47,280 bases of DNA from Myxococcota bacterium (GTDB lineage Bacteria; Myxococcota_A; UBA796; GCA-2862545): assembly GCA_039208735.1 (NCBI GenBank), contig JBCCQY010000058.1, positions 1 through 47,280 of the forward strand. Direction: 5' to 3'. Within the stretch, counting starts at the first letter, position 1, and each line of letters begins with the position of its first letter. This document shows positions 1 through 47,280 of this stretch, in pieces. Both the position numbers and the translations under genes were made by a program. Under the pieces are notes generated by a model. That model did no database searches. It worked only from the letters and a program-made list of their open reading frames with translations, and was not told the DNA's origin.

Positions 1-45
1 CCTCGTCCTTACCAAGGACGTGCTCTACCTCTGAGCTACATGGGC
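1..45 (-). tRNA. thrT: tRNA-Thr(GGT), 3' part cut by window edge
   Basis: Reverse complement reads GCCCATGTAGCTCAGAGGTAGAGCACGTCCTTGGTAAGGACGAGG: D-arm plus anticodon stem CGTCC/GGACG around TTGGTAA. Confidence 0.93.
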
Positions 46-59
46 GTTGGCACCAAAAG

Positions 60-132
60 AGCGGGAGACGAGATTCGAACTCGCGACCCTCAGCTTGGAA
101 GGCTGATGCTCTACCAACTGAGCTACTCCCGC
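60..132 (-). tRNA. glyT: tRNA-Gly(TCC)
   Basis: Full cloverleaf: acceptor GCGGGAG/CTCCCGC, anticodon loop TTCCAA, T-loop TTCGAAT; no encoded CCA. Confidence 0.96.
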
Positions 133-168
133 AAGGAGTGAAGTGTGGTGCCGTATATCGCAAAAGGA

Positions 169-250
169 TGGGGGGAGCTGGATTTGAACCAACGTAGGCT
201 AAGCCGGCGGGTTTACAGCCCGCTCCCTTTGACCACTCGGGCATCCCCCC
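169..250 (-). tRNA. tyrU: tRNA-Tyr(GTA)
   Basis: GGGGGGATGCCCGAGTGG...GCGGG-CTGTAAA-CCCGC, long variable arm, GTTCAAATCC; no encoded CCA. Confidence 0.96.
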
Positions 251-283
251 AAAGAAGGTGGACTATGGTGTTCGACCACGATG

Positions 284-356
284 AGCTGGCGAAGGGACTT
301 GAACCCGCAACCTGCTGATTACAAATCAGCTGCTCTACCAATTGAGCTACGCCAGC
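284..356 (-). tRNA. thrU: tRNA-Thr(TGT)
   Basis: GCTGGCGTAGCTCAATTGGTAGAGCAGCTGATTTGTAATCAGCAGG...TTCAAGT...CGCCAGCT. The order Thr-Tyr-Gly-Thr matches the conserved tufB-operon tRNA cluster. Confidence 0.96.
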
Positions 357-386
357 ATCGGCTACCACAGCGGGTAACCGGGTGGA

Positions 387-415
387 GCCTTATGAGAGAA
401 CCATAGCATCGTCAA
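387..415 (-). promoter_or_regulatory. putative sigma70 promoter of the tRNA cluster
   Basis: Minus strand TTGACG (415-410), 17 nt spacer, TAAGGC (392-387), about 30 nt upstream of tRNA-Thr(TGT). The -10 element is only partly consensus. Confidence 0.5.
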
Positions 416-456
416 GCGCAGGGGCACGTTCGTGCGTGATGGGCATCCAAGGCCCA

Positions 457-1584
457 TCACTCGGGAGGGAGCGCTCGCTCGGCCGGGATCGCCACCCCTT
501 CCTCTTCGAGCCCAACGCCAACCTCCAGACGCGCCACGACGACGACGTCTGTGGCCTCGCCCCGTGTGCTGCGAACTTCGTGCGGGATCATGACGCCACC
601 CACCTTTCGGTAGTCGTCAAACGCGTGAACGACTTCGCCGTCATTGAACCCAGCCCGACGTACAAGTCCGGCTTCATCCACTTCAAGCACCATCGCGTCG
701 GTCTCGTCATCGCCGCCGTGACGCAACACGGTGACGATTTGCCCCTCGCGCTCTCGGGTCCCGTCGATCGTCATCTGGGAGAACTCTCGCCGCGTGCCCA
801 AAGCCTGGCCGAGCGCAAGCACCATTGGAATGACCGCCGGAGGCGAGAAATCTGCCGCGACGGTCCACGCTCGGGTGGTGGGTTTGGCTTGCCAGGGTTC
901 ACCGGCCACGGACAGGTAGGCCCGGTCGCGTCGGAGGAATAGGCGAGCGTCCTTCACGTCTCCCTCGATGCCTTCGATCTCGATAAAGACTTCCCCATCG
1001 CGGGTCGCCCACCGATGGTCGACCACCGTGCCATCGGCCAAGGTTCGGCGATACTCGAACAACGAAGGTCCTTCCATCCAACTCGTAAGCGTGTCTCGGT
1101 CGACGCCATGGGCCTTCGCAGCCCCCTCGAGGAGCGGCCAGGCATCGCCTCGAGCCTCTGCCGCGGTCTCGTCAGAGGACGCTTGATCGTCAGGGTCGGG
1201 CTGCAGGGGCAGTGAACTGTCCGCCACGGCCCCCGGCTCGGGCGCCGCTTCGAAATCGATGGGCGGAGGCGGAGGCTGGGCAGACAGGTGTGAAACCAAT
1301 CGTGCGACCTGGCCGTCCACCACCAACACATCGAAGCTCGTGTCGAGTTCCCGGGCCAAGGTGGTTGCTGCAGCCTCGGCTTGGTCGAGGTTTTCAAACC
1401 CCGTGGCTCGCAACAGGAACCGCCACCCTTCGCCATCGACAAACCGACGCACGATCGACACCGACGAGACCAAAGGCCCTGCCGTGCGCTGTTGACGGAC
1501 GGCATCGGTCCGCGAGACCACATAAGGTCCTTCGATGAAGTAGTCGGACGCCATCGCGGCCGATACCCAAACCATCCACCACAT
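457..1584 (-). CDS. hypothetical secreted protein (possible SPOR-like N-terminus, LolA-like beta-rich C-terminus)
   Basis: Start re-called at MWWMVWVSAAMA (signal-like, GGAGG upstream), which avoids overlap with the divergent NFACT gene. The C-terminal FDDYRKVGGVMIPH resembles LolA-like sorting-fold proteins. Confidence 0.6.
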   Translation of the reverse strand: MWWMVWVSAAMASDYFIEGPYVVSRTDAVRQQRTAGPLVSSVSIVRRFVDGEGWRFLLRATGFENLDQAEAAATTLARELDTSFDVLVVDGQVARLVSHLSAQPPPPPIDFEAAPEPGAVADSSLPLQPDPDDQASSDETAAEARGDAWPLLEGAAKAHGVDRDTLTSWMEGPSLFEYRRTLADGTVVDHRWATRDGEVFIEIEGIEGDVKDARLFLRRDRAYLSVAGEPWQAKPTTRAWTVAADFSPPAVIPMVLALGQALGTRREFSQMTIDGTREREGQIVTVLRHGGDDETDAMVLEVDEAGLVRRAGFNDGEVVHAFDDYRKVGGVMIPHEVRSTRGEATDVVVVARLEVGVGLEEEGVAIPAERALPPE

Positions 1585-1702
1585 CCTGCTGGTGCCTCCG
1601 CCGGTACAGACTCCGACGCCTCGCGGCGCAGATCCGGACCCCACGGCAATATAGTGCGACCGGACCGCGCGCCTGGGCGCCAGACGGACCAAGAACGAAC
1701 CC

Positions 1703-3082
1703 ATGTCGATGAACGAAGCCGAGCTCAGTGCGGTCGTGGACGACCTGCAGTCGCTCGTGGGCGCGGCGTACCAAAACATCTGGCAACCCCAGCGTGACCG
1801 CGTGATTCTTGGTCTCTCTGATGGAACCAACCTTCTCATGGTTCCTCGAGGGCCCTTGGCCCGCCTCCATCCGGTGCGGCGGCGCCCTCGCAACCCGCCC
1901 AAGCCGTTCAGTTTCCAGGGCGCAGGTCGCTCCCGCCTTCGGGGCCCGTTGATCGGCATCGACAAGGTGATCGGTGAGCGAGCGGTCATCTTCCGCTTCA
2001 TTGCCGCAGAGCTTCACCTTCGGCTCACCGGGCGTAGCGGAGGTCTGTGGCTCCTTCAGGACGACCGGGTCGTCGCCGCCTACGACGGCCCCGCTCCGGA
2101 GGCGCTTCCCGACCTCCCTCCGCGTCCCCAGCTTGTCCAGGAGGTTCGCTTCGAACCCATTGATGGCTCGATGGCTCGTGGCGCCGATCGGTACTTTTCA
2201 CGGATCGAACGCGATCGACAGACGGTAGAGCGGCGAGGCCTCGTCGAAAAGCGATTGCGAAGGTCCATCTCAAGGGCCCAACGCCTGGTTGGCAACCTGG
2301 AACGGGACCTCTTGCGGGCCGAAGATGCCCCACACCTCCGCGCCCAAGCCGACCTGTTGGCCGCGAGCTTGCATCGCGTACCGAAGGGAGCCGATCACAT
2401 CGTGCTTGAAGGCTACGACGGCGAAGGTCCCGTCCACATCGATCTCGACCCGGGCAAGCCGGCCACCGCCACCATGGAACTACTTTACCGGCGAGCACGG
2501 CGGCTCGATCGGGTCGCGGATCGGGTTCTCGCCAGGCTCGAAGAGGTCGAAAAGCAACTCGGGGAACATCGCGATGCCCTCGCGACCCTCGATCAAGCCG
2601 ACCTCGAAGCCCTGAAGAAGCTCGAGCAAACGCTGCCCGCGTTGCCTTCGGGAGGGCGGGCCCCCACCATTCGAGAACTTCCTTGGCACACCTGGGTAGG
2701 CCCAGATGGGGAGCGCGTTTTGGTAGGACGGAACGCGGTGGGCAACCGTCGCCTGACGTTCCAAGTCGCCAAGGGTACAGATTGGTGGATGCACCTCCGT
2801 GAACGTCCAGGGGCTCATCTCGTGTTGCCCATGAAACGCGATCAGAGCCCCACCCTCCCCCATCTGCTGGCTGCCGCTCAGATCGCGCTGGTCCACGGCA
2901 AGGTGCCCGAAGGGGAGTCGGTCGACGTGCAATATGCGAGAGTGCGCGACGTACGGCCGATCCCCGGTGAGCTGGCCAAGGTGCGCATTGCCGACGAACG
3001 GGTCTTGCGGGTCACCCGCGACCCCTCCGAACTCGTGGGATGGGCACGCGAAGAGCCCTCGGGAAGTTCCCGGAACGGATAA
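1703..3082 (+). CDS. rqcH: NFACT / RqcH (FbpA-like) ribosome quality-control protein
   Basis: NFACT-N start, central coiled coil with ADLLAASLH...IDLDP, and NFACT-R motifs VGRNAVGNRRLTF and WWMHLRERPGAHLVL. Confidence 0.82.
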   Translation: MSMNEAELSAVVDDLQSLVGAAYQNIWQPQRDRVILGLSDGTNLLMVPRGPLARLHPVRRRPRNPPKPFSFQGAGRSRLRGPLIGIDKVIGERAVIFRFIAAELHLRLTGRSGGLWLLQDDRVVAAYDGPAPEALPDLPPRPQLVQEVRFEPIDGSMARGADRYFSRIERDRQTVERRGLVEKRLRRSISRAQRLVGNLERDLLRAEDAPHLRAQADLLAASLHRVPKGADHIVLEGYDGEGPVHIDLDPGKPATATMELLYRRARRLDRVADRVLARLEEVEKQLGEHRDALATLDQADLEALKKLEQTLPALPSGGRAPTIRELPWHTWVGPDGERVLVGRNAVGNRRLTFQVAKGTDWWMHLRERPGAHLVLPMKRDQSPTLPHLLAAAQIALVHGKVPEGESVDVQYARVRDVRPIPGELAKVRIADERVLRVTRDPSELVGWAREEPSGSSRNG

Positions 3083-3108
3083 GCGCCCCAGACGAAAAGG
3101 TCCTCACC

Positions 3109-4020
3109 ATGCCCGATCCGTACCAGGTGCTCGGCGTCGATCGAAAAGCCGACGCCGATACCATCCGAAAAGCCTACCGAAAGCTCGCACGGCAATGGCA
3201 CCCTGACGTCAACAAGGCCCCTGGCGCGGAAAAGCGCTTCAAGGAAGTCAACGCCGCCAACGACGTGCTTTCAGATCCCGAAAAGCGCAGGCTGTACGAT
3301 GAATTTGGTGAGGCCAGCACCCGACCTGGCTTCGACGCGTCCCGCGCCCGGGCATGGTCGGCTCGAGGTCGCGGCGGGCCAAGCGGATTCGATGGAAGTC
3401 CCATCGATCTCGACGATCTGCTCGGCTCGATCTTCGGCGGTGGAGGCATGGGCGGAGGGTTCGATCGCAGTCCCCGTCGCGGTGCTGACCAGCAGATCGA
3501 CATCCAAGTCGACTTCATGCTCACCGTAAAGGGCGGAGATCGACCCGTGCTCGTACGGCGTCCCGATGGTGAGGTGCAAACGCTCACGGTACCCATTCCG
3601 GCCGGCGCTAAGGATGGCGGCAAGGTACGGCTCAAGGGCCAAGGCCTGCCTCCGCGCGGCGGCGGGCCTTGCGGCGATCTGCTCGTACGGCTCTCGGTCG
3701 TTGCGCATCCCCACCTCAAACGCATCGACGACAACCTGGAACTCGAAGTCCCGATCACGGTCCTCGAAGCGCTGCGTGGCGGCACAATCACCGTACCGAC
3801 GCCGACCGGTGACATCCGGCTCAATGTGCCGGCCGGCGCGACCAACGGATTGCGCCTTCGCGTGAAGGGACGAGGCATTCAGCGAAAAGGTAAGCCCGGC
3901 GACCTCTTTGTGGTTCTGCGGCCGATCGTGCCCAAGTCCGAAGACCCGGAGGTCATCGCCGCCGCGGAACGCATCGAGCAGGCGTATGCGACCGATCCGA
4001 GGTCGGACCTGCGGATCTAG
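3109..4020 (+). CDS. CbpA-type DnaJ co-chaperone (no zinc finger)
   Basis: J-domain DPYQVLGV...WHPDVNK, G/F-rich linker, DnaJ-C domain (GDLLV, LRVKGRG); start re-called at ATG 3109. Confidence 0.92.
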   Translation: MPDPYQVLGVDRKADADTIRKAYRKLARQWHPDVNKAPGAEKRFKEVNAANDVLSDPEKRRLYDEFGEASTRPGFDASRARAWSARGRGGPSGFDGSPIDLDDLLGSIFGGGGMGGGFDRSPRRGADQQIDIQVDFMLTVKGGDRPVLVRRPDGEVQTLTVPIPAGAKDGGKVRLKGQGLPPRGGGPCGDLLVRLSVVAHPHLKRIDDNLELEVPITVLEALRGGTITVPTPTGDIRLNVPAGATNGLRLRVKGRGIQRKGKPGDLFVVLRPIVPKSEDPEVIAAAERIEQAYATDPRSDLRI

Positions 4021-4757
4021 CGCTGAACGTTCAGACGCATGATCGTCTTACCCACCCCGATGGTGTCGCCCGTCGAAAGCTTGCTCACCTGGATGCGACG
4101 GCCGTTGTGGTAGGTGCCGTTGGTGCTGCCGAGGTCCCGCAAGAAGATCATGTCGCGGCCGAACACCTCGATGACGGCGTGGTGGCGGCTCACTTCGACG
4201 TCGGCCAGGGGCACTTCGCCCTGTCGCCGCCCGATCTGTACGTTGCCGCGATGAAACGAAAACTCGCGCCCTGCATCTTGGCCCGCCACCACTTCGACCG
4301 AGGCCTGCAATCCAGGCGGAAGCCGCAGATCTTGACTGATGACATCGGCGGTTCGACGAGGACCGTTGGGCTTGTGAACCTCGACCAGTTCTTCATCGAG
4401 TAGCCAGGCAATCTCAAGCTGGGCGGGCGCGGCTCGGGGCGCTTCGGGGCGCTCGTAGGGATCTTCCCCCACAAACAGGACCATCTTCGAAGCGCCGATG
4501 GTGATCTCGGAGCCTGCTCGCAACCGCGCTTCTTGGACCATTTTGCCATCGACCATGGTTCCATTGGTCGAACCAAGATCTTGAAGGACGAACCCGTCCT
4601 CCTGGGGCACGATACGGCAGTGCGCCCCGCTAACCAACGGGTCGTCGAGAATGAGGTCACCGCGCTTTCGACCCACAAGCAAGGGCCGCCCTTCGCGAAG
4701 GGGCACATTGAGACCCCGCCGCACGCCGCTGACGACCTGCAGGAAGGCCTGTTCCAC
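4017..4757 (-). CDS. tandem FHA-domain protein
   Basis: Two FHA cores: VGR...VSGAH...DLGSTNGT and IGR...VSRHH...DLGSTNGT. A GTG start at 4757 overlaps the upstream TAG (TAGTG). Confidence 0.88.
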   Translation of the reverse strand: MEQAFLQVVSGVRRGLNVPLREGRPLLVGRKRGDLILDDPLVSGAHCRIVPQEDGFVLQDLGSTNGTMVDGKMVQEARLRAGSEITIGASKMVLFVGEDPYERPEAPRAAPAQLEIAWLLDEELVEVHKPNGPRRTADVISQDLRLPPGLQASVEVVAGQDAGREFSFHRGNVQIGRRQGEVPLADVEVSRHHAVIEVFGRDMIFLRDLGSTNGTYHNGRRIQVSKLSTGDTIGVGKTIMRLNVQR

Positions 4758-5713
4758 TACCAACCCGAAGCGCTGCGCTGCTGGCGGTCCCGATGACCCT
4801 TCCAAAACTCGTGGTAGCGACCCGTCAGCGGGCGCCCAAGCGCTTCCTCCAGTTCGAGCCCGATGAGGCTGACCGCCTCAAGATCCACCCCCGTGCGGGG
4901 TCCCATGCCTTCCGGCACCTCTTGCTTGCCTTCGAGCCGCTCAAAGAAATGGATGAGGTCTTGCGTCGTCGCGTTGCCCGCCGCGCCCGGTGCATAGGGG
5001 CATCCCCCGACGCCCGATACCGACCCGTCGAACTGTCGCGCCCCAAATCGCCATGCCGCCGCCACGTTCGCCAAGGCCGTGCCTCGTGTGTCGTGGAAGT
5101 GCAGCGCAATCTGATCCAGCTCGATGCCCGCATCGACGAAGCGTTGGAGGATCTCCTCCACCTGCGTGGGGTGACCCATGCCCGTGGTGTCGCCCAGCGC
5201 GATCGTGTCGGCTCCCTCGTCGAGCAGGTCCTGCGCAATGGCCAACACCCGCTCGGGGTCGACCGCCCCTTCGAAGGGGCAACCAAACGCAGTGGAGATG
5301 TAGGAGCGAACCGCCAATCCCTCGCTCTTGGCCTGCGGGATCACCTTGTGTAAGCCCGCCAATGACTCCTTGACCGTCCGGTTGACGTTCTTTCGATTGT
5401 GGGTCTCGGAGGCAGACAGAAAGGTCGCGATGTGTTGGATGCCCGACTCCAAGGCCCGGTCCAAGCCGACGACATTCGGCACCAGCGCCCAGTAGCGAAC
5501 CCCCTCCGCCGCGGGCAACTGACGAACCACCTCGGCGGCATCGGCAAGCTGCGGCACCCAACGGGGCCGAACGAACGAAGTCACCTCGATGTCCTTGAAG
5601 CCAGCCTGGACGAGCGCCGCGGCAATCGCCACCTTCTGTTCGGTCGAAAGGACGACCTCTTCGTTTTGAAGGCCGTCCCGAAGACAGACCTCGTACAAGC
5701 GTACGTCGTTCAT
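4757..5713 (-). CDS. hmgL: hydroxymethylglutaryl-CoA lyase
   Basis: RDGLQNE, TSFV-P-WVPQLAD, LGDTTG, LHFHDTRG and GGCPYAPGAAGN motifs. Confidence 0.93.
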   Translation of the reverse strand: MNDVRLYEVCLRDGLQNEEVVLSTEQKVAIAAALVQAGFKDIEVTSFVRPRWVPQLADAAEVVRQLPAAEGVRYWALVPNVVGLDRALESGIQHIATFLSASETHNRKNVNRTVKESLAGLHKVIPQAKSEGLAVRSYISTAFGCPFEGAVDPERVLAIAQDLLDEGADTIALGDTTGMGHPTQVEEILQRFVDAGIELDQIALHFHDTRGTALANVAAAWRFGARQFDGSVSGVGGCPYAPGAAGNATTQDLIHFFERLEGKQEVPEGMGPRTGVDLEAVSLIGLELEEALGRPLTGRYHEFWKGHRDRQQRSASGW

Positions 5714-5804
5714 ACAGACCTGACCTTTATCATGGTCAAAGCGTAACACACGTAGCCGTCTGCGCGCCCCATCAGGAGCTTGAACCCAGACAACTCGCCT
5801 CGGG

Positions 5805-6296
5805 TCACCCGGGCCCGAGGAATGAGGTCTCGAGTCCTAGGGGACAATCCACCTGATCGTCGAAGGCACCGGTCACGAGAAGGGTCCGGTCGACCCGTTC
5901 GAGCCCAATCTCACGGCTCCCTGCGAACTCACCGACAAGGCAGGGGGTCGCTCCATCGTCGAATGCGCATTCGGCAGGCTCACATCCTGCGATTCCGTTG
6001 GAGGTGAGCGAAAAACGTGTGGGATCGGTCTCGAGGGCATCCGACAACGACCAGCGCTCGATCGAGGTGCAGAACGGACCAAGGAGGGACGCCTCCACAT
6101 CACACCCTGTGGCGCCCGACGAGAACACCAAGGTCGCGGTGTCGTACCGCTCGAAGAACTCCGATGCCGCAAACGCTCCACAGTTGACATCGACGAGGGA
6201 CCATTGTCCTTCGAAGGGGCAACTCACCTCTTCAGGAACGGGGTCTTGCCCAAGGCCGCTGTTCGCACATGAAAGCCAAAGGAGGAAACCCACCAC
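5805..6296 (-). CDS. small Cys-rich exported protein or lipoprotein, hypothetical
   Basis: GTG start after GGAGG, short hydrophobic leader ending LSC, several paired Cys. Confidence 0.55.
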   Translation of the reverse strand: MVGFLLWLSCANSGLGQDPVPEEVSCPFEGQWSLVDVNCGAFAASEFFERYDTATLVFSSGATGCDVEASLLGPFCTSIERWSLSDALETDPTRFSLTSNGIAGCEPAECAFDDGATPCLVGEFAGSREIGLERVDRTLLVTGAFDDQVDCPLGLETSFLGPG

Positions 6297-6428
6297 ACGC
6301 CCTCCGACACAACGCCACACTGCAGAGAATGGCCCGATCCACCAGCTCGCTTAACTTTCCCCCCACATCGATTCACCTCCGAACGAGGCTTCAACTCGCT
6401 ATTGTGGACGTCTCGGCAGGAGGGAACC

Positions 6429-7403
6429 GTGCTCACCTTGGCCATGTTGATGGGGTTCGCAAGCGCCCAAGACCGCTTGGACGTCGACGTCACGCAGGAG
6501 ATCGTGGTCTGGGGTGACCGGTTTGCGCGTTGGGACAACACCCGATGGTTCATCGAGACGACGGTGCTTCAGCCGTGGTCGACCGTGCTTGCTCGCGACA
6601 TCGACCTCGAGTTTCAAACGCAAGAATACCGCATCCAAGCGATCTTCAAGTGTGACAAGGAGGAACGCGCAGGGCGCCGGCGATACGACGTCGCATGCGT
6701 GATCGAAGACATCGGAATCATCGCGAATGTCGCGGATCGCAGGCCTAAACCCGCCCGCATCGCCGCCGCCCAACAAGTCTTGAACGAGATCGACGCCAAG
6801 CTCACCGGAGCCCACATGGAATTGCGGGTCGGCGACGATGGGCAAGTCCACGGAATCGACATCGAAGGCATCCCGACTCGCAATCGCCGTCAGAACCGAA
6901 TCCAGATGACGCTGACCCAGATCATGAGTCGGCTCATCGTAGGGTTCGACCTGAAGATGCAAAAAGGTAACCAGTTGCACCAAGGGGTCTGGATGGAGCA
7001 GAATGCCGCCCTGCTTCTTCTTGAGACGAACTCGTCAGGATCGAACTACGTCAAGCACTACCTCGACCCCTTTCGCGGTCAGATTCTGGTGCAATCCATC
7101 GGCAAGGGCATCTCGACCCTTAGTTCCGGTCCCCAAACGGAATTTGGCGCACTCACCCGATTCGACATGCACCTCGACGGCGTGAGCCTCTTCGACCCCG
7201 ATGACGGCTACCTCACGGAACGCGTTTGGTCAATCACGGGCGTCTCCAACCCTTCGGGCACCTTCCTCGAGCTCGAATACAGCCACTTTGGCAAGATGCG
7301 ACAGCTCGGCACCCAGGACCGTCCGAACTGCGGCCTGACGCAAGTGGTCAATGGGCACCGTCAACGGGTTCCCGGACTCCCGGACTGGCCCGAGGCGACT
7401 TAG
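6429..7403 (+). CDS. hypothetical secreted protein
   Basis: GGAGGG RBS, GTG start, signal peptide ending ASA, long ORF with normal composition; no family recognised. Confidence 0.7.
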   Translation: MLTLAMLMGFASAQDRLDVDVTQEIVVWGDRFARWDNTRWFIETTVLQPWSTVLARDIDLEFQTQEYRIQAIFKCDKEERAGRRRYDVACVIEDIGIIANVADRRPKPARIAAAQQVLNEIDAKLTGAHMELRVGDDGQVHGIDIEGIPTRNRRQNRIQMTLTQIMSRLIVGFDLKMQKGNQLHQGVWMEQNAALLLLETNSSGSNYVKHYLDPFRGQILVQSIGKGISTLSSGPQTEFGALTRFDMHLDGVSLFDPDDGYLTERVWSITGVSNPSGTFLELEYSHFGKMRQLGTQDRPNCGLTQVVNGHRQRVPGLPDWPEAT

Positions 7404-9160
7404 CCGCAGTCGACTGGGCCGTCGCCATCTTCACCCGAATAGGAAGGTTCTTCCTGAAGATAGCCTAGCTGGCGGAGCATCTCTCGCTCCGCGTCGCTCG
7501 GAGGCAGTTCCGCCCCTACCACCGCACGCCCATCGAAGGACAGTCCACAGCCCCGCCCCGGGACCGTTCCCCCCAGCGGACGGTACGGACCTTCTTTCGT
7601 GCCATCCGCCGCCTGAAAAATCACTCGAGCATCGCCAGGAACGACCAAGAACCGGTCCCCGGACGTGACGTCAAACCGTGTGTTGTGACGCTCGGTGCCC
7701 CGAAATGCAATCCCTTCGTCCACGACGACCGTGCCGTCCCGCAGGGCTTTCCATGGCTGTCCAAGCTTGCCGATCAGGCCCTGAAACAGGGCTTGGCCGC
7801 GCGCGGCCTCCTGCCGGTAGCGGTTGGTCCGGCAGTTAGGGTCCACGCTCCGGTCGCACAAAGCCCGTGTTTTTCGGGGCATGTCGACGTAGAGATCGTC
7901 TTGCCCCTCATGCCACCGAAACTGGAGGGTGTGGAACCGGCTCGTAGACGCGAGCTGAGCGGCTTCGTGACTCGACCGGGCCCGTTGACCGCGCACCAGC
8001 CTGGCGCGACTTTGCCCGTCTGCCGTGGCAAACCGAACCCCCGACAAATCTGCAAGCGTGGCCGAGATGTCTTCAAGTCCGACTCGGATGTCAACGACCG
8101 CAGGTTGGACCCCGGGTCCGTGCAGAATCCACGGCACGTGGAGCTGCTCGGGCCACAGGGTATGGCCGTGACCCCAACTGCCTCGCTCGCCGAACTCCTC
8201 ACCGTGATCTGCGGTTACCGCGACCAAGACGTCACGCCCAGCCTTCGAAAAGGCGCTGAGAAACGCCTCGAAAGCGTGGTCGACGAAGCGAATCTCCTCG
8301 TCGTACTGGGCAATCTGGTGGACGAGTTGGTCCGCATCGATCATCCGGCGCTGGTATACGGCGTAGGATCGATATTTTTCGTCCCCCCATTCCGGCGCCC
8401 GATCAAACATCGTGTTGAACGGCGGCGGCGCATCGTAGCCGTAGTGGACGTCATAGACGTGCAGGAACAAGAACAAGGGCTGACCCTCATTCTGACGCTG
8501 AGCAAACGCCAAGGCGTGGGCGAAGACATGGTCTGCATCTACGACCGAAAGTTGATTTTCGGCCTTGTCGAGGATGCCAAAGTCCTCGAAGTGTTCGAAC
8601 CCTCTGTCGAACCCGTACCGGCTCGACACGTACAACGTCGCGACGACGCCTGCGGTCCGGTAGCCCGCACGTCGGAAGGCCTCTGGCAACCGAGGCACAT
8701 CATCGGCCACACGCAGGTGATCTTCGATGGCTCCGTGCCGTTGAGGAAGCTGGCCCGAGAGCAGCGTGGCGTGCGAAGGCAAGGTCCAGGGCGCGGGAGA
8801 CCAGGCTTCGGTAAAGCGAACCCCTTCGGCGGCCAACCGATCCAGGAACGGCGAGGTGTCGCGCGTGTAGCCGTAGCTCCCCAAATGATCGGCGCGGAGC
8901 GTATCGATCGACAGGAGCACGACATCGGGACGGCGTGGGTGACCGCTGGGCAGCGGAGCGTTCGCGTCGTACCCCTCGGGGAAGAGATCGTGCCGCACGG
9001 CTTGGGTCGGCGGAGGCACCGAATCAAGAAGCGCAAGCAACTCCGTTTGTTCTCTTCGTAACTGCACAAGCTCTGCTTCGAGTTGGGCAACCTCCTGGCG
9101 CACCACTTCGACGCGATCGGCAAAGCATCCGGTAAGCCAGGTCGCGAGCACAACCGTCAT
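7400..9160 (-). CDS. sulfatase/alkaline-phosphatase-superfamily lipoprotein
   Basis: SIDTLRADHLG, WTLPSH, HVYDVH, YDEEI, TADHGEEF, GHGHTL and C-terminal LRQLGYL; leader ending LTGC; the ATG overlaps the upstream stop (ATGA). Confidence 0.88.
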   Translation of the reverse strand: MTVVLATWLTGCFADRVEVVRQEVAQLEAELVQLRREQTELLALLDSVPPPTQAVRHDLFPEGYDANAPLPSGHPRRPDVVLLSIDTLRADHLGSYGYTRDTSPFLDRLAAEGVRFTEAWSPAPWTLPSHATLLSGQLPQRHGAIEDHLRVADDVPRLPEAFRRAGYRTAGVVATLYVSSRYGFDRGFEHFEDFGILDKAENQLSVVDADHVFAHALAFAQRQNEGQPLFLFLHVYDVHYGYDAPPPFNTMFDRAPEWGDEKYRSYAVYQRRMIDADQLVHQIAQYDEEIRFVDHAFEAFLSAFSKAGRDVLVAVTADHGEEFGERGSWGHGHTLWPEQLHVPWILHGPGVQPAVVDIRVGLEDISATLADLSGVRFATADGQSRARLVRGQRARSSHEAAQLASTSRFHTLQFRWHEGQDDLYVDMPRKTRALCDRSVDPNCRTNRYRQEAARGQALFQGLIGKLGQPWKALRDGTVVVDEGIAFRGTERHNTRFDVTSGDRFLVVPGDARVIFQAADGTKEGPYRPLGGTVPGRGCGLSFDGRAVVGAELPPSDAEREMLRQLGYLQEEPSYSGEDGDGPVDCG

Positions 9161-10101
9161 AGCGAGGCCCCGGACACCGGGCCCAGCTGGTGGCCCGCCG
9201 CCGCATTGCCGACCCACAGTGACTCGATCAACACGTAGGGGCCGTCCGGGGGGCTCATGATCTGCATGCTCCAAGGGCCATTGGGAGGCGCGACGTCGGG
9301 TGCCCCCAGCCGGCCCTCGGTCGCTTCGGCGGACACCCCCAGCCGGCCCTCGGTCGCTTCGGCGGACACCCCCAGCACCTCGACCCGAGCCGCACGGGTG
9401 GGAGCCGTGCCTACGTTCATTAGACGGGCATCGAGATGAACGCCGAACTCGCCCAGCCCGGCGTCCCATCCCTTTTTAAACCGGTACTCCACCGAAGTTC
9501 CCGGGTAAACCCAAACCACGCCCAGTCCATCATTGCCCCGTCGCACAGGCTGTTCGGCCATAAGCTCCACCTTCCACTCCCCGTCGACCGCATCGGCCTC
9601 GAACGGAGACAGGAAAATGAAGCGGGGTTGCACGCGAAACGCACCGTGGCAGCCGTTTTCGGACCGGGCGGGGCCTGCGTGTGGCGTCAGCTCGCGCCCC
9701 TCGTAGGTCACCTTGATGGGTGAGGCGTTTCCACTGCCGGACTCGGAAAGGCGACGATCCGAGATTTCCGCAAGGGCCACTGATCGCATGCGGTAGCCAC
9801 ACGCCGTGTCGGGCCTTCGCTCGACCGGGCCCAACGGTGGCAATTCAGGCGGCGAACCTTGTTGAGAGAACGTGGCTCCTAGGTCGATGAGCGCCGCAGG
9901 GCCGCCCTTTCGGTTCGGAATGGGTCCCGCGGGCAGAACGCCCATCTCCTGCATCTTCCGACGCATCCGAGCGACGTCGAGCGCCAAGACGTCAACCTCA
10001 CGGCGCAACGCTTGTTGACGCGTCTCAATCTCCGCGAGATCGGCGGTACAGGCACTGCATGCGAGCACCAGCACGACAAAACGAAACCAGGACCTTGACA
10101 T
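9157..10101 (-). CDS. hypothetical lipoprotein with N-terminal coiled coil
   Basis: Leader MSRSWFRFVVLVLACSAC followed by a heptad-like segment; translationally coupled to the sulfatase-like gene. Confidence 0.7.
   Translation of the reverse strand: MSRSWFRFVVLVLACSACTADLAEIETRQQALRREVDVLALDVARMRRKMQEMGVLPAGPIPNRKGGPAALIDLGATFSQQGSPPELPPLGPVERRPDTACGYRMRSVALAEISDRRLSESGSGNASPIKVTYEGRELTPHAGPARSENGCHGAFRVQPRFIFLSPFEADAVDGEWKVELMAEQPVRRGNDGLGVVWVYPGTSVEYRFKKGWDAGLGEFGVHLDARLMNVGTAPTRAARVEVLGVSAEATEGRLGVSAEATEGRLGAPDVAPPNGPWSMQIMSPPDGPYVLIESLWVGNAAAGHQLGPVSGASL
9303..9376. repeat. perfect 33-bp in-frame tandem duplication
   Basis: CCCCCAGCCGGCCCTCGGTCGCTTCGGCGGACA x2 plus CCCCCAGC; encodes LGVSAEATEGR twice. 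Confidence 0.95.
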
Positions 10102-10158
10102 AGGCGGGGCATAACCGCACGCCGGCTGGTTACCCTTGCCGGTGAGCGAGGCACCGCT

Positions 10159-10551
10159 ATGCCCACCTACCAAGTCATCAATATCGCCCTTGCGATCCTC
10201 TTTGCTGTCTTTGCAGGGACCCAGGTCGACACGTCGGACCCCCTTCGAGCCGGCTTGGTCTACGGCACCGCAAGCCTGGTCTGTGGGCTGGCCGCAGCGG
10301 ATCGATCTCCACCCCCCATCCTCACATTGCTGTTCGCAGGACTGTGTGGCCTACTCGCTCTGTCACACGGCTTTCCCGGACTACCGAGTCGCCCTGTAGG
10401 ACGGATGTTCCTGTGGCCCGAAGCCACCGAAGGACGACAAGCGATCGGACTGCTTGTCGTTGCGGTGTGGATGGCCGTGGTGGCTCGTGTTTCGGCGCGT
10501 CAACCTCGCTACGACGCAAAGCGCGGCACCCGCTCCATAAACCGGGTGTAG
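10159..10551 (+). CDS. small membrane protein, TMEM220-like
   Basis: NIALAILFAVFAGTQVDTSDP...VYG and EGRQAIGLL resemble the TMEM220 pattern (Q-x-ND-P-DP...YG...E-x-RE-x-x-GL). Confidence 0.6.
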   Translation: MPTYQVINIALAILFAVFAGTQVDTSDPLRAGLVYGTASLVCGLAAADRSPPPILTLLFAGLCGLLALSHGFPGLPSRPVGRMFLWPEATEGRQAIGLLVVAVWMAVVARVSARQPRYDAKRGTRSINRV

Positions 10552-11381
10552 TCAACGTCGGCCAACACGGCTTCGAGTTCTGCCTTGTGCGCGCCCGTCC
10601 ATTCGAGTTCTTCAATCGTATGAGGCAGCTCAACATCGGTCCGCAACGTGGCGAGCACCCGGTAGAGCTGCGCCTCACCTTGGCGCGCGGCTAGGTTTTC
10701 CGCGAGACTCTTCGCGCCTCGCACCTTGATCGTCCAGTCCGCCGCGTCTTCCGGGATCTGATCGAGTTGGCCATAGGTGCGAAGTACGGTGGCCGCCGAC
10801 TTTGCGCCCCACTTCGGAATGCCCGGAATCCCGTCCGCGCTGTCGCCGACGAGGGCGAGGTAGTCGGGGATCGCCGAAGGGGGCACCCCAAACTTCTCGA
10901 TGACCCCGGCCTCGTCGATCTCAATTTTCCGTCGCCGATCCCGCAGAACTACGCGTTCACCGCGTACACATTGGGCAAGGTCCTTGTCCGGCGTACAAAT
11001 GACAACGCGCTCGGCCTGCTCCGAGAACTGAGCCGCAGCGGACGCTAGCGCATCATCAGCTTCGACCTCAACCATCGGCCAAACTGCGACCCCGAGGGCC
11101 TTGGCGGCAACCTCGGCCGGACCGAACTGTGCGGCGAGTTCGGGCTCGATGCCCGCACCCGTCTTGTAGCCTTCAAACAGGTCATTTCGGAACGACTCGA
11201 TCACGTGATCGAACGCGACAGCCACATGCGTGCAGTCAGGCTCGGAGAGCAACGACAGCAGCGTCCGCAAGATGCCCCGCACCGCTCCGACCTCGCGCCC
11301 GTCTGGGGTCTGAGCGCGTTGGCCAGGCGCGTAGTAGGCGCGGAACAGCTCGTAGGTGCCATCGACAAGGTGTAGATGCAT
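10509..11381 (-). CDS. stand-alone 5'-3' exonuclease / flap endonuclease
   Basis: LVDGT, VAFD, YKTG, EADD, DKDLAQ and GDSADGIPGIPKWGAKSA (H3TH); no polymerase domain. Confidence 0.92.
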   Translation of the reverse strand: MHLHLVDGTYELFRAYYAPGQRAQTPDGREVGAVRGILRTLLSLLSEPDCTHVAVAFDHVIESFRNDLFEGYKTGAGIEPELAAQFGPAEVAAKALGVAVWPMVEVEADDALASAAAQFSEQAERVVICTPDKDLAQCVRGERVVLRDRRRKIEIDEAGVIEKFGVPPSAIPDYLALVGDSADGIPGIPKWGAKSAATVLRTYGQLDQIPEDAADWTIKVRGAKSLAENLAARQGEAQLYRVLATLRTDVELPHTIEELEWTGAHKAELEAVLADVDYTRFMERVPRFAS

Positions 11382-11389
11382 GGCCTCTC

Positions 11390-14300
11390 TTAACGGCCGA
11401 CCGTTCGACGCCTCCGTCGGCTCCATCCCGCCACCAACAGAACAACCCCGAACGCAGAGCCCAGTGGTGGAGGGCCCGACGCATCACAGGCACACCCCGA
11501 TCCGCCCGTCAGCGGCTCATCAGGGCCCCGATCAATGGTCGCATCATCACTCGGATCCAGAGGATCCGCGCCTTCTGCGACCTCGAGCCCATCTTCGATG
11601 CCTCCCCCATCGGTGTCCTGGACCAATGGATCCGTGCCTCGTTCCACCTCGTCCCCATCCAGAAGTCCGTCGTCGTCGGTGTCGGGGTCGTCGGGATCGG
11701 TCTGCTGGTTGGCTTCATCATCGTCTGCGAGTCCGTCACCATCCCGATCATCGGGCGTCACGGGCAAATCGTCTGCAGGGTCCTGCGGATCGGTCTCGGC
11801 AACGACCTCGAGACCGTCGGGAGCCCCTCCACCATCGGTATCGGCAAGGCGTGGGTCGCTTCCGTGCATCTGCACTTCATCGCCGTCTTGCAGGCCGTCG
11901 CCATCGGTGTCTGCCACATTGGGATCGGTTCCCCAGCGAATCGCCTCGGCGTAGTCGTCCAGCCCGTCGCCGTCCGAATCGGCCACCGTGGGCTGGGTAT
12001 TCGTCACAAGGACTTCTTGACCGTCGCTTAGGCCGTCCCCGTCTGTGTCTGCGAGGTTCGGATCGGTGCCGTGGAGGGCCTGTTCGGCGTCATCCAACAG
12101 GCCATCGCCATCGGTATCGAGCGGATCGTCATCGCCATCTGTCGGATCCGTTCCGAACAGGAACACCTCATGGCCATCCTCGACGCCACCCCCATCGGTG
12201 TCCCGTAGAGCAGGATCGAGGCCCGCATCTACTTCATCACCGTCCGCCAGGCCATCGCGATCCGTGTCCCGGTCAAGAGGGCTGCTCGAGTGCGTGTTCA
12301 CCTCGTCTCCGTCGAGCAGGCCGTCCCCATCGGTATCTGGATCGTTCGGGTCGGTGCCTTCCTTGTTCTCGAGAACGTCGGTGAGTCCATCGAAGTCGGA
12401 GTCGATGAGGCTCGGGTCATCATCGATCGGGTCCAATGGGTTGGTCAGCGTCACGAACAGCTCGAAATCGTCGGCCAGACCGCCCCCATCGGTGTCGCGA
12501 AGGACGGGGCTCGTGAGGTAGACGATCACCTCATCCCCGTCCGACAACGTGTCCCCATCGGTGTCTGCGACGAGCGGATTGGTCCCTTCAACCCGTACCT
12601 CTTCACCATCGAGAAGGCCGTCGTCATCCGAGTCGGGGTCCTTGGGATCGGTGCCCGCCTTCGCTTCGTCCGCATCGGTGAGCAGATCGCGGTCCGAGTC
12701 GACAAACGGCGCATCGTCGCTTGCATCCAAGGGATCGGTCAGGGCCAGAAGGAGCTCTGTGCCGTCGTCGGTCCCGCCCCCGTCGGTGTCGGCCAGGGTG
12801 GGATCCGTCATGATCTCGATCTCCTCACCATCAAGGAGCAAGTCACCGTCTGTGTCGGCCTCCGTCGGCGTCGTGTTGTAGACCAACACCTCTTCGCCAT
12901 CGGGAAGATCGTCGTCATCGGTGTCGATGTCGTTGGGATCGGTGTTGTACAGCTTCACTTCATCGGGATCGGACAGGCCATCCTCGTCGGAGTCCTGGAT
13001 CGTCACCACCACATTGCCTGCTTCAGACGCGCCTGATGCCCGCAACGAGATCCCGACAATCGGAGTGTCGTGGACCACCCCCGCACTCGCGGCATCGATC
13101 TGGCAAGCGAAGGTGCCATCGAGTTCGGTGGTGCAGTAGGCGATGTGGGAAAACGGCTCTCCTCGAGGCACCGGAGGGCCGCCAAGCTCGATCGGGCCGT
13201 CCTGCGTGCCGTCGTCATCCCCCACCAACCACTCGATTTGGGTCGCCTCGGCGAAGGGTGTCGCGGCGGTTCCCACGAAACCCAGGAGGTTCAACTGACC
13301 CGCGCCATCGATCCAGGTTTCGGTGATCACTGGTGCATCGAGGCCTTCGTTTGCAGAATCGACATTCAGTGCACCATCGTTGACGGTGACCCCGTCACCA
13401 TCGAGGTCGATGGGTAGGCCCAGATTGTCGCTGAAGGCGTTCGCGTCGAGGGCCACCCCTGTCGCACTTCCCGTGACCGTCAACCCGTCGCCCGCGTTTG
13501 CCCACACGATGTTGCAGGCCAACAGCACGTCATCTCCCTGGAACGACTCCGCCAAGATGGCAGATGGAGACGACGAAATGGCGCCGCTATCGAGAAACCC
13601 GTTGGCCACCATTGAGTTGTTGACCGCGGTTAGTCCAGTGACTTCGCCGGGTCCTTCGATCACCAGGGCCGGGCCGCCCAAGCCTTCAAAGAGGTTTTCG
13701 AGGACGAGGTCATCCAAGGCTTGGTCCAGCGCATCCGACACGTCGATGCGAACGCCTGCGTAGGCATCTGCGTGTCCTCCGGGCGGCGCCACAATCGTGT
13801 TCTGCTCCACCCGCAAGCCATCGTAGCGGCCCGATCGCACAATCGCGTCCGCCTCGGTCTCGATCCAGCTGGCGCGAATCTCGATATCGTTGGCGGCAAT
13901 CGTCAAGGCGGGAATCGTGCTTCGCTCCGAGGTCGAGCCAGCCGCACTTGCCCCGATCACGACGGCCTGGACCTCAGTACCGTCGCTCGTCACATCCAAA
14001 CCGAGCCGCCGTAGGGCCACGTCATGAACGAAGACCCGAGCGTCGACTTGCATGGCTCCTAGGTTCACGCCATCGATCTCGAGTTCGGGCCTCGGAATCG
14101 TGGACAAAAACGGCTCATCATCGGTCTGGGGCACGAGGTCGGGTCCCACCCCGACCGTCGTTTCGAATGCGGCCAAGAACCCAGGGTTCTCATTTCGCGT
14201 GTCGTCCAGCGGACAGGTGATGCCGTTGCAGAACGCGCGTCCATCGATTTCAAGGTCTGTGGCCACAATCGCGACCGTCGGCACTTCGAGGGTGACCGTC

Positions 14301-15718
14301 CACCAGGCCGCATTGCCCGATTGTGTGGTTGGCGGCGTCGCGGGTACGAACCGGAGCGTGTGCGCACCATCGAGAGCATTGACGTTGTCGAGGAACTGGC
14401 GAAAGCTCCCTTGCACCGTCCGTAGTGTGCCCAAGTCATCATCACCGTCGACGGCATGGGTGACCACAGTGAAGCTGAACGCCGCACCGACATGGCTGAC
14501 ATTCGAGGTGCCAATCGGGACTTCAATGACGTGCTCCGCGAGTTCAAGGTCGCTCGGCACATCCGAGCGGCCCGCCACTCGGCCTCCAAAACAGGAGCCC
14601 GTGTTCGGTCGGGTATCGGTTCCCCCTTCGCCGTTTGCGCACAACGCACCGGCCGGTCCCCAGGTCTGTTCCGCCCACACCGCATCCAGCGTTCGCCCAC
14701 TGCGGACCGGGATCGAGGAGGTCAGACTCGTCGAATCGATGACCACCCAGTAGGTCGCCTGGGCGCCAAGCCCACCGGCCTGGAAGTTCCCCGATGCATT
14801 CGTGGTGGTCGTCAGTACGAACGCATCGTCAAAGCCATCCGCGAACCCATCGCCACCGTCGCGATAGACTCGCAGCCTCGCCGACGCGAGGCCAGGATCC
14901 GACGAGACCCGCCCATCGGCATCGACATCCTCGAATAGGGTGCCCGTGATCTGGCGTGGTCCCGGGTCATCGACGCCATCACAATCCTGATCAATTCCGT
15001 CGCCCGGCACCTCGCTCGCCCCGGGGAACGAGGATGGGTCGCTGTCGTCGCAATCGATCGCATTGAAACTGCTTTCATTGCCATCCAGGCAGTCGCCATC
15101 GCTGTTGAGGTCGATGCCTTGGCCACAGATCTGGTCGCCATCGTTGTCGGCAAAGATCGGGCAAAGGTCCCCTCCCAGATTCACGTCGTCAAACAGCACG
15201 AAGCCATCAGGGTCCGGCGTCCCACTGTTGCTGGTGTTTCCTCGAAGCTGGACCCGCACCGTCGTCCCGCACAGGGCTGACATGTCGACGGTTTGCTCGG
15301 TGAAGGCCCCCACCGAGGGGGCCCAGTCTGCGCTCGAGAGAACCGCACCCGAGCCATCGTCAATCACGAAGGTTCGAGCGCGTACCGACGAGGACTCGTT
15401 GCGATGCCACATCGCCAAGTCCACGTGGCTCACCAGGAAGGCCTCACTTTCGACGCCTCCTTCGCTTTCACTTCCCCCTTCGCTTCCTCCACGCAGCATC
15501 AGTGCGTGGCTCGTTGAAACGAAGCTGATGCCTGTCGTGTCGGTCTCGGACGAAAAGTTGTCCCCCTCCGCGACGCGAACGGCTTCCCCTCCGTTGGTGC
15601 TCGCATCGGTCCATCCGGTCGACAAAGTCGCCTCGAAGTCGCCGTTCGTCGGTGCGGCGAATGCCGCGTGGCTCGCCCCGAGCAGGGCGATGAATGTCCA
15701 GAGTGCTGCCCGCGCCAT
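11390..15718 (-). CDS. large surface protein: MopE-type motif, SdrD-B-like Ig domain, beta-helix region, 20 Ca-binding DxDxDG repeats, MYXO-CTERM tail
   Basis: Signal peptide ending [55 protein letters not shown] repeats; C-terminal GSGCAC, TM helix, RRRRR. Confidence 0.88.
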
Positions 15719-15861
15719 GCCGATCGCATCTCCCGTAGCGGAGGGTTCGAAGATCTTCGCGGACGGCATCGGCACACTGCGGCGAGGCTGTAGTCACGCC
15801 CCGGAATATCGGACGTTGTTCGAACGTTCGGCGAAGGTTCCTGAATGCGATTCCGCCCGGC

Positions 15862-16791
15862 ATGAGGCATCCTTTCGGGGTTGTGAACATCGAGACTGCC
15901 ACCCTTCCATCCAATCCCAATTGCGTGTTGTTCAGCACCGATGCAGAGGCGCTCTACGGTCGTCGAAGCTCGGGTCAGCTGATGCGCGAAATGATGACGT
16001 TGGCCGCACCGTTGCACGGCCAAAGCGGGCTAGCCGTGCTGGTCGGCCTGGGCTGCCGCTTCGTCCAGGACCGTCGCAATCAACAATCGTTGGCAGGAAC
16101 GGTGTTCTTCGTGTTCGACGGCCCTGCCAGCGCCGACGACCTCACGCGGTTGGAGCGCACCGTCTCTGACGGCAACCAGACCTTCTCGAGTTCCAGCATC
16201 GAACGTGTGCCCGAAGACGCAGTATGGGCTGGAGTATGGCGAAATGGCCATCCCTACGTCATCGTCGAATCCGATGCTCCTCAACCGGACCGTTGGGTCG
16301 TGCGTACGCTGACCTGGGATGCTCGCTACGATCCGCCGGTCGGCCAAGTGCTCGTCGATGCCGAAAGCGCCGACCTGCCGCGCTGGCGACGCCTCACTCA
16401 CGTGGCCGCTCCTTACACCCCAGCCGAAGAGGCGGTGGAGCGCATGCGGCTCGCGTTCGCCCTCCACCATGCCCTGCGGGTGGTCGATGCCATGAGTGGC
16501 CCTCGGGTCGCCGATCACGAGTACTTCGAAGAGTTGTTCCCGCCCGACCTCGTGGAACGGTTGAATCTCATCGATCCCAACGCGAGGGACGCCGCCGTCG
16601 CCGACGCACGCCAGGTGCTACCCGATGTTCTCGGCCACCACGACAAGCTAGCCATGGTGGGATTGCTCTTTTCGGTGTCGTTCAGCGAGGGTCCGCTCGG
16701 TGCTGCCCAGATGCGGGCATTGCGGGATGCCGCCCACGAATTGGGGGTCACCAACGAGCAGGTCGTCAACTACTTGCAGCGCCTTTGGTAG
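15862..16791 (+). CDS. hypothetical protein with C-terminal TerB-like helical domain
   Basis: The C-terminus LFSVSFSEGPLGAAQMRALRDAAHELGV resembles the TerB second repeat (A-ADG-x4-E-x3-L-x6-LG); N-terminus not recognised. Confidence 0.55.
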   Translation: MRHPFGVVNIETATLPSNPNCVLFSTDAEALYGRRSSGQLMREMMTLAAPLHGQSGLAVLVGLGCRFVQDRRNQQSLAGTVFFVFDGPASADDLTRLERTVSDGNQTFSSSSIERVPEDAVWAGVWRNGHPYVIVESDAPQPDRWVVRTLTWDARYDPPVGQVLVDAESADLPRWRRLTHVAAPYTPAEEAVERMRLAFALHHALRVVDAMSGPRVADHEYFEELFPPDLVERLNLIDPNARDAAVADARQVLPDVLGHHDKLAMVGLLFSVSFSEGPLGAAQMRALRDAAHELGVTNEQVVNYLQRLW

Positions 16792-16821
16792 AACCGAGGC
16801 GCTTGCAAACGGGAGGAGCGC

Positions 16822-18180
16822 ATGGCCGAACTTGGAACCACCGAACGACCGCTTAGGGTCGCCATCGTGGGCAGTGGCCCGTCGGGGTTCTACGCTGCGA
16901 CAGCGCTGCTCGCGAGCGAAGGCGCCGTTCACGTCGACCTGTTCGACCGGCTACCCACCCCGTTTGGACTGGTGCGAGGGGGCGTAGCGCCCGACCACCA
17001 GAAGATCAAGACCGTGACCCGGGCCTACAACAAGACGGCCGCTCACGAGGACTTTCGGTTCATCGGAAACGTACAGGTCGGCCGAGATGTTTCCTTGGGC
17101 GCACTCTTGTACAGCTACGATCAGGTCATCTTGGCAGTAGGAGCCGAGGCGGACCGTTCCATGGGCATTCCGGGAGAAGACCTGCCCGGGAGCCACTCTG
17201 CCACTGCATTCGTCGGGTGGTACAACGGACATCCGGATCATCAAGACCATGTGTTCGACCTCAACACCCCGACGGCCGTCGTGGTGGGTGTGGGCAACGT
17301 GGCGATGGATGTGGCTCGGATTCTCGCCGCTCAGCCGGATCACCTCTCGCAAACCGACATTACAACGCGGGCCCTTGACCACCTTCGCACGTCGAAGGTT
17401 CGCGACATTGTGGTCCTCGGGCGTCGAGGACCCGCCCAGGCTGCCTTCACGCCCACCGAGATCAAGGAAATTGATGCCCTTGAGGACGTCGATGTGGTCA
17501 TCTCGGAGGGCGATGCTTCACTTGACCCTGCCTCGACAAAGTGGCTCGATCTCTTCGGGACCAAGCCCAATCGGCAAAATGTGGAGTTCTTGCAGTCCAT
17601 CGCCGGCCGAACCCCGACCGCGTCCCGGCGGGTCCACGTTCGACTCCTCACCTCACCCCACGCCTTGTTGGGACAAGAACGCGTCGAGCAAGTCAAAGTC
17701 GGGCGCAATCAGCTGGAAGAACGCGACGACGGTAGCCTCGGTCCCGTCGACACGGGATCGCGAGAGGTACTCGACGCAGGCCTCGTGTTGCGGGCCGTCG
17801 GGTACCGTGGCGTGCCGCTGCCCGGCGCGCCGTTCGACGATCGACGCGGCATCATCCCCAACGTCGAAGGCCGGGTCGTGGATGGGGAAGCGGTCAAGGA
17901 GCGCCTGTACGTGGTGGGGTGGGCCAAGCGGGGGCCAAGCGGCTTGATCGGCACCAACCGCGCCGACAGCAAAGCGACGGTCGAAAAGACCATTGAAGAT
18001 CGTAGTGCCCTGCCCGTCGTGGACCGACCGATGCTCGAACTGCCCCCCACCACAGTGAGCTGGTCGGGGTGGGAACGCATCGATTCGCAGGAGATCGCCC
18101 GGGGCCAAGAGAGTGGCAAGATCCGGGAGAAGTTTGTTGCTGTAGACGCGATGCTCGATGCGCTGGAGCAGGGCGGCTGA
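16822..18180 (+). CDS. ferredoxin/adrenodoxin-NADP+ reductase (FprA-like)
   Basis: VAIVGSGPSGFY, PTPFGLVRGGVAPDH, FVGWYNGHP, GVGNVAMDVAR, GRRGPAQAAFT and GWAKRGPSGLIGTN; GGAGG RBS. Confidence 0.93.
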   Translation: MAELGTTERPLRVAIVGSGPSGFYAATALLASEGAVHVDLFDRLPTPFGLVRGGVAPDHQKIKTVTRAYNKTAAHEDFRFIGNVQVGRDVSLGALLYSYDQVILAVGAEADRSMGIPGEDLPGSHSATAFVGWYNGHPDHQDHVFDLNTPTAVVVGVGNVAMDVARILAAQPDHLSQTDITTRALDHLRTSKVRDIVVLGRRGPAQAAFTPTEIKEIDALEDVDVVISEGDASLDPASTKWLDLFGTKPNRQNVEFLQSIAGRTPTASRRVHVRLLTSPHALLGQERVEQVKVGRNQLEERDDGSLGPVDTGSREVLDAGLVLRAVGYRGVPLPGAPFDDRRGIIPNVEGRVVDGEAVKERLYVVGWAKRGPSGLIGTNRADSKATVEKTIEDRSALPVVDRPMLELPPTTVSWSGWERIDSQEIARGQESGKIREKFVAVDAMLDALEQGG

Positions 18181-18201
18181 CCGCGGGATATCGTCCGCGC
18201 C

Positions 18202-19143
18202 ATGACGAATCGACTGCTTGGGCTGCTGCTGGTGGCCTCCTTTGCGCTCTCCGGCTGCGGCGAGATCTCAGCCGCCCTGCAAGACCTCGGCGTGTGGCCG
18301 ACGCGCTACGTGGTCCAACGCGGCGATACCCTCGGAAAAATTGCCAAGGCCCACGGCGTCACGGTCGACCAACTTCGCAAGTGGAACGGGATTTCGGGTG
18401 ACCTCATCGAGGTGGACCAGGTGCTGTCGATCTGGGACCCCGATGATGGCGGCCTGACCGCCACGACTTCTTCGGGATCCCGCCCCTCCTCGCGGCCCAA
18501 CGCCCCCGCAGCTCCCCAAGGCACCGCCGATGCGCCCAAACGAATCGCCATCGAAATCAATGGGCTGCCCGGCATCTTGGGCACCCAAGGCCCGAGCGGC
18601 GACGTTGGCGACCTCGAAGCCGCCGCCTCACGATTGTCCAGGTCAGGCGATGGCGAGGCCGGTTCGGGGTTGCAGGCTCGAGGTCAGGGCCTTGGCGGAA
18701 CGGGGAGTGCCGAAGCCCTCGACAACACGGCGTTTGCTCGAACTCCGAGCCCGCAACCCACCACCACGCCGGGAACGCCTCGAGTGCCCAGCCTCAAGCT
18801 CCCTCCTCGCAAAGCGTGCCTCGCGGGCCCCACCGACGTGAAGGGCGACCAAGGCGTCGCAGTTAGCCAAGGCCTGTCCGAGTCCCAGATCCGCGAAGGG
18901 CTGGCCACCGTGACAAGCGACGCGCTGGCGTGTTTTGAAGGGGCTCGAGGACGGTTCGAACTCGGGCTGTCGATCGTTGTGGCCTGCGACGGCCGTGTAG
19001 ACCGCGTCGATGTGACGGACCCAGGTGGGTTGCCCAACGCCACGGCGGCCTGTGTGCAGACCACCCTGCGTCATGCCGCCTTCGATGCCCACGCCCGACC
19101 CGATGGCGTCACCTTCGCGTTGCCCTTGTCGTTCGACTTCTGA
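18202..19143 (+). CDS. LysM lipoprotein with C-terminal AgmX/PglI-C (TonB-C-like) domain
   Basis: Lipobox LSGC; LysM YVVQRGDTLGKIA...LRKWNGI; Pro/Gly linker; C-terminal ACF...G-x5-I-x3-GRV...C-V...F-x-P-x-F pattern. Confidence 0.8.
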   Translation: MTNRLLGLLLVASFALSGCGEISAALQDLGVWPTRYVVQRGDTLGKIAKAHGVTVDQLRKWNGISGDLIEVDQVLSIWDPDDGGLTATTSSGSRPSSRPNAPAAPQGTADAPKRIAIEINGLPGILGTQGPSGDVGDLEAAASRLSRSGDGEAGSGLQARGQGLGGTGSAEALDNTAFARTPSPQPTTTPGTPRVPSLKLPPRKACLAGPTDVKGDQGVAVSQGLSESQIREGLATVTSDALACFEGARGRFELGLSIVVACDGRVDRVDVTDPGGLPNATAACVQTTLRHAAFDAHARPDGVTFALPLSFDF

Positions 19144-19205
19144 ACGCTCTGCTGCCGTTCCGGTGTCCTTACGGGGGTTAGAGTGGACGTCCCACGGGAG
19201 GAGCC

Positions 19206-19841
19206 GTGTTGGCCTGGTGGTTCGCGATGGGTTGCGTACTGTCCATCGACGGATGGACGCGGTTTGGGCAACCTGTAGAACGCGTTGTGATCGATGTCGA
19301 TACGGCCAATGTCACGTTGCGGGGTCGGCCTGGACCGGTCGACGTGGACGTCGATGTTGGGGGTTGGGGGGACGGAGACGTCGAGCTTGTCGTCGACGAC
19401 GGCGTGCTGTTCATCGACTACGCATGTGAACAGCAGGAGTGGTGTGGCGGCGACCTCACCGTCGAGATGCCCTCCGATACGCCTACGCTCACGTCCCTGC
19501 AGAACGGCGACATCTTCATTTCCGATCTCAATGACGATGCCGTGGTCAATCTGCTTGCGGGGCGCCTCACGGTTCGAGAGCACGGTCGTGGTCCCGTCGT
19601 GGTGGCGAGCAACGGAGGGGTTGACCTTTCGTTTAGCGAAACCCCCGATCGGGTCGATGTGGAGACAGGGGCGGGCGACGTTCGGCTGCTCTTGCCCGCC
19701 GGCGGCTACGCGTTCGACGTGGAGGCGGCGACGGTCCGCTTCGACAAGACCATCCTCGATGATCCCACGAGCCCCCACACCATACGGGTTCGAACGCCCG
19801 GCACAGCAAGGTTCACCGCGGTTAGTCCACCCGTTCGATGA
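19206..19841 (+). CDS. DUF4097-like beta-strand repeat protein
   Basis: GGAGG RBS and GTG start; repeated NGDI / NGGVDL / AGDVRL turns. Confidence 0.7.
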   Translation: MLAWWFAMGCVLSIDGWTRFGQPVERVVIDVDTANVTLRGRPGPVDVDVDVGGWGDGDVELVVDDGVLFIDYACEQQEWCGGDLTVEMPSDTPTLTSLQNGDIFISDLNDDAVVNLLAGRLTVREHGRGPVVVASNGGVDLSFSETPDRVDVETGAGDVRLLLPAGGYAFDVEAATVRFDKTILDDPTSPHTIRVRTPGTARFTAVSPPVR

Positions 19842-22143
19842 CCACACGACCGGATCGCCCCGACGGTCCCTCGTTGCCATCGCGGCCCCGGGGCCCATCA
19901 CGGCCACTTGCACCTCGAGAGGCCGACGACCGGTACACGCTCTTTTCGGAGCCATCGGGCTGAGGCACCCGGCAGGACTTGCTTCCACCGCCGTTTCCAC
20001 CGGCTCCGCCTCGCCCTCCCGCGCCCCCGCGTCCGGCCTCGCCGCCGGCTCCTCCGAAGCTCGCGAAGTGACGGCGTACCCACGCCTCCATGCCGCGACA
20101 CCGATCGCCGCAATGCATGCGAACCGTCAGATCACCACCGGGCCCACCGGCCCCACCGTTGCCCCCCGCCCCACCTGGGCCCCCATCGGTACCGGGTGAA
20201 CCATCGGTCGCGTCCGTCTGGCAGGTCGCATCCAATCCTTCAGCGCCATTCACGCCATCGGGCCCGGGCAAACCCTCGGCACCGGCCGGCCCAGGCCCCC
20301 CCACTGTGATGACGGCGAACTTGCTGTCATTGGGTTCGATCACCATGGCGTAGCGACGAGCACCATTCACCGATTGGACGCCCACAAGCCTACGGCCATC
20401 GCTGATCGCATAGACGTCCGCAATCAGATCTGGCCCCCGCTGACCCAACCCACTGCCAAACCGCAACGGCGGAACCGGATCGACCACCACGTCGAGGTTC
20501 AGGGGCACCCGAGACCTGTACACCGAGATGGGGAGCGTCATGTGCATGCCCGATCGCCCAAACGCCACGACCTCGTCGATGGTGAGCCACGGGTGAATCA
20601 CGACCTGGCGGCCAACGGTCGAGGCCCGAGGGTGCAACAGCGAGACTTGGTCCGGATCCGCACACGCCATCTCGGGAAGGGATCCCGATCTAGGGCAAAG
20701 TTGCAGAGGCGATTCAAAACCTTCGAACTTCACTTCAAGCCCATCTAGATCGAAGGCACTCCCTCCGAGTGAGCCATCCGGATGTTCTACGACGAGCCGT
20801 GCGCCCCGTCGCTCGGGCGAGGCTGCGATGTGCAACCGTCGCACCGTCCGCGCGGAGACGAGACGTGCGGAGACCACAGGAATGGAGTTCGGAACCGGCC
20901 AGTAGCCGCGTTCCAAGACCGACGCCAACACCTCGTCGCGGCGCTCCCGCACCACGGCAAATGGGGACCGATCGATGTCTCTCGCCAAATCCGCAGCGTG
21001 GGCTTCGTTGCGAAGCGCAGGTTCGGGATGCAGTCGAGCCACCAACGCCAGGGTCTCGTCGTCGAAACTCGCGAGACGGGCTTGGGTGACCGGCGCTCCT
21101 TCCCAGGACCCCGTCTCGAGCTCGAAGGTGGCTCGAAGGTGCTGCAGCGCCGGTTCGGCGGGCAGCTTCGCCAATGTCTTGGCCAGCTTGGTGCGCGCCT
21201 TCGTCTCGAACTGAGCGCCTTGAGGGCGACTCGCCAGCATCTCGAGCACGACCGTTCGCGTCGATGGGTCGGCGCGCTTCAGGCGCTTGCGAGCCCCGTT
21301 GAGCAGGTCCGTCCACACCTCGGCGCGGGCGCCTGGCGACCAGTCGTCGTCGAGGTAGCCCAGGCAAGCCATGAGGATTTGCCCTACAAGCTGACCCGAC
21401 GCATGAAGCTCAATCAGGCGAACCCCGAGTTCCGGGGTTGCTTCCATGGTTCGAGGCCCGGATGGTCGCTTCGGATTGCACACCTCTGGATCGGCGTTGG
21501 CCTTTCGCAACTCCGCGAGCAAGGCCCGTTTGTTGAGATCGGGCGATGCCGAGGCATTGGCTCCATCGCGCCCCGACGGCCCAGCGTCGGTCGTGCCGTA
21601 GTCCAGTAGTGCATCGAGTTCGCGGCTGCGGGCCGTCCGAACCTGCTTTCGCTCCTCAGACGACAACGCAAGCCCCAGACCTTCCACGATGCGGTCCGCC
21701 GCGGCGTTGACGACCTCGAAGAACGCATCTTCGCCCAGTACGCTCACCAGATGGTCCGCTACGACGACGCGAGCGCTCTCGGTCTCTACGATGCGAAGGT
21801 TCACGGCCAAGGCGCCATCTTGAACGCCCACCAGCGAACCAAACACGAAGTAATCCGCCCCCGCGAGCTTTCCGGCCTTCACTGCGGTGGTACGGTCGAC
21901 GAGGTCAGACTGCTGCAGCGAGAGTTCACCGAGAATCGACTCCAGCTCGGCCCGTTCGACCAGCTGAACCGACGACAGCCCACCAAACTTGGACATGAGC
22001 ATCGTGGCCGCGCCGGGACCCGCCGCGTCGTAGCGCTCTTCGCCCGTAAAATTCTGAAGATCCGCGATGGCCAGGGTGGGCACGCCACCCGGAGCAGCCC
22101 ACGCCAATGAAGCCGCGATCCACCACGCCAACCAAACCCCCAT
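19822..22143 (-). CDS. secreted CsgG/TolB-N-like domain protein with C-terminal collagen-like Gly repeats
   Basis: Signal peptide; LVERAELESILGELSLQQSDLVD...AVKAGKLAGADYFVFGS; C-terminal G-x-y tracts. Confidence 0.78.
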   Translation of the reverse strand: MGVWLAWWIAASLAWAAPGGVPTLAIADLQNFTGEERYDAAGPGAATMLMSKFGGLSSVQLVERAELESILGELSLQQSDLVDRTTAVKAGKLAGADYFVFGSLVGVQDGALAVNLRIVETESARVVVADHLVSVLGEDAFFEVVNAAADRIVEGLGLALSSEERKQVRTARSRELDALLDYGTTDAGPSGRDGANASASPDLNKRALLAELRKANADPEVCNPKRPSGPRTMEATPELGVRLIELHASGQLVGQILMACLGYLDDDWSPGARAEVWTDLLNGARKRLKRADPSTRTVVLEMLASRPQGAQFETKARTKLAKTLAKLPAEPALQHLRATFELETGSWEGAPVTQARLASFDDETLALVARLHPEPALRNEAHAADLARDIDRSPFAVVRERRDEVLASVLERGYWPVPNSIPVVSARLVSARTVRRLHIAASPERRGARLVVEHPDGSLGGSAFDLDGLEVKFEGFESPLQLCPRSGSLPEMACADPDQVSLLHPRASTVGRQVVIHPWLTIDEVVAFGRSGMHMTLPISVYRSRVPLNLDVVVDPVPPLRFGSGLGQRGPDLIADVYAISDGRRLVGVQSVNGARRYAMVIEPNDSKFAVITVGGPGPAGAEGLPGPDGVNGAEGLDATCQTDATDGSPGTDGGPGGAGGNGGAGGPGGDLTVRMHCGDRCRGMEAWVRRHFASFGGAGGEAGRGGAGGRGGAGGNGGGSKSCRVPQPDGSEKSVYRSSASRGASGRDGPRGRDGNEGPSGRSGRVVIERVD

Positions 22144-22183
22144 GGGTCTGCCTCCACCTGCCTCGGGGCCCCCTTAGCTCGCC

Positions 22184-23476
22184 TCAGTGGCGATCGGGGG
22201 CTCGTGCGAGCGACGACCGCGGCGAAGGTGACGGGGGCCGCGAATGGGCCGTCCAGGGCGCAGCCATCGGCGGCGGGGGCGGGGTCAGGGCAGCGCCCTG
22301 AGTCTCGGTGAGCAGTCGACTGCCTTGCCCAATCCGGAATCGTTGCCCCCGCCACTCCACCGTGTCGCGAAACCAACCCACAATCCAGATACCGAGCACA
22401 AACGCATCCTTCAGCGGAATCGCCGCGATCTCGGTCAGCGTGGGGGCATGGCTCCGAAGCCGAGTCAGGAGCAACGCGTCCAGAGCCACCTTGCCGACGG
22501 CAGCCACCGCAAGCGCGCTCAATAGGTTCGGTGTCGCCATGCCCGCGAGGCTCACCACCCCGGCCAACGCGACCAACCACGGCAAGGGGTTCAGCAAGGG
22601 CTCGAGGAGGTAGATGGCCGGCGCGATGGACCGACGCATCTGTGCCCATCGCAAGTGCCGAGACACAAACCGCTGCATCGTCCAGGTCCGGTTTACCGTG
22701 CGGACGCGGTAGCTCGAGAGCACCACCCGCTGACCCGTCTGATGAACTGCCGCCCCTAAAACGTAGTCCTCACCCAGGAAGTCCGCGACGCGACTCCAAC
22801 CGCCAACCCGCAGCAACGCACTGCGTCGAACCAGCATCGACTTGCCAATGACCACCGGATGCTGAGCGATGACTTCGGCGCCGCACACCGCACCCACGAC
22901 AAAGCTGTTGAGGTGAAGGTTTTCGAGAACGGCTCCCAGATCGCCATCCCCGTCTCCCACCACGAGGTTCGAAATGGCTCCGACGCCCGGGTCCGCAAGC
23001 TCTGCGGCAAGGGAAGCCAGGTAGTCCGGCTCGACCTGGACGTTGGAATCTGAGATGAGCCAAGCGTCGTAGTGGGCCTGGGCCGAGAGCGCGGCGAGAT
23101 TCGCGACCTTCGGATTCACTCCTGACTCGTGATGACCGGCCACGATCCGAATCGCGTGGTTCGGGAAACGGCGCTGCAACCGACGGGCTACGACAAGGGC
23201 GGGATCGTCAGGATCCGCAGCTCCGAGAAGGATCTCGAAGGGCCCGTCATAGGCTTGGTTCACGATCGAGGCGAGGTTCGCTTCGAGATCGTCGTCGATG
23301 CCCTTCAGGGGTTTGAGGACCGAGATCCCGGGCTTCACCTTCGCCCACGGACGACGCCGCGAGAGCACCACGTGCGTGCTCACGTTGAACAGCGTCGTCA
23401 TGACACACGCAGCCAGGGCTCCAAGAGCCAACAACGCGATCGAAAACGGGAAGAGCGCAAACACGAGCCCACACAT
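22184..23476 (-). CDS. GT21 ceramide-glucosyltransferase / HpnI-like glycosyltransferase
   Basis: SVLKPLKG, NPKVANL, ISDSNV, GKS, LGEDY, RHLRWA and VEWRGQRF motifs with flanking TM helices; start position uncertain. Confidence 0.87.
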   Translation of the reverse strand: MCGLVFALFPFSIALLALGALAACVMTTLFNVSTHVVLSRRRPWAKVKPGISVLKPLKGIDDDLEANLASIVNQAYDGPFEILLGAADPDDPALVVARRLQRRFPNHAIRIVAGHHESGVNPKVANLAALSAQAHYDAWLISDSNVQVEPDYLASLAAELADPGVGAISNLVVGDGDGDLGAVLENLHLNSFVVGAVCGAEVIAQHPVVIGKSMLVRRSALLRVGGWSRVADFLGEDYVLGAAVHQTGQRVVLSSYRVRTVNRTWTMQRFVSRHLRWAQMRRSIAPAIYLLEPLLNPLPWLVALAGVVSLAGMATPNLLSALAVAAVGKVALDALLLTRLRSHAPTLTEIAAIPLKDAFVLGIWIVGWFRDTVEWRGQRFRIGQGSRLLTETQGAALTPPPPPMAAPWTAHSRPPSPSPRSSLARAPDRH

Positions 23477-23595
23477 ACGACTTCCGGCGCAGGTTGGCCC
23501 CCAGTGTCTCGCGCGGCTGGAACGTTTCACGGGGTCGTCCCAGACAAACGATCGGGATCGAGGCGCCCCGTTAGATGGGGGCCGCGAGGACGAGC

Positions 23596-26500
23596 ATGAC
23601 CGACGACCGCCCCTCGGCGGCCCACGACGCCCTGTTGCAAGCCCATCGGGATGCGCCGTCGTCGCACACGAGGGCTGCGTTGGTGGCCGCCATGGCGGTG
23701 GAGGCCGACCGCGCTGCAGACCTCGCCGATGCGGGGCAGCCGGATGCCGCCCGACGTGCATGGGGGCGAGCGCTACGTCTCGGTGAGGGAGCCTACCCGG
23801 ACGGCCACTCGACGTTGGCCCCCATCCATTCCGAGCTGGCCGAAGCCATGGAGATCGCGGGAAACCTCGATGCCGCCGTGGAGCAGTACCGGCGCGCGAT
23901 CGCCCGAGAAGGCGAGATGACGAAGCCCGCGCGGGCCGGACGCGCCCGGGCGAGGCTTGCCGTGCTCCTCCACCGACGCGGACAACTCGACCAAGCCGAA
24001 CCGCTCTACCGCCAAGCGCTGACGATCCTCACGCCGTTGACCGACGATCGCAGCGCCGGTCTTGCCGTGCTCATGAACAGCCTGGCCACGTTGCTGTGGC
24101 AAAAGGACCGTCTTCGCGAGGCCGTGACGCTGGCCGAACGCTCCTTCGCCATCGTCGAGGCCAACCACGCGCCCTCCGACGAAGTGCGGCTCACCCAGCA
24201 ACTCGATCTTGCACACATGCTGGAGCGATCGGGGCGCCCGCGCGATGCGGTGCCGCTCTACCGCGACGCCCTCGCTCATCGCACTCAGGCCCTGGGTCCC
24301 GACCATCCTGACCTCGGCCCCGTTTGGTTGGGGCTCGCGCACGCCTTGAACCGGGCGGATCGGCCCACGGAAGCGGTCGAGGCGTACCAACAGGCTTGGA
24401 CGCTGCTCCGAGCGCGCCACACCCCTCCCCATCCCACGCTGACCGGCGCCCTTCTAGGACTCGCCCACGTCCTGTGCCGCGACGAGCGTGTCGACGAAGC
24501 CGTCGAACGCCTGGAAGCCGAACTCAAGGAGCTGGAGTTCACCCTCGGCGCCGATCACCCAGAAGTCCAAGACACCGTCGACCACCTGGCGCAACTCCTC
24601 GAAGAATCCGGGCGCTACGAGCAGGCCGATGCATGGGTGCGCGCTTCGATGGAGCACCGTCCGCCTCGGCCCGAAGATGCCCTGACCCGCGGGCGGCTGC
24701 TCGAACGGATGGGGCGGCTGACCGAAGCTGAGACCTCCTTTCGACGTGCCCTCGACGCCCAGCCGTCCGGTCCGATCGCCACCACCGCCTGGATCGGCCT
24801 TGCCTCGGTGTGGTTGGGACTGGGTCGCACGGCCGAGGCCGAGCAGGCGGCACGGCGCGGCCTTGCCCAGGTCGATGACGCAGAGGGCGCCAAAGCCCTA
24901 CCGGCGTTGAACAACCTCGCCATGGTCCTGCGCTACACCGGCCGGTACGACGAAGCGGAACGCCGATACCGGCGGGCGCTGGGCCTGGCCATGCGCCACC
25001 TCGGTCCCGAGCACCCCCACACCGCGCTCGTCACCAACAACCTCGCCATGACCGTGCTTGCCGCAGGCAAACTCGAAGAAGCCGCTTCGTTATCTGGGCA
25101 CGCTCTTGCGCTGGCCGAACACACCCTCGGTCGGGATCATCCTCTCACGGTCGTCCGGCGCTCCAATCGCGGCGTGGTGCTTCGCCAACTGGGTCGCTTC
25201 GCCGAGGCAGAGGCATCGTTTCGGGAGGCCGAAGCCCGCCTGCGGGCCATTCGCCCCGAAGCCCACCCAGACCTCGGTACGCTCGCCAACAACCTGGGTG
25301 AGGTCCTGGCCGCCTCGGGTCGCCATGCCGAGGCCGAACGGTACTTCATGCGCGCCGTCCAAACCCACGCCACGGCCTACGGTTCCGATCATCCGTTGGT
25401 GGGCGCCGACTGGCTCAACCTGGCCCGACTCCGGGTCCGCCGGCGGCGCCTTCCCGAAGCGCATGTGGCCCTCGACCGGGCCCTTGCGATCGAGGAACTC
25501 GACCTGCGCCGCAACCTTCTGTACGGGTCGCCCGCCGATCGTCGGGCTCGCCTTGCGCAAATCGCGACAAGCACTGACGACGCCGTGACCTTGCACCTGC
25601 GTTGGCGGTCAAACAGCGAATCGTCCGCCCTCCTCGCGTTGCGTACCGTGTTGCGACGCAAGGGACGCGCCATCGAGGTGGAGCAGGACACGCTCGCCAC
25701 CATCCGTGAAGCTCCGCCGTCAAGCGCCTCAGTCAAGGCGCTGCAGACCCTTCGCGACCTTCGAAGCGCGTTGTCTCGGTTGGTGACCCAAGCCCCTTCC
25801 GACCCCGCGGCCTTTGAAGCGTGGCGCGCGGCCCAGGTGAACCTCGAAGTCCGAATCGCCGAACAAGAACGAGCGCTATCGGAGTTTGTCCCAGAGCTTC
25901 GGCATGGGCTCGACCCCGTGTCCGTTTCGGATGTCGCCAAAGCACTGGGTCCTAAGCGGGCGTTGCTCGAAATCGTGGTCTACCGGCCGCACGATTTTGA
26001 CACCGACCAGTTCGCGGCTCCGCGGGTCGCCGCGTACCTGCTGACCCTGAACGACGGCGCGGGAGAAGGTGGCATCCTCGCCCGCGACCTCGGACCACGA
26101 CAGGCCCTGGATGCAGCCGTGTCGGCCCTGCGGGCCACCATCCAGGACCGCGAAGAGGTCACCGCGCGCGCCCGGACGCTCTACCGCATGCTCATCGAGC
26201 CGTTCGCCATCGGTCTACAAGGCCGGAAGCAGCTCGTCGTCTCCTGCGATGGGATGGTGGGACTTGCGCCCCTCGATGTCGTACTCGAGGCGGGCGGTTC
26301 CACCCTGCCTGTCACGTACGTGACGTCGGGTCGAGACTTGTTGCGGGAACGTGAGTTTTCTGAACTGGGTCCACCCGTGGTCGTCTATGACGTGGACTAC
26401 GGACCCCGTGGGCCCTGGCGGCCCCTTCCGGGAGCCGCGTCAGAAGGGGCCCTCGTTCGTCGGGTGTTCAGTGCTGCCCGATCGCTCACGGGATCCGCCG

Positions 26501-27084
26501 CAACTGAGACGGCCGTAAAGGCGTTGGCTCGCCCAAAACTGTTGCACATCGCCACCCACGGCTACGTCGAACGGCGCGATGAAGACGAACCGCTTGAGGG
26601 GCCCAAGGGCGTTCCCCGCCTCCGCGGCCTTGGCGTCGAGGCCCTTCCGGACACGCCGCCTCACCCGAGTCTCCGTGCGGGACTCATCCTTGCAGGAGCC
26701 AACCGGCCCCCTCGCGGCAATGATGACGGGCGACTCACCGCAGCCGAGGTCGCATCGCTCGATCTTCGAGGCACGTCGTTGGTCGTGCTGTCCGCCTGTG
26801 AAACCGGAGTCGCCACGCCAGCGGACGGGGAAGGGATCGCCGGTCTGCGTCGAGCGCTCGTGGTGGCGGGGGCTCAAGCCCAGTTGTTGAGCCTCTGGCC
26901 CGTCGATGACGGAGCCACCGCCTTGCTCATGGCGGCTCTGTACGCCCGGCTGCGGCTGGGGCTGTCGGTCGGCGACGCCCTGGCCGAAGCGAAGTCGGAA
27001 CTGCGGAAGGACCCACGATTCGCCCACCCCTATCTGTGGGCGGCGTTTACCCTTTCGGGCGACCCCGACGTCACGCTCGGCTAG
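23596..27084 (+). CDS. TPR-repeat plus CHAT (caspase-like) protease
   Basis: Many LG-x-DHP TPR_12-type repeats; intact catalytic motifs LHIATHG and VVLSACETG; SLWPVDD; HPYLWAAF. Confidence 0.93.
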   Translation: MTDDRPSAAHDALLQAHRDAPSSHTRAALVAAMAVEADRAADLADAGQPDAARRAWGRALRLGEGAYPDGHSTLAPIHSELAEAMEIAGNLDAAVEQYRRAIAREGEMTKPARAGRARARLAVLLHRRGQLDQAEPLYRQALTILTPLTDDRSAGLAVLMNSLATLLWQKDRLREAVTLAERSFAIVEANHAPSDEVRLTQQLDLAHMLERSGRPRDAVPLYRDALAHRTQALGPDHPDLGPVWLGLAHALNRADRPTEAVEAYQQAWTLLRARHTPPHPTLTGALLGLAHVLCRDERVDEAVERLEAELKELEFTLGADHPEVQDTVDHLAQLLEESGRYEQADAWVRASMEHRPPRPEDALTRGRLLERMGRLTEAETSFRRALDAQPSGPIATTAWIGLASVWLGLGRTAEAEQAARRGLAQVDDAEGAKALPALNNLAMVLRYTGRYDEAERRYRRALGLAMRHLGPEHPHTALVTNNLAMTVLAAGKLEEAASLSGHALALAEHTLGRDHPLTVVRRSNRGVVLRQLGRFAEAEASFREAEARLRAIRPEAHPDLGTLANNLGEVLAASGRHAEAERYFMRAVQTHATAYGSDHPLVGADWLNLARLRVRRRRLPEAHVALDRALAIEELDLRRNLLYGSPADRRARLAQIATSTDDAVTLHLRWRSNSESSALLALRTVLRRKGRAIEVEQDTLATIREAPPSSASVKALQTLRDLRSALSRLVTQAPSDPAAFEAWRAAQVNLEVRIAEQERALSEFVPELRHGLDPVSVSDVAKALGPKRALLEIVVYRPHDFDTDQFAAPRVAAYLLTLNDGAGEGGILARDLGPRQALDAAVSALRATIQDREEVTARARTLYRMLIEPFAIGLQGRKQLVVSCDGMVGLAPLDVVLEAGGSTLPVTYVTSGRDLLREREFSELGPPVVVYDVDYGPRGPWRPLPGAASEGALVRRVFSAARSLTGSAATETAVKALARPKLLHIATHGYVERRDEDEPLEGPKGVPRLRGLGVEALPDTPPHPSLRAGLILAGANRPPRGNDDGRLTAAEVASLDLRGTSLVVLSACETGVATPADGEGIAGLRRALVVAGAQAQLLSLWPVDDGATALLMAALYARLRLGLSVGDALAEAKSELRKDPRFAHPYLWAAFTLSGDPDVTLG

Positions 27085-27461
27085 TCGTCGAGGCTGGCTC
27101 GCAACAACGCTTGGAGGAGTGCGAGGCGAAAGGCGGGATCCTCCTGGGTGCCCACCTTCCGCTCGAGCCAGCAGGCGCCGCACAGACCGTCGGCATCCCA
27201 CAGGTGAAGGGTCGTCCGAACGCCTCCGCAAGACGGCCGCTGGCCGATGCTCGCGATGGTGCCCACCCGGAGAACCTCGTCGGGCCTGCACGTTTGCCAA
27301 ACGCCATTGAGCCCACGACCGGCCGCACATAGGCCGAGGCCCCGCGCCCGGACCTGCTCAAGCACCCACTGAGCCCAGGCGATCGGCAGGGCCAAATCAT
27401 CGTCGTGAGGAGGTTCAACCGTCATGGACGGCAGGCGGTCCATCGCGAATCGTTTCACCAT
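27081..27461 (-). CDS. small Cys-containing hypothetical protein
   Basis: Fills the gap between the CHAT and HugZ-like genes, shares a CTAG stop with the CHAT gene, and has five Cys including CGAC; start uncertain. Confidence 0.45.
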   Translation of the reverse strand: MVKRFAMDRLPSMTVEPPHDDDLALPIAWAQWVLEQVRARGLGLCAAGRGLNGVWQTCRPDEVLRVGTIASIGQRPSCGGVRTTLHLWDADGLCGACWLERKVGTQEDPAFRLALLQALLRASLDD

Positions 27462-27479
27462 CAGGGCTCCCGGCTCTAA

Positions 27480-27500
27480 TGAATATGAAATTCATTTTCA
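27480..27500. promoter_or_regulatory. Fur-box-like palindrome
   Basis: TGAATATGAA-A-TTCATTTTCA (10-1-10, one mismatch). The inner 19-mer matches GATAATGATAATCATTATC at 14/19, in an AT-rich island upstream of a heme-utilisation gene. Confidence 0.7.
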
Positions 27501-27557
27501 ACAGAATACCCGAACCTCGAATCGCGTCAAGATGGCAGCAACCCTTGAGGTGCTCTC

Positions 27558-28322
27558 ATGTCGAACGATGCTCTTCCTGACGAGTTGTCTCCTGCTGCGA
27601 ACGCGCAGCAGTGGCTTTTGCAGAACCATGTGGCCACGTTGAGCACCACCGCGGTGCAAAACGGGCTGGATGGCTTTCCCTACGGCTCCGTGGCCCCGTT
27701 TGCGCTCGATGCGGTGGGGCACCCCGTGATCCTCATCTCCAGCCTCGCCGCGCACACCAAGAACCTGATTGCGGACCCGCGCGCCTCGCTCCTCGTACGC
27801 CAGCCCGATACTGGCGCAGACCCTCAGTCAGGCTGGCGCGTGACTTTGATGGGTCGATTTACAAGGGTTGAACGAGGCCATCCCGATCGCGAAGATCTGC
27901 ATGCTCGCTACGTGCAGCGCGTACCTGACGCGGTGGGGTACGAGCTGACCCACGACTTTGACTATTGGCGGATGTCTGACATCGTGAAGGCCCGCTACAT
28001 CGCAGGCTTCGGAAAAATCACTTGGTTGCCTGGCTCCGCGCTCACCGCCTCCGCGGACGAGCCGTGGAACGACGCAGCGGCGGGCGCAGTCACGCACATG
28101 AACGAAGATCACAGCGCCAACTTGATCGAGATGTGCCAAGGGATGTACGGGATCACACCCGCGCAGGCGACGATGACGAGTCTCGACCCTGACGGGTTCT
28201 TCGTTCGCACCGAGGGGCCGGATCGGTCCTGGTTCTTTCCCTTCGGTTCACGCATCTCCGCCGACGGCATTCGACTCGCCGTGATCGACGTCCTCAAGCG
28301 AGCTCGAGCGCGCGTCGCCTAA
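27558..28322 (+). CDS. HugZ-family split-barrel heme-utilisation protein with DUF2470 domain
   Basis: LST...GFPYGS, ISSLAAHTKNL-ADPRASL, DF-YWR, YIAGFGKITW and C-terminal HMNEDH...DPDGF. Confidence 0.88.
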   Translation: MSNDALPDELSPAANAQQWLLQNHVATLSTTAVQNGLDGFPYGSVAPFALDAVGHPVILISSLAAHTKNLIADPRASLLVRQPDTGADPQSGWRVTLMGRFTRVERGHPDREDLHARYVQRVPDAVGYELTHDFDYWRMSDIVKARYIAGFGKITWLPGSALTASADEPWNDAAAGAVTHMNEDHSANLIEMCQGMYGITPAQATMTSLDPDGFFVRTEGPDRSWFFPFGSRISADGIRLAVIDVLKRARARVA

Positions 28323-29258
28323 CTCGGGCTTGTGAAGCACGAGCAGGTCGCGCCAGATCGACTCCGACATGCGATGAGCCAGCTCGTGGTTGTGCACGAC
28401 CAGCCCTTGGTCTTGGAACACGCGTTCTAGCGCCGGCCGACGAGGCTGGAGTCGGTTGAAGATCAACACCATGGCGCCCCCGGGGGCCAGGGCTCGCGTC
28501 CAACCGGAGGCGCAGGCCTCAAGCAGGCGGATCGGGTTGCGCGTGCCTGCGGGGCCCGTGTGTTGAATGCCGTACGGCAAGTCGCTCACGATCAGAGAAA
28601 ATGACTTTGGCCCGATTAGATCACGAAGCTGGCGACTGTCACCGGTCACGAGCTGCACCTCGACCTCTCCAAATTGGGTCGCGACGAATCGTCCGATGCC
28701 GTCCTTGCGCTTTGGCCCCACCCAGCCGTGGCTCTGGCGGTGCTTGATCCGCAACAGCTGGGTCTGTCGTTTCACATGGCGCTGGACGTCCGCCAGCGCT
28801 TTCGGATCGCGTTCGACGCCCCAGGCGCTAAGCCCGTGACGCGCCGCCCAAAACAACGTGGTGCCGCGACCCGCCATGGGGTCCAGCAAGGTGTGAGGCC
28901 CCTCTGCGGTGCAGGTGGCGAGGGCCAGATTCAGACCGAGTTGGGTCACGAGTTCGTGGGTCTTGCCTCGGTACTTGGCGCCCCAGACCAGTCCGGCCGG
29001 CAGACCATAGCTCGGATCCCCCTCGAGCAGATGCAAGGCGTCATCGGCTGCACGAAACACCCCTTGCACAAACGATAAACGCGCGAGGTGAGAGGCTTCC
29101 GAAGACTCGAGATCAGCGTCGAGAAACACCAGCGAGCGACGGGCATCCACGGCGATCGAGACATCGGGGTACCGTGCTCGGAACTCTCCTTGAGCCACGG
29201 TCAGGGCGTCGGCAAAGTAGGCCCCCTCAGTTCGGGGATCCACGAGCAGTTTCAGCAT
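28248..29258 (-). CDS. TRM11/UPF0020-like SAM-dependent (RNA) methyltransferase
   Basis: YRGKT, LLDPMAGRGTTL (motif I) and IVSDLPYG (motif IV); start re-called at MLKLLV. Confidence 0.82.
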   Translation of the reverse strand: MLKLLVDPRTEGAYFADALTVAQGEFRARYPDVSIAVDARRSLVFLDADLESSEASHLARLSFVQGVFRAADDALHLLEGDPSYGLPAGLVWGAKYRGKTHELVTQLGLNLALATCTAEGPHTLLDPMAGRGTTLFWAARHGLSAWGVERDPKALADVQRHVKRQTQLLRIKHRQSHGWVGPKRKDGIGRFVATQFGEVEVQLVTGDSRQLRDLIGPKSFSLIVSDLPYGIQHTGPAGTRNPIRLLEACASGWTRALAPGGAMVLIFNRLQPRRPALERVFQDQGLVVHNHELAHRMSESIWRDLLVLHKPELGDARSSSLEDVDHGESNAVGGDA

Positions 29259-29292
29259 GGGACTCTCGTAGTCTTGTCGGATAGCTCTTGGT

Positions 29293-29733
29293 ATGCGACG
29301 CGTCCTGACCCTTCGCGCCCACCTTCTGCCCTGGCCTATTTGGCAAGAACCCATCACTGTCGGATGGCAGGCCGGTAGAGACGGATTCATCGAAGGGGTC
29401 CGCGACGCCGCAGGCGCTGTACTCGAGGGCACGATCGAGGCCGTAGAAGATCGAAACGGCCTCCCCGATTTCCGGGGTCCGCTCGTCCATGGGCGACCCT
29501 GTGAACGCTTCTTGTACGTGGCGTGGCGGACGGTGGCCTCCGAACCGCAACGATTTCGCAGACTAAAGCTGTTTCTTTCACCGGTAGAGCGTTCGACCTG
29601 GGTGCAGCCCGCCATTCCATGGTCAACGATCGAAGTGGGAGGGATCGAAGCGACCGTTCCGGGCGCCGAGCCTGACGGTACCCCCGCTTGTGGCAGCAAG
29701 CCAATCCGCTGGGCACCGATGAAAAGACCTTAA
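29293..29733 (+). CDS. DUF5990-like protein
   Basis: DFRGPLVHGRPCERFLYVAW...FRRLKL and DGTPAC motifs. Confidence 0.75.
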   Translation: MRRVLTLRAHLLPWPIWQEPITVGWQAGRDGFIEGVRDAAGAVLEGTIEAVEDRNGLPDFRGPLVHGRPCERFLYVAWRTVASEPQRFRRLKLFLSPVERSTWVQPAIPWSTIEVGGIEATVPGAEPDGTPACGSKPIRWAPMKRP

Positions 29734-30812
29734 GGAAGGTCCGAATGGACTTCGAGATGGGGAATCGAAAACCCCATTTCGGCCGGTGAAAACCGCTCCA
29801 GCCCAACCGGAATATCGTCGAGCTGACGGCGTAGCGCCGTGACGGCGCCGCGCAGCGCGGCATTTCGGGTCGATGGATCGTGGCCCGCATCGCTCGGGGG
29901 GGCCCAACCGACTTCGTGCGCGTCGAGCCAAGCCACAAGGTCAGCTGCCGCAGCGTCCGACGTCGCCGAGGCCATGGCGGCGAGGACCGCCCCGGCCCGT
30001 CGCGTGAGTTCGGATGCGTAGAGCTGCTCTTTGGTGTGGGCATCCCACACTTCGTAGACCCAGCTGTGAATGCCGGTTCGGCGGAGCACGCCTTTTGCGT
30101 CGCGGCTCATGTTCGCCTCGAGGGTCGGCCACACCTCGTCCCAGCGGAAATCCGCGAGGACCGTCGGAAGTCGACGCGACACCAGTACCCGAAGTCGAGG
30201 GAATGGAACGTCATAAACGCGCAGTTGTTCGCTTTCGCTAACCCCCGAACCTTCCGTCCAAGACGGCCCAGGAAACGCCCAACGATCGAGTTCAGGATTC
30301 TCCTGGATCGCAAGTTTCAAACTTGGATGCAGGCCCACATAGATCAGACGATCCGTCATGCCTGCTTGCAGCGATAGTGCGGTTTGCAATGCCGCGGAAA
30401 GCGGCTCATGCCCAACGTTGAGGCAGGCAACCAGGGGCAGCCGTTCGGGAAGCTGGTCTCGCAATTCTCGAACACGGTCATGAAGAGAGGCATGTACGGC
30501 ACTCGCCTCAACTTCGGACCAGATTTCGTCCAAGGCCTGGCCCTGATGTTCAAAACCGTGTGCGCGAAAACCGTAGTGCGATTCGGGTGGCGTCCCTGGC
30601 GGCTGTAAGGCGGGCAAAGCCCCTGTCAGGTGCTGCAGCTCAGTCCATCGCGGACCGGCCACCATCTCGCGAAGCGCCCGCAACGCGCGCGTGGTTCCCC
30701 ATACTTCGATACCCGCGATCGGCTGTCGTTCTTCGACCGACAACCACCATAACAATCGCATCAAAACGAGCGGGGACTCCCCGAGCACCAGAACGACGTA
30801 CACGCCCTGCAC
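29730..30812 (-). CDS. divergent NE0113/Csx14-type CARF-domain protein with C-terminal winged-HTH-like region
   Basis: Collinear with Cas_NE0113 blocks: LGESPLVL (G-x-SPQVV), IEVWGT (IHVITT), GQALDEIWS (G-x-x-L-x-DIR), RVRELR, ALSLQAGMTDRLIYV (ALSL-x-GR-x-x-DRL-x-HV) and VPFPRLR; GGAG RBS and GTG start. Confidence 0.68.
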   Translation of the reverse strand: MQGVYVVLVLGESPLVLMRLLWWLSVEERQPIAGIEVWGTTRALRALREMVAGPRWTELQHLTGALPALQPPGTPPESHYGFRAHGFEHQGQALDEIWSEVEASAVHASLHDRVRELRDQLPERLPLVACLNVGHEPLSAALQTALSLQAGMTDRLIYVGLHPSLKLAIQENPELDRWAFPGPSWTEGSGVSESEQLRVYDVPFPRLRVLVSRRLPTVLADFRWDEVWPTLEANMSRDAKGVLRRTGIHSWVYEVWDAHTKEQLYASELTRRAGAVLAAMASATSDAAAADLVAWLDAHEVGWAPPSDAGHDPSTRNAALRGAVTALRRQLDDIPVGLERFSPAEMGFSIPHLEVHSDLP

Positions 30813-31088
30813 AACGACTCCGGCTCAATTCTCTGACCCTAGTTCAGGTCACGGCGCCTTGGGCGCACGATGCACGGCCCCGCCACTGCACTGTGAACTT
30901 CCAGCGCTCGCAACCCATCAGAGCACCTTGCGAATTTGGTTGAAAATGAACCGAAGCAAAGCGCATTCGCGTTTAGGTCCGTTCCGGAGCCCTCCGATGA
31001 CTACACTGCTCTTGAATCACATGCTGTCCTGCGGTTGCGAGTGGGTGGCCTCCATCTTCGGCAACCCCAATTGGAGTCGAGCGCGCGC

Positions 31089-31943
31089 CTAGCCTTTCGT
31101 ATCGATGGGCTCGGTGACGGGAAGGAGCTGAATCGCCAATTGATAGATTCGGTACGGTCCATCCGCCTGCCGATCGTCAGCCATGGTGGCAAGATGCCCC
31201 ACAAGGGTGTTGAGACGCACTTTGAACTCGGGCACCTGGCCTGACGCAATGGCCATGGTCGCCGCAAGGACATGCTGCTCCTCTCCCCGGCGAGGGTCCA
31301 TCTGCCTCAACAATCCGGGGATTGCATCGCGGTGAAAGTGTGCGATCGCCCGTTTGGTGGTCTCGGGTTCCGAACGGAATCGAACCTCTCGAACCTCCAC
31401 TCGTCCGTCGCTCCGCCGTCGAAGGAAATCGAGTTCAAACAGGGTGTTGAGTGCATGCTCGGCCTGCTTGGGCTCGATCGACGGGCAGAGTTTCTTCGCA
31501 ATCCACTCTGGATCGTCACGAAAACCAGGGAGCGATGCAAGTTCACGAATCGCCGGCACATACCAGTGCTCGGCATAGCGAAACACCACGTCGTCGGACT
31601 CCCGCTCCGCCAAGCGCAGTTGCTGGAAGCGACTCCCCGAAACGATGGCTTCAAGCACTTCCACGCGCGTCTCAACATCACGAGCCGTCGAAAAATCGAC
31701 CAAAAGACCGAAATAATTGCGTTCTGCAGGCTTCAGGTTCATCGCCAACGCAAAGGCATCAATCGTGGCAATTCGCGGGCGACGAGAGCCGTTCAAAACG
31801 TTGGAGATGGCCGCCTTTGAACAACCACCGGCGTCCGCGAAGTCTTGGTAGGTGTAGTTTGGCTCTTGCCGTTTGCGTTCCTGGAGCCACTCGCGAAGAA
31901 ACGCACGGTAGTCCAAGTAGTTGAAAATGCTGGGTAAAGGCAT
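31089..31943 (-). CDS. TIGR02147 / DUF4423 family HTH protein
   Basis: SIFNYLDYRAFLREW, XRE-like HTH (FADAGGCSKAAISNVLNGSR), YF-LLV, WYVPAIREL, FH and IYQLAIQLLP. Confidence 0.88.
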   Translation of the reverse strand: MPLPSIFNYLDYRAFLREWLQERKRQEPNYTYQDFADAGGCSKAAISNVLNGSRRPRIATIDAFALAMNLKPAERNYFGLLVDFSTARDVETRVEVLEAIVSGSRFQQLRLAERESDDVVFRYAEHWYVPAIRELASLPGFRDDPEWIAKKLCPSIEPKQAEHALNTLFELDFLRRRSDGRVEVREVRFRSEPETTKRAIAHFHRDAIPGLLRQMDPRRGEEQHVLAATMAIASGQVPEFKVRLNTLVGHLATMADDRQADGPYRIYQLAIQLLPVTEPIDTKG

Positions 31944-32163
31944 ACCGCCTCACGCTCCTACGGTGGTTGCACCAAAGAGATCACCAGGTTCATGGCGGTC
32001 TCTACCCTAATCGCCCGCATCCTTCGCCGTTGCCGCAAAACGCGGACTCGAGCCACGACCAAGGTTCAACCCAGACAGACCATTCGCGTCATTTCAATGA
32101 TGGCAACGATCCACACGATGTCAGCGCGGGACATTGCGCCGCGCATCGCTTATGCGACGCCTT

Positions 32164-32673
32164 ATGCCGCCCGACGAACTCTTCCAACCGACCGTCGCTC
32201 GCACCCAACGGGCCCCAGGTACGCCGAACCCCTGGTATGTCACATCACAATTCTGGCTGGCGTTCTTCGGCGGAATCTTCGCTTTGTTCAGCATCGCGTG
32301 GCTGAACACCTACCGATTGGGCATGAACAACCACGAACGCGTCCGGGTTGTGTTGTGGACGGGGTTTGCCTTCCTCGCAGTGACCGGTGCATTGTGGGCC
32401 TATGTCGCTGCCTTCGAAGGTGTGGCGCCATCCATAACGGGGATTCGCATCGCGTATCGCGTGGGAGCCGTGGCGTTGTATGCCGCCCTTGCCCGCATTC
32501 AACGGTCGGCCTATCGCCGCTATGACTACCTCGTCAACAGTGAAGAATCTGCCTTTTCATCGCTCTGGATTCCCGGAATCGTCGCTGCCGTGGTCGCAGG
32601 TGTCCTGCAGGGCTTTGTGACCGTGGCCGTTCTGCTTCCGCTCTTCGCGCTGCCGTCCCCCGAGGCCCCATGA
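32164..32673 (+). CDS. 4-TM hypothetical membrane protein
   Basis: LFQPTV...PW...FWLAFFGG and four hydrophobic segments; ATGA overlap with the next gene. Confidence 0.7.
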   Translation: MPPDELFQPTVARTQRAPGTPNPWYVTSQFWLAFFGGIFALFSIAWLNTYRLGMNNHERVRVVLWTGFAFLAVTGALWAYVAAFEGVAPSITGIRIAYRVGAVALYAALARIQRSAYRRYDYLVNSEESAFSSLWIPGIVAAVVAGVLQGFVTVAVLLPLFALPSPEAP

Positions 32674-33545
32674 ATCCAGCCCTGCTTCAACAGCTGACGC
32701 TGGCCGAGCGCTATCTCGACATCGACCAGCCCGAACAGGCTGCAGACGTGCTGTCCGACTTGCCCATCGAGGCCCTCGAAGTCGAGCTGGCGTGGTGGAT
32801 GCGCGCGCTGGTCGCCAAGGAACTCGGCGGGCCCTCGGCCGCGATGGGGGTGCTCCGCGACGGGCTCGCGCGCTTTCCCCAAAGTGTGTCCTTGCTCCTC
32901 GTTTTGGCCGATGCCCAGGTCGAGAATCAAGACCTGGTGGGGGCCGAAGACACCCTGTTGCGGGCGTTGGCGGTCGACCCGGAGAACGTCGAGGCCCATT
33001 GTGATTACGCCCTCGTGTCGGCCCTCGCGGCCCATCCCGACAAGGCGAAGGCCCTGCTGGCCCGAGCCGCGGCCCTCGATCCCGAATCTGGAGACGTCTG
33101 GGTGGCTCGCTATCGACTGGCGTACTTGGCTGGTGATGATCGGAAGACGCGTCGGCTGACCCGCGACTTGGTGGCTCGCAGCGACGGCCAGGGCAAGGCC
33201 GTCGCCATGATGGGAATCGAGGCCATGAAGCAAGGCGACCACCGTGCCGCCTGGCGCTACCTGCGCAGGGCTACCGCATCGGACGCGTCCGTCGTGGAGA
33301 TGCTCGGCCGCGACGTTCTCCTCGAAGCCCGCGCGCTAAACCACCCCTTGCTCATCCCCATGTGGCCCATCGAACGCTTTGGCCCGGGCACCGTGTGGAT
33401 CGCGGCGGTCGTAGGCCTCTACGGGCTGCGAGCCGCGAACGTTGACGACACGCTCGTGCTCTACGCCTCGCTCGCGTTCATCGCTTACGCCGTGTACACG
33501 TGGGTCGCCCCCCCGTTTGTGCGCTGGCTCACTGGAGCTTCGTGA
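32670..33545 (+). CDS. TPR protein with C-terminal membrane anchor
   Basis: Repeated ALA-x-DPE TPR ends and two C-terminal TM helices; coupled on both sides (ATGA, TGATG). Confidence 0.85.
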   Translation: MNPALLQQLTLAERYLDIDQPEQAADVLSDLPIEALEVELAWWMRALVAKELGGPSAAMGVLRDGLARFPQSVSLLLVLADAQVENQDLVGAEDTLLRALAVDPENVEAHCDYALVSALAAHPDKAKALLARAAALDPESGDVWVARYRLAYLAGDDRKTRRLTRDLVARSDGQGKAVAMMGIEAMKQGDHRAAWRYLRRATASDASVVEMLGRDVLLEARALNHPLLIPMWPIERFGPGTVWIAAVVGLYGLRAANVDDTLVLYASLAFIAYAVYTWVAPPFVRWLTGAS

Positions 33546-34792
33546 TGACGCCCGACGACCCCCTCTTGGCGGGCCTCCTCCAAGCGCTTGAGGCGACCCC
33601 CGACAACCACGCCATTCGACTGCTCTTGGCCAAGCAGTATGCCGAACGCGAACAATGGGACGACGCGTTCGAGCAGGTGGCGCGACTGCTCGACGCAGAC
33701 GCGTTGCCGGGCGAAGACGCGGTGCAAGCGGGCGGTTGGGCCCTCGATGCAGGGCGGCTTCCTTTGGTGGAACGGTGTCTGTCGGCCGCTGAGCAGGCGG
33801 GACAAATCGATGGGGTGGCCAACCTCAGACAACGCATGCTGGCGGCGCAAGCCCAGTCGGGGGTCGTGGCCTTGCGCGTGGTGGGATCCGCGCCTCCCGC
33901 CCACGGCGCGGTCGAGTCAGAAACCCCGCTTAGTTTCAACGATGTGGGGGGTCTCGCCAAGGTAAAGAAGCTGCTCCATCGTCGAATCATCTTGCCCTTC
34001 ACGCGGCCGGGTCTGTTGGAACGCTACCGGAAACGTGCAGGAGGGGGCGTTCTGCTCTACGGCCCTCCGGGATGCGGCAAGACGCTGTTGGCCCGGGCCA
34101 CCGCTGGCGAGTGCCGTCTGCCGTTCTTCGTCGTGCGCATCGACCAGATTTTGTCGGCATTCATTGGGCAAAGTGAGCAGAACCTTCATGCAGCCTTCGA
34201 GCAAGCTCGAGCGTCCGCTCCCTGCGTGCTTTTCCTCGACGAGATCGACGCGCTGGGCTTCGCACGCAGCCGCATGCAGAGCGAACATACGCGGGGACTG
34301 GTCGATCAGCTGCTGCAGGAACTCGACAGCATCTCGGCCGACAACGAAAACCTGCTGGTCCTGGCGGCGACCAACGCCCCCTGGGATCTCGATGACGCCT
34401 TGCTCCGGCCGGGGCGCTTCGACCGTACGGTCTTCGTTCCGCCACCCGACGAGGCGGCCCGTGCCGAGATCTTGAAGATTCACCTGGCTGACCGGCCTGT
34501 TCAAGGCCTGTCACTCGACGCCATCGCACAGCGGACCGAACGGTTCTCGGGGGCGGACCTCGAAGCACTCGTCGAACGTGCCTACGACGAGGTCATCGAA
34601 GAGGCCCTCGCTTCGGATACCGAGCCCCCCGCGACGATGGAGCACTTCGAGACCGCCCTGGAAGACCAGCGCGCGTCAACGGGACCTTGGCTCGAGCGGG
34701 CGCGAAACTATGTCGAATTCGCCAACCGGGACGACCGATACGAAGACGTCGCCAAATACCTTGGTATCAAGCGCGGCTGGCGGCTCTTTTGA
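33545..34792 (+). CDS. classical-clade AAA+ ATPase with N-terminal TPR-like region
   Basis: FNDVGG, GPPGCGKT, LFLDEID, ATNAPWDLDDALLRPGRFDR and FSGADL motifs. Confidence 0.93.
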   Translation: MTPDDPLLAGLLQALEATPDNHAIRLLLAKQYAEREQWDDAFEQVARLLDADALPGEDAVQAGGWALDAGRLPLVERCLSAAEQAGQIDGVANLRQRMLAAQAQSGVVALRVVGSAPPAHGAVESETPLSFNDVGGLAKVKKLLHRRIILPFTRPGLLERYRKRAGGGVLLYGPPGCGKTLLARATAGECRLPFFVVRIDQILSAFIGQSEQNLHAAFEQARASAPCVLFLDEIDALGFARSRMQSEHTRGLVDQLLQELDSISADNENLLVLAATNAPWDLDDALLRPGRFDRTVFVPPPDEAARAEILKIHLADRPVQGLSLDAIAQRTERFSGADLEALVERAYDEVIEEALASDTEPPATMEHFETALEDQRASTGPWLERARNYVEFANRDDRYEDVAKYLGIKRGWRLF

Positions 34793-34801
34793 GGAGGCCT
34801 C

Positions 34802-35884
34802 ATGCTGGACCCGATCGAACGAAAGGTGATCGAGGATGGTTCTCGAGAAGCGTGGATGGTCTACGCCGACCGTCTGCTCGAGGAGGGAGCACCATGGGGG
34901 CCGGTGATCGCGGCTGCGTGCACGGGGACTCCTGACCACAACGCCCAGAAAGAAGCCATGCAAGCCATCTTCGGACGGGCGGTCGACGAAGCGGGATCCG
35001 TAGGATGGCAGTACGGGATGCTGGACACGCTCGTCGTCGATGCGCATGGTTGGGAGCACCAGGAAGAAACCGCGGTGCCCACCGTGATCCGTCGGGCGTT
35101 GACCCATCCGGCGGGCCGCTTCCTGCGGGTCCTCGACGTTGGCCTGCCACTGCCCGTTCATGACATCGATTGGCACTTCGACGACGTCATCAAGGCCATC
35201 GCCGAAACCGGGGTGCATCCACGGTTGGAGATGCTCGATTTGTCACGGGGCGCGGACCACATGGACCAGCCTTCCTGGAGACGGGTCGGCGATCTGTCGC
35301 CCATCTGGACGGTACTCCCGCGTCTCGGCACCCTCAAGGTGTTCGGTTCCGCGGGCAGCGATGGAGGCGTCCGGCTCGCGCTTGGTGACATCGAAGCGCC
35401 AAACCTGAATGTGCTCATCCTCGAATCGAGTGGCCTCGACAACCAGGCGGTCAAGGATCTTTGTCGGGCCCACTTGCCAAAGCTCGAGCACCTCGAACTG
35501 TGGTTCGGCATGGAAGACTACGGCAATTCTTGCACCCTCGACGACGTCGCCGCCTTGGTGGCTCACGCCGGGTTTCCCTCCTTGCGCCGGCTCGACCTCG
35601 ACAACTCCGAGTGGGAAGCCGACCTCGTCGACGTGGTGGCCAACAGCCGCCTGCTGCCAAAACTCGAGGAGCTGTCGATGTCGATGGGCATCTTCGGCGA
35701 GGGCCCCGTTCAACGCATCCTCGAGCGGGCGCAGGACTTTGCCCATCTCAAGCGGCTCTACCTCGATGAAAACGTCATCACGGACGACCAGATCGAGGCT
35801 CTCCGGACCGTCCTGCCCAACGTCTCGGTCGAAAATCAAAAGGAAGACGACGACGGCTGGGTATACGTCAGTTGCGGCGAGTAA
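34802..35884 (+). CDS. STM4015-like leucine-rich-repeat protein with TIGR02996-like N-terminus
   Basis: AWMVYADRLLEEGAPWG (TIGR02996-like), LPKLEHLELWFG-EDYG, FPSLRRL-L, LPKLEELSMSMG and C-terminal YVSCGE; GGAGG RBS. Confidence 0.85.
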   Translation: MLDPIERKVIEDGSREAWMVYADRLLEEGAPWGPVIAAACTGTPDHNAQKEAMQAIFGRAVDEAGSVGWQYGMLDTLVVDAHGWEHQEETAVPTVIRRALTHPAGRFLRVLDVGLPLPVHDIDWHFDDVIKAIAETGVHPRLEMLDLSRGADHMDQPSWRRVGDLSPIWTVLPRLGTLKVFGSAGSDGGVRLALGDIEAPNLNVLILESSGLDNQAVKDLCRAHLPKLEHLELWFGMEDYGNSCTLDDVAALVAHAGFPSLRRLDLDNSEWEADLVDVVANSRLLPKLEELSMSMGIFGEGPVQRILERAQDFAHLKRLYLDENVITDDQIEALRTVLPNVSVENQKEDDDGWVYVSCGE

Positions 35885-35922
35885 GCTCACCCAAACGCGC
35901 GCCTGACGGACCGGAGACCCCG

Positions 35923-36723
35923 TTGCGAGTCGCAGTGATCGGACACGTCGAGTGGGTTTCGTTCCATCGGATCGACCAACCCTTGCAGCCTGGCGCCATC
36001 GTTCGAGGCCGATCGTTGGCCGAAGAGGCGGCCGGCGGAGGTGCGGTCGCCGCGGTGGAACTCGCGCGGCTCACTGGGGCATGCACGCTCTTCACCGCAC
36101 TCGGACGAGACGCCATTGGACAAGCCATTCCCGGTGTTCTCGCGGCCCACGGCGTCGAAGTCCAGGCCGAGTGGCGTGACGAAGCTCACCGAACGGCCTC
36201 GACCTACCTTGATCCTGACGGGGAACGAACCATCGTCGTACATGGGCCCGCCCAGGCACCCTCACCGCACGCCATTGACATGAGCCCCTTCGATGCGGTG
36301 TACCTGTGCAAGGGAGATGCGGCCGTGGTGCGACGGGCTCGAGCGGCCCGGGTGGTGTGCGCAACGGCCCGGATCCTGCCGAGCCTGCAGGCGGCAGGGG
36401 TGACTATCGACGTGCTGGTGCACAGTGCCAACGACCCTTCCGAAGCCTTCCGCCGGGGCGATCTGGACCCCGAGCCCACGCTGGTCGCCACCACAGAAGG
36501 CGCGGCAGGTGGCCGATACATCACTCGAGATGGGCAATCCGGTCGATGGGCAGCCGCGGAACTCGAAGCCCCCATCCTCGACACCTACGGTGCCGGCGAC
36601 AGCTTTGCCGCTGCCCTGACCTTTGCCATCGCGCGTGGCGACCCACCTCCCGAGGCGCTCGCCTTCGCGGCGGGTCGGGGTGCTGCGGCGCTTCGTCGCC
36701 GGGGCGCTTATGGCGCGGCCTGA
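35923..36723 (+). CDS. PfkB-family carbohydrate kinase
   Basis: GGGAVAAV, LGRD, GERTIVV and DTYGAGDSFAAAL; TTG start after GGAG. Confidence 0.9.
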   Translation: MRVAVIGHVEWVSFHRIDQPLQPGAIVRGRSLAEEAAGGGAVAAVELARLTGACTLFTALGRDAIGQAIPGVLAAHGVEVQAEWRDEAHRTASTYLDPDGERTIVVHGPAQAPSPHAIDMSPFDAVYLCKGDAAVVRRARAARVVCATARILPSLQAAGVTIDVLVHSANDPSEAFRRGDLDPEPTLVATTEGAAGGRYITRDGQSGRWAAAELEAPILDTYGAGDSFAAALTFAIARGDPPPEALAFAAGRGAAALRRRGAYGAA

Positions 36724-36769
36724 CAACGCCGTATCAACCCCAGCAGACCGATAAACCCCAAGCCAGCCC

Positions 36770-37837
36770 CTACACGGCGCCCCGCATAAGGTCCCCTCGA
36801 ACTTTGGGCAGCCGATCGGGATGCGCCCGTTGAACAAAAGCCACCAGCTTTTCCCGAACGTCACAGCGCAGCTCCCAGGTATTGCCGGCATCCGCCGCGC
36901 TTACCAGCACACGCACCTGCAAACTCTGCTCCGTGGCGTCGGTCACCTGAACCTTCGCCACTCGACCGTCCCATAGGGGATGGCCCTCGACGATCCGTGA
37001 AAGTTCCTCGCGGAGCTCGTCTACGGGCAACCCGTAGTCCACGTAGAGGTACACCGGGCCAATCAGTTCGGAACTCGCCCGTGTCCAATTTTGAAATGGC
37101 TTTTCGATGAAGTACGTCAGAGGAAGCAGGAGCCGTCGTTGATCCCACAGGGCCACCACCACGAAAGTGCTGTGAATCTCTTCGATTCGGCCCCATTCCC
37201 CTTCCACCACCACCACATCATCAATGCGAATGGGAGCCGTGAGAGCCAATTGCAGTCCGGCGATGAGGTTCTCCAACACGGGCCGTGCGGCAAAGCCCAG
37301 CACGATCCCCGCAAGGCCGGCAGACGCAAGCAGACTGGCCCCGAGCTGTCGCACCTCGGGAAACGTCATCAGAACAAGACCGGTTCCCAAGATGACGATG
37401 AGAACCGAGGCCACCCGCCGCAGCACCCCGACCTGGGTCCGGATGCGCCTGGCGCGCAGGTTGTTGGGCACATCGATCGGATTCGCCTTGATGACCGCGG
37501 TCTCACCCGCCCGCGCGGCGGAAAGAGCCAGCCACATCATCACGAGAATCAAGCCCACGGTGAGGCCTTGCTGCAGACCGAGGGCCCACGTCTCGTTCTC
37601 GACGAGCCCGGGAACCGCCGCCCGCAACGCCAACATCAACACCACCCAGCGGGTGGGCTGCCGCAGGGCAACGATGAAGCGTTCGTCGCCCCCTCTGGCC
37701 AATCCAATGGCCCTTCGGAGCCCCCAAAAGAGCACGGCATGGCCCAGCCAGGCCAGCAAAAGCACACCGACGACCCAAATCGCGTCGTTTAGCCATCGAT
37801 CAAGTCCCGGCGGAATCGCCGGCCATTCAGGGAACAT
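36770..37837 (-). CDS. MscS-family mechanosensitive channel
   Basis: LLASAGLAGIVLGFAA...NLIAGLQ, PIRIDDVVVVEGEWGRIEEI and PFQNWTR. Confidence 0.92.
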   Translation of the reverse strand: MFPEWPAIPPGLDRWLNDAIWVVGVLLLAWLGHAVLFWGLRRAIGLARGGDERFIVALRQPTRWVVLMLALRAAVPGLVENETWALGLQQGLTVGLILVMMWLALSAARAGETAVIKANPIDVPNNLRARRIRTQVGVLRRVASVLIVILGTGLVLMTFPEVRQLGASLLASAGLAGIVLGFAARPVLENLIAGLQLALTAPIRIDDVVVVEGEWGRIEEIHSTFVVVALWDQRRLLLPLTYFIEKPFQNWTRASSELIGPVYLYVDYGLPVDELREELSRIVEGHPLWDGRVAKVQVTDATEQSLQVRVLVSAADAGNTWELRCDVREKLVAFVQRAHPDRLPKVRGDLMRGAV

Positions 37838-38078
37838 GGAGGCCTCGAGGTTGCTCAAGCGGAGCCGTAGGCTACCCCGACACGGATGCGGTGAGTTCAG
37901 CGAGGAGTGCGCCAAGTACGCGTCGAGGCGGTAAGGCTCCACTGATGCCCTCGATCTGCTTGGCCAAAAAGCGGAATCGCTGCTCGAAGAGGGTCTAGGA
38001 CCTGCGATCGGAACGCAATTTTGAAGATGCCCAATCCGCAGTCTCCCCCGTGAACGTGCAGACGGCTAACCCGAAACC

Positions 38079-38693
38079 CTACGGAATCGGTTTGCCAGGG
38101 GGGTCGTCACGGAGGGTTTGGATGAAGGCAACCACGTCCTTTACAGCCTGATCGTTGGTCAATGAGGCAACCATGGTGCGCATTTGAGTGCCCGGCCCAT
38201 CCGCATTGTCATTGCCTCGAATCCCCTGACGATAGGCCTGAAGCTGTCGAACCAAGTACCAGTCCTGGAGCGACGTGAGAGGGGGCGCGTCGGCCACGCC
38301 CGCTTTGCCAGGCTCACCATGGCAGGTCGCACACGCGGCATACAGAGCCTTGCCTGCCGTGACGTCCCCTTGTACCGTGACTGGCGGCTCGGGGGCGGGC
38401 AAGGTGGCAATCCACTCCGCCACCGCTCGGGTCGCTGACGGTGAGGGCAGGGTCTTCGCCATCGACTGCATTTGGTGACCCTTCGCATCGTCCGGATGGG
38501 ACCCCCGAAGGCCGGTTTGATAGTTCAGAAGCTGCCTCTCGACGTAGTCGGCGGGCAGCCCGGCAAGCGCCGGGGCCTCCGCCCAGTCGATGCCCTCCGC
38601 AGCGCGACCGTGGCACGACGCACACAGCGCATAGTGCACCGCTCCGTCGGCGGCGGAAGCAGTGAAGGCGAACCACACAGCGAGAATCGACAT
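38079..38693 (-). CDS. diheme cytochrome c (c4/c553-like)
   Basis: Signal peptide, CASCH and CATCH, each followed by AP-L...Y-x-x-RQL...RG...QM (distal Met). Confidence 0.92.
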   Translation of the reverse strand: MSILAVWFAFTASAADGAVHYALCASCHGRAAEGIDWAEAPALAGLPADYVERQLLNYQTGLRGSHPDDAKGHQMQSMAKTLPSPSATRAVAEWIATLPAPEPPVTVQGDVTAGKALYAACATCHGEPGKAGVADAPPLTSLQDWYLVRQLQAYRQGIRGNDNADGPGTQMRTMVASLTNDQAVKDVVAFIQTLRDDPPGKPIP

Positions 38694-38721
38694 GGACAGC
38701 TCCGCTACGGGGACTGCGCCC

Positions 38722-38762
38722 CTAGACAATGTCTAGTACCGACCAAACCTGACATTGTCAAG
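38722..38762. promoter_or_regulatory. two 15-bp palindromic operator-like sites upstream of cytochrome c
   Basis: CTAGACA-A-TGTCTAG (38722-38736) and CCTGACA-T-TGTCAAG (38748-38762). The second contains a minus-strand TTGACA. Confidence 0.72.
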
Positions 38763-38777
38763 TTGGAGGGAATGCCC

Positions 38778-39998
38778 TCAGGTGCCCTCACCCACCACGG
38801 CGTAGATCGAGCCCCGACCATAGTCGACAACATAGAGATCACCTGCTTCATCGAGTCCGAAAGCCGAGATGAGGACCGGCCACTGCCCCAACGACAGCGC
38901 CTTGACGGACCGCGCCCGATCTGGAACTTCGAGGGCCCACATTCGCCCGGTTACGAAGTCCCCGAACACGTAGCGGCCTCGTAGAGCCTCGGCCCGTCGT
39001 CCGGTGACCACGAACCCCCCGGTGACCGAAAATCCCTCGTCCCGGCCATACTCGAAGATGGGGTCGACCAAGCCCTCGGTGGGGCAGTCGTTCTTGGGCC
39101 GAAAGCAGTGGCCCGCCTCCCGAATTCGCCACCCGAGGTTGTCGCCCGCCTGCACCAGCGAGATCTCTTCCCAGGCGTCTTGACCCACATCGGCCACCAC
39201 GAGTTGGCCCGATGGGGTGAAGCTGTAGCGCCAGGGATTGCGAAGCCCCAACGCATAGATCTCGTCGCGAACGTCCGCATCCTCAACGAAGGGATTGTCC
39301 GCAGGAATGAGGTTTGGCGCATCTGGGTCCAGACGAAGCAGACTCCCGAGTAGCGTCTGCCCATTTTGTCCGTGCTGATGGGGATCGAACCGCGCTCCCC
39401 CGTCACCCAGGCCCACATACAGCATGCCATCCGGACCAAAGGCCAGCTGGCCTGCATTGTGATTCTGATAGGGCTGCTCAACCTCGAGCAGGGTCCGAAC
39501 GGCCTTCGCGGCTCCCGAAACCCCAACGGGGGCTGACCACTCCTCGATCACCGTGACATCGCGTTCCTTCCGCGCGACATAATTCAGATAGAACGTGCCG
39601 CGCTTGCGAAACTCAGGACTCCAAGCCAGGCCGAGCAAGCCCTGTTCTCCGTCCGTTCGCACATCGACGGTAAACCAGGGGGTTCGCTCTCCCGTTTCGA
39701 GGTCGACCACCCAGGCCTGGCCTCCCTTCTCGAGCACAACAGCTCGCGCCCCTTCTCCAGGAATGAACTCGATTCCAAGGGGTTCACGGAACCCCGTTGC
39801 CAGCTCGACCAGTCGCACGGAAAGCGTGCCGCGAGAGGCATCGATCGGATGAAACGTCGCATTCACAAGTCCTTCAGGCCGCTCGTAGATGCGTTCGGGG
39901 TCGCTTAGGCGCTTGACCACGGCACGGCGAATGCCTTGGCACGAACTGGTGATCAGCAGTCCCGCAATGAGTCCAACGCAGGCATGGGCTCGCGTCAT
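38778..39998 (-). CDS. PQQ-dependent sugar dehydrogenase (GSDH family)
   Basis: GEQGLLGLAW-P, NHNAGQLAFGPDGMLY-GLGDG, IPADNPF, GLRNPWR, DVGQ-WEE and SVTGG; GGAGG RBS. Confidence 0.93.
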   Translation of the reverse strand: MTRAHACVGLIAGLLITSSCQGIRRAVVKRLSDPERIYERPEGLVNATFHPIDASRGTLSVRLVELATGFREPLGIEFIPGEGARAVVLEKGGQAWVVDLETGERTPWFTVDVRTDGEQGLLGLAWSPEFRKRGTFYLNYVARKERDVTVIEEWSAPVGVSGAAKAVRTLLEVEQPYQNHNAGQLAFGPDGMLYVGLGDGGARFDPHQHGQNGQTLLGSLLRLDPDAPNLIPADNPFVEDADVRDEIYALGLRNPWRYSFTPSGQLVVADVGQDAWEEISLVQAGDNLGWRIREAGHCFRPKNDCPTEGLVDPIFEYGRDEGFSVTGGFVVTGRRAEALRGRYVFGDFVTGRMWALEVPDRARSVKALSLGQWPVLISAFGLDEAGDLYVVDYGRGSIYAVVGEGT

Positions 39999-40021
39999 GA
40001 GGACCTCCAGATTCCGTTGGA

Positions 40022-40074
40022 CTTGACAGTGTCAGGCCGCTTGCGGCGTATGCTGCAAACTTGACACCGTCAAG
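40022..40074. promoter_or_regulatory. two further copies of the same 15-bp palindrome upstream of the PQQ dehydrogenase
   Basis: CTTGACA-G-TGTCAGG (40022-40036) and CTTGACA-C-CGTCAAG (40060-40074). Confidence 0.72.
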
Positions 40075-40257
40075 CCTCTCTGAAGTGTTGCGGCGATGGG
40101 TGCGACTGCTCCTGCGGGAACTGAGGCCCTTCACGAGGTGTGAACACCCGGCTCATGTACGTAGCAAGCCGCGCCTCGCGCATGGACGCGTGGGGCTTGC
40201 GTAGCGATCGCGGGATGCGAGTCGTTATCCGACGTGAATGCCTGCGTTGGAGGGGCC

Positions 40258-42777
40258 TTGAGCGAGCCGCCCGCCTTGTTCATCTCGTACCGCAGGGACG
40301 ATACCCAGGTTGTCGGTCCCCTCGCGGATGCTCTGGAGCGGGACGGCAAAGCCAAGGTCTTCTTCGACCGCGATTTGTCCCCAGGAGCGCCCTTCCCGGC
40401 CCAGCTTCGTGAGCAGGTGGTAAACGCAGATGCCATCCTCGTGCTCATGGGCGCTCGCTGGATGCGTCGTGATGAGCGAGGGCACTCGGCCCTGATGGAC
40501 GATGGAGACTGGGTCCGCCAGGAGCTGGAATTGGGCCACGCCCACCAGATCCCCCTGCTGCCGGTGCTCGTTGACGGGGCGCCCTGGCCCGACCGCGATT
40601 CGCTGCCCACGTCGTTGCGATTCCTCTTGGATCTTCATCGCATCGAGTTCAATTCGCGCGGTCACTTCTCCATGGAGACCACACGCATTTGGGATGCCGT
40701 CGTTCGTGCAGCGGAAGAGCGCCAACGACGCGAGTCCATGGCCCAACGACGGCCGGCTGCCTACCAGGACTTCCTGACCTACATTTCCGAGTACCTGACG
40801 TTCAGCGCCGTGGAACTCGACGAAGATCAGATTCGCATGGGCTTCGTCGAAACGATGTACAGCGCCTCGTACCGTGAAATCGTCGACAAGTGCCTTCCCG
40901 CAGGGCGGATCACCCTCTTGGAGGCCCGCCGCGGCATTGGCAAGACCTTCCTCTTGAAGCGGCTTGCCGCGGAGGCGCGAAGTCGTCACCCAGAGAGCGC
41001 GGCAAACGTGCTGCATGTGTGGCGCCATGCCCCGGCCCCCACGCTCGCCGATGCCGACCTCACCTCTCGCCTGGCCACGCTGCTCATCTGGGGCATCACC
41101 GAGCAGGGAGAGCGCTACAACCCGGCTGAGGTCTTCGGGGGCCATTGGAGATTGTTTCGGTCCCTGGTTCGAATTTACGAAACGTCAGACACGCTTTCGC
41201 TCCAACAGGCCGAAGTCCGTCTGCGACAGACCGTTCCTGAAGAGCAAGGCCGCGATGTCGCGGCCTTCATGTTGGATATGGGCTCCGTCGACTACCAGTG
41301 GACCCAACTTCGCCGACTGTTGAAGACAAATGGAATTCGGCATCTGAACCTATTCATCGACGAGTTCACGGAATCGGTACCTCATGCGCACGCGCACGAT
41401 CGGTTCATGCGGATGCTGAAGGCGCTCAAGACCGAGCTGTCACCTGGGATCGGGTGCACTATCGTCGCCGGAATCTACCCCCGGGTGACCTCACTGCGGG
41501 AATTCCGAGGCAGTCAGGATGGACGGCTGTTGGCGCTCGAGTACCAGGGCGACTGGCAGGGCTGGCACCGAGAGGCCACCACCTTCATCACCAGCCAGTT
41601 TTCCGCCTACTGCCAGGGCAACGACCTTCAGACCCCCACCGAGTCGGAGGTCGTGGCACTGCGCAACCGATTGTTCGGCGGAAAGGCCATCAAACGGCTG
41701 TCCTACCTCAGCAACCGGAGCCCTCGGCAGTACCTCAATCTGCTGCAGGATGCGGTGGCCGGCGCCGACGAGGAAACGTCCGTCGATGTGGCCCGTATCG
41801 AACGTGTCGCCGCCGATTACGCCGACCGCGACTTCCGCGCCATCCCCAATGCGTGCGAACGCTTCGACACCATCGACGTCGACCCACAACTCGCCCAACG
41901 CGCCTTCACGCATGTTCGCGCGTGGACCCAGTACGGCGCCGAGGAGCGGCGGGCTCGGGGGCAGGCGCCGTCGCTCAGCATCGAAGCGGAAACGTCATCG
42001 AACCAAGGAATTCTCTCGGCCTTGGCCATGCTCGAGTACCTCGGACTGCTGCGGGTGACCGGCGACAGCTCGCCGCGCATGACGATCGAACTTAGCCCCA
42101 TGCATGCCGTTCCCACCGTGCTTTCCGATGGAGAGATGGATCAACAAGGCCCCCCCTACCCCGTTGCCGGCACCCTCCTCCACGGCCCGCACCACGTCGC
42201 GGTTCCCACCCCCGCACTCCCCTCCGAAGCACAGTCGCCGCGCGACAAGTCGCTGACCGACTTCCTGCGCAAGCGGCTGAGCGATCGGCACCTCGGATTC
42301 GACGAGGACAAGCTTCAAGATCTGAATCTCAGCAGCTACACGGTGGGTCAGGTGGCCGTGTACTCTCCCGTTCAAGACCGCTTTCGTTCCCGCAAGCAGG
42401 CGCTGGTTCGACACACGACGGGCGCGTTGCTTTCGAACAAGGCCCGCAAGATGATCGAGGCCCAGCTGGCTCGGCATCTGGAAGAACATCAGATCACCAT
42501 CGTTGACGACACCGAGCCCCTCGATGCCGAAGCGCTGCTCGACACCCCGCTCGCCGAGTTGTCTCTCTCGAACGCCGTCGTCTCAAAACTCGAGAAGGCG
42601 GGCCACCTGACCGTCCGCGACCTCGTTGCGTTCTACCCAGAACGAGGTCACTACCAATACAATGGTGGTCCCAAGCTCGAGCGAGTGGGCCTCAAGCCGG
42701 CTCAGCGGAAGGCGGTTGCGGCGCGCATCAAGGAGTTCATCGAAACCTGGAACCTACGCTACACCCCGGCCATGTGA
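40258..42777 (+). CDS. TIR domain - P-loop ATPase - tandem alpha-CTD/HhH-like fusion protein
   Basis: TIR: FISYRRDD, VFFDR, DWVRQELE, LLPVLVDG. Walker A ARRGIGKT, Walker B LNLFIDE, SPRQYL. C-terminal LLDTPLAELSLS...KLEKAGHLTVRDLV. TTG start after GGAGG (alternative GTG at 40234). Confidence 0.85.
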   Translation: MSEPPALFISYRRDDTQVVGPLADALERDGKAKVFFDRDLSPGAPFPAQLREQVVNADAILVLMGARWMRRDERGHSALMDDGDWVRQELELGHAHQIPLLPVLVDGAPWPDRDSLPTSLRFLLDLHRIEFNSRGHFSMETTRIWDAVVRAAEERQRRESMAQRRPAAYQDFLTYISEYLTFSAVELDEDQIRMGFVETMYSASYREIVDKCLPAGRITLLEARRGIGKTFLLKRLAAEARSRHPESAANVLHVWRHAPAPTLADADLTSRLATLLIWGITEQGERYNPAEVFGGHWRLFRSLVRIYETSDTLSLQQAEVRLRQTVPEEQGRDVAAFMLDMGSVDYQWTQLRRLLKTNGIRHLNLFIDEFTESVPHAHAHDRFMRMLKALKTELSPGIGCTIVAGIYPRVTSLREFRGSQDGRLLALEYQGDWQGWHREATTFITSQFSAYCQGNDLQTPTESEVVALRNRLFGGKAIKRLSYLSNRSPRQYLNLLQDAVAGADEETSVDVARIERVAADYADRDFRAIPNACERFDTIDVDPQLAQRAFTHVRAWTQYGAEERRARGQAPSLSIEAETSSNQGILSALAMLEYLGLLRVTGDSSPRMTIELSPMHAVPTVLSDGEMDQQGPPYPVAGTLLHGPHHVAVPTPALPSEAQSPRDKSLTDFLRKRLSDRHLGFDEDKLQDLNLSSYTVGQVAVYSPVQDRFRSRKQALVRHTTGALLSNKARKMIEAQLARHLEEHQITIVDDTEPLDAEALLDTPLAELSLSNAVVSKLEKAGHLTVRDLVAFYPERGHYQYNGGPKLERVGLKPAQRKAVAARIKEFIETWNLRYTPAM

Positions 42778-42787
42778 CCCCCGATCA

Positions 42788-44848
42788 TCATGGGACGACG
42801 GGTGGTGGAACGGCTCCTTCGAGAATCCAGGTCTCCCATACGTCCAGGTCTGCGCTGGACAACGCACCATTGGTCGGCATCTGACTTCCCGCGCCACCGG
42901 CCGCAATCTGGGTCCCCGTGATCTTGCGCCAGATGTAGCTGTTGTCAGGGTCGCCAGGTTCGATCAAATCCATTGACGACAGCTGCCCCGACGGCTGGTT
43001 GACGGTCGATGCCCACACATTGTCGGTGCCCATGAGAAGCCCCCCCGTGCCATTCACGGTGTGACACGCTGCACAGCGCGCGTTCACGACCATTTGGACG
43101 TCGGCCGCGGTGGTCGTTTCGAACCCTACGTCGCTGTCGGGGACGCCATCACAGTCGGTGTCGACACCATTGGCAAAGTCGAAGCGACCGGGATGAACCA
43201 GGCGGTCGGCATCGTCGCAATCGGTATCGTCGTCGACAAATCCCGAGGGCTGCAGGCACTGCATGGTGACGACCGCCAGGTCACCAAACCCATCGTCATC
43301 GGCATCCTGGTACCACTCGGTCAGGGGGTTGCGGTCGACATCGGCGTCGTCACAATCGTCGTCGTTGTCGACCGTGTTCAGGGGAGCCACGCAAGCCACC
43401 GCGATCCGGTTGGCCGGATCGCCGTACCCATCGAGGTCGGTGTCGGCGTACCATGCCGAGGCGGCCCCGATTTCAGCCTCGGTGTCGTCACAATCGTCGG
43501 CGTTGTCGACGGTGGACGGCGGCTGCAGACAGGACTGCGTCACCGCGATCGGGTCACCAAGTCCGTCCATATCGGTGTCGGCGTACCACATCGTGTCGGG
43601 GTTGAGTTGGGGATTCAGATCGTCGCAATCGGTCGCATTGGCCACAGTTCCGGCCGGCGCCGTGCAGGCTTGCACTGGCGACCCCAAACCGTCCCCAAAC
43701 CCGTCGCTGTCGCCGTCCGGGTACCACAGCTCCCCCAACGTCACGCTGGGGTTTGCGTCATCGCAATCTCGGTCATCCATCACCGTGTTCGCAGGCTGCA
43801 GACATGACGTCGTGGGCGAATTGGCGTCGCCAAAGCCATCCTGATCCCCGTCGGCCCACCAGACCGTGTTGGGGTTGATTTCGGGCTCGGTGTCGTCGCA
43901 ATCGTCATCATTGGTGACCGTTCCCGCCGGCATGACGCACACCTCGACCTCGGTGCCCGGGGCGCCGAAGCCATCCTGGTCGGTGTCGTCCCAGAACGTG
44001 CCAAAGTCGATGGTGGCTGGATCGGCATCGTCGGCAAGCATGTCGCAGTTGTTGTCGACACCGTCACACACCTCATCGGCGGTAGGGAAGATCTCGTCGT
44101 CGCTGTCGTTGCAGTCGCCCGACGTTGCCACGTGGTCTTTGGGCGCGAGACACGCCACGACGGCGACCCCATCCCCAAACCCATCGTGGTCCCCGTCGAA
44201 GAACCAATCCTGTGGGGCCGCGATCGCAGCATCGATGTCGTTGCAGTCCTCGCACACCGGAGATCCGTCGCCGTCGCCATCGTCTTGCGGCGAAATGCCG
44301 TCGCAGTTTCGGTCGTCGAGATCGGCACACGTTTCGACGGCATCCGGTCGAACGTCGTCGCGAGTATCGTCACAATCCGTGGCGTCCTCGACCGAGAACG
44401 GAGGAGCAACACAGGCCACCACTGGCGCAAGCACGTCGCCAAATCCATCCTGGTCCGTATCGGCGTAAAACGTGAGGGCGTCGACGGGGGGGCCGTCTGG
44501 GTCAGCATCATCGATGCCCATGTCGCAGTCGTCGTCGACCTCGTTGCATCGTTCGGGAGCGCCGGGAAAAATGGTGTCGTCAGCATCGTTGCAGTCACCG
44601 TCCACGTCCGAAGTGGCCGGACCTCGCAAGTCCACGCAGTCTTCGATTTGTGGACCCGTGCCAAAGCCATCGCGGTCGTCGTCGACGTACCACCGATCCG
44701 TTTCGCACGGGGTGCCCGTGTCGGTATCGTCAGGGCCCGTATCGGCGGGCGGAGTCGACATTCCGGTGTCGGAGTCCGGAGGACTAGCGGGAGCCGGCTC
44801 TTCTCCCGTACACCCAACCCAGACGAAACCAGCAAAGAACAAGCGCAT
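42788..44848 (-). CDS. lipoprotein with about 10 MopE-type Cys/Asp repeats and a C-terminal c-type heme domain
   Basis: GGAGG RBS; leader ending VGC; repeats W(Y)-x-D-x-D-x-DGFG...C...DC(D/N)D; C-terminal CAACH...PGDPDNSY...QMP...WILEGA. Confidence 0.88.
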   Translation of the reverse strand: MRLFFAGFVWVGCTGEEPAPASPPDSDTGMSTPPADTGPDDTDTGTPCETDRWYVDDDRDGFGTGPQIEDCVDLRGPATSDVDGDCNDADDTIFPGAPERCNEVDDDCDMGIDDADPDGPPVDALTFYADTDQDGFGDVLAPVVACVAPPFSVEDATDCDDTRDDVRPDAVETCADLDDRNCDGISPQDDGDGDGSPVCEDCNDIDAAIAAPQDWFFDGDHDGFGDGVAVVACLAPKDHVATSGDCNDSDDEIFPTADEVCDGVDNNCDMLADDADPATIDFGTFWDDTDQDGFGAPGTEVEVCVMPAGTVTNDDDCDDTEPEINPNTVWWADGDQDGFGDANSPTTSCLQPANTVMDDRDCDDANPSVTLGELWYPDGDSDGFGDGLGSPVQACTAPAGTVANATDCDDLNPQLNPDTMWYADTDMDGLGDPIAVTQSCLQPPSTVDNADDCDDTEAEIGAASAWYADTDLDGYGDPANRIAVACVAPLNTVDNDDDCDDADVDRNPLTEWYQDADDDGFGDLAVVTMQCLQPSGFVDDDTDCDDADRLVHPGRFDFANGVDTDCDGVPDSDVGFETTTAADVQMVVNARCAACHTVNGTGGLLMGTDNVWASTVNQPSGQLSSMDLIEPGDPDNSYIWRKITGTQIAAGGAGSQMPTNGALSSADLDVWETWILEGAVPPPVVP

Positions 44849-44944
44849 CGTGCCTCCAGGCGATGAATACCCTCCATTTAGGCCCGATTCGTCATCGGCG
44901 GTCATCCGAATAGGATGGGAACTGGTCTATGGAGCACCCTTCGA

Positions 44945-46330
44945 ATGTCCGAGCCACGGGTATCGGAAGACATTGTTGTTGCGCGTCAGATCGCCCGAGC
45001 GGAACTCTGGAGCCAGACCCGCTGGTCGAACCTCGCAGGCCACCTGGGCACGTCGCCCACGATCGTGGGCATCCTCTGGGGTCTACTCGATGACCCAAGT
45101 CCGCTGCTCACCTACCTCGCGGTGAGTTGGGGGCTCATCGCGGTCCTAGGAGTCACCTACGCCCTGCACGCCAAGACCAACAACCATGGTCCGCCGCCCT
45201 TCTACGTCTACGCGGCGTTGACCGTGAGCAACCTCTTTCTCGGCGGGGGACTCTTCCTATTGACCCCCGAGCCTACTGAACCCAGCGTGGCCTACGGTCT
45301 TGGCGTCGTGATCTTCGCGGGAACGGCGGGCATGCTCGTGACCTACGGTTCCCAAGCCGGTCTCATGCGCGTGGCCCTCGTCACCTTTCTCGGGGCGTAC
45401 GCGGCAGGTTGTGCCTCGGTGGGGCATGTCGCGATCGCATTGGGAACGCTGTTCTTCCTCTTGGTCGTGGCTGGCCACGCGGTCGGCGTCGTGACCTCGA
45501 CCCATGACCGGGTGGTGGATGCCCGACTGCGAGCCGATCAGCGGGCCGCCGAGGCCGCTAACGCCCTGGAAGCGAGGCGTGTCGCGCAGGATGCCAACGA
45601 CGCCAAGACTCGCTTCCTCGGCAACATGAGCCACGAACTTCGGACCCCCCTCAACGTGATTCTTGGCTACGCCGATCTCGCTGATGAAGACCTCGCTGAT
45701 GGCATGCTCGATGAAGTCCGAGAAGACATTGCCCGCGTGCGCCTCGCGGGTCGACAATTGCTTTCCCTGATCAGCGACATCTTGGATTTGACCCGCATCG
45801 AGGCGCGACAACTCCCGATGACGTTTCGGAGCGTAGCCCTTGCGCCGGAGTTGCTTCGAGTGGTCGACCTGATGAGTGCCATCGCAGCCGAGCGCGGCAA
45901 CTCGCTGACGGTGCGCCTCGAAGAGGGCAACCGACTCGAGGTGTGGTGCGACGCAGATCGAATGCGGCAAATCGTGCTGAATCTCGTTGCGAATGCCAAC
46001 AACTATACGAACGATGGCTCGATTCTCCTCATGGGACGAGCCGTAGCCAATCGCGTACGCATCGAGGTCCACGACACGGGCAGCGGGATTCCTCCTTCCC
46101 AATTGGAACGCATTTTCGAGCGGTTCAGCCAGGTCGACGAAACGAGCACCCGAACGCACGACGGGGCCGGCATGGGTCTCGCGATTTCGCGAGCGCTCGC
46201 TCGAGCGATGCAAGGCGAGCTTTCGGTTTCATCGATCGTAGGAAAAGGAAGCACGTTCGTGCTTGAGCTGCCGACGCAGTCGCACGCTGCCCAACCCGCC
46301 GGCACGACCGATGTGGTCGTGGAATCCTGA
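44945..46330 (+). CDS. membrane sensor histidine kinase (no receiver domain)
   Basis: Multi-TM N-terminus; H-box MSHELRTPLN, N-box NLVANA, DTGSGI, IFERF and GAGMGLAIS. Confidence 0.93.
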   Translation: MSEPRVSEDIVVARQIARAELWSQTRWSNLAGHLGTSPTIVGILWGLLDDPSPLLTYLAVSWGLIAVLGVTYALHAKTNNHGPPPFYVYAALTVSNLFLGGGLFLLTPEPTEPSVAYGLGVVIFAGTAGMLVTYGSQAGLMRVALVTFLGAYAAGCASVGHVAIALGTLFFLLVVAGHAVGVVTSTHDRVVDARLRADQRAAEAANALEARRVAQDANDAKTRFLGNMSHELRTPLNVILGYADLADEDLADGMLDEVREDIARVRLAGRQLLSLISDILDLTRIEARQLPMTFRSVALAPELLRVVDLMSAIAAERGNSLTVRLEEGNRLEVWCDADRMRQIVLNLVANANNYTNDGSILLMGRAVANRVRIEVHDTGSGIPPSQLERIFERFSQVDETSTRTHDGAGMGLAISRALARAMQGELSVSSIVGKGSTFVLELPTQSHAAQPAGTTDVVVES

Positions 46331-46398
46331 CGGTTACCGCACGACAGAATGCACGAACGCCGGGTTGGGCGGTCAACAGCGCAAGAGACTCCGCCGCC

Positions 46399-47280
46399 TC
46401 ACATCGGTGAACGTTCACGGGCCCGAGCTTCGGCAAGTTCGCGGACGCGGTCGATCAGCGTTTGTTGGTCGGCGTCGGAACACGCCTCCCAGCTCTCACG
46501 AAACAGGTCTGCCAGATCGATGGCCACATCTAGAGCCACCTCATCAACGATGGCTGGTTGCGCGGTGCCCACCTTAGAGCGAGCCGAGGCGACGCGTGCT
46601 TCGGTGACCAGCCGCGGCAGCCAGGCCAACAGTACAGAAAGGTCCAGGTGGCCGGGATTCCAGTTTTCGGCCCCCGCGAAGCGCACATCGTCAAAGTCCG
46701 GCAGCTTTCGCTTGTAGACGGGGCGGGTGCCCACGGGCATGCGGGCGTCCGGCTTGAGAACGAGGCCCTCCGCTAGATTCTCGGGCTGGCCGAGCAACCC
46801 GTACATCGCCGGAACCCGAGAGGGGAAGGCCACAGGCAATCTGGCCAATACGCCGCGCGGCCCTCGTTCAATGCAGGGAGGAACCAACAAATTCAGCGCC
46901 CGAAGTTCATGATCGGCAAGCCACTCCCCGCGGTCGTCGTGGTCGCTCGCCACAATGGCGTCGAACACTAGCCAATGCAGGTCCGGAGCGTAGTCAATGC
47001 CGGTCTGAACGGGCTGCAACCCAGGCAGGGAGGCCCCCCCAAACCGGCCTCCGTGCAACTCACCGTAAAGCCAGAGCTGCCGTGCCCCGACCGCAGCGCC
47101 CGCCTCTGTCGCCGATGCTTCAATCTCGGACCGGATCGAGCGCCAGCCAAAGAACCCGTCGTCGTCCTCGAGCCACGCCTTGCGTTTGCCAAAGCGAACC
47201 GTGCCACGCGCCACGGCGACCACAAGCTGCGCGCCGTGGACCTTCTCGGTGGCCACCCAAGGGCCCCCGACCGTGGCTCC
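46399..47280 (-). CDS. Rnl2-family ATP-dependent RNA ligase, 5' end outside window
   Basis: Frame is open to the window edge (GATVGGPWVATEKVHG); nucleotidyltransferase motifs EKVHG, LYGELHGG, VQ-GIDY...VFD, AEGLVLKP and YKRK. Confidence 0.87.
   Translation of the reverse strand, partial: GATVGGPWVATEKVHGAQLVVAVARGTVRFGKRKAWLEDDDGFFGWRSIRSEIEASATEAGAAVGARQLWLYGELHGGRFGGASLPGLQPVQTGIDYAPDLHWLVFDAIVASDHDDRGEWLADHELRALNLLVPPCIERGPRGVLARLPVAFPSRVPAMYGLLGQPENLAEGLVLKPDARMPVGTRPVYKRKLPDFDDVRFAGAENWNPGHLDLSVLLAWLPRLVTEARVASARSKVGTAQPAIVDEVALDVAIDLADLFRESWEACSDADQQTLIDRVRELAEARARERSPM

What the first reader, a model, noticed from the sequence alone, without database searches (positions are those of the whole stretch)
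40258..42777. Single-gene NLR-like candidate: catalytic TIR + P-loop ATPase + C-terminal RNAP alpha-CTD/HhH-like sensor
Seen in sequence: an N-terminal TIR with the acidic catalytic position intact (DWVRQE, Glu codon 40522-40524). Next come a P-loop (ARRGIGKT, 40924-40947), Walker B (LNLFIDE, about 41344-41364), an SPRQYL helical-domain motif and a wHTH-like segment (LAMLEYLGLL). A Pro-rich linker then leads to an HhH-type tail. Established: bacterial TIR domains with this Glu cleave NAD+ or make signals upon oligomerisation (Thoeris, SPARTA, TIR-SAVED, TIR-STING), and effector-NTPase-sensor layouts (Avs, NACHT) are antiphage receptors whose sensors are normally TPR, WD40 or LRR repeats. Inference: the sensor slot here holds a transcription-machinery or DNA-binding fold instead. 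The protein may be triggered by a phage factor that targets RNA polymerase, or by aberrant DNA, and then deplete NAD+. I do not know a characterised system with this architecture. The gene stands alone between unrelated genes transcribed the other way, consistent with a self-contained module.
Basis: partly seen in the sequence, partly recalled or inferred. Interest (0 to 1): 0.85.

Follow-up and report, generated by a model that had tools for sequence, protein, structure and literature searches.

The report
TIR enzyme fused to ORC-type ATPase
This rare, solitary bacterial gene joins an NAD-splitting immune enzyme to a switch ATPase of the DNA-replication-initiator type with a small helical tail; it is probably a one-gene anti-virus suicide device built from known parts in an undescribed order, but its trigger is untested.

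Summary
The TIR is SARM1-like and its Glu aligns with SARM1's catalytic Glu. The ATPase is not NACHT/Avs-like but ORC/Cdc6-like (PF24389; predicted-structure TM 0.69-0.72). The last ~75 aa have an alpha-CTD/HhH/SAM-type fold, probably the second of two tandem units. Only three long homologues were found; one lacks the TIR but keeps the tail. The tail travels with the ATPase: other ORC-CDC6-like clusters carry alpha-CTD too, and this scan noted such TIR-less ATPases before on other DNA. It lacks the alpha-CTD Arg and resembles the host's own alpha-CTD no more than shuffles do, so an RNA-polymerase decoy is unlikely. No named system matches, no defence island surrounds it, and 0 of 400 phylum genomes matched. 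TIR-Orc/CDC6 fusions are mentioned in print in another gene context (PMC10853773). Best reading: a one-gene abortive-infection module whose ATPase oligomerises on foreign nucleic acid and activates the TIR. New variant of a known kind; function inferred.

The parts
40258..42777 (+). Gene for the 839-aa TIR / ORC-Cdc6-like ATPase / wHTH / tandem-tail protein (alternative GTG start at 40234)
   Evidence: GC3 0.77 against 0.65-0.78 for 11 other window genes
40249..40255 (+). Shine-Dalgarno-like GGAGGGG before the TTG start
   Evidence: read from sequence; not tested further
40267..40707 (+). TIR domain (TIR_2), structurally closest to SARM1/TIR-1
   Evidence: Pfam E 2e-15; phmmer to SARM1 E 5e-5; VIA Z 18.1, rmsd 2.2, 140 aligned to 8p2m, plant TIRs Z about 13
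40522..40524 (+). Predicted catalytic Glu of the TIR (W-V-R-x-E)
   Evidence: aligned to the E of SARM1 WVHKE; kept in all 3 TIR-bearing homologues; its role in SARM1 (E642) is recalled
40783..41547 (+). ORC/Cdc6-like (PF24389 / Sll1717-like) AAA+ core
   Evidence: Atlas TM 0.69-0.72 to ORC-CDC6-like clusters; NF047389 E 2.5e-4, below cut-off; P0005 passes the PF24389 cut-off; hhalign P 95%
40924..40947 (+). Walker A, ARRGIGKT (RRGxGK invariant in 4 of 4)
41344..41364 (+). Walker B, LNLFIDE (DE in 3 of 4, DD in 1)
41524..41526 (+). Candidate arginine finger (DGR before strand 5): Arg in the 3 TIR-bearing proteins, Glu in the TIR-less one
   Evidence: assignment inferred from the ORC/Cdc6 hallmark described in PMC12839542
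41548..41847 (+). Helical lid with invariant P-R (SPRQY), aligning to GVPRDA of related ATPases; sensor-2-like Arg
41848..42147 (+). Winged-helix-like domain (helix, then beta-hairpin wing after LAMLEYLGLL)
   Evidence: secondary structure of AF2 model, pLDDT 57-70; covered by the Atlas structural matches
42148..42237 (+). Pro-rich disordered linker
   Evidence: pLDDT below 50; variable length in homologues
42238..42492 (+). Tail unit 1: probable degenerate copy of unit 2
   Evidence: hhalign unit 1 vs unit 2 E 8.8e-4, P 23%, 54 columns; reversed control E 0.2; no match to alpha-CTD alone; pairwise tests not significant
42493..42747 (+). Tail unit 2: alpha-CTD / HhH / SAM-type five-helix fold with a beta-hairpin insert
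   Evidence: pLDDT 77-91; VIA Z 6.8 alpha-CTD 1z3e, 6.5 AF1548, 6.4 RAD51C N-domain, 5.8 SAM; hhalign to alpha-CTD set P 86%, E 5e-6 over 34 columns
42574..42576 (+). Ala at the position of the conserved alpha-CTD Arg (LSVR)
   Evidence: alignment; K, S, S in the homologues
38778..39998 (-). Left neighbour (not part of the system): glucose/sorbosone dehydrogenase family, followed by a cytochrome c gene
   Evidence: pair syntenic in G002 without the TIR gene
42788..44905 (-). Right neighbour (not part of the system): MopE-repeat protein with cytochrome c-like end, convergent, 10 bp away

Best explanation
A self-contained abortive-infection protein. [quoted passage not shown] INFERRED: at rest the protein is a nucleotide-bound monomer and the TIR is inactive. 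On infection the wHTH and the tethered tail bind foreign or abnormal nucleic acid, as Orc1/Cdc6 proteins bind DNA. Nucleotide exchange lets the ATPases oligomerise, this stacks the TIRs, and NAD+ is hydrolysed, so the cell stops and the phage or plasmid is not propagated. The ATPase-wHTH-tail block is the conserved sensor/switch; the TIR is a bolt-on effector that one homologue lacks.
For: TIR fold and Glu. ATPase is the best-conserved part, 55/42/28% identity, against wHTH 29/28/18%, as expected for a switch with a faster-evolving recognition end. ORC-CDC6-like assignment. Effector variation: TIR in 3 of 4 long homologues. Very patchy: non-self matches in 40 relatives are TIR-only; 0 of 400 phylum genomes with the TIR-free profile; the orthologous neighbour pair in a same-genus genome has another gene at this place. 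Related ATPases sit in CARF6-type operons with PRTase or phosphoesterase genes, and one carries a SAP domain. In print: Orc/CDC6 ATPases fused to TIR are proposed anti-invader proteins (PMC10853773, passages), ORC-CDC6 is proposed to sense invader DNA (bioRxiv 10.64898/2026.10.19.760177, passages), and BREX PglW has an alpha-CTD-like domain beside wHTHs (PMC12839542 section 23).
Against: No experiment. No PADLOC hit at E<=1e-5 among the immediate neighbours; 2 of 14 window genes tested hit only generic AAA or methyltransferase models. GC and GC3 match the genome, so no sign of recent transfer, and 95-97% identical pieces of the gene and its flanks occur in three other runs, i.e. it is stably kept. 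The tail lacks the alpha-CTD Arg/Asn and a canonical HhH hairpin, and unit 2 is not clearly basic in this protein (11 K+R, 13 D+E), so DNA binding by the tail is not shown. Only 10 of 109 genes flanking the related solitary family hit PADLOC, about 6 plausibly defence, with no background control. In E. coli 12 of 32 TIR candidates defended (PMC11350192 section 6). The host has many other TIR genes. The full-length model is weak (pLDDT 65, pTM 0.34).
Confidence: 0.45

Rival explanations
1. Not defence: a regulated NAD+-consuming or signalling switch used in stress, development or DNA-damage responses of a large-genome myxobacterium.
For: No defence neighbours; ameliorated composition; kept in related strains; many TIR genes in this genome and genus; STAND clades switch often between defence and non-defence roles (PMC13581612 section 5).
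Against: Extreme rarity and loss in relatives is unlike a regulator with a fixed pathway; no conserved partner gene; TIR gain or loss on the same ATPase.
Confidence: 0.2
2. Defence, but the tail is a SAM-like self-association scaffold (as the tandem SAMs of SARM1) that pre-organises the oligomer; the trigger is read by the ATPase/wHTH or by the TIR itself.
For: SAM domains score Z 5.2-5.8, within about 1 of alpha-CTD; probable tandem pair; TIR closest to SARM1/TIR-1; DNA-contact residues absent.
Against: Sequence profile points to alpha-CTD, not SAM; SARM1's own SAMs score only Z 4.5; an AAA+ module can oligomerise by itself (established for the clade).
Confidence: 0.13
3. Integrated decoy: the alpha-CTD-like tail baits a phage protein that binds or modifies host RNA polymerase alpha, and binding releases the ATPase.
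For: Best structural and profile match of the tail is alpha-CTD, with the PDB profile match running back over an acidic linker like alpha's; C-terminal, flexibly tethered position.
Against: No more similar to the host's alpha-CTD than shuffles (score 26 against 26.0 +/- 3.7); the conserved Arg, recalled as the DNA contact and the T4 ModA/Alt target, is absent; the tail is 36-42% identical among TIR-bearing homologues and is found on TIR-less ATPases.
Confidence: 0.12
4. The TIR makes a signal molecule (Thoeris-like) for an effector encoded elsewhere instead of depleting NAD+.
For: Weak hits to ThsB and Thoeris type III ThcB4 models, far below cut-off.
Against: No effector gene adjacent; those hits reflect the general TIR fold; ThsB structures score Z 11-12 against 16-18 for SARM1.
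Confidence: 0.1

Closest known systems
Pfam PF24389 ORC-CDC6-like ATPases, including clusters with a C-terminal RNA_pol_A_CTD
   Same: Same fold over about 400-420 aligned residues (TM 0.69-0.72); PF03118 in 23% of one 53-member and 12% of one 128-member cluster; homologue P0005 passes the family cut-off.
   Different: Those are 520-590 aa without a TIR; strong PF24389 members sit in CARF6-type operons or alone with no effector. This protein itself scores 16 bits against a cut-off of 27.
TIR-fused Orc/CDC6 ATPases of Rakesh, Aravind and Krishnan 2024 (PMC10853773; passages seen)
   Same: TIR joined to an active Orc/CDC6-family ATPase, proposed anti-invader role.
   Different: Described in operons with a second, Walker-B-defective Orc/CDC6 and a KAP NTPase; here the gene is alone and has the helical tail. 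The supplement listing those architectures was not read.
Avs / bacterial NLR-related STAND receptors, plant TIR-NLRs (RPP1)
   Same: Effector-NTPase-wHTH-tail order; Foldseek's top hit is RPP1 (E 5e-6, but rmsd 26).
   Different: No TPR, WD40 or LRR repeats; tail about 170 aa, below the 400-aa sensors surveyed in PMC13581612 (section 5); NACHT and nSTAND profiles below cut-off.
SARM1 / TIR-1 NAD+ hydrolases
   Same: Closest TIR structure (Z 16-18), Glu aligned; a possible tandem of SAM-like folds.
   Different: No ARM repeats; TIR is N-terminal; an ATPase lies between.
BREX type 2 PglW (PMC12839542 section 23)
   Same: An alpha-CTD-like domain combined with wHTHs and an ORC/Cdc6-like domain in a defence protein.
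   Different: PglW has nuclease and kinase effectors, an inactive ATPase, and works in a large operon.

Membership tests
TIR NADases (TIR_2 / SARM1-like) | TIR fold above the Pfam cut-off | tested here: met
   57.7 bits against 28; VIA Z 18.1, rmsd 2.2, 140 aligned
TIR NADases (TIR_2 / SARM1-like) | Catalytic Glu in helix C | tested here: met
   aligned to SARM1 WVHKE; kept in 3 of 3 TIR-bearing homologues
TIR NADases (TIR_2 / SARM1-like) | NAD+ cleavage on oligomerisation | not testable with these tools
   needs biochemistry
ORC-CDC6-like ATPases (PF24389 / Sll1717-like) | Score above the family cut-off | tested here: inconclusive
   this protein 16.1 bits against 27; homologue P0005 28.2; NF047389 20-50 bits against 75 in all four
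ORC-CDC6-like ATPases (PF24389 / Sll1717-like) | AAA+ core, helical lid and wHTH of the same fold | tested here: met
   Atlas TM 0.69-0.72 over about 400-420 residues, predicted models on both sides; hhalign P 95%, E 2e-8, but P 12% once Walker A is removed
ORC-CDC6-like ATPases (PF24389 / Sll1717-like) | Intact Walker A and B, Arg at base of strand 5, sensor-2 Arg | tested here: met
   alignment A1; first Walker A residue is Ala; Arg-finger assignment inferred
Avs / bacterial NLR (NACHT, AP-ATPase, nSTAND) receptors | N-terminal effector + central STAND-type NTPase + wHTH | tested here: met
   in the broad sense that STANDs belong to the Orc-Cdc6 subclade
Avs / bacterial NLR (NACHT, AP-ATPase, nSTAND) receptors | C-terminal repeat sensor (TPR, WD40, LRR) | tested here: not met
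   no repeat family in Pfam; tail is about 170 aa with an alpha-CTD-type fold
Avs / bacterial NLR (NACHT, AP-ATPase, nSTAND) receptors | NTPase matches a named Avs/NACHT model | tested here: not met
   PADLOC and NCBIfam give only weak partial hits; NACHT E 0.12
RNA polymerase alpha-CTD (PF03118) | Five-helix HhH-type fold | tested here: met
   Z 6.8, rmsd 2.3, 63 aligned to 1z3e, tied with AF1548 and RAD51C N-domain; profile E 8e-4
RNA polymerase alpha-CTD (PF03118) | Conserved Arg/Asn of helix 1 and G-K/R-K-S hairpin; Pfam cut-off | tested here: not met
   A/K/S/S and S/D/K/Q at those places; 11.6-15.8 bits against 23.8 where scored
Thoeris (ThsB/ThcB + effector) | Adjacent SIR2, Macro or caspase effector gene | tested here: not met
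   neighbours are GSDH, cytochrome c, MopE-repeat and histidine kinase genes
CARF6-type / KAP-linked Orc/CDC6 operons | Co-oriented CARF, PRTase, phosphoesterase or KAP NTPase partner | tested here: not met
   both neighbours are on the other strand and unrelated; homologues' loci could not be fetched
Any anti-phage defence system | Protection against phage that depends on the catalytic residues | not testable with these tools
   needs an infection assay

The most novel reading that the evidence does not exclude
A minimal bacterial TIR immune receptor whose sensor is a tandem of RNA-polymerase alpha-CTD-derived domains acting as an integrated decoy for phage transcription factors (or as a reader of phage promoter DNA), coupled through an initiator-type ATPase ring to a SARM1-like NADase. 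No such receptor turned up in the searches made.
Probability: 0.12. Interest if true: 0.85.

Novelty: new variant of a known kind. Interest (0 to 1): 0.52.

Why it matters
ORC/Cdc6-type ATPases recur in predicted immune loci, but what switches them on is largely untested because most have no readout of their own. Here one polypeptide carries the switch, the putative sensor and an easily assayed NADase, so the question 'do these ATPases sense DNA or protein, and what does the alpha-CTD-like tail do' becomes a one-gene experiment. A recent STAND survey clustered only sensors of 400 aa or more, so a 170-aa tail would fall outside that analysis. The family is tiny (four known members), which limits its ecological weight.

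Tried and rejected
Searches for homologous loci with the TIR-free alignment A2 found none: genome contigs (191 pattern matches, 0 confirmed), metagenome contigs (599, 0), viral contigs (445, 0); tblastn of P0005 or the window protein on plasmids and phages gave no match; the tail alone gave one E 3 hit. So the neighbourhoods of P0003-P0005 are unknown. Word-based protein searches returned only P0002/P0003 or P0005 itself and missed known members, so they are lossy; the HMMER list shows only the best 150, so ATPase-only or tail-only relatives under about 78 bits are hidden. Atlas feature search with the tail gave no usable hit. I tried to collect ORC-CDC6 + alpha-CTD proteins to align them directly: alpha-CTD searches of plasmids, phages and 401 genomes and 15 fetched alpha-CTD-bearing stretches plus two plasmid loci gave no such fusion, so that link rests on the Atlas cluster statistics. 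HMMER with the deep related profile reached only Walker A of our family. VIA runs on the full model were filled by the TIR, so the ATPase was not compared with solved structures on its own. No promoter-like site, no flanking repeats suggesting a mobile element; tRNAs lie 40 kb away. No RNA holder listed. No credible joint skipping the gene in four runs (contigs show presence, not absence). No complex prediction was obtained. Rejected: RecG kinship (NCBIfam E 0.002, tail only), DS-41 (E 0.04), MADS mad8 (partial ATPase hit), Avs5. Paper searches with no relevant hit: Sll1717+ATPase (0), ORC+Cdc6+PRTase+TIR+effector+conflict (0), PRTase-CE (retrons only), (0); listings; seven supplements of PMC13581612 hold none of ORC-CDC6, PF24389, PF03118, RNA_pol_A_CTD, Sll1717, CDC6. 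Two papers asked for by DOI were not held.
Full report
Observation. The window is one whole contig of a 9.4-Mb, 64% GC assembly (92.7% complete, 6.15% contamination); a same-phylum record is titled Myxococcota. An unbroken ORF runs from 40258 (TTG; or GTG 40234) to 42777 on +, and the 839-aa form is on public record as P0002. Both neighbours are on the minus strand: a GSDH-family gene and a MopE-repeat gene. GC and GC3 (0.63, 0.77) match the other window genes.

TIR. Pfam TIR_2 E 2e-15. The only significant sequence matches among solved structures are SARM1/TIR-1, with DWVRQE on DWVHKE. In structure the domain scores Z 16-18 to SARM1/TIR-1 and 11-13 to plant, Thoeris and SPARTA TIRs. That the Glu is SARM1's catalytic E642 is recalled, consistent with entry titles.

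ATPase. Pfam, PADLOC and NCBIfam give only sub-threshold hits, the longest to the Sll1717 family. The Atlas places residues 165-640 with ORC-CDC6-like clusters by features (0.96) and by predicted structure (TM 0.69-0.72). The TIR-less homologue passes the PF24389 cut-off. A deep alignment of a related solitary family (84 rows from 83 loci) aligns with our four-member profile at P 95%, E 2e-8 over 318 columns; the reversed control gives P 0.2%, and removing Walker A drops it to P 12%, so the kinship is real but distant. RRGxGK, the Walker B Asp and the lid P-R are invariant; a candidate Arg finger is present in the three TIR-bearing proteins. A wHTH follows.

Tail. A single-sequence model is confident only for the last 75 or so residues. 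These match RNA polymerase alpha-CTD (Z 6.8, rmsd 2.3, 63 aligned), tied with AF1548 and the RAD51C N-domain, with SAM domains about 1 lower; the family profile finds alpha subunits in the PDB at E 8e-4. The preceding 85 residues align in register with this unit at E 8.8e-4, P 23% (reversed control E 0.2), though pairwise tests are not significant: a probable, unproven tandem. The alpha-CTD Arg and Asn of helix 1 are replaced in all four proteins, the G-K-K-S hairpin is absent, and this protein's tail scores against the host's own alpha-CTD exactly like shuffles; P0005 does score above all 300 shuffles.

Family. A search of 1.84 billion representatives lists three non-self proteins that align beyond the TIR among the best 150: P0003 (43%), P0004 (39%) and P0005 (28%, no TIR, tail present). 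Each is a singleton cluster. In 40 relatives only TIR-region matches were found (3 of 40 genomes); the TIR-free profile matched 0 of 400 other genomes of the phylum. In same-genus G002 the GSDH-cytochrome c pair is kept (62% and 56%) but a different gene lies upstream; synteny is loose there, so this is weak evidence of insertion. Three other runs hold 95-97% identical pieces of the gene and its flanks. The loci of the homologues could not be retrieved.

The tail belongs to the ATPase. PF03118 is on 23% of one and 12% of another ORC-CDC6-like cluster, and a third cluster is automatically named after alpha-CTD. Two earlier notes of this scan describe TIR-less ORC-type ATPases ending in such a domain in two-gene cassettes on other DNA; I could confirm the combination only through the Atlas, since my attempts to fetch examples failed. 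The related solitary family has no such tail.

Context of relatives. Strong PF24389 members in the phylum lie in operons with CARF-repeat, PRTase or phosphoesterase genes (PADLOC CARF6). For the solitary family, 10 of 109 flanking ORFs from 61 loci hit PADLOC at E<=1e-10, about six plausibly defence (two methyltransferases, ThsB, three PDC/Mokosh-like); 20 of 83 loci were left out (18 near-duplicate actinomycetes, the query, one fragment), two had no neighbour called, long ORFs were cut to 600 aa, one ORF that was a piece of the ATPase was dropped, and no background was run. In the window, 2 of 14 genes tested hit only generic models: no defence island.

Mechanism. The most economical reading is a switch-and-effector protein: the wHTH and tail bind invader nucleic acid, the ATPase oligomerises, the TIRs stack and destroy NAD+ (0.45). 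Domain identities and residues are shown; binding, oligomerisation, NADase activity and protection are inferred. Summed over the defence variants I put defence at about 0.8 and non-defence signalling at 0.2. The decoy reading gets 0.12 because a bait should look like the host's target and this does not.

Comparison with print. PMC10853773 (passages) notes Orc/CDC6 ATPases fused to TIR in operons with a second ATPase and a KAP NTPase; its supplement was not read and may list this architecture. PMC12839542 (passages and section 23) describes an alpha-CTD-like domain in PglW. bioRxiv 10.64898/2026.10.19.760177 (passages; supplements closed) proposes ORC-CDC6 as an invader-DNA sensor. PMC13581612 (passages, section 5, supplement search) surveys STAND sensors of 400 aa or more, mostly TPR, and names none of these families. 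PMC11350192 (passages, section 6), PMC13092281, PMC13586616, PMC13712802 and 10.1101/2025.09.30.679545 (passages only) describe no such protein in what I saw. The single-gene TIR + ORC/Cdc6 + wHTH + alpha-CTD-like arrangement was not found in searches; subscription journals are largely outside the library.

Verdict. Observation confirmed; interpretation partly supported. It works like an NLR-style effector-switch receptor but fails the Avs/NLR membership test (no repeat sensor, no named model). New variant of a known kind; interest 0.52.

Noticed in passing
L069-L150 (e.g. L048 6478-8073 -): A widespread, solitary ~520-aa ORC/Cdc6-like ATPase-wHTH gene, 40-64% identical across many phyla (206 confirmed stretches), with no effector and changing neighbours, often housekeeping genes; no PADLOC model. 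Possibly an undescribed one-gene system.
   Followed up: partly
L083 5485-7437 +: A member of that family with an N-terminal SAP domain (E 2.5e-5) directly followed by a PNP-type PDC-M60C-like gene.
   Followed up: partly
L058 3336-5741 -, L059 3054-6026 -: Single ORFs of 800-990 aa that join pieces of RNA polymerase beta-prime (and beta in L059) with an alpha-CTD: condensed polymerase-like proteins in two genomes of the phylum.
   Followed up: no
L010, L011, L040-L042: CARF6-type operons: ORC-CDC6-like ATPase between a PRTase or phosphoesterase gene and a CARF-repeat gene; on plasmids also with HAD and PfkB genes.
   Followed up: partly
L063 3999-6854 +, L054 1595-4033 -: Proteins with repeated alpha-CTD-like domains plus sigma-70 region 4, showing that tandem alpha-CTD-like units occur outside RNA polymerase.
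   Followed up: no
window 29730-30812 -: 360-aa gene with no Pfam or PADLOC hit downstream of an HTH-DUF4423 gene (31089-31943); its N-terminus looks Rossmann/CARF-like by eye (recalled, untested).
   Followed up: partly
window 46399-47280 -: RNA ligase 2 family gene running off the contig end.
   Followed up: no
window 59-356 -: tRNA-Gly, -Tyr, -Thr cluster at the contig start.
   Followed up: no
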